The notes under the pieces: generated by a model
What the model was told of the DNA's origin: nothing
The model's input: the letters and a program-made list of their open reading frames with translations, nothing else
Database searches by the model: none
In this document: positions 1 through 64,000 of the stretch, piece after piece
Position numbering within the stretch: the first letter of the stretch is position 1
Layout: every line of letters starts with the position of its first letter
Translations under genes and position numbers: made by a program
Assembly: GCA_014905635.1 (NCBI GenBank)
Contig: JABVCE010000028.1
Span: 62,001 to 126,000, forward strand
Source: Scenedesmus sp. PABB004
Taxonomy: Eukaryota
Length of the DNA: 64,000 bases
Direction: 5' to 3'

Positions 1-79
1 GTCGCGCGCGGCGCTGCGCGGCGGCGCCAGGGCGCTTGCCCCCGCTGCCCCTCTGCCGGCAGCGCGCGGCGCCCGCACC

Positions 80-974
80 TGCAGGTGATGGGCCCGCCCT
101 CCATGCCGGGCAGCGCGCGCGCGTCCACCACAAACAGGGCGCCGCCGCCGCCGCCGGTGCCCAGCGGCGCGACGACGGTCGACACCACGCCTGTCACCAG
201 GGCGCCCTGGAACTGGTGCGCAGCGAGGCAGCCAAACGGCGAGCCGTGCGCCACCAGGGGCAGGCCCGGCCCCAGCGCGCAGCAGCCGCAGGCCGCCGCC
301 TGCCGCGGCGCGCGCTCCGCCGCGGCCGCCGCCCGCCGCATCGCCTGCAGCAGCGCCTCGGCGCCGGCGACGCCGGGCTCCAGCTCCAGCACCGCGACGT
401 GCGCCAGCTGCGTTGGGGTGGCCGCCTCGGCCGGCTGCCCCTCCGCGAGCGCCCAGCCGAGCTTCCAGGCGCCCGCAGCGCCCGCCGCGTTTGCGTCGCG
501 CAGCAGCGCCTCGGCGCCCGACAGCGCGGCCGGCAGCGCTGCGACGCGCGCGAGGCGCGCCGGCGCGCGCAGCAGCCGCCCGCCGCCGCCCGGCTCGCGC
601 GCGAGCACCTCCAGGCGCGTGCCGGGCGCGAGGCGCGTGCCGTCCGCCTCGGCGGGGCGCCGCCGCGCGTCCGGCAGCAGGAACGGGTGCAGGCAGCTCA
701 GCGGCGCGAGCACGGCGATCGGCGCGCCCGCGCCCGCGTCCCGGCCGGGCGGCGGCAGCAGCGCCAGCCCGCTCGCCGACAGCGCCGTGCGGCCGGGGCC
801 GTCGGCGGCGTGGAACGGCACGCCGCCCGCCCGTGCGCGCTTGGCGTCGGGGCCGCGGACCTCCACCTGCACCGCCAGCGCGGGCGTCGGCGGCGGGCAC
901 GCGTGCGTCGGCGGCGGGCGCGCGCGCGCCTCCACCTGCGCAGCGGCCGGCTGACGCTGCGCGTCCGCCGCCAT
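80..974 (-). CDS. DEG15: Peroxisomal processing serine protease DEG15/TYSND1-like, 5' part; the gene continues off the left edge
   Basis: The minus-strand translation (absent from the ORF track) gives VQVEVRGPDAK..PFH..GRTALSASGLALL, HGSPFGCLAAHQFQGALVTGVVS and LFVVDARALPGMEGGPIT, matching recalled plant DEG15 motifs (VEGPDPK..LSASG, GSPFG, D.RCLPGMEG). The exon ends at a CAG|GTGCGG donor near 79. Confidence 0.8.
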
Positions 975-1213
975 CGGGCACGCTGGCATGCACGCTTCGC
1001 CGGCCGGCACGCACGCCGACACGGCGCCGGTGTGTGGGGAGACGTGCGGCGGGCGACTGGGCAGCCCCGCGAGCGGTGGGGTCCAGGGCGCAGCGGCGGC
1101 GCCCGCGGAACTGCCGCCGCGGCGCGCACGGCGGTCGGCGGCGTCGCCGCGCCATCCCAGACACCGCCCGCGGCGAGGTCTCCACGCACGGCGCGGCGGC
1201 GCGGCGGTCCGCG

Positions 1214-3753
1214 ATGGCGTCGTCGTTCAAGGCCACCGAGAAGTACCGGTGCACGCTCCTCTCGCCCGACGGCGGCTCCGAGCGCGTCACGGTGCAGCTG
1301 TCCATCGAGGGGCTGAAGATTCTGAACGCCGACGCCAGCCGCACGATGCGTTCCTACAACCTGCGCAACGTGGCGCGCTGGGAGCTCATGGACACATCCA
1401 CGGTCATCTGGACCAAGACCGACGTGGACCTCGAGGAGCGCCCGCTCACGCTCTCCAGCGACCCCACCACCATCCGCAACGTCGTCGACACGCTGGCCTG
1501 CTGCTGCATGCAGTGAGCGGCGCGCGGCGGCGGCGCAAGCACGCGCAGCAGCGGCGGCGCCGCTGCTCGCTGCCCGCCCCGCCGCGCCGCGCCGCGCCGC
1601 GCTGCGCGCCCACCGCCCCTGCGCCGCCGCGCCGCCAGGCTGGCGGAGTTCATCAAGGACAAGGAGGCCGACCACGCGGCGGCCAGCAACCTGGAGGAGC
1701 TGGCCGCGGGCGGCGGGCGCACGCGGCGCGCGGCCAAGGTGCGTGCGCCACGCCAGCGGCGACGCCGCGGCGCCAGCCCCGCGCGCCAGCGGCGGCGGCG
1801 GATCGCGGCGCGCCGCGCGCGCCGCCGGGCGCCGGCCCCGCCGCAGCGGCCGCGCCGCGCCGGGCGCCGGCCGCGCTGCAGCGCGCGGCGCGCGTCCATG
1901 CGGCCAGCTGCCGGCGGGCGCGCGCGCGCCGACGCCGCGCCGCCCGCGGCCGCAGCTGCCGTCGGTGGACAGCGTTGAGTACTGGCGGTCGCCGGAGAAG
2001 GCGGGGTGGCTGCAGAGCCAGAGCGAGGTGATGAAGATGTGGCGGCGCCGCTGGTTTGTGCTCAAGCAGGGCTACCTCTTCAGATTCCTCTCGCCAGACG
2101 TCTCCGGTGCGGCGCGCCGGCCGCCGGCCGCCGGGGGCGGAGCGCTGTGTCGTGCGCGCGCCGACGCCGCGGCGCGCGCCGCGCCGCGGCGCGCGCAGAG
2201 TCGGTGAAGCCGCGGGGCGTGGTGGACCTGAGCAAGGTTCAGGACGTGCGCGACGGCCGCGGCGTGACGGGCAAGGCCAACACCGTGCAGCTCAAGACCT
2301 CCAGCGGCGGCGGCGTCTGCTACGTGTGCGAGTCGGGTGCGTCGTCAGGCCCGCCGCGAGCACGGGCGCGGCCGCCGCGGGCGCGGGCGCAGCGCGCCGA
2401 CGCCGTGCCGCCTGCCGCGCCGCCCACGCCTGTGAGCGCAGAGACGGAGATGGTGGAGTGGATCAGCGCGCTGGAGGGCAGCGTGTCGCGTATCGTCAAG
2501 CAGCTCGCGGGCGTGGACGACAGCCCGCCGCCCAGCGGCTCGCGCGACCGCGAACGCCACAGCCACCGCAGCAGCAGCCGCTCCGAGCGCGCCGGCGGCG
2601 GCGGCAGCAGCAACAGCGCGTCGGAGTGGGCCCGCGCGATGGAGCGCAGCATGAGCCAGGGCGCCGGCGGCGGCGGCGGCGGCAGCAGCAGCAGCCGCGA
2701 CCGCCGCGGCGGCGGCAGCACCATGGTCAGCGTCGTGGGCTACGACGGCGGCGGCGGCGGCAGCGGCAGCGGGCACGCGAGCGCGCCGAGCGCGGCGCCG
2801 GGCTACGGCGGCGGCTACGGTGGCGGCGGCGGCGGCGCCGACCCCTACGGCGGCATCTCCAGCTACAGCCAGGTCAGCGGCGTCGCCGGCGTTGCGGGCG
2901 CGCTGGACGACCTGTCGCTCAACTACGGCGGCTACGGCGGCGGCGGCGGCGCCCCGGCGGGCGGCGGCCGCGGCGGCGCCAGCGGGTACGGCGCCTACGG
3001 CGGCGGCGGCAGCGGCGGCGCGTACGGCGACGCCGGCGGCAGCGCCGGCTACGGGGCGAGCGCCGGCGCCAACTACGGCTACGGCAGCGCGCCCGCGCCG
3101 GCGGCCTACGGCGGCGGCGGCGGCTACGGCGGCGAGGCGGCCGGCGGCTACGGCGGCGGTGGCGGCTACGGGGAGCCCGGCGGCGGCGCCAACGGCGCGT
3201 ACGGCGGCTACGGCGCGCCGGCGCAGCAGCAGCCGCCCGCGAGCGCCTACGAGCAGCAGCAGCAGCCCGCCGGCGGCTACGAGCAGCCGGGCGCAGCGTA
3301 CGGCGGCTACTACAGCCAGCAGCAGCAGCAGCCGCAGCCGCCGCAGCAGCAGCAGCCGCAGCCGGGCGGCTACGGGCAGGGCGTGGGCGTGTCGCTGATG
3401 GACCAGGTGCCGTCGCAGCAGCCGGGGTATCCCTGCTACCAGCAGCAGCACCCCGCCGCGAGCCAGGTGCGCGCGCAGCAGACAACTCTGCCGCGGCGGC
3501 GAGGCGGGGCCAGGGGGGCATGCAGGCGGCGCTGCACGCAGCGCGGCACGCGCCGCTGACCGCCGCGCCTGCCACCTGCCTGCGCCGCCGCCCGCAGCCC
3601 TCCGCCGGCCAGGAGCTGCCGGCGCCCGCGCCCGCCGCCGCGCCGGCCGCGCCGCCGGGCGGGTGGCAGGTGCACGCGACGGCCGAGGGGCGCCCGTACT
3701 ACTACAACCCCGCTACGAACGTGACGCAGTGGGAGGCGCCGCCGGGGATGTGA
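1214..3753 (+). CDS. Multi-exon PH-domain protein with a Gly/Tyr/Gln-rich linker and a C-terminal WW domain
   Basis: ATG at 1214. Exons 1214-1512, 1639-1738, ~1956-2106 and onward, with GT-AG introns. PH motif KAGWLQSQSEVMKMWRRRWFVLKQGYLFRF..KPRGVVDL..EMVEWISALE. WW motif GWQVHATAEGRPYYYNPATNVTQWEAP, stop at 3753. Confidence 0.85.
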
Positions 3754-4085
3754 GCACTGGGGCGTTGCGTTGGCGGCGGGCGTTGACGCGGGGCGCTGTT
3801 GCGGCGGTTTGCGGCGGCGGTACTGAAAACCCGTGCGCGCGCCGACGCGCCCCAGGCGCGGACTCTCACGGCAGGTCGATCACCGTGATCGAGAGCCGCA
3901 GCCCCGCGATCCGCCCCAGCGCGGCGGCCGACGCACGCAGACGAGCGCCGCAGCAGCAGCAGCGGCGCGGCCGCCCCCTCGCGCTTAGGTCGCGCACAGC
4001 AGGCGCTCGCGCTCGCTCGCTCAGCCACGCGATCAGGCAGCTGCCAGCCGGCCCTGGCGCAGGCCGCGGCGCGGCGCGGCAGCAG

Positions 4086-7000
4086 ATGGCGGCGGCAGCA
4101 GAGTGAGTGGCTGGGCGGGGCTGCAGGCCCTGCGCAGCCCCCGTTCTTCGCAGATCCACCCTGGCGTGGCGCGGGGGGCGGCTGGCCCGCGAAGCGACCG
4201 CCGCAACCGCCGCCGCAACCGCCCGCGCCGCAGGCCGCCGGCGGCGGCGCCGGTGGACCGCCTCTGCATCAACTGCTGGTCCGGCCCGCGCTGCTGCAGC
4301 ACCAGCCTCATGTACGCTTTCGCGCAGCGCAGCGACACCCAGGCGCGCGCGCTGGCGCGCGTGGCGCGGTGCCGGCAACGCGGCGCCGGCCAACGCGGCG
4401 CAACTCGGGCTGCGAGCGCAGCGCGGCGCATGCTGCACGTCAGCCGCACCGCGCCGACGCGCGCGTCAGGTGCTGGACGAGCCGCTGTACGCGTCCTATC
4501 TCGCCATCACCGGCGCCGCGCGGCCGTACCGCGACCTCGTGCTGGCGGCGCAGGACGACGACGCGCACCGGTGGGGGCGCGCGTGGGCCATGCCCGCGCG
4601 CCCATGCCCGCACGCGCCCATGCCCGCCCGCGCGCCTGCAGGGTCGCCGCGAGCATCCTGGGGCCGCGCAGCAAGCCGGTGCTGTACGCCAAGCACATCA
4701 GCAAGCACAAGGTGGGGCTGGACGATTCGCTGTGGAAGGGGGCGACGCACGTGGTGAGCCTGTCGCACGGCGCTGGGCGGCGGGCGCGGGCCCGAGCCTG
4801 TGCCGCACGCACCTGCGCCGACCGCGCCGCCGCCGGCGGGGTCGGGGTCCCAGCTGCTGCTGCGCGAGCCGTACGGCGTGGTGCAGTCCTTCTCCAAGGT
4901 CCTCGCGCCCTCCCTGCTCGAGCTGGGCTACGCGGCGCTGCTGGAGATTTACAGCGAGCTGCGCGCCCTGGGGTGCGCCGCGCCGCGCCGCCGCAGCAGC
5001 GCCGCCCCCGCCGCGCCGCGGGTGCCGACCGCGGCGCCGCCGCCCCGCGCGCGCAGGCGGCCGCCGATCGTGGTGCTCAGCGACGAGCTTGTGCGCCACC
5101 CGGAGGCCATGCTGCGCGCGCTGTGCGCGGCGCTGGAGCTGCCGTGGCAGCCGAGCATGCTGCACTGGCCGTCGGGCCCCAAGCCCTATGACGGCGTGTG
5201 GAGCCCCTGGTGGTACGCCAATACTCACAAATCAACCGGATTCGACTTTGGCTGGCGGTGCGCTGCTGCCGCCGCGCGGCGGGCGCGCGCCGCCGCTCGG
5301 GGCCGCGAGTCGCCCGCCCGCGGCACGCGCCGCGACGGCGCCCAGCCGCGCCCCGCGCCGCGCCGCTCGCGGGCCGCCCGCAGCGACGTGAAGGAGCCGC
5401 TGCCGGACCGCCTCAAGCCGCTGCTGGGGGAGTGCTGGCCCGCGTACGAGCTGCTGCGCCGCCACGCGCTCAAGCCGCTGCCGGCAGACGCGGTGCCGCG
5501 GTGCGGGCGCTGTGCGCCGCCGCGCGCCCGCCGCCCGGCGCCCGGCGCCTGCGGCTGACGCCCGACCTGTGCGCGCCGCAGGCCGCTCGGCGCGCCGCGC
5601 GGGCAGTCGTCGCACTCGCTGCGCCTGACCAAGGACAGCGACACGCCCAGCGCGTCGCCGCGCTACGGCGGCGGCGCCGCGCGGCCGGGCGGCGCGCTCA
5701 CGCTGTCGGTCAGCGCCGACCACGCGACGCTCGCGGCAGCAGCGGAGCGCGCCGGCGCTGCAGGTGCGGGCCGCTCTGCCGCGCGGCAGCGGCGGGTGTG
5801 CGGGCGCGGGCGTGGGCGTGTGTGCCGCCCGCCCCCGCCGGCGCTCGCCGCCGCGACGCGTCGCCACCGCTCTGCGCCGCGCCGCGCCCGCCGAAGGCCG
5901 CGCGTCGCTCGAGGACGCCACGGGCGGCGCTGCGCCGGGCGCGGGGGGCGCGAGCAGCGCGCTCGGCAGCCACGTGTGCGCGCCCGACCCGCGCAACGCG
6001 GACGTGCTGGTGGGCGTCCGGGACGGCGTCGCCGACTGCTTTGACCTCGTGTGGCGCCCCCAGGCGCGCGTGTCGGTGCTCGACTCTGGCTTCCTGCTCG
6101 GCGACGGCGTGTGGGAGGGGCTGCGCGTCGTCAAGGGTGTGCGCCGCCGCCCGGGCGCGGACCGCGGCGCGGCCCCCTGCGGCGGCGCTCGGGCGCACCG
6201 CCGCCCCGGCCCGGCCCGACGCGCCCGTCCCCTCTCCTCTGCCCCACTCCTGCCCCGCGCGGCCAGGCGTGGTCGCGTTTGCGAAGCCCCACCTGTCGCG
6301 CCTGTACGAGGGTGCCGCCGCGCTGGACATGGACATCGGGCTGTCCCCCGCCGCGCTGCTGGGCCTCGTGTATTCGACACTCGACGCCAACGGCATGGCC
6401 TCCGCGAGCGGCGTGCACGTGCGGCTCGTTGTCTCGCGCGGGCTCAAGGCCACGCCCTACCAGGCGCCCGCGGTCACGGTCGGCAAGCCCACGGTCGTCA
6501 TTCTGCCCGAGTGGAAGGACCCCGCGACGGGTGCGGAGGCGGCGCACGCGGCGCGCGGCCGCCAGCGAGCGCGTGCGCGCGCTGGGCGGAGCCCAGCGCC
6601 GCCGCCATTGCCGCCCTGACGCCCCTGACGCCCCTGACGCCCCTGACGCCCCTCCCCCCCCCCTTCTCCTGTGTCTCGCCGCGTGCCGGGGTTGACCACG
6701 GCCAGGGCCGCGCGAGCGGGGCATTCGGCTCTTCACCACGCACGTGCGCCGGGGCCCGCCCGACGTGCAGGACCCGGGCTGGAACAGCCTCAGCAAGCTC
6801 AACTGCATCGCCGCCTGCATCCAGGCGCGCCCGGGAGGCTGCGCCGCGCCCGCGCGCGCTGCCGCCGCCGCCGCGCGCTGCCGCGGCTGCGGCGCGCCCG
6901 CTCGCACGGCACGCCCACACGCCGCCGCCGCCGCCGCCGCGCGCCCTGCACCCGTGCGCCGCAGGCGTCCAAGGCGGGCGCTGACGAGGCGCTGATGCTG

Positions 7001-7716
7001 GACCCGCAGGGCTTTGTCGCGACCTGCAACAGCACCAACTTTTTCATCGTGCGCGAGGGAGAGGTGCGGCGGCGCGCCGGGGGCACGTGCGTGGGTGGAT
7101 GATGGGGGGGGGGGGGCGGCATGAAAGTGACGCAGAGGCCGCGTCAGCAGGGGGTGCGGTGGGCGGGGCCGGCGGCGCGCCCGCCCAGCGCCGCGCCGCG
7201 CCGCGCCGCGCCGCGCGTGCGTGCGCAGGTGTGGGTGCCGCGCGGCGCATACCTCATGCGCGGCGTGACGCGGGCCAACGTGCTGCGCCTGTGCGCCGCG
7301 CACGGGCTGCCGCTGCGGGAGTGCGACTTCTACCTCACGCAGGCACGCCGCGGCACGCAGCGCCCCCGGGGCGGCGCACACAGCGCACCCGGGCCGCGCT
7401 GGCCGCCCTGCCTGCCCGCCCGGCGGCGGCCGCGCGGGCGGTGCGAGGCTGGCGCGCCGGGCGCCGCTCGGGCGCCGAAGCGTCGCCGCCGCCGCTCGGG
7501 CGCCGCCGCGGCGCGCCGCAGGTGTACGGCGCGGACGAGGCGTTTGTGACGGGCACGTTTGCGGGGGTCGTCCCGGTCGTCGAGGTGGACGGCCGCCGCA
7601 TCGGCAGCGGCAGCCGCGGCCCGCTCACGGCGCAGCTGCAGGCGCTGTATGCGGCGATGGTGGAGGCGGACGTCGCCGGCGGGCGCGAGGCGTGGCGCGA
7701 CGACGACGACGAGTGA
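4086..7716 (+). CDS. Branched-chain-amino-acid aminotransferase-like protein: N-terminal sulfotransferase-like P-loop domain fused to a class IV PLP aminotransferase
   Basis: N-domain INCWSGPRCCSTSLMYAFAQRSDTQVLDEPLY..MLHWPSGPKPYDGVWSPWWYANTHKSTGF. C-domain VSVLDSGFLLGDGVWEGLRV..HLSRLY..DEALMLDPQGFVATCNSTNFFIV..GVTRANVL..YGADEAFVTGTF. Many introns, three with GC donors. Confidence 0.88.
6614..6652 (+). repeat. Intronic 9-bp tandem repeat (CCCTGACGC) x4
   Basis: Read directly. It lies in intron ~6531-6705, and each unit contains the branch-point-like CTGAC. Confidence 0.85.
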
Positions 7717-8047
7717 CGCCGCCGCCGGCGGCCGGCAACGCGGCCCCCGACTCCACCCACACCCCCGAACCCAGCTCCCGTGCCACCCACCCAGCAGCCC
7801 CGCCCAGCCCTCGCCGCCGCCGCAGCGCCCGCTGCTGCTCGCCCGCGCTGCGCTCGTGAAGCCAAGGGAGGGCGTCTCCCGGCGCCGCAGTCGCACATTG
7901 CTTTTGCGGTCCCTTTGGAGCCCGCAGCGCGGCCCGATCTGCGACTCACCCGGCGCTGGCAGCAGCGGCAGCGCCGGTGCCGCCGCTGCGCCCGCCGGCA
8001 TGGCGCGCCCCGGCCGCCCCGGGCGCGCTAGGAGGTAGAGGCCGGGG

Positions 8048-11124
<3,077 letters not shown>

Positions 11125-11339
11125 CCCCGGCCCGCCAGCGCCGGGCGCGCCGGGCGGCGGGCGCGCGGGCCGTGAACGGCCGCAGACGCGCGCACGCGTG
11201 TGGGGCGCGCTGCGGCCCGAGCTCGAGAGCGCCGCGAGGCGCAGCTGCCTGTAGAGCTGGGCAACGCCGCCGCCGTGCGGACGCGGACGCGGGCCCTCGT
11301 GCGTTACCGCTCACGCGCTCCCTCTCCCGCACACGCGCA

Positions 11340-11340
<1 letters not shown>

Positions 11341-11412
<72 letters not shown>
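11341..11412. repeat. (GCCCGC)12 hexamer tandem repeat between the convergent FkbM and CDPK 3' ends
   Basis: Read directly. Confidence 0.95.
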
Positions 11413-11413
<1 letters not shown>

Positions 11414-11456
11414 CAGTGCCCAGAGCTGACTGAGCTGACCAGGCCGCGCCGCCGCG

Positions 11457-14400
11457 TCAGCCGGCCATGGCGGCGCTGCCGCCGGGTGCGAGGCGGTCGT
11501 CGTACATGGAGAGGCTGTCGGGGGCGACGTTGTCGCGCAGCAGGTTGTAAAACTCCTGCGCGCCACGGGTGAGGGTGAGTGTGATTGTGTGTGTGTGTGT
11601 GGGGGGGAGTGGTGTGAGGGGAGAGTGGTGTGTGGGGGGCGAGCCAGAGGCGCGGGGCGCGAGGGCGTGCGGTGTGGGGGCGAGCGAGCGGTGTGGGGGC
11701 GAGAGAGGCCGCGGGCGCGCGCGGCCCCGCCGCGCGCCGCGCGCGCCTGGCGGCTGATGCGGCCGTCGCCGTTCTCGTCGGCCTCGCGCAGCATGCGCTT
11801 CGCCTCGGCGATGCGCTCGTCCTCGCTGCGGTGTGTGTGTGTGGGGGGGGGGAGGAGGGTCAGTTTCGGGCTCTGTGCTCGGCGCCGCCCCGCTCTGTGC
11901 TCGGCGCCGCCCCGCGCGCACACACACACAAGGACGCGCCGCGAGCAGCACGCGCCCAGTCCAGCATGCAGACCCCCCCTCCAGTGTTCGCGCGGCCGCC
12001 ACCTGCTTGGCTCGTTGAAGTATGCGGCCGGCAGCTCGCTGAGGAGCTCGTCGAGGTCGATGTAGCCGTCGCCGTCGAGGTCCATGCGCCCAAACGCCTG
12101 GTCCACGTAGCTCTGCCACTCCGCCTCCTGCATCACCTACGGGGGGGGGGGGGGGGGGGGGGGAGGGGGACGCGACGCGCAGCGCGGGCGCTCGGCCCGC
12201 CGCTGCCGCCCGCCGCGGCGCGGCGCGCGCGGGGAGGCCGCCGGGCGCCCCCACTCCAGCCCCCCCCCCCCCACAGCCCCCTGCAGCCCCCCTACAGCCC
12301 CCTGCAGCCCCCCCCCCCCACCCACACACGCCCCACGCCCCCCCCCCCCCCACAGACACGCACGCACCGTGCCCCAGTCTATGAGCGTGGCCAGGAACTC
12401 GTCGCCGCCCACGTTGCCGTCGTGGTCCATGTCCATCTTCTCCATCAGCTGACGCACCTGGGCGGGGTGCAGGGGGGCGGGGGGTCAGGGGTTTAGGGGT
12501 TTAAGGGGTTCAAGGGTGACCAGGGTTCAGGGGTTAACCAGGGGGTTGAGGGTTAACCAGGGGGTCCAGGGGTTCAACGGCGGGGCTGCTGCTGCGCGGG
12601 CGGGCAGCAGGCAGGCGCGGCGCGGCGCAGCGCGCGGGCCCCAGCCCGCCAACCCGCCCACACACACGCTCCCCCCACACCCACCCACACCCACCCACCC
12701 ACCCACACACACCCACCCACACCCCGCGCCCACCTCGCTCTCGTTCACCACGTAGCCCTGGCCCCGCAGGCCCTCAGCGAGCTCCTCAAAGCTGATCGTC
12801 CCGCTCTTGTCCTTGTCGTACGCGGCAAACAGCTCCTGCGCGCCACCGCACGGCCGGCCAGCGCGGCAGGGCGTCAGACCGGCCGACGCTGCTCGCCGCG
12901 CGGCGCCGCCCCCGCGCCGCAGCCGCCCCGCCCCCGCGCCGCCGCCCCAAGCCGCCGCAGCCCCGCGCCGCAGCCGCCCCCGCGGGCCCCGCGGGCCGCC
13001 GCCGCGCCTGCAGGGCCGCGCCGAAGCTGGGCGCCTTGCCGCGCGCGCGCATGTCCTCGGTGATCATGCGCAGCACGACCTGCTTGAGGTGCGTGTACGT
13101 CGCAAAGCGCTGCAGGCGCTGCACCACGCTGCCCTGCGCGTGGGTGGGCGGGCGGGCGGGCGGGTGCGTGGGTGCGAGTGTGTGGGCGCGGACGCGGGCG
13201 TGGGTGCGGGCGGCACAGGAAACGCCGCCGGCGCCGCCGGCAGCACGCGCCGTGCGCCGCGACAGCAGTAACGCTGCGCGCGCCGCGGGCGCCGCGGGCG
13301 CCGCCGCCGCGGCGCGCCTGCAGGGGCATGTCTGTCGCGGTGCCCTCGAGCGCGAGCCAGGGGTGCTCGAGCGCCTCCGCCGCGCTGGGGCGCATGACGG
13401 GGTTGCGCTGCAGCAGGCGCTCGAGCAGGTCGCGCGCACTCGCGCTCAGCGGGCGCAGCTCGGGCGCGTCCCAGTCAATCTCGCTCGACAGGATGGCCTG
13501 TGCGTGTGTGTGTGTGTGTGTGTGGGGGGGGGGGGGGTTGAGGGTATGGCGGGGCGGGGGGCGGGGCGTGAGGCGTGAGGCAGGCGGGCGTGAGGCGGCG
13601 GCGGCGCCCGAGGCGCCTGGAGCGTCTCCCACCCGGCGCCGTCCCGTGGGTGGCCCCACCACCCCCCACACCCCAACCCCACCCCCACCCCCCGCCCGCC
13701 GCCACCCCCCACCTGCGTGCGCGCGGCGAGGTCCATGTGCGCCAGCGCCGCGACGCGCAGCCGGTGCGGCGCGCCGCCGCGCAGCCCGAGCGCGTCGCCC
13801 GCGGCGGCCGCGACCGCGGCCGCCGCGCGCAGGCCGGCCCAGCGCGAGCCGCCCATCACCTTCCAGACGTCGCTGAGCGTCTCGTTGCGCACGTCGTCCC
13901 AAAAGGGGAAGCGCCCCGTGAGGAGCTGGTAGGCCAGCATGCCCACGCTCCACACGTCGGCGCGCTCGTCGTAGCACTGCATCACCAGCTCGGGCGCCAT
14001 GTACGCGGGCGTGCCTGCGGCGCGGGGGGGGGGGGTGAGTGTGGGTGGGTGGGTGGATGGGTGGGCGGGGGGGTGGGGGGGTGGGGGGGTGTGTTGGAGA
14101 GGGAAGGGGGAGGGGGGTGAGAGGCGGGCGGCGCCCGCTGCCACAACACGGCGTGAGCTGGGTGACGGCCGCGAGGTCGGAGCACATGAGCTGCTGCGCC
14201 TGATACGGTGCACCAGCTGATGTGCTCGACCTCGCGGCCGTCGCCGAGCACACGCCGTGTCGCGGCGGTGCGGTCCACACCGCGCGCGGCCGCGCCCGCC
14301 CGCCGCCCGCCCGCCCGCCGCCGCTCCTTCGCCCCCTCCCCGCCCGCGCGCCTCTCCTCCCGCGCGCGCGCGCGCACCGCTTCTGCTCGTGAGCTTTGGC

Positions 14401-15543
14401 TCGTGCGCGGCGTGGCGTATGCTCAGCCCAAAGTCGGTCGCCTTGAGCGGGCTGCCCTCGGCGGGGGTGAGGAAGAGGAAGTTGTCGGGCTTGACGTCGC
14501 GGTAGATGATGCCCTGGGGTTTAGGGGGGCAGGGGGGGGGGCAGGGGTTTAGGGGGAGAGGGGTTTAGGGGTTTAGGGGGGAGGAGGGAGGAGGGCGAGG
14601 GTGTGGAGGTTGGAGGGAGGTTTGGAGAGGGGGGCGAGGAGGACGAGGGCGGGACAGACCCTCTCCCCGCGCCACGCGCCCCCCCCCCCCCCCCCCGCTG
14701 CACCTTTGCGTGGCACTGCGCGATGAAGCGCAGTATGCTGCGCACGAGGCGGCTGATGTACGCCTCGCTGTACACGCCGCTCTCAACGCGCTCCAGCAGC
14801 GCGCCGCCCTGCGGCGCACCACCACGGGGGGAGGGGCGCGGTGCGGTGCGCGCGCGCGGGGTGGGCGGGTGGGCGGGCGGGCGGGCGGCGCGCAGCCGCG
14901 CGCCGCCCTGCCCCCGCCACGCCTGCCCCCTCCTTCCTCCCCTCACACAGCCACAGCCACACGGCCACCCACACCCACCCACTCACACACAGCCACACCC
15001 ACACCCACCTCGCAGAGCTCCATGACCATGTGCACGTTGGCGTCGTCCTCGTACACATCGTGCAGGTGCACCGCGTTGAGGCTCACGCCCAGCTGCTGCA
15101 TCACCTCCACCTCGGCGCGCAGCTTCAGCAGGTACCTGGGCGCGGGGACGCAGCGGGCGCGGGCCGGCGCGCGGCGCGCTCGCAGGGCGGCGGCGCGCGG
15201 CTCGCTCGCAGGACGGCAGCGCCGCGCGCTCGCAGGACGGCGCTGGCGCGCGCTCGCAGGACGGCGGCGCGCGCGCGCTCGCAGGGCGGCGGCGCGCGCG
15301 CTCGCAGGACGCCCCCTCTTCCCCCCCTCCCCCTTGCCCTCGCGCGCTCGCGCGCCCGCCCCGCTCACCGCGGCGTGGGCGCGCCGCGCTTGGGCACCTT
15401 GCTGACAGTCTTGACCGCGAAGCGCCGCCCCGTGGTGACCTCGATGCCCTCCCGCACCACGCCAAAGCTGCCCGCGCCGATGACGCGGCCGAGGTAGTAG
15501 GAGTCGAGCAGGTTGCTGCGCGCGCGCGCGTGTGTGTGCGAGT

Positions 15544-15577
<34 letters not shown>

Positions 15578-16041
15578 GTGAGGGCGTGTGTGTGGAGGAG
15601 GGTGGAGGAGGAGCGGCTGCGGCTGCTGCGGCTGTGCCTGCTGCGCCTGCGGGGGCTGCTGCGGCCGCCACCGCGCGCGCCGCGCGCGCCGCGCCGGCCG
15701 CGCCGGCGATGCCCGTGGGCGCCGCGCCCCCGCCCGCGCGCACGCCGCGGGCCGCCGCACCGCGGGTAGCCGTAGACGGCCTTGATCTCCTCCGGGTCGA
15801 GCTCCGTGCGCGCGGGCAGCTTGAGCACGCCCTCGTCGCTCGCGGTCGCGATGTAGTCCAGGCTGCGCACCGCCACGCGCCGCGCCGGGGACGGGCCCCA
15901 CCCGCACCCGCCGTTGCTCGCGCGCCGCGGAGCGGGCGCCGCGGGCGCCGGCCGCGGCGCGGCGGGCGCGCGCCGCGCGCACGGCCGCGGCGCGCCCCCG
16001 CCGGCCGCGCGGCCGCCGCACGGCAGTGCGGCGCCGCGCAT
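11457..16041 (-). CDS. Calcium-dependent protein kinase (kinase plus 4 EF-hands), 13 exons, with a putative plastid transit peptide
   Basis: Kinase motifs IGAGSFGVV, FAVKTV, MELCEGG, IIYRDVKPDNFLF, DFGLS, GTPAYMAPE, DVWSVG. Junction SVVQRLQRF. EF loops DKDKSGTISFEE, DMDHDGNVGGDE, DLDGDGYIDLDE, DENGDGRISRQE. N-terminus is Arg/Ala/Pro-rich and ends ..RRVAVR. Confidence 0.93.
14136..14270 (-). ncRNA. Long imperfect inverted repeat (pre-miRNA-like hairpin) inside CDPK intron 14015-14377
   Basis: Left arm ACACGGCGTGAGCTGGGTGACGGCCGCGAGGTCGGAGCACATGAGCTGCTGCGCC pairs with right arm GGTGCACCAGCTGATGTGCTCGACCTCGCGGCCGTCGCCGAGCACACGCCGTGT around a ~6-nt loop. The hairpin is certain; the ncRNA function is inferred. 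Confidence 0.5.
15174..15312. repeat. Intronic minisatellite, 6 degenerate copies of the core GCTCGCAGG(A/G)CG
   Basis: Read directly in CDPK intron 2. Confidence 0.85.
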
Positions 16042-16718
16042 CGCGACCGCCGCCTGCTGCTGCGGCTGCTGCTGCGCGCGGCGGCGGCGGCGCCGGCCGC
16101 CGCTGCTGCTGCTGCGCTGCTCCGAGCGCGCGCGCGTCGCCGCGCAGCGCCGCTGCGTCGCCGGCCCCGCGCCGCGGCTGCTGGCAAGGGGGAGGGCTGG
16201 ACTGCCTCCCTGGTGGCCCCTGCGCGCGGCCGGGGGGTGGGGCGTGAGCGCCTCTCAGGGGAGCAGCAGCAGCGGGCTTCGCGCTGCCCTGCCACGCGCT
16301 GCGGGGCCTCCCGCAGCCCGCACGCCCGCGCTGGTGCTGTCCCGGCACGGCGGGGCGCCGGGCGAGATGCCGCCGCGCCGCGCGGGGGCCGGGGCCGGAG
16401 AGGGCCGGGGCCGCAGCGCAGAATATCACCTCAGCCCTAGGCGCTCGCTCCGCGGCTTCGGCTGGCGTGATCACGCAGGCAGAAGTGGCGCGGGGGACGG
16501 GCCGCGGCGCCAGGAAGGCGGGCAGGGGCGCGCCCCAAGCGCGCTGCACCGCGAGAGCAGCACCTCGACGCGCGGCACTGGCGCGCGCCGCGGCGCTGGG
16601 CCCAGTCGCACGCGCACCAGTAAAGCACGCTGCCCACGCCCGAGCGCCCACCGCAGACGCGCAGCAGCCGCGACCGGGGCCCGACCGCCCCGACCGCGAC
16701 GCTGGAGCGGCGCTCGCC

Positions 16719-18028
16719 ATGCTGGGGGCGTCGCGACTGCAGCCAGATGCGCTGAGACGATCCCGCGCCGCGCCGGGGCGAGGCACGGTGAGGGGCGCCG
16801 GGAGCAGCAGCAGCAGCACGCCGGGACGGCCGCACCGCGCTCCTGGCGCAACCAATTGCGGCCCGCGCAGCCCGGGCGGTGGCTCTCGGTCCCGGGCGCC
16901 TGCCGCCCGCAGCGCAGCGCGCCGCGGCGCGGCCCACCGGCCCGCCGGCCCGCCGAGCGCCCAGCGCCCGCGCGCCGCCGCGCGCCGCCGCAGGCGGCGT
17001 GCGCGGTGAAGAGCGCAAAGCGCCTCAAGTACGCGGGAGCGGGCCCGGTGCACGAGCCGCTGTTCGTGAGCCTGCAGCCCGACGGCAGCGACGTGTGGCG
17101 GCTGGAGCCGGTCATCGCGCTGCTGCGCGAGGGCGGGGTGCGCGCCGCGCCGCGCTCGGCGCCGCGCCGCGCGCCCCTGCCCGCGCCCACCGCCTCGCCG
17201 CTGCCGGCGCAGGTGGGCATCATCCCGACCGACAGCCTGCCCGCGGTCGTGTGCGACCTGGGCAACCGCACCGCGTCGCTGCGGCTGTACAGCATCATGG
17301 AGCTCGCGCCCAAGAAGCAGCTGAGCATCCTGGTCTCCTCCATGGCCGACATCGCGGCCTACACCTCAGGCTTCCCCCTCCCCGTCGCGCCGGGGCAGCC
17401 AGACCTCTTCCGCCTCGCGCAGCGCCTCCTGCCGGGCCCGGTGCGCGCGCACGGGCTCGGGCTCGGGCTCGCCCGCGCGCACGCACACCACGCGCGCTCA
17501 CGCACACCACGCGCCCCCCTGCGCACCGCCCCCCTAAACCCTGCGCAGTACACCTTCATCCTGCCCGCCAGCAAAAACCTGCCCAGCCAGGTCATCGACT
17601 TCAAGTCGGGCAAGACGAAGCACCGCAAGAGCGTCGGCGTGCGCATGCCGCGCGAGCCGACCGTCCAGGCGCGGCGACGCGCAGCCGTCGCGCGCGCGGC
17701 ACACGCGCGCGCCGCGCGCCGCCGCGCGCGCACGCCGACGCCGCCGGTGCCGGGTCCGGTGCCGCGCCGCGCGCAGGCGGTGCTGGCGGGCCTGGGCGGG
17801 TGCCTGCTGAGCCACAGCGTGCACGTCGAGGCGCACCTGGACGCCGAGACGGAGGTCCCCGACAGCGGCGCGCTGCTGGACGCGTACGGCAACCGGGGGC
17901 TCGACTTCATCGTCGACACGGGGCCCCGCACCGCGACGCCGACCTCGGTCGTGGACCTCACCGGGGCGCTGCCCGAGGTCGTGCGCGCGGGGCAGGGCGA
18001 CGTGAGCATGTTTGTTGTGTCCGACTGA
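16719..18028 (+). CDS. YrdC/Sua5 (YciO-like) family protein, probably plastid-targeted
   Basis: LEPVIALLREGGVGIIPTDS..VVCDL..KKQLSILV..LPGPYTFILPASKNLP..RKSVGVRMP..LDFIVDTG..TSVVDLT..VVRAGQGD. The start at 16719 and the first intron (16788-16993) are inferred. Confidence 0.85.
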
Positions 18029-18501
18029 GCGCACTGCCACCCATTGACCGCCCACTGAACGCAGCGTGCACTGCCCAACTGCACTCATTTCTGGCCCGCG
18101 CAGCCCCCGCGGGCGCCTAGGCAGGCGCTGCGTCTTCCCCAGCCGCGCGCGGTCTGCGGGCGAGGCCCCGCACTCTCCCCTGGGCTCTGCTTTGCACCAC
18201 GCCAGCTCAGGGGGGGGGGGGGGGCACGTGCAAGGTGCACGTGCAACGAGCTTGCTGAGACCTGCGGCGCAAACAAACGACGCCGCGCGCCGCGCGCCGC
18301 CGTGCCGCCGCCGCCGCCGCTTGCGCCGTCGCATTCGCCAGCGCTCGCCTCCGGTCTGGACTCGCACCCCGCGCTCGCTCGGGCAGGGCGGCACCGGGAA
18401 AAAAACGCGGCACCGCGTTGTTGTGCGGCCTGCCGCTCCGCGCCCTTGCGGCCCCGCACGCGCAGCCCTCTCGCGGGCCAGCCTCCGCGACACCCGACGC
18501 C

Positions 18502-19914
18502 ATGACCGTGGGCGCGCGCAGCGGCAGCAAGCGGCTGCTGGCCGACAGCGAGCCCGGCAGCGCGCTGCTGGCCGCCAAGCGCCCGCGCGGGAGCTCCGGG
18601 AGCTCTCCTCACGCCCCCGGCGGCAGCCTGGGCGCTCGCCCTGGCGCGGCGGGCGGCGAGGGCGAGTCAGCGGAGACCGCCAAGGTGCGCCTCGCCCGGC
18701 CCGGCCTGCCCGCGCCCCGCCCGGCCGCCCGCGCCGGCCCGTTCTGTCCCTGGCGCCGCCTCACGCCGGCCTCTGCGCCCGCAGGCGGCCAGGAAGCGCG
18801 TGCGCGCCGAGGGCGAGGCGCCCGTGGCGTGCACGTCGCCGCTGCGCGGCGGCGCCGGCAAGCGGGTGCGCGCGCGGCGCCCGCTCGGCGGCCGGCCAGC
18901 CCAAGGGCCCTGCCCTCGGCCGCGGCGTGTGCTTGCGGCGGCGCCGACCGGTCGCCCCGCGCCGACGCCACCCGCAGGGCAAGCGCGCCGACGGCAGCAG
19001 CAGCGCCGCGCCGCTCTCGCCGCGCGCGGCAGCCGCGGCGCTGCAGGAGCAGCTGACCGGGGAGGGGCTGGAGCGGGACGAGGAGCTGGAGGTGCAGGCC
19101 GCCTACATCGGCGCGCGCCTGAGGCGCCAGCAGCAGCCGCAGCAGCACGAGCCCCAGCGGCGCCAGCCGGGCGCCGCGGCCGCTGCGGAAGGCACGAGCC
19201 CGCGGCGGCGGCGCGAGGTGGGCAGCAGCAGCGGCGGCGCGGCGGCGAGCGCGGGCGCGCCCGCGCCCGCGGGCGGGCCGCGTGCCGGCGGCGGCGGCGA
19301 CTGCGTGAAGGACGCGGCCAAGGCCCGCGGCGGGCGCGACCAGGCGCCGCCCAGCGCGGGGCGCGACGCGGCGGCGCCGCAGGCGCGCCTCGACCGGGGG
19401 CGGCCCTTTGTGGCGGCCGAGGTGAGCGCCCGCGCACGGCGGGCGCGGCTCCGCGCGGCCCGCAGCGCGCGGCGCGCCGCCGACCCGAGCGCCCCGCGCG
19501 CCGCCCCGCCGCGCCCCGCAGCCGCCCGCGCGCCGGCGCGCGCTCGCGGCGAGCGCCAGCCCCGAGGCGCCCGAGGGCGGCGACGGCGCGAGCGCGGCGC
19601 AGCAGGACCTGGTGCCCGACAAGGAGTGGGCGCGCATGTTTGCGGTGCTGAGCATCAGCAGCGGCGCCAGCGGCGCCAGCGGCGCCAGCGGCGCCCAGCC
19701 GCCCGCGCCCGACGGCCAGCAGCAGGCCGCGCCGTCCACGCCCGGCCGGCGCGACGCGGGCGCGCCGGGCGTCGGCGGCGGCGCGCCGCCGGCCACGCCG
19801 AGCCGGCGGAGCTTCCTGCTGGGCGAATTCGGGCGCGTGCAGGCGCGCCTCACGCCCGAGCATCACTGTCACCACCACCAGCACCCCCCAACCAACCGCT
19901 GTCACGCCAACTGA
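18502..19914 (+). CDS. Hypothetical low-complexity protein rich in S/T-P-x-R motifs; 3' end uncertain
   Basis: Starts MTVGARSGSKRLLADSEPG. GT-AG introns at ~18685-18784 and ~19422-19521 join coding-like frames (ERDEELEVQAAYIGARL; LVPDKEWARMFAVLS). No family recognised. Confidence 0.5.
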
Positions 19915-20514
19915 TGAAAAACTCATGCATGCCGCATCGCATTTTCCTCTGCGCGTTTTGCGGCCCCCGTGATCGGCGCTTGCCTGCATCCCTTGTTCTG
20001 TTCGAATAGTAGTGTAGTCTGTTCGCATGGAAGAAAGCGCCGCGGTGTGAACGTCGTGACGCGGCCGCAGCCCCGCCCCCGTGGGCGGAGGCTCCGGCGC
20101 GGGAGCAGGCCGCCGCCGGGCACGCGTGGCGCGGAGCGGCGCGCGCGGCCTGCCGACCAAGCTGCGGCGCGGTGGGCCGGTAACTGCGTCTGAGTGTCTC
20201 GGGGCTGCTGATGTTGGGGGCGGCGCGCTGTCGCACGGCCAGGTCAGCGGCTCGTTCCACTTCCGCCGCGGCGCAAACGCGGCCTTGAGCTTCCGGCGCG
20301 CGCCTCAAGGCTTCGTCTCACCCCGCGCATCACCCCGCGCATCACGTCGACATCGAACGCGCGTCGCTGAGCCCGACCAGCCGTCTCGAGTCGAGCCCAT
20401 TAGCCGAGCTCTCGTCCGGCCTGCCCGCGGTGTCGCACGTGCAGCGGCTCGAGCTGGAGCTCGGAGACTGCATAATACGCCTCTCCACCTCGTGCCGGAC
20501 CCGCACATCCAGGC

Positions 20515-22570
20515 ATGGCGGCGAACGGCGGCGCGGCGCACCGCCGCGAGCGCGTGCTCATCCTGGGCGCCGCGGGGCGGGACTACCATACCTTCAACAC
20601 GCGCTACCGGGACGACGAGGCCGTTGAGGTCGTGGGCTTCACGCACGCCCAGATCCCGCACATCGAGGCCCACGCGTACCCGGCGGCGCTGGCGGGGCAC
20701 CTCTACCCGGACGGGCTGCCCATCTGGACGCAGGCCGACCTGCCCGCCCTCATCCGGCAGCACCGCGTGGACTCAGCGGTGCTGGCGTACAGCGACCTGG
20801 AGCTGGCCGACGTGCTGCGCCTCGCGTCCACCGTGCGCGCGGCGGGCGCCAACCTGCTGCTCCTCGGCGGCGCGGAGGGCGCGCTGCCCGCGCCCAAGCC
20901 CGTCGTCGCCGTCACCGCGGTGCGCACCGGCTGCGGCAAGAGCCAGGTGCGGCGCGCGCGCGGCGCACGGGCGCGCCGCCAGCCGGCTGCTGAGTCGAGC
21001 CTCGTGCGTGCGCCTGCGTGCGCCCTGAGCCGGCGCCGCCGCTGGGCGCAGGTCTGCCGGCTCGTGATTGATGCGGCGCAGGCCGCGGGGCTGCGCTGCG
21101 TGCTGGTGCGCCACCCGATGCCCTACGGCGGTGCGGCGCGGTGGCGGCAGGAGCTGCGGGCTGCTGGCTGCGCACGCGAGCCGCCCCTGACGCCGCCCCT
21201 GTCACCCGGCCGCAGACCTGGCGGCGCAGGCGGTGCAGCGCTTCGCGACGCTCGGTGCGCGCTGCAGCCTGGGCCCGGCAGTGCGCGCCCCGCCCGCCCC
21301 AACGCCGCCCCGCGCCGCCCCGCGCCGCCCCGTGCAGCCGACCTGGACGAGCACCACACGACGATCGAGGAGCGCGAGGAGTATGAGCAGCACGTTCGGC
21401 GTGGCGTGGTAGTCTATGCAGGCGTGGACTATGCGGCCATCCTCGCGGCCGCGGCGGCCGAGGCCGACGTTTTGCTGTGGGACGGCGGCAACAACGACAC
21501 GCCCTTTTTCAAGCCGGGTGGGGGACCAGCTCGGGGCCAGGGGCGCGGGGCTCAGCCCCGGGCGGTGGTCAGGCGCCCCTGGCCTGCACTGAGTCCGCCC
21601 GCCCGCCGACGCTCCCCCCTCCTCCACTCCCCCGCAGACCTGTGGCTGTGCGTGGCCGACCCGCTGCGCCCCGACCACCAGGCCCGCTACTACCCGGGCG
21701 ACGTCAACTTCAGGGCCGCTGACGTACTCGTCATCAACAAGGCCAACACAGCGCCACGGGTGACGCCCCCGCCGCACCCGCCGCCGCACCGGCCGCCCAG
21801 CTGCTGGCTGGCGCGCGGGCTGGCTGCTGGTCGGGGGTGTTGCGGCGCAGCGGCGCGGCGCAGCGACGGGCCCGGCGCTGACGCCGCCGCGCCCGGCGCC
21901 GCGCCGCGCCGCGCAGGCGGGCGTGGAGGCGGTGCTCGCGTCGGCGGCGGACCTCAACCCGCGGGCCGAGGTGTACGTGACCGCGTCAGAGTGCACCGTG
22001 GACGCGCCGGAGCGCCTCGCGGGGCGGCGCGTGGTGTGCGTCGAGGACGGGCCGACGACCACGCACGGTGGCATGCCCACCGGCGCGGCCATGGTCGCCG
22101 CGCGGCAGTGCGGCGCGGGTGCGCGCGCGCTGGCCGGTGCCGCGGCACGGAGGCGCGGCGGGCGCGCGCGCCCCGAGCGCCGCCAGACGGGTGCCCCCGA
22201 CGGACGCCGCCGCCGCGCGCGCGCCGCAGAGGTGGTGGACCCGCGGCCGTTCTTCGTGGGCGAGCTCGCGTCCACGCTGGCGGCGTGGCCCCACATCGGG
22301 CCGGTCGTCCCGGCCATGGGCTACAGCGCGCAGCAGGTGCGGGACCTGGAGGCCACGCTCGCGGCGGTGCCGGCCGACGTGGTGCTGAGCGGCACACCGC
22401 ACGACCTGACCGCGGTGCTGAGCGTGGGCGCAAAGGCCCTCGTCAACGTGGCGTACGCCGTCACCGAGCCGGCCGAGCTCTCGGCCCTCAACCCGGGCGC
22501 GACGGCGGGCAAGACGCTCGCCGCGCGCCTCGCGGCCTGGATGGCGGGCCTGCCCCGCGCGGCGGCGTGA
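20515..22570 (+). CDS. COG2403 P-loop enzyme (cyclic 2,3-diphosphoglycerate synthetase / arginine synthetase-like)
   Basis: RVLILGAAGRDYHTFN..GFTHAQIP..YPAALAGHLYPDGLPI, KPVVAVTAVRTGCGKSQ, RHPMPYG, TIEEREEYEQH, VYAGVDY, WDGGNNDTPF, VEDGPTTTHGGM, PAMGYS are recalled conserved blocks of this prokaryote-type family. Confidence 0.85.
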
Positions 22571-22970
22571 GGCGCGCGCGGGAGCGGCGAGAGCGGCGGC
22601 GCAGCGCAGGCGAACGCATGATGTGTCTTGGCTGTCTGGACGGGTGGCTGGGGAGGCACTGGAGGACGAGGAGAGCGGCTCGGGCGCGGAACGCATGACG
22701 CCTCGAGGCGTTTGACTTTGAATCGCCACTCCAAGCGACGCTTCGCACACCGCGCGCGGCCCCCGCGAGCCCGCCAGTCCGGCACCGCCAAGCTCGCAGG
22801 CCGCGGGACGCTCCCCCAGGACCCGCTCGCCCCGCCGCGCCCGACGCGCGCCGCACCAGCAGCAGCGGCGGCAGCAGCGGCGCGGCGCTCGGCGCCGCAG
22901 CCGGCCCCCCGCGGGCGCGGCGCCGTGGTGATGTGATCGCCCGGCCGGTGCTGGGAGCGGCCCCGCCGCG

Positions 22971-27839
<4,869 letters not shown>

Positions 27840-28413
27840 CGCGGCAGCGCGGGGAGGGCGCCGCTCCCCGCTGGAGTTGCGCGCCCGTGTTGTTGATGCA
27901 ACGACCCGACTGCTCGCGCGGCAGGCGGAGGGGGAGCGAGCGCCGACGCGGCGGCCAGGCGGCCGCCGCCGCTCCGCAACCCGAGGGCCCAACGCCCCCA
28001 GCCGGCTCTCCCGCGAGTCGCGATCGCCCACGCCACACCGACGCCGCCCAGCGCCAGGCCTGAGCCGCGCACATCGCCGCGCAGCACTCACTCCCGCGCG
28101 CCCGCCAACGACCCGGCCGCGCACGGTCGTCCGCAGCCGGCGCACCAATCGTGGGGTGAGCTTGGGGGTCGTGTGAGATTTGTGGGACCACGGCGCGCGG
28201 CGGACGGCCCCGATCGGGCGCGCAGCCAGCCGCTGGCGCGCGGGGTCCTGCCGCGCGCGCCTGGCGACTCCCTGCCCTGCGGCGAGTCGCGAGGCTGCAG
28301 ATTACCGTGGCTTCACTGACGCGGCGAGCTGTGGCCGGCTGAGCGCCCGCCGCCGTCGCGCCGCCTGCTGCTGCCGCCCGCTGCTGCCGCCGTCCGCAGG
28401 CACACCCGCAGCC

Positions 28414-29172
28414 ATGCGTCCCGGCACTGCCGCGGCGGCGCTCCTCGCGCTGGCGCTGGCGGTCGCGCTGGGCGCGGCGCCCGCGGCGGGCGGCGGCAGC
28501 CACGGCGGCGACGTGCCGGACAACCCGGCGCTGCGCGGCCCGCAGTTCCGCTTTGGCTGGGTGCCCATCACCTTTGACAGCGATACGAAGCAGCAGATCG
28601 ACCCCATCACGCGGCAGCCCAAGGAGATGAACTACCGCTGCGCCAAAGCGTGCGACGCGGTCAACATGCGCGCGGTCGCGACCGACGACGGCAAGCCGCT
28701 CTGCTACTTCAACCGCACGCGCGCGCTCGGCGCGCCCTACTCCATCGTGGGCACCTGGTACGAGGGCGAGCGCGGCAACGGCTGGGAGAGCACCTGCCGC
28801 GGCCGCGCGGAGGACGGCACGCCGACGACCCAAAACGTGTTTGAGTGGAACCCCAAGAGCCTGAGCTACCAGCCGGGCTACTTCTGCGGCTGCTGCGGCT
28901 GCATCGCCAACTGCGACGGCGCGTCGCGCGTCGACAACAGCTCGCGCACGCTCGGCTGCGACGGCGCGTACGTGCTGCAGCCCGACCCCAACGCCTGCCC
29001 CAAGAGCCGCGCGATCTTCCCCGTCTGCGTCGGCAAGACCGCGAGCCAGGGGCAGCAGTGGGGCACGCTCGGGCGCGACGACGACTGCGCGACGTGGAGC
29101 AGCCTCAACGCCGAGGACCCGCTGTACATGTGCGTGCCCCCGGAGAAGCTCCCGCCGTCCAGCGGGCGGTGA
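28414..29172 (+). CDS. Intronless secreted cysteine-rich protein (252 aa), unknown family
   Basis: Signal peptide MRPGTAAAALLALALAVALGAAPAAG. Normal amino-acid complexity with strong GC3 bias and many Cys, including CGCCGC. Confidence 0.8.
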   Translation: MRPGTAAAALLALALAVALGAAPAAGGGSHGGDVPDNPALRGPQFRFGWVPITFDSDTKQQIDPITRQPKEMNYRCAKACDAVNMRAVATDDGKPLCYFNRTRALGAPYSIVGTWYEGERGNGWESTCRGRAEDGTPTTQNVFEWNPKSLSYQPGYFCGCCGCIANCDGASRVDNSSRTLGCDGAYVLQPDPNACPKSRAIFPVCVGKTASQGQQWGTLGRDDDCATWSSLNAEDPLYMCVPPEKLPPSSGR

Positions 29173-29677
29173 CGAGGATGGCGGTGATGAGCAGCTCACG
29201 GGTTCGAGCCGCGGCGGCGGCCCGGCCCGGCCCGGGGCGGGGCGGGGCGGGGCGGGGCGGGGCGGGGCGGGGCGGGCGCGCAGCGCGGCGCGGCGTGGCG
29301 CCGAGGGCGGAGCTCTCTCTCTCTGTCTGTCGCGTGCGTGGGAGTGCGTGGCGCCGAGTCGCACTGGCGACTGTGATTGCGCGGCACTCCTCGCGCAGGG
29401 CTGCACTGCACTTGGCGCGCGTGCGGCATCCTGCCGGCGGCAGGGGGGGCACGGCCGGTCGGCCCGTTCTTGAACGCGGGGGCTCGTCGTGGTGCCGCGC
29501 CGAGCAACGACTTGGTCAGTTTGCGGGCCCAAGCGCCGCGCGTGCGCGCGTGCGGCCAGGGCGCAGGGCGCAGGGCACAGGGCGCAGGGCGCAGCCGCCG
29601 CCCGCCGCGCGGCCAGCCGCGGCGCCGCGCGCACGCGCCACTCTCCCGCCGCCCCCCGTCGCCCCGGCCGCGCCACC

Positions 29678-30552
29678 ATGAGAAGCAAGCACCCCCACGC
29701 CCACTGCTTCGCCTCAAAGCAGATGTTCTGCGCCTTCGGCGCCACCGCCGCCCTGTGCTGCTCCGCCGCCTGTGGCGCCGCGCACGAGTGCTTTCAACGC
29801 GGCTGCTCCAAACAACAGCTCAAACAACAAGGCGCCCGCCGATAAGCCCGCGGCGGCATCCGCGCGCAGCACCCCCAGCTGCTGCGCCGAGCGGTGCGTC
29901 CCGCGGCCGGGCAGCGCGGGCGGGGGCGCGTCCGCATCACAGCGGTGCCGGGGCGCGGCGCTGCGCGCCCGCCAGGCCACGCGCGGCGGCAGGGGAGCGG
30001 GGGCGCCCTGGAGGCCCCGCCGGGCGCCCCGCTGGGCCCGGCCACGCGGCGCCGGCGTGTCCCCCGTGGCAGCAGCCAGCCCGGGAGCCGCCGGCCGGCG
30101 GCGCGCACCGCATACGGCCGCGCGCGCGGCCGTCGCCCAGCGGCGAGCAGCGGCGGCGCGCCGACCGCACCCGGCGCCCGCGCCGCCGGCGCCGCAGGAA
30201 CCTGCTCAACGCCTGGATCGCCAAGGCGCGGCGCGCCAACGTGCCGCGGCACCAGGTGGTGCACTGGGTGCGGCGCAAGGCGGGCACCGAGATCACGGTC
30301 TGGCGGCACCTCGCGGACGGCTCGCTCGGCTGCAGCGTGCCGTGCGTGGTCTGCAAGGGCGTGCTGGCGCTGTTTGACCTGCGCGTGACGTGTTTGGTGG
30401 GCCCGGGGGAGTGGTTCAGCGGCCGGCTGACCGACAAGGACGCGCCGCGCGCCAAGCCGACGTCGCGGCAGAGCCGCTTTGTGTTCAAGGCCTCGCGCCG
30501 CGACGCGCCGCCGGAGGCCGCCGCGGCGCAGCGCCAGGCCGCCTGCGCCTAG
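29678..30552 (+). CDS. Small Zn-dependent deaminase-fold protein (CAE...PCxxC) resembling phycodnavirus proteins; start uncertain
   Basis: Intron 29894-30197 (CG|GTGCGT..GCAG|G) joins STPSCCAER to NLLNAWIAKARR..HWVRRKAGTEITVWR..GSLGCSVPCVVCK..KPTSRQ. Stop TAG at 30552. Confidence 0.7.
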
Positions 30553-30851
30553 GCTGGCAGCGCCCGCCGCGGCGGGGCGGCGCGCGGGCTCTGAGCAGCG
30601 CCGCGCGCGGGGCTCGCGGGGGTGATGCGCGCAGCGCGTGACGCGTGACGGCAGGCAGCACTGCTGTTCCAACACACACTAAACCGGGCGGCGGCAGGGG
30701 CGGGAGGCAGGGCAAGGGCAGGGGCCGGGGGCTCGCGGCTGTAGCGCGGTCACACTGGTCACATGGCGCGCAGCACGACCGCGTGCGCGGGCGGCTGCTG
30801 GGCGCGGCGTAACGCCCCTTTCACGCAATCAATCGCCGAGCCGGCTCATCA

Positions 30852-33800
30852 TCACCCGCCGCGCCTCAGCGCCGCCGCCAGCGCGCCGCGGCCGACCTGC
30901 TCCAGGCCCCCCCCGCAGTCGTCGCCCCGCACCGCCAGGCGCACGGCGCAGCCGCGCACCAGCCCCACCACCGCCCCGCCCACTGCCCCGGCGTCGCCCA
31001 GCGCCGCCGCCAGCCAAGCGCCGGCGGGGTCTGCCGGCGCTGCGCCACGCCCGCGCGGGTCGAACGCTGGCAGCGGCCGCGCCGTTGCGGCGCGAAGGTG
31101 CTGCGCGAGCAGCTGCTGCACCCGCGGGGCCTGGCCCGAGAGGCAGCCCGCGCGCAGCAGCGCGGCCAGCAGCTGCAGCGCGAGTGCGCCCAGGCACGCC
31201 TCCAGGGGGTCGGCGGCGTGGCCGGCGGGTGGCGGCGCCAGCGGCTGCCCTGCCGCCTCGCCGTGCCACCACGCGGCACCCTCGTCATCGCCGTCGCCTG
31301 CGGCGCCCGTGCCCCGGCCGCGCCGCCGGCCTGGCTCGCGCGGAGCAGCGCGCCCGGCCTGAGCGCCGCGCCCCAGCACAGCGCGTCCAGCAGCTCCGCG
31401 CGCTCCTCCAGGTGCGGCGCGGCCAGGCGCTGCAGCGCGGGCAGCGCGCCGCCGTCGCCGTCGGCCGCCGCAGCCCCCAGGCAGCTGACCACCAGCGCCG
31501 CGCGCTCGCACCACGCCCAGCCCTGCTGCGCCGCCTCGGCGTCGCCCGCGAGCCCACCCATTGCGGCTCCAGCCTGCTCGGCCGCCGCCGCCGCGGCGCG
31601 CAGGCAGCCCGACAGGCTGCACAGCTGCTGCAGCGCGCGCTCCAGCACGCGGCCGTTCCAGCGGCTGCGGACCACCGCCGCGGCCGCCGCGGCGTCGCCG
31701 GCGGCGGCCGCCGGCGGCTCGCGCAGCGCGTCGGCGGCTGCGTCGTACAGCGCCGCCAGGCAGGCGACGCTGGCCTCGTGATAAGGGCTGGTGTCGCCTG
31801 GCGGCGCACCGGCGGCGGCATTCTGCAGCAGCGCCAGCACCTGCGGCCACGCCGCCGACGGGGGCGGGGCGCGGCGCTGCCGCAGCGCCAGGCCCGCCGC
31901 ATCGGCGAGGAGCAGAGCGAGGAGGGCGCCGCCGCTGCCGTTGATGCTGCTCCCAGCGAGCAGCAGCAGCTGCGGCGCCGACAGGCCATACACGCTGCCG
32001 TCGCCGCCGGTGGCGGGCGGGCCTTGCATCACCAGCTGCCCGCCCAGCTGCAGGAGCTGCTGGTGCTGGTGCCAGGTCAGCGCGGCCGCCAGCAGCGACT
32101 CTGGGGCATCGGGCCCCAGCCCTGCGCCGCCGCCGGCGGCGGCGGCGGGGCTGCAGAGGCCGCAGGGCGTCAGCGCGGCCGCCGCAAGCTGCTCCAGCTG
32201 CCAGTCCGCCGCGGCACGGCGCGCCGTGGCCTGCCCCGCCTCCGCCCCACCCGGCGGCAGCGGGTCGCCCGTCGCGGCGCCAGCCAGCTGCGCCGCGACC
32301 TGGTTCAGCTCGTGGCAGCCGGCGAGGTGCTGCAGCAGCGCGCCGTCCACGTGCGCCGCCATGCCGGCGCGCAGCAGTGCGTTGGCGGCATTGGCTGCGG
32401 CCAGCAGCAGCTGCCAGCGCAGCGGGTGGCCGCCGGGCAGCTCCAGCAGCCGCGCCGCAGCCATGCGGGCCTGCGCAGTGGCGGGCGAAATGTGGGCGGC
32501 CGGCCGGCGCGCTGCACGCGGCGGGCCACACGCCGCAGCGCCGCCGCGCACTGCCTCACCTGCTGCGAGCCTTGCTGCAGCAGCTCCGCCGCGAGCGCGG
32601 CCAGGCCCGGCTCGCCGGCGCCACCAGCGGCCGCCGCTGCGACTGCTACGCCGGCAGCCGCGAGGCAGCTGCAGGCGCAGAGCGCGACGTATGCGCGCCC
32701 AGGCTGCTCCCCGCCGCCCAGGCTGCTCCCCGCCGCCGCCGGCGCCGCGGCCAGCAGGCAGCGCCTGCACAGGTCCAGCAGGCCCAACGGCCCCGCCAGC
32801 AGCAGCCGCAGCCGCGGCGCGGCGCTGCCCCAGGCACGCGCGCCGTCGTCGGCGCCGGCGCAGCAGCTCGCGAGGCTCAGCGCCTCCAGGTAGTCGCCGC
32901 CGCCGGCGTGAGGGGCGGCGCAGGCGGCGTGCAGCGCCGCGGCCAGCACCGCGAGCCAGCCTGCCAGCGGCAGGTGCTCTCGGGCGTCAAGGCACTGCCG
33001 CGCCGCGAGCAGCGCCGCCTGCTGGGCAGCCGGGCTCCCGCTCAGCGCGCCCACGAGCGCGCCCGCCGCGTCGGCCGGCGCCGGCGCCGCGCCGTCCGCG
33101 CCGCCCCCGGCCGCGCCCGCCGCGTCGGCGGTGGCGGGCAGCAGCTCCGCCATCCAGCGCTGCAGCAGGACCTGCACGGCGCCGGGCAGGCGGCGCGCCC
33201 GCGCGAGCGCCCAGCGCGCGAGGCCGTCGCCGGGCGCGAGGCGGGGCAGGCCGCGCCCCAGGCGCTCCAGGGCGTGCAGGGTGTTGGCCGGCGCCGGCAG
33301 CTGCGAGGCCGCACGCCAGGTCGCCGCGGCGGCGCCGCCGCCCGCCGGGCCCGGCTGCGCAGCGACGTCTGTGAGCACCACGCCGCCACAGCCGCCCGCC
33401 TGAAGCGCCAGGCCGCCGCCCTTGTGCGCGGCGAGCTCCGCGGCGAGCTCCCGCTCCGCTTGGGCGTAGAGCAGCGCAGCGCTCGCGAGCAGGTCGGGCT
33501 GCGATAGCACGCCCCGCCCCGCGCCGCCGACCGCGGCCTCCAGCGCCGTCAGCACGTCCGCCCACGCCCAGCACGCGTCGCCCGCGCGCAGCGCCGCGGC
33601 CAGCACGCACAGCGCGGCCGCCTGCAGCTGCGGCACGCCGGCATAGCACCGGATGTCGCTGCCCCCGCGCGGCGGGCCGCCCCCGCGGCGGCACCGGTGG
33701 CGCACAGCAGCTCCAGCAGGCCCAGGCTGCCGGCACCGCCCGCGCGGCTCAGCGCCGCCGCCAGGCCCGGCAGCGCGCCCCGCGTGCAGCCTGGGGGAAG

Positions 33801-34484
33801 GGAGGGGGAGGGGGCAGTGGTGAGGGCGGGCGGGCCGCCGCGTCGCGCCGCGCCGCGCTGCGCAGGACTGTGCGGGCTGCGCGCGCGTGTGCGCCCCGGC
33901 GCACCCGGCAGGAACGCCGGGCCCTCCAGGCACACCGCGGCGCCCAGCAGCACCTGCCAGGCCGCGGCAGCGAGCTCGGGCGGCAGCGCGGCGCCGTGCG
34001 CCTCCAGCAGCGCCCAGGTGGTGCTGCCCCAGCGCTGCGCGCCCAGCAGCTGCGCCGCAAACGAAGGCATGAACCGCGCCGTGCGGGGGCTGCCGCCTGC
34101 GGCGCGGCGACGCGCGGGGCGGCGAGGGTGAGCGGGCGGCGCGGCGTGACTGTTGTGTGGACGCGCCGGCCCGCCTGCCCGCCGCGGCGCTGCCACTCGC
34201 CGGCGGCCAGCAGCGCCAGCAGCAGCTCCACCACGCCGCCAAGCAGCTCGGCAAAGACCGCAGCCCGCTGCGCCTGCTGAGCCTGCGAGGCCACGCCGCT
34301 GAGCTCGGCGCTGGCGGCGTGCAGCACGCGGCTGGCCGCCGGCAGCAGGTGCGCGAGCGCGCCCTCCAGCAGCAGCAGCAGCTCGTCCGCCGCCGCCGAC
34401 GCGGCGGCCTGTGCGGGCGGGGATCCTTGCCGGCGCTGGCGCGCACGCGCAACCGGCCGGTCGTCGGCGCCGCCCACAGCCGCC

Positions 34485-34556
<72 letters not shown>

Positions 34557-36981
34557 CCGCCGGGCGGCGCCGCGTTGCGCGCTGCGCCGTCGGCCAGGCG
34601 GGCGGCCAGCTGCTGCGCGGTCGCCTGCGCGAGGCCGCATGCCGCCGGCAGGTACCCGGCCGCGAGGCTGGGCACGCTGAGCAGGCTGGTTGCGGCCACC
34701 GCCCGGTGCGCGCCGGCCAGCAGGTGCGAACGCAGCGCCGGCCAGGCGGCCGCGCTGCTGGGGCCGCACTTGGCGCACAGGTGCATCAGCAGCCTGCGGC
34801 ACGGCAGCAGGCCGCCCCGTCGGCTGCGGCAGCAGGCGGCAGCAGGCGGCACGCAGGCGGCAGCACGCAGCGCCGCCCGCCGACCGCACCTGGCGGCTGC
34901 CTCGAACGCCGCCTGCAGCTCGGGGCCGGGGTGGAGGTCGGGGCCGGCGCCCTCGCCGCTCGCGGGGGGCTCCGGCAGCGCAGCCACGGCCGCGGCCGCG
35001 AGCCGGCCCAGCCCCGCCGGCGGCAGCAGCGCGCTGCCGGGCAGCGCGGGCGCCGTGGCGTCGGCCGCGAGCGCCAGGGCCTGGCCGAGCACGGGCGTGT
35101 TGCAGGCGGCCGTCGCGGCCACAAGCAGCTCCGCCAGCGTGTCGAGGCCGTAGCACAGCCGCTCCACAAAGCAGGCGCCTGCGCGCGGCGCGCGGCGGGG
35201 GCGGCGGACAGCCGCGGGTGTGGGCGCGGCGACGCACGCGCGCGAGCGCGCACCGCTCCGGGCCCGCCGCAGCGCCGGCCGCGCGCACCCTGGGTGGCCA
35301 GGAAGTGCAGTGCGGCAACCGCCGCGCCCTGCAGCGCCTCCGCCGACGCCTCGAACGCCGCGGCGGCGTCCGCGGCGCCCGCCAGGCCGCCGCCGCCCCC
35401 GCCGGCCGGCCCCGCGCCGGCGCGGCGGCGCTGCACGTCCGCCGTGGCCGCCGCTGCGACGCTCGCGCGCATGCTGCACGCCGGCAGCGTGCCGCGCAGC
35501 ACCTCGAACAGGTGCTCCGCCGCATCCAGCTGCAGCAGCTGCTGCAGCAGCGCCACCGGGGCGCGCGCGGCCAGCGCCGCGAGCACCTGGCAGGCGAGGA
35601 GCTGCAGGCGCGGCGCCGTCTCGAGCAGCGAGGGCTTCAGCGCCGCCATGGCCAGCGCCGCCAGGGGCGGGGGCGGCCCCCGGTGCGCCTGCTGCGAGCC
35701 GCCACAGCCGGTGCTGCCGAGCTCGGGCGCGGCGCCGGTCGGCGGCTGCTGCTGCAGCGCAGCCTCCAGGGCGTAGCCTGCGGGGAGCGCAGCCGGCTGC
35801 TGGCACGCCGAGCGCCGGACGCGCGCGCGCGCGCTTGCGGCGTCTCAACCACCGGCGCGCGCGTGCGCACGCGCCGCACCTGTGACCACGAGGCGCAGCA
35901 GCAGCTCCAGCACCAGCGCCTGCAGCTCGGGCGCCAGCAGGTCGGGCAGCAGCTGCAGCAGGCAGGCCAGCAGCTCGCCAGCGACGCCCGGCGGCAGCGC
36001 GCCGCTGCGCCTGCCCGCCGCCACCGCCGCGGCTGGGGGCGCGTGCACCAGGCTCGCAAACACGCTGGCGGCGCGCGGCGGGCGGCGCGGGGCGGGCTCA
36101 GGCGCTGGCGTCGCAGCGTCGCGCGCGGGCGGCGGGGCGCGGGCGCGGGGGCCACGCACTGCAGCAGCGGCACGACCACCGCCTCCAGCCGGCAGCCCAG
36201 GCCGGCGCACATGAGCTGCACCAGCTCCGGGCAGCCGCCCAGCGTGTCCGCCGCGAGCGCCGCGGCCGCGGGGTGCGCGTCGACCAGCTGCTGCAGCAGC
36301 TGCAGGCACCCCGCCACGGCCGCCGCGGCCTGCGCGGCCGCGGCGCAGCCGACGTCGTCGCCGCCCGCCGCCGCGGCGCCCTGCGGCCACGGCAGCTCCA
36401 GCAGCAGCTGCAGCAGCCTGGCGCCGCGGGCGGCGGCGCGGGCGGCGCGGCTCAGCGCGCGCAGCGCGGTGCGCCGCGCAGCGGGCCCCCGCGCGCCGCA
36501 CCGTTCGGCCAGCAGCTCGGGCACGAAGGCGCTGCCCGCGTCGCACACGGTCATCGCCGCGGCGCGCAGCTCGGCGGCGAGCCCCAGGTCGGCCGTCGCT
36601 GCCAGGCCGGCGAGCAGGCCGTCCACGACCAGCGACGCGTGGCTGCCCAGCAGCGCCGTGAGCGCCGGCGGCGCGCCGGCGGCGCCGGCGGGCGCGAAGA
36701 GGTCCAGGAACTCGCTGCGCGCGCGCGCCGGCGGGTGCGGCGGTTGCGGCGGTTGCGCGGCTGCTGCTGCTCGCGCGCCGCGACGCGCTGCCGCAGCGGC
36801 CGGCGGCCGGCCCGCGCCCTGCGCACCGCAGCACGAAGGCCTTGCGGCCGGGGAGGTGCGCCGGGTCGGCCAGGCTGGCGAGGAAGCAGGCGAGGCAGGC
36901 GCGGCGGCCGTCGGCAAAGGCGTACACAAAGTAGGCCGCATGGCGCTGCGCCTCGTGCTCGGCGTGCGAAAGCAGGCTCAT
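30852..36981 (-). CDS. Large helical-repeat protein, MEI1/PRD1-like meiotic double-strand-break initiation factor
   Basis: The N-terminus HAAYFVYAFADGRRACLACFLASLADPAHLPGRKAFVL..LLGSHASLVVDGLL resembles the recalled MEI1 (CLACALELLPDP...RKKHML) and PRD1 (CLICFSNLVSDP...LLSSH) N-termini. The rest is Ala/Leu-rich over many exons. The gene itself is well supported; the orthology less so. Confidence 0.65.
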
Positions 36982-37643
36982 GGCGCCCGCCCGGGAGCCC
37001 GCGGCGCCCGCCGATCGCCCGCCGCGCGGCGGCGCCGCGGCGCGCTGCGGCGGCGGGCGGCTGCTGCGCGGCGCGGGCCGCGAGGGCGCGCGCGCGATCG
37101 GGGCTGCGCGCTGGAGCCGTCGGCAGCCGGGAGGGGCAGGCCGCCCCACGGCGCGCGGCGGCGTGGCGCGTGTTCAAACCCGGCGGTTCAGAGCGCGCGC
37201 ACGACCTGGGACCTCGCATCACGAACGGACGGCGGCGCGCAAGTCGTGTTACTGGCGTGCGCGAGTGGCGCCGCGCGGGCCCGACAACACGGGTTGCGGG
37301 CAAAACTGGGCCGCATCGGCGGCGCGCGCCCGGCCCGCACATGGTACACACACACCGCACGCCCAGCCTCCGCCACCTCAGGGCCGGAGCGCGCTGCTCC
37401 GCCCGAGCGCCTGTGCTCCGCGCGAGCGCCTGCGCGCGAGCGCCTCTGCTCCGCCGCCTCCTCACTCCGTCCGCAGCGGCGCGCCGCTCGGCGCGGCGCG
37501 CGCGCCGGCCCGAAGCGCGCGCCGCGCCGCGCCGCGCGCGGCCGTCAGCCCTCGACAGTCCCCTGCCTGCGACACCGGTCTGCTAACCTAGCGCCGCGCG
37601 GCGCGCGGCCCGCGCGCGCGCGCGGTGTGGGCGGGCGCCCCGC

Positions 37644-39484
37644 TCAGGCGACGGTCCAGCTGTTGAACGCGCCGAGCGCCTCGTTCTTGGCGCCCTTGAA
37701 CCACCTCTTGTCGCCGATCTGGATCTTGATGATCCACAGCTTGCCGCCGCTCACGGTCGCGGCGATCAGCTGGTGGCGGCCGCCCTCGTCGCCGTCGGCT
37801 GCGCGGCAGAGGCGGCGGCGCGGCGGGGTGATGTCAGGGAGGGACACGGGGGTCGGGGAGGGCGCGGGCTGCGCGCAGCGCGCGCGCTGGCAGCCCTCTG
37901 CCAATCCTTCCCTGCCGCCCTGCTTCCGTGCCCTCCTCCTGCCGCGCCCCAAGGGCCCTGCCGCGCGCCCCGCTGCCGCGCCGCTCTCCCCCAGGCGTCT
38001 CCTCTCACCGGAGCGCACGAGCAGCTCGTACTTGTAGTACTTCTTGCCCTTCTTGTCGGTGTCCTCGCTCACGTCCAGCAGGCTGGCGGCAGACACGCGG
38101 TTGGGCGCAAAGCCGCCCTCCGACACGGTCTGGCCTGCGCGCGCGGGCGGCGGCGGCGCGCGCGCGCGGGCACAGGCGCGTGGGCGGCCGCGCCGCGCCG
38201 CCTGCCGCGGGCCCCCGCGCCGCCGGCCCGCCGCGCCCCCGCCTGCCCGCCCGCGCCCGGCCCCCGCGCGGCGCTGCGCGGCTCACCCTGGAAGGTCTGC
38301 TTGCCGAAGAGGAAGCTGACCTGCTCCAGGAACTTGTCGGGCGCGCCGTAGCCGTCGATGGAGCCCTTGTCGGAGTTGGTGCTCAGCACGGTGAGGTTGT
38401 TCACCGCGTCAAAGTTGTCCTCGTACCTGCGTGCACACACGCACGGCCGCAACGGCGGCAGCGGCGGCAGCGCGTGAGCGGGGCGTGGTGCGCGCGCGGG
38501 TCTGGCGGCCGCGTGGGTCCGGGCCCGGGCCGTGTGCCTTGCCGCGCGCGTCGGCCGGCCGCGTTGGCGTGCGCACCTGAGCACGGTGCCGGGGAAGTCC
38601 TTCTCCTTCGAGGGGTTCCACTTGGAGGGCAGCAGGATGGCGAAGCCCTCGCCGGCGTACGGCACAAAGCCTGGCGCGCAGCGGGGCGGCGCGGTGAGCC
38701 TCGGGAGCAGCGCGGGCGCGACGCGCGCGCTGCCGCCCCTGCGAGCGCTGCCGCCGCTGGCGCTTCCGCCGCTGGCGCTGCGGTCGCTGCCCGCGGCGCT
38801 CGCTGGGGCTGCCGTCGGGGCTGCCCCGCGACGCTGGGGCTGCCGGGCAGCGCGCCGGCACAGCAGCAGCGGCGCCGGCGCACGGGGGGCAGATCCCGCG
38901 CCGCCGCCGGCACCGCGCGCCGCGCCGCCGCCGCCGGGCGGGCCCGCGCCGGCCGCCGGGTCTGTGCTGGCGCGCCGGGGGCGCTCGCTGCCGCGGGCTG
39001 GCTCGGGGCTGCTGCTGATGCCGGGGGGCCCTCGGCTCACCGGACTTGTTGGTGACCTTGCCGAACACGTTGGCGGCATCGCCGTACGCGGCCTGGCTGG
39101 GCGCGGCCGCGGCCAGGGCGGCCACGCCGGCCAGCACGCCCATGGTGGCGCGGCGGGTCTGCGGGGCGGGCGCGGTGTCGACGATGGGTCGCGCCGGCTC
39201 GCCGGGTCGCGCATTCGCGGCCGCCGGCGCCGCGTCGGGAGCCGAGACGGCGGTGGGCGCCCGTCGGGCCCACAATCTGGCCCCAGACCCGCCCTGCGCG
39301 CCGGGGGCGCCCGGCGTCCGCTCGATCGCGCCCGCCCTGCTGCAGGGAGCGCGCAACTCACCACCTGCTCCGCCTCGCCGTTCTGCTTGCTCGCACGCAC
39401 CACCACGGCGCTGCGCACGGGCGCGGCGGGGCGCGCGGCGGCCTTGGAGGCCACCTGCACGTTGGCGCGCTGGAGGAGGGCCAT
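37644..39484 (-). CDS. PSBP: Photosystem II oxygen-evolving enhancer protein 2 (PsbP), 6 exons
   Basis: Bipartite transit peptide with twin Arg (TRRATMG..SQA), then [65 protein letters not shown]. Confidence 0.98.
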
Positions 39485-40029
39485 GGCGTCTGCGCTGGCG
39501 GGGTGCGATGCGACGGCACGGGCGAGAGTGGGTGCACAGCGCGGCGCGCGCGCGGGAGGCGCGCCAATACGGGGCGTCAGATCCGGCTGAGCCGCGGTTC
39601 AACGCGCCCAAACCGCGCCTGTGCTTGGCGAGGTGGCGAACGGCACACGCGCGCGGAGAGAGCAGGCGCGCTGAAGACACGCGCAGTTACGGGGCCACCG
39701 CGCGCTGCCCCGGCGCCGCCGGCGCTCGCGCCCGCCGCCGGCAGCGGCGGTCGGGCGGTGCGGAGCGTCGCGACCTGACGCAGAGCGGTGGTGATTGGCT
39801 GAGGCTGCGTCGGTGGCGCCACACCGCTCGCCGCAGTCGCGCGCTGCGCCCTACGCCCAAGCCCACGCCGTCGCCGCGCCGCGCGGCGCCGTGCACTTCA
39901 CCCCGGCCGCATGTGGCCCACGCCACGCTGAACTCACACCAGCAATAAACGCGCCCCCGCGCCCCCGCGCCGCCGCGCTGTGGCCTGCCGCTGGTTGGGC
40001 GCCCTCCGCCGCCACGCAGCCGCGGCGCG

Positions 40030-40279
40030 ATGCCGGCCGCCGCCCCGTCCGCCCGCGCGGTGGCACAGCCGCGGCCACCCCACGCGCCGCAGCAGGCGCT
40101 GGCGGCGCTGCCGCGCGGCGCCAACTGCCGCCAACCGCAGCAGCGGCCGCGCAGCCGCGCGCCGCCGGCGCTCGCGGCACGGCGTGGCGGAGGTCCCAGC
40201 GAGGACGAGGTCTGGCGCCGGCTGGGCGCCTTTGCTGACAAGTACATCGCCGGCGGGCGGCCGCAGCAGGAGCGCCGGA

Positions 40280-40310
<31 letters not shown>

Positions 40311-41170
40311 CAGCGACGGCGGCGGCCTGCTGCTGGGCGGGCTGCCGGTGCAGGGCGTGCACGTGCTCCTGGCCGCGCTCGCGGCCGTGGCGGCGCTCGG
40401 CGCGCTGGGCGCGCTGCCGCCGGCGCGCCTGGCGCTGGACCACGACCCCGGGCGCTGGTGGGCGGCGGCGAGCGACGCGCTCGCGAGCCCGAGCGCCGCG
40501 CTGCTGGGGCGCAACCTTTTTCTCACCTACATGTTTGGCCGCGTCGTGGAGAGCAGCTGGGGCAGCGCCGGGGCGCTCGCGCTGACCTGGCTGGCCGGCG
40601 CGGCGGGTGCGCGGGGGCAGGCGGCGCCCGCCGGCGCGGCGCGCGCGGGCACGGCGGCGGCGCGACCCCGGCGGCGTGCCGCGCACGCGCACACGGCCAC
40701 CGCCACCCGCGCCCGCAGGCGGCAGCGCGGCGGCGTGGGCGCTGCTGCCGCGCCGCGCGCCGCTCGGGGGCTGCGCCTGCAGCGGCGCCCTCTTTGCGCT
40801 CTTTGCCGGCGCGACGGTGCTCAACCCGCGCAAGCACTGGCACTGGCAGCGGGTCCTCGAGCTCGCCGCGCTCGCGCCCTTTGTGTGCCAGCAGCTGCTG
40901 GCGGGCCACGCCGGCCTGGCGCAGTGGTGCGTGCTCGCTGGGCAGCGCCTCGGTGCATGGGTGCCGCTGCTCGGCGGCCTTGCGGGCGCGGCGGCGGCGG
41001 CGGCGGCGCTCGCGCTGGCCGCGCGGGTCGCGGCGGCAGCGGCGGCGCAGGCGCAGCAGCAGCGTGGCGGCGCGGGCGGCGCCGCCGGCGGGCAGCCGGC
41101 GCCGAGCGACGACGGCCTGGCGCTGCTGCTGACGCGGGTGGCAGCGAGCCTGCTGCGCCGCGTGCTGTGA
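40030..41170 (+). CDS. Rhomboid-family membrane protein (plastid RBL-like), probably catalytically degenerate
   Basis: LALDHDPGRWW..NLFLTYMFGRVVE..WALLPR..ACSGALFALFA..WHWQRVLEL parallels plastid rhomboids. One intron at ~40607-40718. Confidence 0.7.
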
Positions 41171-41204
41171 AAGAGTTGCACCCTCGGCCCACCCCGAACC
41201 GTGC

Positions 41205-43545
41205 TCACTCGCCGCTGGCCGGCGCGCTGCTGAACAGGTGGCCAAGCGTCAGCCTGCGAGGGCCGGCAGGGGCGGCTGGGCGTCAGCGCTGCCGCCCGCT
41301 GTCGTCGTGCGTTGCCAGCCAGCAGCGATGCACTGCTGGCGGCGGCCTGCAGCTGCGGCCACCTGCACACCTGCGGTTCGCGCGCACCGACGCCGCCAGC
41401 AGCTTGACGTTGCGCCGCGGCGCCGGGGCGTTGCCCGGCAAGAAGTCCACGTGCCGCAGCGCGGGGCACGCCGCCACTGCTGCCGCCAGCGCAGCGACGC
41501 CGGCGGCTCCGATGCTGGCGGCGACCGCGGCGGGCCCCGGGGGCGGCGCGCGCGTCAGGCAGGCGTGGCCGCAGTGCCGGCACTGGCCTGCGCCTCGTGC
41601 CGCTGTCACACCTGTTGTTGTGGATGCTGAGCGCCTCCAGGCAGCTGTGCTTGGCGACCGCCTGCGGGCGGGGACGTGCGGAGGGCGGCCGCTGCGGGTC
41701 AGGCGGCCGCTGCGGGTCAGGCGGCCGGCCGGTCGCTGCAGGGCTGCGCCGCGCTGCCCGGCGAGCGCCGCCGCGCACCTGTGCGAGTGCGGTGGCGCCC
41801 GCGTCGCCGATGCCATTGGCTGCCAGGCCCAGGGTGCGCAGCTGCGCGGCGCCGCCGCTCGCGAGCGCGCCCGCCAGCAGCGCCGCGCCGTCGTCGCCCA
41901 GGCCGCAGTCGTGCAGCTCCAGGCGGCGGAGCGAGCTGCGCGGCGGCGCCGCCGCCAGCGCGGCGCACAGCCTCGCCGCGCCCGCAGGGCCATTGGGGTG
42001 GTGCGCGAGGCTGAGCACCCGCACGCGGCCGCCGCTGGAGCCCAGCAGCGCCACGAGCTGCTCCAAGCCCCCCGCCGGCAGCTGCGTCTGCGCGGCGGCG
42101 GCGAGGCGGCGGGCGGCAGCGGTCAGCCCACGGTGGCGCCACGGGTGCGCCCGCGCCCGCCGCAGCGCGCACCTGCGCGCTGAAGCTGCACGCGCGCCGG
42201 CCGTCGCTGCCGTGCAGGGCGGCCACAAACCCCTGCAGGTCCCCACCAGGCTCTCTGCACGGCTCCTGCTCGCCCGCCAGCACCGACGGCGGCTGCGGCG
42301 CCAGCTGAGGCGGCACCAGCTGCGGCAGCTGCGCGCCCGCCAGTGGCGCGCCCGCCACTGATGTGCGCAGCTGCTCGAAGCACTGGTCAATGCCCTGGCA
42401 GGGCATCGAGAACAGCGGGTCGCCGCCGCCCCCTGACCCGAGCGCCTCGTCGTCCTCGCCCTGCTGCGCTTCGCAGTCCATCGCCAGCAGGCCGGCGGCC
42501 AGCAGCTTGGCCGTGGCCGCCTCGACACGCTGCGTCGCAGGGTCTAGCCGCGCCGCCGCGCGCTCCAGGTGCGCGAGCTCGTGCGCGAGCACCTGCGCGG
42601 CCGCGCGGCGCGGCGGCTCAAGCTCGCGCCTGCGCCGCCGCTGGCGTGCGCGCGCGGGCACGCCCCCGGTCCCCCGGCTGCACGTGACGGCGCGCCTCCT
42701 GGGTAAAGAACGGCCCGTGCACCTCGGCCACGGCGCGGCGCAGGAGCGCCTCCGCCGCCCGGCAGGCGCCGTCCGGCGGCGCCGCCGCGGGGTCCACGCC
42801 TGCCGCCTGCCGCGCGCGTACGCGCGCGGCAGGTGCGGGCGGTGCGCGCCGGTCGGGCGCGGGCCGCCACCCCCACCGCGCCGCGCCGCGCCGCGCCCGC
42901 GCTGCCGCGCCCGCGCCGCGGCACCGACCAGGGCCCTCAACTCCTGGATGGCCGCCAGCTGGCTCGGGGGCAGCGCGCAGCGCGCCGCCGCCGCGAGCCG
43001 GGCCACCGCGTCGGTGACGTCCGCCTGGTAGCCGGGCGGCGCGTACCTCGACAGCGACGCGGTGCCCTCGGCCAGCTCCCGCAGCGCGGCCGCCGCCGCG
43101 GCGAGGCGCTGCAGCTCCAGGTCTGCGTGCGCGCGCGCGCCCGACGGCCGCGGACCTTGGCAGGCCGTGGGCCTGCTGCGCGCGGCACGCCCGTGTGCCA
43201 CTGCCGCCGGGGCCGTGCCGCACCCTCGAGCAGCCAGAGGTGCAGCTTGCCGGCGGCGTCGTCGCTGCGCGCCGCTTCCGCCGCCTTGACCAGGGCGTCG
43301 AGCGCCGCCGCGGCCCGCCGCACCTCGCCCGGCAGAGCGCCGCGCTGGCGGTCAAGCTGGAGCAGCGCGGCGCGGAGCTCCTTGACGCAGCGCCGCGGCG
43401 TGAGGGCGGCCTGCTCGCCGCCACCAGCGGGCGCGGCCGCCCCGAGCGCCGCGGCGCCGCCCCCGCAGCTGCGCGCGCCCGCCGCTGAGCGCGCCGCGCC
43501 GCCCGCCAGCGAGCCGCGCGGCGGCGGCGCCCCGGGCGCAGCCAT
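41205..43545 (-). CDS. Leucine-rich repeat (RNI-like) protein with a helical N-terminal region
   Basis: LRR units VRVLSLAHHPNGPAGAARL, LRRLELHDCGLGDDGAALLA, LRTLGLAANGIGDAGATALA, LEALSIHNN, LRHVDFLPGN. The last exon is LTLGHLFSSAPASGE*. Confidence 0.8.
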
Positions 43546-43783
43546 GCGCGGAGCCGAGCGGCGGGCTTGCACGGCGGCGGCGGCTCCTCACAGTGCGGCG
43601 CCGCGCACGCGCCGCGCCGGGCCCCGCCGCGGTTGTGAGATACCGCGCGCTGCGCCGCCGCCCCACGCCGCGCGCCGCGCGCCGCGGGGGCCCGCCCTCC
43701 GCGCTGCGGCCGCGCACTCCTCGTCCTCGTCACTCCCCGACCCAGCCCCGCACGCCAGGCCGGCGCGGCATCCCGCCGCAGCG

Positions 43784-46310
43784 ATGCAGGACCCCGAGTT
43801 CAGCGACCCCAGCTCGGAGGAGGACTTTCCGGGCGGGCCCACGCTCGTGGAGTTCTGGAGCCTCGAGGTGCCCCCGAAGACGACCGTCGTGGCCCGGATC
43901 GCGGACCACCCCGCCCTGTGAGCGCGCTCGCGCGCGGACGCACGGCGCCGCGGCGCGCACAGGCGGCGCCGGATGCGCGTAGGGCGCCTGGACGGCGGCC
44001 CGGCGGGCCCCCTCAGCGCTGGGCGAAGCGCGCTGCGGCGTGGGCCCCCGCGGCCGCGGCGGCGGCGGCAGCAGCGGCAGCGCCCGGCGGCTCGCCCGCG
44101 CCGGCGCGGCGGGGGCCCGCCGGGGGACCGGCGGCGCCCACGGCGCCCAGATCGTGGCGTTTGTCGTGCTGGCAGCCGCCGCTACGCGCGCGATGCAGCG
44201 GCGCTCCGGCGCGCCCCCGCAGCCGCGTGGCCGGCGCTGCGTCGCCGCGCGCCGCGCCGCGCCCGCCCACGCGCCGCGCCGCGCCGCGCCGCGCCGGCCG
44301 CAGCGTGGAGGTGGTGCACGTCACGGGCGCGGCGCTGGGCGAGCGCGCGCCGGGCGGGGCGCGGCACGTGCTGAAGATCATTCCCCACGACCTCGACGGC
44401 CGCGCGCGGCCCGAGGTCGCGCTCGGCACGCTCGAGGCGGGGCGCACCGACCAGTTCAGCCTCGACTTTGGCATGAGCGCGACGACGAGCTTCCGGCACA
44501 CCGGCCCGAGCAGCGTGTGGCTCAGCGGCTACCTCACGCGCAGCTACGGCGACGCGTACGGCAGCGACGACGCCGACGACGCCGACTACGAGAGCGAGGA
44601 GGACGAGGAGGAGGAGGAGGGCGAGAGCGAGAGCGACGACGGCGAGCCGCCCGCGGCGATCCCGCTGCACGCGGCGGACGGCCGCGCCGGCGCAAAGGTG
44701 CGGCGCGCGGCGGCGGGCGGCGGCGGGCGGCGCGGCGCGGCGCGGCGCGGCGCTGATTGTCTGTCGCGCGCTGCCGCCGCGCAGGGCGGCAGGGCGGCAG
44801 CAGCGGCGGCCGCGCAGGCGCAGCGGGGCGGCAGCAGCAGCGGCGGCGAGAGCGACGAGGGCGAGAGCAGCAGCGGTGAGGAGGACGAGAGCGAGGACCA
44901 GCAGGGTGAGCGCGGCGGCGGCGGCGGCGGCGCCAGGGCGGCGGGGGCAGCGGGGGCGCCGCGGCGGGCGGGGCCGCTTGCTGCGTGCGAGCTGTGCGCG
45001 TCTGAGCGTGCGTGAGCGTGTGCGTGTGCGTGAGCGCGGGCGCACGAGCGTGTGCACGCCGGCCCTGCGCGCGGCGGCAGCGCGGCACGGGCGCGGCGGC
45101 GCGGACGCACTGACGCCGCCGGGCACGCGTGCCGCGCCGCGCCGCGCCGCCGCAAGGCGACGAGTTTGACCGCCGGCTGGGCGCCAAGTCGTTTGGCGGC
45201 GGCAGCAGCGGGTCGGAGGAGGAGGGGGGCAGCGAGTCGTCGGACGACCCGCTGGACATTGGCAGCGACGACGACGTGGCGGGCGTGGAGTACGAGGACG
45301 CGCCGGGTGTGTGGCGGCGCGGGGGCCTGGCTGGCCGGCCGCGCGAGCGCGTGTGCGGGTCTGCGCGCGTCTGTGCGGGTCTGTGCGGGTCTGCGCGGGT
45401 CTGTGCGGGTCTGTGCGCGTGCAGGGTGGCGTGGCGCGTGCTCTGTCGGAGCGGGCGGCGGGGCGGGCGGGCCCGCACGCTGCACCGCCGTGACGCCGCC
45501 TGCCGCCCGCTGCCGCGCGCTGCCGCCGGCCAGACGGCACGGGGCGCCTGATGGACATGGAGGCTGACGAGGACGAGGACGAGGGTGCGGCGGGCTGGAG
45601 CGCGGGCGGACGGGGGGGGGGCAGGCGGGAGCGTGGGCGGGAGCGCGGCGCCGCAGCGCACGGCGGTGTGCCTCACGCCCGCCGCTCGCTGCGCGTGCCA
45701 CAGACGAGGAGGACGAGGAGGACGAGGAGGACGAGGAGGACGAGGAGGAGGAGCCCGCGCCCAAGGTGGGCGCGCTGCGGCGGGGGCAGCAGCGCGCCGC
45801 GGGCATGCGCCACCCCGCCGCAGCCGCCGCCGCTGCCCCGCGCGCCGCTGACCCCGGCCCGCCGCCGCGCCGCGCAGCCCGCAGCCGGCAGCAAGCGCGC
45901 GTCGCAGCCGCTGACGCCGCAGCCGCAGCTGGCCAAGCGCCAGAAGGGCCAGGACGGCGCGCCCAAGGCGCCGCAGAGCGCGCCCGCCAAGGGCCCGCAG
46001 GCCAAGGCCGCAGGTGCGTGTGTGGGCGCGCGCCGCCCGCCGCGGCCCCGGCCGTCGCCGGCAGGCGCTGACGCGCACCCCCCACCCCTCCCCCCGTTGC
46101 CGCCCGCGCGCAGGCGCGGCCAGCGGCGAGGAGGCGGTGTTTGTGGGCGAGCTCGTGGCGGCGCTGCGCGAGGCGGGTGGGTCGCTCAGCTTGAACCACC
46201 TCAGCGCCAAGGTCAAGAAGCCCGCGGGCGTGGCGGGCAAGTACAAGGCCTTCCTGGCGGGCCACTCGGACACGTTCAAGCTCGACGGCGACAACATCAC
46301 ACTCGCGTGA
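43784..46310 (+). CDS. Nucleoplasmin-like (HD2/FKBP-type NPL) histone-chaperone protein with acidic tracts and a small C-terminal domain
   Basis: EFWSLEVPP..VHVTGAALG..VALGTL..DQFSLDF..SFRHTGPSSVWLSGY followed by D/E tracts. C-terminus FVGELVAALREAGGSLSLNHLSAKVKKP..YKAFLAGHSDTFKLDGDNITLA. Confidence 0.8.
45352..45420. repeat. Intronic 10-bp tandem repeat (GTGCGGGTCT-like), about 6 copies
   Basis: Read directly. Confidence 0.85.
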
Positions 46311-46744
46311 CGCGCGCGGCGCGGCGGGCGGGCCTAGGCAGCGCGGGCGGTGCGTGGGGCAGCTAGTGCGGCGGGGCGGGGCGGGGCGGACCGGGCGCCG
46401 CGGCGGCCGCGGCGGCCGCGCGCGTGCCGGGGCGGGCGCAAGGGGGCGGGCGCGGGGGGTGCGCGCAGCTGCGCGCAGCCGGCGGGCGGCGCCGCGCGAT
46501 CGCGCCGGTGTTGGGAGCGGGGTCGGGTCGACCTGAACCGCTCCCCATTGTGACGGCGCGGGCCGCAGCAGGAGCGTGCATTCCGCACAGCTGGCGCCTC
46601 AGAGCCGCCGCCGTCGCCGCCAATCGCAGCCGCGCACGCGAGCGAGCCCGCGCCGCCGCCGCTGCTGCTGCCGCCGCTGCTGCTGCTGCCGTGCCCGCCC
46701 TCGACGTCACAGAAACGAGCCCGCGGGGCGGTCTGTGTGCCAGC

Positions 46745-46882
46745 ATGTTCGGCTCCAGCAAGCCGTCGCCCAAGAAGGCCTACAAGGAGCTGCGCAGCAA
46801 TCTGCTGCTCTTCGGCACCATCTGCCTCGCCACGCGGCTGGCGCCCTACGTGCTGCACCTGGGGCAGAAGGTGACCAAGTGA
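46745..46882 (+). CDS. TOM6: Mitochondrial import receptor subunit TOM6 (plant type, 45 aa)
   Basis: MFGSSKPSPKKAYKELRSNLLLFGTICLATRLAPYVLHLGQKVTK matches the recalled plant TOM6 pattern MF..KP.K..A.K.LR....LFG......R.APYVL. Confidence 0.8.
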   Translation: MFGSSKPSPKKAYKELRSNLLLFGTICLATRLAPYVLHLGQKVTK

Positions 46883-46913
46883 GGGACCTCCCGCAGGAGC
46901 CGGGGGCGCGGAC

Positions 46914-47861
46914 ATGGCGGAGGCGGGCCGGGCGGCGGCCGACGTCGATCTCCCGGCCCGCAAGAAGGCGAAGAAGGCCGGCCCCGGCGGCAAGGCCGGC
47001 GCGCCGGAGGGCCTGGAGGTCAACCCCGACGACTACGTGCGCGTGGTGCCGGTGCGCAAGCCGGGCGGCGACGACGACGGCAGCGGCGCCGTGCTGCTCT
47101 CGCGCTCCGATCGCGCGCCGGGGCTGGCGCTCAGCGAGGACCGGCTCACCGTGACGGGGCACAAGGGCTTCCGCAGCGTGCGCGCGACGCACGGCGCGCA
47201 CGAGGGCACGTACTACTGCGAGGCGACGGTCGTCGGCCTCGGCCCGACCGGGCACGCGCGGCTCGGCTGGTCCACGCGCGCCGCGGAGCTCAACGCGCCC
47301 GTCGGCTACGACGCCCACGGCTTTGCGTACCGCGACCTCGAGGGCAGTGCCGTGTCGCGCGGCGTGCGCGCGCCGTACGGCGCGCCGTTTGGCGAGGGCG
47401 ACGTCGTGGGGCTGTTCATGCACCTCCCACCCGGCGGCGCGCGGCGCGAGCCCTCGGCCGCGCCGCTCGTGCGCTACAAGGGCGAGCTGTACGCGCTCGA
47501 CGACGCGCCCGCCGCGCCGCCGGAGCCGCTGCGCGGCAGCGTGGTGGGCTTCAGCCTCAACGGCGCGTGGCAGGGCCCCGCGTTCACCGACGTGCCGCAG
47601 GGCACCTACTACCCGACCGCCTCGCTCTTCACGCGCCCCGAGCAGGAGGCCGGCGCGGTGGTGCGGCTCAACTTTGGGCCCACCTTTGCGCACGCGCCGC
47701 CGGACGTGCCCGGCTGCCCGCCCGCGCAGCCGGTGAGCGCGCTGCCGGCGGCCGCCGCGGCGGCGGCGGCCGCGGCCGAGGCGGAGCTGGTCGCGCCCGC
47801 GGCGGCGGGCGCGGGCGTGGACGGCGCGGCTGTGGCGGCGCCAGCGCAGGCCGAGGCGTGA
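46914..47861 (+). CDS. ASH2L: ASH2L/TRAUCO-like SPRY-domain subunit of the COMPASS H3K4 methyltransferase complex, intronless
   Basis: VLLSRSDRAPGLALSEDRLTVTGHKGFRSVRATHGAHEGTYYCE..GHARLGWS..LNAPVGYDAHGFAYRDLEGS..GDVVG..FSLNGAWQGPAF..YYPTASLF..VRLNFGPTF. Confidence 0.9.
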   Translation: MAEAGRAAADVDLPARKKAKKAGPGGKAGAPEGLEVNPDDYVRVVPVRKPGGDDDGSGAVLLSRSDRAPGLALSEDRLTVTGHKGFRSVRATHGAHEGTYYCEATVVGLGPTGHARLGWSTRAAELNAPVGYDAHGFAYRDLEGSAVSRGVRAPYGAPFGEGDVVGLFMHLPPGGARREPSAAPLVRYKGELYALDDAPAAPPEPLRGSVVGFSLNGAWQGPAFTDVPQGTYYPTASLFTRPEQEAGAVVRLNFGPTFAHAPPDVPGCPPAQPVSALPAAAAAAAAAAEAELVAPAAAGAGVDGAAVAAPAQAEA

Positions 47862-48127
47862 CGGGGGCCGCGCCGCACGCGGTGGGGACGTTGGTGTGTG
47901 AAAGCGCGCCGCGCGCCGTGCTGCGCTGTGCGTGACGTCGTTTGCGGTTTAACGCGCGTCCCGCGCGCCGCCGCCGCTGCGAGGGCCCCGAATCGGCGCG
48001 CGCCGGACTGCGTCCCCACTGCGCAGAGCCGCAACCAGGCACACGCGGCGCAGGCGCACGCGCCGCACAGCAGCGCGCGCCGGCGGCCGCCGCCCTCGCC
48101 CGCCCAGGCGCCCGCCCACGCCTCGCG

Positions 48128-49857
48128 ATGGCGCAGAGCGGCGACCGCGCGGAGCAGTTCTCGATCGAGTATGCCAGGCGCGAACGGGGCGCGTTCGGGG
48201 CAGCGCCGCGGGGCGAGCGTCGCGCACAACAGCGGGCGGCGCGCGGCGCGGGGCAGCCACGCGGCCCTCCCGGGCGCCTGGAACGGCGCCCCCGCTTGCC
48301 CAGGCGCGCGCCCGCCGCGCCACCGCCGCCGCCGCACGCGCCGCCGCCGCGCAGGTCGGGCCGCGCCGCGTGCCGCGCGGACGAGAACACCTGCCTGGCC
48401 GGCGGCGACCGCGTCATCGCCAAGGGTGGGGGCCACCTGGCAGCCGCGCTGCCGCCGCCGCGGCCGCCGCTCGCGCGCCGAGCGCGCTGCCGCCGCCGCG
48501 GGCGCCTGCACGCAGGCGAGCTGCGGCTCGGCGCCGCGAACGTCTGCTCGCGGTCGGGCAACGTCGGTTCCCCGCGCTACTTCCACTGGTGCGCACAGCG
48601 CCGACCGCGGCCGGGCGCGCGGGCCGTCCCGCCGCGGGCGGCGCCGCCGACCGCCGCCGCGGCCCGCCCGCGCAGGCGCTGCGTGTCGCCGGCGCAGCTG
48701 GCGGCGATCAACGCGCAGGGCGGCGAGGGCGCGCTGGTCGGCCTGGAGGCGCTGGACCCGGCCGACCGCCAGCGCGTGGTCGCGGTGCTGCGCGCGGCTC
48801 CCGTGGCCCCCCAGGCGGTGCGCGCCGCGGGGGCGGTCGGCCGCGCCGGGGTGGGCGGCGCGCGCGGGGCGGTGCAGATCTGCACCTCTAGAGCAGGCCG
48901 GCCCCCGTGGACGCCCGCGCGCGCCGCCGCCTGCCGTCGCAGCAGGCCGCCGCGGGGCGGCTCGCGCCGGGCGCGCCCGCGCCGCGCCCGGCGCAGGCAC
49001 CGGCGCCCATCGACGGCCAGGCGCTGATGCAGGCCACGGCCGCGGCGTTGGGCCTGCCCGGCGGCACGGCCGCGCTGCTGGCGCAGGCGCAGGCGTGGGC
49101 CGAGGAGCAGCTGCGCGCCGCGGCCATCGCGGCCGGGCAGGCGGTGCCGCCGGCGGGCCCCGCGCGCGACGCGAGCGTGGCCTCCCTGGCGCACCGCTAC
49201 GTCACCGCCTGCCTCACCCGGTTTGTTCAGTCCGCGCCGGGCCAGGCATTCATCGCCGCGCAGCGCACCGCGCAGCAGGCGGCGCTCGCGCAGCAGCAGC
49301 AGGCCGTGGCGCGCGCGCAGCAGCAGCAGGCCGCGGCGCGCGCGCAGCAGCAGGAGGCGGAGGCGGCGGCGCGCGCGCAGCAGCGGGCCGCGCAGCAGCA
49401 GGCCGCGCAGGAGCGGGCGGCGCGCGCGCAGCAGGAGGCGGCGGCCGCCGCCACCGCCGCGGGGCCCGGCCGCCGCCAGCGGCGCATGAAGGCCGCCGCG
49501 CCGGGCTTTGTGTCGGGCGTCGAGCTCGAGCGCGCGCTGGCGGTGCACGGCTCGGGTGCGCAGCGTCAGGGCGCCGGGGCGCCGCGCCGCGCCGCGCCGC
49601 GCGGCTGTCTGAGCTGCCTCGCGCCGCTCCTCGCATGACTGCGCGCGCGCTCAGACGAGGAGGACGAGCCGCGCTCCAAGCGCGGCCGCGGCGACTCTGC
49701 CGCGTCCGACGACTCTGACTGGCAGGCGACCGAGGCAGACCTGCAGCGCCGCGACCAGCGCGCGCGCGGCGGCGGCGGCAGCGGCGGCGCTGCCGCAGCG
49801 ACTGACGGGCGCTCGCCGGCGGCGCGGGAGCCGCCCGCAGGCGCCGAGGTGCCGCGC

Positions 49858-49900
<43 letters not shown>

Positions 49901-51013
49901 GCGCCACCGTGCCCTACCCCACGAGCACCCTCGGCGGCGGCGGCCTGGGCCGCGGCGCCGGCGGCTTTGGCGGCGGCGCCGGCGGGTTTGGCCTCGGCGG
50001 CGGGGCGGGGCAGGCGGTCAGCGTGGGCCTGCCTGGTGGCGTCGGCCCGTCCGTGGCGATCACCCTGCCCATGCTGGCGGGCGGCATGCTGCCCCACCAG
50101 ATCCAACAGGCGGCAGTGCTGCGCCAGTTTGGCGACGTCATGCTCGCCGGCTTGGCGGCGGGCGCTGCAGGCATGGCGGGCGCGGCGGGTGCCAGCGGCG
50201 GCGGTGGCGGCGCTGGGGTGCGCAGGCCGCGCGCGCTGCAGCGCTGCTGCGCGGGCCGTGCGCCGAGCACGGCCGCGCGGCTAACGAGGCGCGCGGCCGC
50301 GCATGCCCGCTGCCGCGCCCGCCGCACAGGCGCCGGCCATCATGGTGCTGCAGCCGCCACTGACCACCAGCCAGCCGGGGACCGCCAGCCGCGGCGCCAG
50401 CAGCGGCGCCGCGCCGCACGGCGCGCCGAGCCCCGCGCCAAGCCAGAGCGCGGGCGGCGGCGGCGGCGGGGGCGGGGGCGCCGGCGGGGCGCTGGGGCCG
50501 GGCGCTGCCCCACGCCCGGGCCCGAGGCCGTGCCCGTGCCCGCGGTCGCGCCCGTGCCCGCGGCCGCCGGCGCAGCGCCGGTGGGCGCGCCCGCGGCGGC
50601 GGCGCGGGCCGCGGAGGACGCGCAGCTGCTCGCGACGATGCTGCCGGCGGCGGGCCCCGCTGACCGCGAGCTCCTGCTGGGGCACATGTCGGCGAGTGGC
50701 GCGGCGCGGGCGTGGCGCGGCGCCTGGCGCCTGCAGGCGCCAGGCAGGCGCGCCCGCGCCAGCTGGCGCGGGCGCGGGCGGGCCGCTGCGCACCTCACGC
50801 GCGTGCGCGCGCGCGCGCGCGCGCGCGCCGCCGCCGCGGCAGGCGTTTGAGAGCGTCGAGCAGCGCATCAACTTCCTGGAGATCTACGCCAAGGAGCTGC
50901 ACCAGCGCGCCGCCGCCAGCGTGGCGGCGGAGCGCGAGGCCGCGGCGGGCGCGCCAGGCGCGTCCGGGCAGGAGGGCGACGGCGCCGCCGGCGTCGGCCC
51001 CAACGGCGCGTGA
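48128..51013 (+). CDS. PARP-type zinc-finger protein with a long Ala/Gln/Gly low-complexity region
   Basis: Spliced N-terminus FSIEYARSGRAACR..C..IAKGELRLG..RYFHWRC..LVGLEALDPADRQRV is a zf-PARP domain. The last exon AFESVEQRINFLEIYAKELHQR ends at stop 51013. No catalytic domain seen. Confidence 0.75.
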
Positions 51014-51310
51014 GCGCGCGCCGCGTTCCGGGGTCGGCGAGTGTCGGCGCGCGGCGCGCGCGGGCGAGTGCGCCGAGGGGGGCGGTGCGGTTGATTAGGC
51101 TGCGCGGTGCTTGCTCGTCCTTCGCTGCCTAAACGCACAGTTGCTTCAGGCACCACCACCGCGCGCTCAGCAGCCCCAGCAGCCACACCGCGCGGCCGCC
51201 TCCTGGCGGCGGCTGCGGCGGTGCGGCCGACGCGGGCCGGCGCGGGCCGCACTGGTGTTTGCGACGGCGCAGTGCAGTCGGCACGGACCGCCGGCTGAAT
51301 CGAATTGAAG

Positions 51311-51315
51311 TGTAA
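51311..51315 (+). promoter_or_regulatory. Candidate chlorophyte polyadenylation signal TGTAA for the zf-PARP gene
   Basis: TGTAA about 300 nt after the stop, in a locally AT-richer patch. UGUAA is the established green-algal signal. Confidence 0.45.
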
Positions 51316-51475
51316 CCGGCACACTGCCGCAACCGCTGCTGCTCCGGCGGCGTGGAAGTGCTGCGCACACAAAGAGAGAGCGCGCGCTGCTCGCTGGGAG
51401 CGCGTCCTGCTTGCGCGTCCTCTCCAGGCCCAGCCCGCAGACTCTCTCCCCTCTCGAGCGCCCGGCGCAGCGGAC

Positions 51476-52404
51476 ATGGCCGCCGCGCAGCCGAGCGACG
51501 CCGACCGGGCGTTCATGGCGCGCGCCATCGAGCTCAGCCGCAAGGCCGGGATCGAGCTGGGCACGGGGAAGTGCTTCGGTGCGCGCGCAACTCGGCGGCG
51601 CCCCAGCGGCGCGTGCCGCGCGCCGCCGCAAAGTGACGCCTGCTCTCTTGCGAACGCCCCAGGCGCGGTCGTGGTCAAGGACGGTAGGATCATCGGTGAG
51701 GGCTACAACCAGGTGAGCTCCTCCCTGCGCTCCTCCTGCCGGGACGTCGTGGGCGCGGGCTGCCGCCACCGCACGGCGGGCCAGCCGCGCCGCCACCGCC
51801 CCGCTGAGCGCGCGCGTGCGCGGCGCGCAGGTGTTTTCGCAGGCCGACCCCACGTGGCACGGCGAGATGCACGCCATCCGCGAGGCGGGGCGCGCGCTGG
51901 GCACGCCCTCGCTCGCCGGCTGCACCATCTACAGGTGTGGCGCCCCGCGGGCACGGGGCCGTGAGGCCACGCGCCGTGGCCGCGGGCACGCGCCATCTTG
52001 CAACGCGGCAGAGGCCGCCCGCCGCGCCGTGGGCAGCCGCGGTCGCCCGACGGCGCGGCCGGCCGCTGACCGGCCGCTGACCGGCCGCTCTCCCCCGCAA
52101 ACGCCGCCGCCGCCGCCGCCGCGTGCCCCGCAGCTCCACGTACCCGTGCCCAATGTGCACCGCCGCGATCTACTGGAGCAAGATCGAGCGCTGCTGGTAT
52201 GGCGCAGAGGACGCGGACGTCGCCGCGGCTGGCGCCTACGAAAACGGGGACAGCTACGTGACCGGCGTGTTCCACGACCGCGAGGACATGCTGCCGCCGG
52301 AGCAGCGCACCGCGGTGCCGTTCAGGAGCCTCATGCGCGAGCAGGCGGCGGCGGTGTTTGACGAGTACGCGGCGCTCCCGCCCGAGCGCCGACCCGTGTA
52401 CTGA
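51476..52404 (+). CDS. Guanine/guanosine deaminase (CDA superfamily, GuaD/GSDA-like)
   Basis: DRAFMARAIELS..FGAVVVKDGRIIGEGYNQV..DPTWHGEMHAIREA..IYSSTYPCPMCTAAIYWSKI, with a C-terminal Tyr (..RPVY*). Three introns. Confidence 0.88.
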
Positions 52405-52643
52405 GGCGGCCCGGGCTCGGAGTCTGAGCCTCAGACGCCCCGGGCGCGGCGCGCCTGGCCAGGCTGGCGGCACTGCTGGGTGGGCCGGCTGGGGGGCGGC
52501 GCGGGGTCCGATTTGACTGCGCTGCGCGGCGGCACGGTGCTCTGCTCGTCACGCTTCGTTAATGTGCAGTTGCTCCAACTGGGTTGCCACCGCACGCGCG
52601 GTGGCAGCAGCCTAGCAGCGCGCAGCAGCGCGGCGCACGCGCG

Positions 52644-53390
52644 TCAGGTCGGCAGGCGCACCACGGGCTCGTGCTTGCCGCAGCGAAACGCGAGCGTGTG
52701 CGCCATGCGATTCCCGGCCGCGTGCTCGCCGACGCGCGTGTGGCCCTTGCACCAGACCCAGCTGACGCCGCAGCCCGCCGGCAGCGCCGCGGCCAGGGCC
52801 CAGATGCCGCGGACGAGCGCGCTGTGCTTGGCCTTGATACTCGCGCGGCTGGCCAGCATGTTGACCGCGGCCTGGCAGTCTGCGCGCGGCGGTGACGGCG
52901 GTGGCGGTTGCGGTGGGCTGGCTGCGGCGGGGGCGCCCCCGCCGCAGCGCGCGCCGGCGCGCGCTGCGCTGTGCTGCGCAACGCCGCACGCACCTGAGAT
53001 GATGCGGATCTGAGCCCCGCCGGGCAGAGTGCCGCCGATGTGGTGCAGCGCAGCGAAGACGGCGCCGAGCTCGGAGCGCACCGAGTCGGGCTCGCCGCCT
53101 GCCAGGATGCGCGACAGCCGCAGGCCGCCGCGCGGCGCCCACACGCCGCAGGCCATGGGCAGCGCGCCGGCGGCGGTGCGGTGGCTGCCGTCGACGTAGA
53201 CGTCCACGGGCGGCGGCCGCGGCGCGCCGGGCGCAGCAGCGGCGCCGCCGTTGTCCTCCTCGTCCGAGCTCAGCAGCTCGATGCAGTCGTCGCTGTCGTC
53301 GTCGCTGTCGAGAATCTCAATCTTCTTAATGGCCTCATCCTCGTCCGCGCTGTCGTCAAGCAGCTCGATGACCTCCGGCGCGCCGGCCAT
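52644..53390 (-). CDS. RNase H (type I fold) protein with N-terminal SUMO-interacting-like motifs
   Basis: VYVDGS, RSELGAV, IISDCQ (across an intron), WVWCKGH, GNRMAHTLA. An extra last exon could move the stop to 52549. Confidence 0.78.
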   Translation of the reverse strand: MAGAPEVIELLDDSADEDEAIKKIEILDSDDDSDDCIELLSSDEEDNGGAAAAPGAPRPPPVDVYVDGSHRTAAGALPMACGVWAPRGGLRLSRILAGGEPDSVRSELGAVFAALHHIGGTLPGGAQIRIISGACGVAQHSAARAGARCGGGAPAAASPPQPPPPSPPRADCQAAVNMLASRASIKAKHSALVRGIWALAAALPAGCGVSWVWCKGHTRVGEHAAGNRMAHTLAFRCGKHEPVVRLPT

Positions 53391-53729
53391 CTGCTGCTGC
53401 GGCCGCCGCGGCGCGGCACGGCGTGCACGCGCGATGCGGCCGCGCCGCAGGCCTGCCACCGAGTATGTGGCACGTTTCATGGGCGGCCGGGTCGCGGCGT
53501 GCACGGGAGCGCGCAGGGGAGGGCGCAGGGCAGCAGCAAACGGTCGTGAGGCTCAAGCACGCGCCCCTCTCGCCCGCCGAGGGCGCACACCGACGCGCGG
53601 GCACGGGAGTGATGCCCGGGCTGAGCCGCGCGGCGCGGCGGCGGGGGCGCGGTGCGGTGGCGGGGTGCAGGGCCCAGCGCGCGCGCCGTAGTCGCAGTTT
53701 CAGTCTCGCCCCCATTCCGCGCAGCTCTC

Positions 53730-53734
53730 TTACA
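53730..53734 (-). promoter_or_regulatory. Candidate polyadenylation signal TGTAA for the gene at 54176-58157
   Basis: TTACA on the + strand, about 440 nt downstream of the stop. Confidence 0.35.
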
Positions 53735-54175
53735 TGCCCACACCGAGGGAGCGCCCCGCGCGCGGCCGCCGCCCCCATGCCGCCCCCGCGGTGCAGTGCC
53801 GTGCGCGTGCGCGCCAACTGCTCAACGCGCGCCCCCGCGCGTGGATTCAAGGCGCAGCTCGCGCGCCGCCGCCAGCAGCGCGCGCCACCGCCGGATCGCA
53901 CGGCCGGCGGGCGCGCCGCAGCGCCTCGCGGCGCTGCCTCCTCCAACCAACGCGCGGCGCGCTCGCAGGGACGCGTGCCGTCCCGCATCTGCCCACCCCC
54001 CTCCGCCTGCAACGTTGGTCGCAGCAAAACTGGCGCGCCCACGATCCAGTGTGTGCTGTCGTCAGCATGCGTTGCTCGCCGCCGCGCGGCCCCCCCCCCC
54101 CCGCCCGCCCGCCTGCGCGGAGCGCGGCAATAGAGCACCCCGGCGGCGCCCCTGATACCTCTCGCAGGCGCCCCC

Positions 54176-57100
54176 TCACAGGAGCTTCCGGCCGCGGCCG
54201 CCAAAGCCACCGCCGCGGCCCAGGCCGCCGCCGCCGCCACCAAACCCGCCGGCGCCGCGGCCCAGGCCGCCGCCGCCGAGGCCCCCGCCGAGGCCGCCGG
54301 TGCTGGGATAGATGTAAGGCACGGCACTGCCACCGCCCCCGCCAAAGCCGCGCCCGCCCAGGCCGCCGCCGCCAAAGCCGCGCCCGCCGCCAAAGCCACC
54401 GAGGCCGCCGCCGCCGTAGCTCGGGCGGCCGCCGCCAAAGCCGCTGCCGCCGTAGCCGCGCCCGCCGAGCCCGCTCACGCCGCCCCAGCCGCCGCGCGGC
54501 GTGACGGCGCCCGCGGGCCGGCCGAGCGCGCCGGGCTGGGCGTAGCCGTAGGGCCGCGGCGTGAAGCCGCCGCCGCCGCGCGCGGGCCCCGCAAAACCAG
54601 GCACGCCGCCCGGCGCGCCGCCGGGGTTGGGTCGGAAGAAGGACGAAGTGGAGGGCTGCCCGGGCATGCCGGGCCCGCCGCCGCGCACGGGCCCCGCAAA
54701 GCCGGCCCCCGGGGTGCCAAAGCCGCGGCCGCCGGCGCGGTTGACCAGGCCCTGCGGCACCGGGTTGCCCGCCGGGTTGAGCACCGACCCGCCCGGCGTG
54801 CCGCGCCCGCCGCCCAGGCCGCTCCAGCGGCCGCCCGCGGGGCCGCCGAGGCCGACGCCGCCCGCGCGGGGCGCGGCGCCGCCGCCCGCGCCCGGCGCGC
54901 CGCCGTCGCCGCCCCTGCCGCCGCCGCCGCCGCGGGAGCCGCCGGGAGTCGCGCTGCCGCCGGTGTTGCTGTTGCCGATGCTGGGCTGGTTGTTGCCGCG
55001 CGAGCCGCCGCCGCGCGCGGCGATGCCGTCGGGCGTGGAGGTGACGGGCAGGATGGGCTGCGTCGCGGGGCCGCCTGCGCCGCCGCCGGGCACGATCGGG
55101 CCGCCGCCGGTGGGGCCGCCGCGGCCCGGCAGGCCGCCGCCGGGCGCGCCGCCGCCGGGCGCGCCGCCGCCCGGCGCTGCGGCGCCCCAGCGGCTGCCGC
55201 GGCTGCTCGGCGCGAGCGACCCGGGGCGGCTGCCCTGGAACCAGCTGCCACCGGCGCCGCGGCCGCCGGCCGGGCCGGCGCCGCCTGCGCCGCCGGGCGC
55301 GCCGCCGCCGGGGCGCGTGCCGCGGCCGCTCGAGGGCAGCACGAGCCCGGGGCCGCGGGGGTTGCCGCTGAGGGAGCCTGCGGCGCGCGCAGGAGCAGGG
55401 GGGTCGGCGCGCGGCGAGCCTGCGGCGCGCAGGCGCCCCCGCCCCCCTGGCCAGCCGCCGCGGCCTGCGGCCCCGCCCGTCCCGGCGCCCGCGCGCCTCA
55501 CCGGACGGGGGCGGCCGCACGGCGCGGCCGCTGCGAGGGTCGACCGGCGGTGAGAACAGGCCGCCGCCGGGGCGCGTCCCGCGCGCTGAGCCCGGGATGC
55601 TGTTGGGCTGCGTCTTGCCCCACGCGCCGGTGGGGCGCCAGTTGTTGGGCCTGCGCGCGCGCACCAGGCGCGGGCGGGCGGTGTGTGAGCGGCGCGAGCG
55701 CCGCACGAGCGGCGCCACGCCGCGCCGCGCCGCGCCGCGCCCGCACCTGTGCCCGGGGCGCCAGCCGGGGATGGGCTTGCCCGGGCGCCACCCGGGCGGG
55801 CGGGGGTTGTACCAGGGGTGGCGCCACCAGCCGCCGCCGCCGATCCAGTTGGGCCCGGCCCACCAGATCGGGCGCCAGATCGGCGCCAGCGGGCGCCACC
55901 AGAACGGGCGATAGTACCCCCACCCGCCGCCGCCGCCGCCCCAGTAGTCCCTGCGCGACCGCGCGCGGCGGGGGTCGGGACGAGGGCGCCGCCGCGCGCC
56001 GCGCCGCGCTGGGCCCCGCGGGCGCCGCGGGCGCGGCCCGGGCCGCGCGCGCGTGAGCAGACCCGCCCTCCGGCGGGGTGGCGTGGCGCACCAGTTGTCG
56101 TAGTAGGGCGTGCCCCAGTCGCCGTAAAAGGGGCTGTCCCAGAGGTAGTCGTAGCTGCGGGAGGGGGGCGGGGAGACGGGGAGGGGGCGCGCGCGGGCGG
56201 GGGCGTTATAAGCAATCAATCAAACAACAACGCTTGTCGTGTCATGAGGGAGACGGGACGCCTGGCCCACGCGCGCGCCCCCCTCGCGCCTGGGCACGCC
56301 GATGCAGCGGTTTGCGAAGCTGCACATCGGCGCCGCGCCCCAGCAGCCCGCGTCGGCGTAGGCGTAGGGATCACACTCCCCGCCGGGGGGCACGAGGTTG
56401 ATGCCGCCGTCGATGACAATCACGGTCACGTCGATGGGCCCGCCCGGCGGCGGGCTGTCGGCGCAGACCCACACGCTCTCATAGACAGCAGGGTAGGCCG
56501 CCGCGGGCACCGGCTCGCGGCAGGCGTCGTCGGCCGCGACAAACACGCGCCCGCCGCTCCCGTCGACGCGCACGACGGGCGTGACGTCGCGCAGCACGCT
56601 GCGCGGGAGGCAGCACTGGCCCTTGTACTGCTCCGCCAGGTCGGCGGGGTTGAGCACGAGCCCGCTCTGAAGCGTGATGCCTGCGCGGCGGACGCGGGCG
56701 GCGCAGACGCCGCGGCGCGCGCGCGCGCGTCGGACCGACGGCGGCCGGCCAGCGTGGCGGCCGGCCGCGGCAGCCCAGCAGCGCAGGCCCCCTCCCCAGC
56801 CAGCCAGCCAGCCGGGCGGCGAGCCCCGGCACGCACTCGGGCCGTCCTTGACCGGCTGCCGCGCCTCCTCTGGCAGCGCCATGCACTTGCCGCTGCCGCC
56901 CGCGTCGCAGAGCGGCGCGGCGGTGGAGCAGACGACCATGGGGTCGGCCGTGTTGTTCGCGTCGACACACCAGTCGTCGGCGAGCGCGACAAACAGGCCT
57001 GGCGGCGACGCACGCAGCGGCGGCCGCGGCGTCGGCGGCGGCGGTGCTGGGGCGTCGCGCTGCTGGGCCCGGGCGCCGCGGCGGGCGCGAGCGCGGCGCA

Positions 57101-58157
57101 GGCGCGCACCGCCGTCTGGGTTGGCGCAGCCGCCGTCCTTGCACTTGGACTGCTCCGCCAGCGGCTTGCCGCACCTGCCGGCCGGCGGCGGCGCGGTGCG
57201 GGGCGGCCGGCGGGTCGGCCGCCGCGCGGGGACGCGCCGCGGCCGCTGGCCCGCTGGCGGCCGCGCCCTGCTGGCTGGCCCGCCCCTGGCGCGCCCTCCC
57301 GCCTGAGGCCGGCCGGCGGGCCCCTCACATGTAGATCGCCTCAAAGCTGGCCGGGTAGGCCGCGGCGTCGATGGGGTTCTTGCAGTCGGGGTCGCTCGTG
57401 GTGTAGTACTGCCCTGCGGCGGCGGGGCGCGGACGCAGGCGCGCGCAGCGCGTGAGCGCCCCGCGCTGCGCGCCGCGCTGCGCGGCTGTGGCGGCGGCGT
57501 GACTTTGGCCGCGGGCCGGGGCCGCACCGCCGCTCCCGTCGATGCGAACGACGGGCGTGTAGTCGCCCAGCACGCTGCGCGGCACGCAGCAGCTCCAGTT
57601 GGACGCCTGCGCAACCGCCGCGGGTGGCGGTGGGCGCGGGGGCGCGGTGGTACAGCGCGCGCCGCAGCCCCGGGGTCCGCCGGCGGCTGCGGGGGCGGCG
57701 GGCACCGCGGCCGCCGGCGGTCCTGCGGCGGCCGCGCCCAACGAGCAGCGCGCCGCGCGGTGCCGCCGCGCGGCGCAGCGCGTTGGGGACGGCGCTGACG
57801 ACACCAGCTGCCGCCCGAGCTGGTCCGCAGCAGCTGCCGCTGCGCGATCGCGCCACAAAAAGGATCGGTCACCCCGCCTTCCGCCTGGGCTCCAAACCTG
57901 CCTTGTAAAGCAGCTCCAACCCAACCACCTGTCCAGACATCAAAGTCATGTCTGGGGAGCACGTCGGGGCGGGCGGAGGGCTCAGGCGAGCGGCGTGCGC
58001 GGAGAACGAGCGCGCCGAAGAGCACCCACGGCATCCGCCCCCAGCGCGCGCTCCCGAACTCACTGGCGGGCCGCAGCTCCGCGGAGACGACGCCGGGACC
58101 GATTGCCAGCAGCACCAGCAGCGCAGCCGCGCCGGTGAGGCCGCGTAGGCGCCCCAT
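54176..58157 (-). CDS. Putative secreted protein with duplicated Cys-rich modules, a Trp/Pro/Arg-rich segment and a Gly/Arg-rich tail
   Basis: Signal-like start MGRLRGLTGAAALLVLLAIGPGVVSA. Exons carry CCVPRSVL.. and CCLPRSVL.., YYRPFWWRPLAPIWRPIWW, and end ..FGGRGRKLL* at 54176. The 5' exon structure is uncertain. Confidence 0.65.
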
Positions 58158-58385
58158 CGCGGAGAGTCCTGCGCGCGCGCGCGTTCCCAGCCTGCCTAGG
58201 CCTGCATGGACGGCCGTACGGTCTGCCCCTGTGCGCGCACTGTGACGCTGACCACGGGGAGCGGGTGGGCGATTGGCGGCGGCGGCGTCACCCGCCGACC
58301 GTTCGACTTGCCGCGCCGCCGGCAGCAGAACCACCGGCAGCTGCCGCATCACCGTTTCCCTGCCCCATCACCGTCGCCAGACCTC

Positions 58386-60179
58386 TCACTGCTGCTCCTG
58401 CTGCTGCTGCTGCTGCTGCTGTGCCTGCCACGCGGCGAGCCGGTCCTGCATCGCCTGCGGGCGCGGGGGCGCGGGCGGCCGGGTCGGCGCCGCTCGCGGC
58501 TTCCGCCGCGCCCGCCGCGTGCGCGGCAGGCGCGGATCACCTTGAGCCGCTCCGCCTTGGCCGCGTCAGCCGCCGCCTTCTCCGCGTCCTTGGCGGCCCT
58601 GCGGGTGCGCGCGCGCGCGCGCACGTGGCGTGGCGGCGGCGGCCGCGCCAGGCGGGGGCCGCCCCCAACCCCCTGCCGGTCCCGCCAACGCCGCGCCGGC
58701 GCTGCGCGCGCTCACTTGGCGGCCGCCGCGCGGTCCTGCAGCGAGTCGGCGCCGCCCGCCGCGCCGGCCGCGCCGCCGCCGGCGCCGGCGCTCGCGGCGC
58801 GCGGCAGCACGCGCGACGCGTAGGGCACGTCGACCACCTTGGCGGGCTCGCCGTCCACCGCGACGGTGATCCCCCGCAGCGGCACCTGCGGCGGCAGCGC
58901 GGCGCGGTCGGGGCGCGCGCGTGCGCGCGCGCCCGCGCATTCGCCGCGTGCTCGCCGCGCGGCCGCCGCGCCGCTGCGCACCTGGGCGCCGCCCTTGCGG
59001 CAGCGCAAGTAGGCCAGACCAAAGTGGCCGCTGGCCTCCAGGTTGGCGTAGCTTGTCAACCGCCCCAGCACCTCGCCGCCGTCCTCCGGCAGCGCCGTGA
59101 CCGCCGCGCCCGGCGCCGCGCGGGCGCTGAGCTGCAGGCCCCAGAGCTGCTGCTTCACGCCGTTGGCGTTGCTCACCTGCGCGCGCGCGCGCGCGCGCGC
59201 CGCCGCGGCGGCGGTGGGCACGGGCACGCGCCGCCGCCGCGCCTCGCGCGCCCGCGCTTGCGGCCGCAGGCGCACGCATGCCCCCCCCCCCCTTCCACAC
59301 ACACCCACCCACCCACCTTTGCCAGCGTCTCCTGGCCGATGTAGCAGCCCTTGTCGAGGCTGACTGCGTGGCTGAGCCCCGCCTCGAGCGGGTTGTACTC
59401 CTCACCCAGCTCAGCGCCCGCCGCGGGGCGGCCCTGCGTGACGCGCAGGCGCTCCCAGTCCGCCTCGCCCATCGGGATGCACGCCTGCGCGGGGCGGCGG
59501 CGGCGGCGGCGGCCGGGCGCTCGGCAGGCGGCCCCTGCCGCCACGCCGGCGCGCCGCGGGGCGGCGCTCCGCACACAGCTGTGCGCCTGCGTGCGCCTGC
59601 GCGCGCGCGCGTCCCTCAGCGGCGCGCCCGCGCGAGCGCCCCGCGGCGGCGGCGGCGGGCGCGCCTTGTTGATGAGCGCTGCATAGAGGTCCCCCGCGGC
59701 GCCCGCGTCGACGATCAGCGTGTAGCCAGGCACCGCCAGCCCGCTGCCGACGGCCAGCACGACGGGCGCGCCGCCGCCGAAGCGCAGCAGCTGGTGCGTC
59801 GCGTACGGCGCGCCCTCGAGCGTGAACGCATCCTGCGCGGCGCGGCGTGGCGCGGGCTGGGCGGCCGGCGCGCGGCCGCGGCCGCTTCGCCCCGCGCGCC
59901 GCGCCGCCGCGCTGCCGCGCCACCGCGTCGGCGCCGGCTCACCCCCGCGAGCTCGCGCAGCACGTCGCCGGCCTGGGGGCCCAGCAGGGTGAGCATGCGG
60001 CACGCGGGCCCCACGTCGGTCAGGCTGACGTCATCCCCCCGAAACACGAGGCCCTCCAGCCGTGCCGCGAGCGGGCCCGCGAGCTCCGGGCTGGTGATGA
60101 GCAGCACGCTGCTCTCCAGCGCGAGCGCGGTCGCGAGGTCGAGGCAGCGCGCGGTGCGCGTCACAAACACCTGGCGCCC

Positions 60180-60212
<33 letters not shown>

Positions 60213-60841
60213 TGGGCCGCGTGGCGCGGCGTGGGCCGCGCAGCGCGCCGCGCCCGGCCGCCCGCGGGCGCGGCGCACCGTGTCGCATCCGCGGCCGGGC
60301 GCGAGCGCCTTGATGTCGGCGGTGGACTGGTTGTGCAGCAGCGACAGGCGGTCGCGCCCCGCAACGCGCAAGCGGCCCCAGTGCGAGCGGTCGACCAGCA
60401 CTGCGCCGTGCTGCAGCGCCTCGAGCACGCGCTGCGTGTTGTTGAAGCTCACCGCCACGCCGCGCTCCTGCGGCGGCGCGGCGGCGGCGCGCGGGGTCGG
60501 GCGCTGCCGCGCGGCGCGCGGGCCGGCGCCCCGCCGCCGCGCCGCGCCGCGCCGCGCCGCGCCGCAGCACGCACATCAAACTCAGCGCCGAGCTCCTGCT
60601 GGTACGTCGTGATGTCGGCGGCGTCGATCGGCGGCGCCTCGATGCCCAGCGCGGCCAGGTCGAGGCCGCCGCCGCCCGAGCGCGCCGCGATTGTGCGCCG
60701 CGCCGCGCCGGCCGCTGCCGCGCGGGGCTGGCCGCCGCCGCCGCCGCGCCCGGCCGCGGGCGGGCGGCGGCAGCAGCGGCCGGCGCCGGCCGGCGCCGGC
60801 CGAACGGCGGAGGCGCCCCGGGTCGACCGCAGCGCCCGCAT
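58386..60841 (-). CDS. Folate-binding YgfZ/COG0354 (GcvT-like) Fe-S cluster maintenance protein, plastid type
   Basis: VDRSHWGRLRVAGRDRLSLLHNQST, WERLRVTQGRP, YNPLEAGL, and the signature SLDKGCYIGQETLAK. The N-terminus is transit-peptide-like. Confidence 0.92.
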
Positions 60842-61188
60842 TTGCCGCGGCGCGCGCAATTGGCCGCTCCGGAGGCGGCGGCAGCGGCGCTGCTGCCGCG
60901 CTGGCTGGCGGGGGGCAGGGCCGAGCGATGCGAGCGCGCCAGCAGGCAGACAGTATGGCCGGCAGGAGCGCAGCCGCGCGAGGATGCGCGTCACTTGAAG
61001 GGGCGGCGCCGCCGTCGTGACGCCCCCCCTGTCGCGCTGCGCGCCGTGCTCTGAAGGCGACCCGCTGCGGCTGGCAGAGTCGAACAGCCGCTCTCTCCTC
61101 AGCAGCCCGCTGCGCCGGCCTGTTGCAGCGCCAGTCACCGGCGACCCGCGCGCCGCCGCTGCTGCACGCGCGCCGACGCCGCCATCTC

Positions 61189-62240
61189 ATGCTCGCGCCG
61201 CGCCTGGCGCGAGCAGCCGCACCACCACCAGCAGCAGCACCAGTCTCGCAGCACGCCCGCCAGCGCGGCGCCGCCCCGTGCCCGCGTTGCGGCCGCCCAC
61301 CGCCGCTCGCGGCCGCGGCGGCGGCGGCGCCCCATCGCGGCGCGCCCGGCCGCCGGGCGTCGCACGTGTCGCGCGTCACGCCGGGTGGGCAGGCGTCACA
61401 CCAGGGGGCGCGGCGCGGCGCCGCTTGTGTCCATGCGCGCGCCCGATGACGACGCCCGCGCCGCCCCCGCGCCGCCAGAGCTGCTGGCCGAGGTCGAGGC
61501 GCTGAAGGCGGAGGCCGATGCGCTGCATGCAGAGGCCGCGGCCGCCGGCCGCGCGGCGGAGGCGGCGTCCAAGCGCAGCCGGCGCCTCGCCGAGCGGAGC
61601 CGCGAGCTGCAGGTGGTTGCGCGCCGCCGCGCCTGCCGCGGCGCCGGCACCACCGGCGGCGCTGGATGGATGGGTCCTGCAGCGCGCGGCCGCTGCGCCC
61701 GTCACCGCCGCGCCTGCTGCCGCCCCCCGCTGCGTGACTGCTGCTGCTGCTGCGTCAGGCGTACGCGCTCGATCACGTGATGCTGGGCGACGAGCCCGCG
61801 GCGCGCGCCGCGCTCGCCCAGAAGGCGGCGGTCGCGGACGCGCTGGCGCAGGCGACGCGCCGCGCGGAGGCCAACAGCGCGCTCGCGCGGTGCGGCGCGG
61901 CTTGCGTGCGGCGCCGTGCGGCGTCGTGCGCATGCGCGGCGCCGCAGCCGCGCGGCTGCTCATCCGGGGGGCGCGTGCGCCGCCGCCGCCGCCGGGCGCG
62001 CGCAGGAAGCTCGAGGACGTGCTGACGGCCAAGCAGGCGGCGCTGCTGGCGGTCATACGTGCCGCCAAGGCCGCGGCGGACGCGGAGCGCGGCGCCAAAG
62101 AGCCCGCAGCGGCGGCCGCGGCGCCGCGCGGGCTCAAGCGCTCGCGCTCGACCGCGTGGACGTCGGCCTCGCTCGATGCGGCGAGCGAGGTTGTGGGTGT
62201 GAGCAGCAGCGGCAGCGCGAGCAGCAGCGAGGGCGAGTGA
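61189..62240 (+). CDS. Coiled-coil protein with PspA/VIPP-like helices, possibly plastid-targeted
   Basis: ELLAEVEALKAEADAL..RSRELQ|AYALDHVMLGDEPAARAALAQK..ANSALAR|KLEDVLTAKQ, joined by GT-AG introns. Start uncertain. Confidence 0.55.
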
Positions 62241-62536
62241 GCAGCGAGGGCGAGCGCGAGTGCACCGCGAGCGCCGCGTGGCGCCCGCGGCGCGGCCGGC
62301 GGCAACGATCCCTGGAACGCGCCTGCCTATGACGCTCCGCCAGTCACGCAAGAGCTGCAGGCGGCGGCTCGGCGCCAGGCGGTGCCCCGGCGCGCACGGT
62401 GGTCACCCGGCCGCGTGACGGCACGGCAGACCCTGCGCCGCCGCCGCCGCTCCCAGGCTGGCACCGGCAGGTCGAACGAGCGCGGAACGGGCAGCCAGTC
62501 GCGCGATGGCGCGTGGATCGCTGAAATAGGCACTGC

Positions 62537-64000
62537 ATGGCGGGCGGGGCGTCCGCCGGGACCGGGCGCCGTCTCGTCCTCGTCCTCGCGCTGCTGGGCG
62601 CCTGGGCCCTGGCGGGGGCGCGCTGCGGGCCGTGCGCGCCGCGGGGCGGTGGCCGAGCGCCCTGGTCGCTCGCGCTGGGCGGCGAGAACTGCACCCTCGC
62701 GCTGGGGCCCGACGCTGCGGGCGCACACCAGCAGGCGCTGGAGCTGGAGGGCCCCGGCGTCGTGACCCTGGCCGGCGATGGCGCCTTCGCAGGTCAGCAG
62801 CGCCCAGCCTGGCGCGCGGCAGGGGCTGCCCGGGGCGCGGGAGCGACGGCCGGGCGCCCGGCCGGTGGCGCAGGCACGGGGGCGCCGATCGCTGCGGCGG
62901 CACGGCCCGCACGCGCCGACGCGGCCGCGCGGCGGCGCCGCCGCTGCCCGCGCGCGCCGCGCAGGGCTCGGCGCCGCCAGCCTGCGCGACGTGGTGCTGG
63001 TCAGCGAGCGCTTCCCCACGACCGCGCTGAGCGTCGCGGACCTGCTGTGGCCGCCGCTGCTCGCGGCGCGCGGCGCGGCGCGCGTGAACATGACCAACGT
63101 CCAGGTCGTCTACCGCCTGCCGCCCGGCGCCGCGGCCGGCGCGGTCGCCGCGCTGCGCGGCGTCGTGAGCGACCCCGTCACGCAGCAGGCCGTGGCCAGC
63201 TGGGCCCTCAACCTCTACACGGTGCGCGCGCGGGCCGCGCCGCGGCCAGCCGCGCCGGGGGCCGCGCGAGCCCCGCGCCGGCGGCGCCGCCCCGCCCGCG
63301 CGGCGGCGCGGCGGCGACCCCGCCGGCCCCGCCGGCCCCGGCGCGCGCCGCGCAGGACTACTCGAGCTTTGCCTACGTGGCCGCGCTGAGCAGCGAGGGC
63401 CTGGCCTGCCGCGGCTGCGGCGTGTTCCTGGAGTTTGGCGGCGCGCCGCCGGGCCCGACGGCCAGCCCCAACGGCGGCGCGCCGGGCGTCAACTACGCGC
63501 TGGGCGTGACGCAGGCGGGCTTTGGCGACCTGCTCTCGCGCTACGCGACGCTCGAGAGCGCGCGGCCCTTCCTCGTGCTCCTCGGCAGCAACGTCACCTG
63601 GGGCGGCGCGCCGCTCGCGCTCGGCCGGCCGCTCGTGCTCGTCGGCCAGGCGGGGCGGCTGACGAGCGTGGACCTGGGCATGCGGGCCAACCAGGTCTCG
63701 CTCGCCGCGGCGCACGCCAACCTGACCATGGACGGCCTCGTCGTTGAAAACCTGGGCTACGGCGACCGCCAGAGCGGCAACCTGCTCAGCGGGCTGAGCC
63801 TGGTCAACACGTTCAACCTCTGGTTCTTCCTATGGGACAGGCGAGGCGCACGCGCGCGCGCGCGGGCCGTGCCGTGCCATCCCGGCGCTGCGCCGCCGCG
63901 CGCCTTGCCGCGCGCAGCGGCGGCGCCCACGCACCGTCCTCGCCGCCGCGCCGGGCGCGCCGCGCAGGTCGGACGTGCGGCTGGTGAGCCACAACGTGAC
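62537..64000 (+). CDS. Signal-peptide protein with a chlorophyte-type extracellular domain of the kind often found on receptor-like kinases; runs off the right edge
   Basis: MAGGASAGTGRRLVLVLALLGAWALAG; LGSNVTW..RPLVLVG..LTSVDLGMRANQV..NLTMDGLVVENLGYGD..NLWFFLWDR. No kinase domain is visible in the window. Confidence 0.6.
   Translation, partial: MAGGASAGTGRRLVLVLALLGAWALAGARCGPCAPRGGGRAPWSLALGGENCTLALGPDAAGAHQQALELEGPGVVTLAGDGAFAGQQRPAWRAAGAARGAGATAGRPAGGAGTGAPIAAAARPARADAAARRRRRCPRAPRRARRRQPARRGAGQRALPHDRAERRGPAVAAAARGARRGAREHDQRPGRLPPAARRRGRRGRRAARRRERPRHAAGRGQLGPQPLHGARAGRAAASRAGGRASPAPAAPPRPRGGAAATPPAPPAPARAAQDYSSFAYVAALSSEGLACRGCGVFLEFGGAPPGPTASPNGGAPGVNYALGVTQAGFGDLLSRYATLESARPFLVLLGSNVTWGGAPLALGRPLVLVGQAGRLTSVDLGMRANQVSLAAAHANLTMDGLVVENLGYGDRQSGNLLSGLSLVNTFNLWFFLWDRRGARARARAVPCHPGAAPPRALPRAAAAPTHRPRRRAGRAAQVGRAAGEPQRD

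Follow-up and report, generated by a model that had tools for sequence, protein, structure and literature searches.

Can a mitochondrial import subunit and a chromatin factor be made from one and the same nuclear mRNA? This question is raised by a locus in the window, i.e. the whole 64 000-nt stretch of Scenedesmus sp. PABB004 DNA analysed here, in which two ORFs follow each other at a distance of only 31 nt. Its features are:

46311..46744, plus strand: 434-nt gap between the apparent stop of the upstream gene and ORF1 (sequence read directly, ATG list)
46745..46882, plus strand: ORF1, TOM6-type, 45 aa, stop codon TGA (read from the sequence)
46883..46913, plus strand: inter-ORF spacer of 31 nt, ATG-free, no Rfam match, sequence unconserved
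46914..47861, plus strand: ORF2, ASH2L/Bre2/TRAUCO-type SPRY protein, 315 aa, intronless here
47862..48127, plus strand: 266-nt gap from ASH2L to the next ATG, without TGTAA

A sequence-only reading had described two complete, intronless ORFs on the same strand with a 31-nt spacer and a start-to-start offset of 169 nt (frame +1); we re-read the coordinates and all of them agree. The G/C content of the window is 79%, and the plus-strand ATGs at positions 45500-48300 are those at 45551, 45557, 45805, 46745, 46914, 47418, 48128 and 48171. The upstream gene apparently ends at 46310 and the next ATG downstream is that at 48128 (both read by eye). The 434-nt gap must contain the 3′ end of the upstream gene, the presumed promoter site of the pair and an ATG-free 5′ leader, while the 266-nt gap would be the 3′ UTR of a shared transcript. 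An Rfam search of positions 46200-48300 gave no matches at E ≤ 0.1, and local folding of the spacer (raw energies, no shuffle control) revealed no special structure; a scan for bacterial promoters and terminators found nothing, but its bacterial models are irrelevant to an alga. Past the spacer, a stable hairpin is predicted at about 46923-46961, some 9 nt behind the ASH2L AUG. Its 60-nt window has the lowest energy among the windows folded (-34.9 kcal/mol, a raw value without shuffle control), and the hairpin could aid initiation at this AUG.

Identity of the two proteins

Both ORFs are genuine genes, as had been proposed, ORF1 by its codon G/C content and its homologues and ORF2 by its matches to ASH2; the names TOM6 and ASH2L were also right, judged by profiles, PDB chains and named homologues. 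The G/C content of ORF1 is 0.98 at third codon positions compared to 0.48 at positions 1 and 2, as expected for a coding sequence. A direct protein search returned five homologues with 65-78% identity, and homologues reach 79% identity. A profile from these first five led to 38 representatives, and the family profile was then composed of 26 sequences: the window protein, four of the first five homologues and 21 of the 38 representatives that looked full-length. This profile retrieved 80 proteins, among them land-plant entries called ‘TOM6 homolog’ (E about 1e-13 to 1e-16), with one of which ORF1 shares 45% identity over 33 aa. It also matches PDB chain 9etm_I, named TOM5 (E 1.2e-5), from what we take to be a Drosophila complex. 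The Pfam family Tom5 gives weak matches in 14 of the 26 profile members, with ORF1 itself below the curated cut-off, and the AF2 model of ORF1 consists of one helix (residues 9-44, pLDDT 88). By homology, ORF1 is thus a small TOM subunit, with TOM6 as its plant name and a profile match to opisthokont TOM5, and it presumably belongs to the TOM complex of the outer membrane.

With land-plant TOM6 and opisthokont Tom5 the algal protein shares its length, the Met-Phe start, a basic N-terminal half and a single hydrophobic helix with an R-x-x-P-Y motif at its end. It differs from land-plant TOM6 in having no acidic C-terminal tail, and from both in being encoded ahead of ASH2L. The double match to TOM6 and TOM5 agrees with the confusion known to surround these names: yeast Tom5 resembles plant Tom6, a similarity whose significance Fukasawa 2017 (PMC5455965) was unable to demonstrate; the match between the algal and land-plant TOM6 profile and the TOM5 chain (E 1.2e-5) bridges the homology left non-significant there. 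An earlier survey reports a failure to detect TOM6/Tom5 in Chlorella (PMC3095331); a chlorophycean TOM6/Tom5 gene is now located.

ORF2 matches ASH2 chains in the PDB with E 8.5e-36, while RanBP10, the next SPRY family, reaches 1.4e-12; it contains a Pfam SPRY domain. Among 8000 candidates scored, 51 homologues were found at E ≤ 1e-20, many of them named Set1/Ash2 subunit ASH2, and the closest named species among these candidates are Flechtneria rotunda and Tetradesmus obliquus. The matches span the SPRY region (about residues 56-269), and the C-terminus is Ala-rich. By these matches ORF2 is ASH2L/Bre2, nearer to ASH2 than to other SPRY proteins. Since its basic N-terminal patch, which may serve as an NLS, aligns with homologues, we assign the ASH2L start to 46914; the sole other ATG within ORF2 is that at 47418.

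Conservation of the pair in Chlorophyceae

A look for TOM6 just upstream of ASH2L in other chlorophytes had been suggested as a check. We scanned metagenome contigs with a 43-sequence ASH2L alignment, kept the best 80 of 145 confirmed stretches and searched all six frames of these loci with the ORF1 profile. Among these best 80, TOM6 lies just upstream and on the same strand in L001, L002, L003, L034, L041, L049, L050 and L057 (44-81 bits). In an ML tree computed by a quick method from 107 rows (26 of the database proteins and 81 peptides derived from the loci, window included), the 8 linked loci and the window form one clade with L004, L035 and L036 (SH-aLRT 97). The named members of this clade, Tetradesmus, Flechtneria, Monoraphidium, Chlamydomonas incerta, Haematococcus and Chlamydomonas sp. 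UWO 241, are Chlorophyceae, and within it the tree joins L001 to C. incerta (100), L003 to Monoraphidium (95) and L002/L050 to the UWO 241 group (90). The clade thus holds 11 of the best 80 ASH2L loci, and the pair is present in 8/8 of those with upstream DNA; L004, L035 and L036 begin within the ASH2L gene, are therefore uninformative and were left out of this count. The check was positive at every informative chlorophycean locus.

In the 69 other loci the ORF1 profile found nothing upstream of ASH2L (best score 9.6 bits), a search that a diverged or intron-split TOM6 could escape; 52 of the 69 extend >500 nt upstream of the first ASH2L match, and many are near-identical copies. Loci free of TOM6 include L059, which lies beside Trebouxia in the tree, and L051 and L058, which lie near trebouxiophytes. 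The linked loci represent seven taxa plus the window (L002 and L050 are from the same taxon), both Chlamydomonadales- and Sphaeropleales-like. Their ORF1 proteins are pairwise 32-89% identical, and as 27 of the 28 pairs are at or below 64%, the lineages are old. Across the linked relatives, the ORF1 genes differ by 0.42/0.34/0.52 per codon position, i.e. they evolve like a gene, and of 648 codon pairs for the same residue, 250 show synonymous differences. The proposed conservation of the 45-aa ORF was borne out by these differences and by homologues of 45-48 aa upstream of ASH2L. Probably the linkage has a single origin in, or close to, the common ancestor of Chlorophyceae.

Source contigs of database proteins hint at about six more linked cases: 7 of 72 contigs with a TOM protein are identical in size to one of 45 contigs with an ASH2L protein (0.62 expected), although one of the seven coincidences joins different sources and may be chance. 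No relatives of ASH2L were found in prokaryote genome contigs or viral contigs. Six TOM6 matches in viral contigs, all of them short (12-15 profile positions, 11.5-15.5 bits) and lacking ASH2L in the vicinity, were rejected as spurious.

Expression of the two ORFs

In all eight taxa (the window and seven others) ORF1 is intronless and encodes 45-48 aa. Taking the first in-frame ATG past the ORF1 stop as the ORF2 start in the relatives, the spacers measure 31, 21, 21, 103, 17, 49, 21 and 234 nt, with frames of 1, 0, 0, 1, 2, 1, 0 and 0 in the same order. All three stop codons occur at the end of ORF1, and the spacers do not align with each other. An order that is kept while frame and spacer vary argues against a fusion, stop read-through and a structured internal entry site (IRES), and by analogy it is the pattern of published bicistrons.

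A TOM6-ASH2L fusion protein, made by splicing or read-through, had already been judged unlikely. The claim that the sole GT..AG options are 18-26 nt long does not hold, since there are also an out-of-frame option of 47 nt (46850-46896) and many longer ones. The window has donor-like sites at 46871 and 46879, some of the longer options would yield in-frame fusions, and in three loci the 21-nt spacer is in frame and stop-free. However, nearly all in-frame acceptors lie inside the conserved ASH2L coding sequence, and most are poor and lack a pyrimidine tract, while the only good acceptor (46896) gives no in-frame join. Frames and stop codons also differ among relatives, and the product would carry a nuclear SPRY domain at the C-terminus of a membrane helix. 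We thus agree with the earlier judgement and regard a fusion as very improbable.

The three in-frame, stop-free 21-nt spacers (L001:3911-3931, L002:216-236 and L049:2242-2262) come from three distant taxa and follow three different ORF1 stop codons. Ancestral length, selection or chance may lie behind this recurrence. In L057, the 234-nt spacer (1233-1466) carries an ATG immediately behind the ORF1 stop; a donor-like GT follows six bases later, and acceptor-like sites lie at 1429 and 1451. It probably holds an intron, and the spliced spacer may measure 43 nt or zero; depending on the acceptor, ASH2L would follow without a spacer, or a 13-codon mini-ORF would end one base before the ASH2L AUG.

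The explanation we favour, with a probability of roughly 0.7, is a single bicistronic mRNA of the known green-algal kind from which ASH2L would be translated by leaky scanning, a mechanism that we transfer from reporter work at other loci (PMC11892635). A gap of 17-31 nt seems too small for a 3′ end plus a promoter, which favours a single transcript; this transcript and the translation of ORF2 from it are what we infer. From a promoter upstream of 46745, one capped mRNA would contain both ORFs and end after ASH2L. Most scanning ribosomes would initiate at the first AUG, yielding the small TOM subunit of the outer membrane, while a minority would pass it, meet no AUG in 166 nt and start at 46914 to make ASH2L. 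TOM6 would thereby act as a protein-coding uORF that keeps ASH2L output low, and a fairly good ORF1 context would suit an abundant import subunit placed ahead of a scarcer chromatin factor. With an ORF1 of 138 nt and a spacer of 31 nt, the locus fits the published class in size. Published bicistrons have ORF1 medians of 357 and 291 nt, an ORF2 of about 1.1 kb and inter-ORF medians of 183 and 40 nt, compared to 3,415 and 2,518 nt between monocistronic neighbours, and at 32 of 35 published C. reinhardtii loci ribosome reads are higher on ORF1 (PMC11892635).

The start contexts are less telling than had been thought. In the window, ORF1 (AGC-ATG-T) has A at -3 and T at +4, whereas ORF2 (GAC-ATG-G) has G at both positions. 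The T, read earlier as a weak ORF1 context, is present but not diagnostic: it belongs to the codon for Phe-2, and over the eight loci ORF1 has a purine at -3 in 8/8 and T at +4 in 7/8, compared to a purine at -3 in 7/8 and G at +4 in 4/8 for ORF2. With this -3 base the ORF1 context cannot clearly be called weak, which speaks against the favoured reading, as does the limited number of ORF2 starts with G at +4. A Met-Phe start is also seen in 15 of 16 land-plant homologues, a set that omits four further named rows which are longer, partial or oddly named. In the same way, the window does lack ATGs between the two starts, but at its ATG rate this has P = 0.5 for 166 nt and is not diagnostic either. 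Pooled over the eight loci we count 8 ATGs between the starts (11.3 expected, P 0.21, not significant), and without L057 only 3 (9.5 expected, P 0.015); in genomic sequence L002 has 2 and L057 has 5. Internal Met codons are absent from five of the eight linked ORF1s but number 1-3 in all 16 land-plant homologues (related sequences, not independent ones), which hints mildly at selection against AUG but is confounded by phylogeny.

In Chlorophyceae the main poly(A) signal is TGTAA. Its absence from the spacer, correctly seen before, is uninformative: with only 7 occurrences in 64 kb on both strands, and none after ASH2L, a lack of TGTAA in 31 nt says nothing. This alga, with its 79% G/C, may use other poly(A) signals. 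TGTGA follows both the upstream gene (46549) and ASH2L (47897), but it is not enriched in the window overall (41 seen, 62.7 expected).

The main rival to leaky scanning on one mRNA is a second start site inside TOM6, so that ASH2L would mainly come from a shorter mRNA and the TOM6 mRNA would run into or through ASH2L as 3′ UTR. Such overlapping, partially polycistronic units have precedents, as at least 87 C. reinhardtii loci show both mono- and polycistronic reads and partially polycistronic loci are as common there as exclusive ones (Gallaher 2021, PMC7896298). They would agree with the good -3 base of ORF1 in 8/8 loci and with the compactness of the genome around the pair (neighbours at 434 and 266 nt), and a monocistronic ASH2L mRNA would explain why the pair is absent by name from the C. 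reinhardtii and C. zofingiensis lists. On the other hand, a promoter would have to persist inside a constrained 138-nt ORF in lineages with mostly 32-64% identity between their ORF1 proteins, and at published exclusive loci H3K4me3 marks the upstream gene only (PMC7896298). On balance we consider this arrangement rather unlikely.

Less weight still falls on reinitiation, in which ASH2L would be translated from the one mRNA mainly after termination of TOM6, aided by the shortness of the spacer. This idea would fit the 17-31 nt measured between the ORFs in five of eight taxa, three of which, though distant, have exactly 21 nt, as would a short ORF1 with a good -3 base and the ATG immediately after the stop in L057; but spacers of 49 and 103 nt occur too, and reinitiation works best after uORFs of few codons (PMC11892635). 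Reporters built on two further algal loci and on a synthetic bicistron showed an inverse relation between the ORFs, as leaky scanning would predict (PMC11892635, PMC11291117). We therefore see reinitiation as the lesser and quite improbable alternative.

A last question is whether the pairing has a meaning of its own. Our analysis found no support for a functional coupling of mitochondrial import and H3K4 methylation, and bicistronic partners are described as mostly functionally unrelated (Duenas 2025, PMC11892635). One can imagine a regulatory linkage in which capture of ribosomes at the TOM6 start codon sets the ASH2L dose, scanning stringency or mitochondrial biogenesis shifts H3K4-methylation capacity, and the 21-nt spacer is under selection. 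We doubt this, but if true, one mRNA would directly link mitochondrion and chromatin throughout Chlorophyceae. Any functional link between the TOM6 and ASH2L proteins themselves would be speculation.

Published bicistrons and neighbouring genes

By name, TOM6-ASH2L does not occur in the searchable supplements of the two Iso-Seq-based studies of C. reinhardtii and C. zofingiensis, Gallaher 2021 and Duenas 2025. The same supplements have no entries for TOM5, TOM6, ASH2, TRAUCO or SPRY, nor for SET1 and B30.2 where these are covered. Among the 35 C. reinhardtii rows displayed in PMC11892635 (36 stated), none has an ORF1 of 132-150 nt. In the full and partial lists of Gallaher 2021 (PMC7896298), an ORF1 size of 123-156 nt leaves only Cz12g04095/Cz12g04080 (144 and 1203 nt) as a candidate; it is unlikely to be the published TOM6-ASH2L, being listed without domain annotation where ASH2L should show SPRY. 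Six further pairs from these sources, Cre02.g091845/091850, Cre03.g158595/158600, Cre16.g802252/662200, Cre01.g800042/013200, Cre03.g155500/155501 and Cz09g26140/26130, turned out to be other genes. As C. reinhardtii and C. zofingiensis belong to the clade expected to carry the pair, its absence by name counts against the bicistronic reading. A missed 45-aa ORF would explain it: the screen described by Gallaher 2021 required two annotated genes or three UTR introns (PMC7896298), and an unannotated 45-codon ORF would thus escape it.

The arrangement itself resembles green-algal bicistrons with leaky scanning (PMC7896298, PMC11892635), above all TOM22_SDHAF3, in which a short conserved ORF1 likewise encodes a small TOM-complex protein. 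A longer ORF2, a short spacer, a variable frame and colinearity across algal orders are also common to them, as may be a scarcity of AUGs before ORF2. Differences concern the pair as such, the size of ORF1 (138 nt, near the low end of published sizes), the combination of mitochondrial and nuclear partners and the range: TOM22_SDHAF3 also spans Trebouxiophyceae, whereas TOM6-ASH2L is seen here in Chlorophyceae only, from genomic sequence. CDC26_TTM3 (PMC11892635) is similar in that a small complex subunit forms a conserved uORF before an unrelated larger ORF, but it reaches land plants and its effects on NMD and translation were tested, while our comparison of TOM6-ASH2L covers loci from metagenome contigs. 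Taken together, the genomic comparison points to a real, class-wide conserved pair and a probable new bicistron of an already known arrangement. It extends, by a class-wide candidate, a catalogue described by its authors as a minimum estimate, and it shows how bicistrons get missed when a 45-codon housekeeping gene sits in what would be annotated as a 5′ UTR. A practical consequence is that insertions or promoter edits made at ASH2L in algae may affect TOM6 as well, and vice versa.

The window's flanking genes are not kept beside the pair in the relatives, where one distant match only was found, and Pfam gave no firm name for pieces of them and nothing on the downstream pieces tried. The upstream gene (about 44013-46310), presumably nucleoplasmin-like, contains long acidic tracts, and its C-terminus gives a weak winged-helix match (E 0.0099); the gene from 48128 onward would, we assume, resemble a PARP-type zinc finger. 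Upstream of TOM6, two chlamydomonadalean-like loci, L001 (2471-2704) and L050 (143-376), have in common a gene in divergent orientation (59% over 78 aa). Elsewhere in the tree, a non-chlorophycean clade carries homologous ORFs of 326-414 aa at L017, L018, L020, L021 and L042 (2499-3743), L026 and L027 (2483-3565) and L029 (2573-3553), which end -4, 30 and 258 nt from the first in-frame ATG of ASH2L, its putative start.
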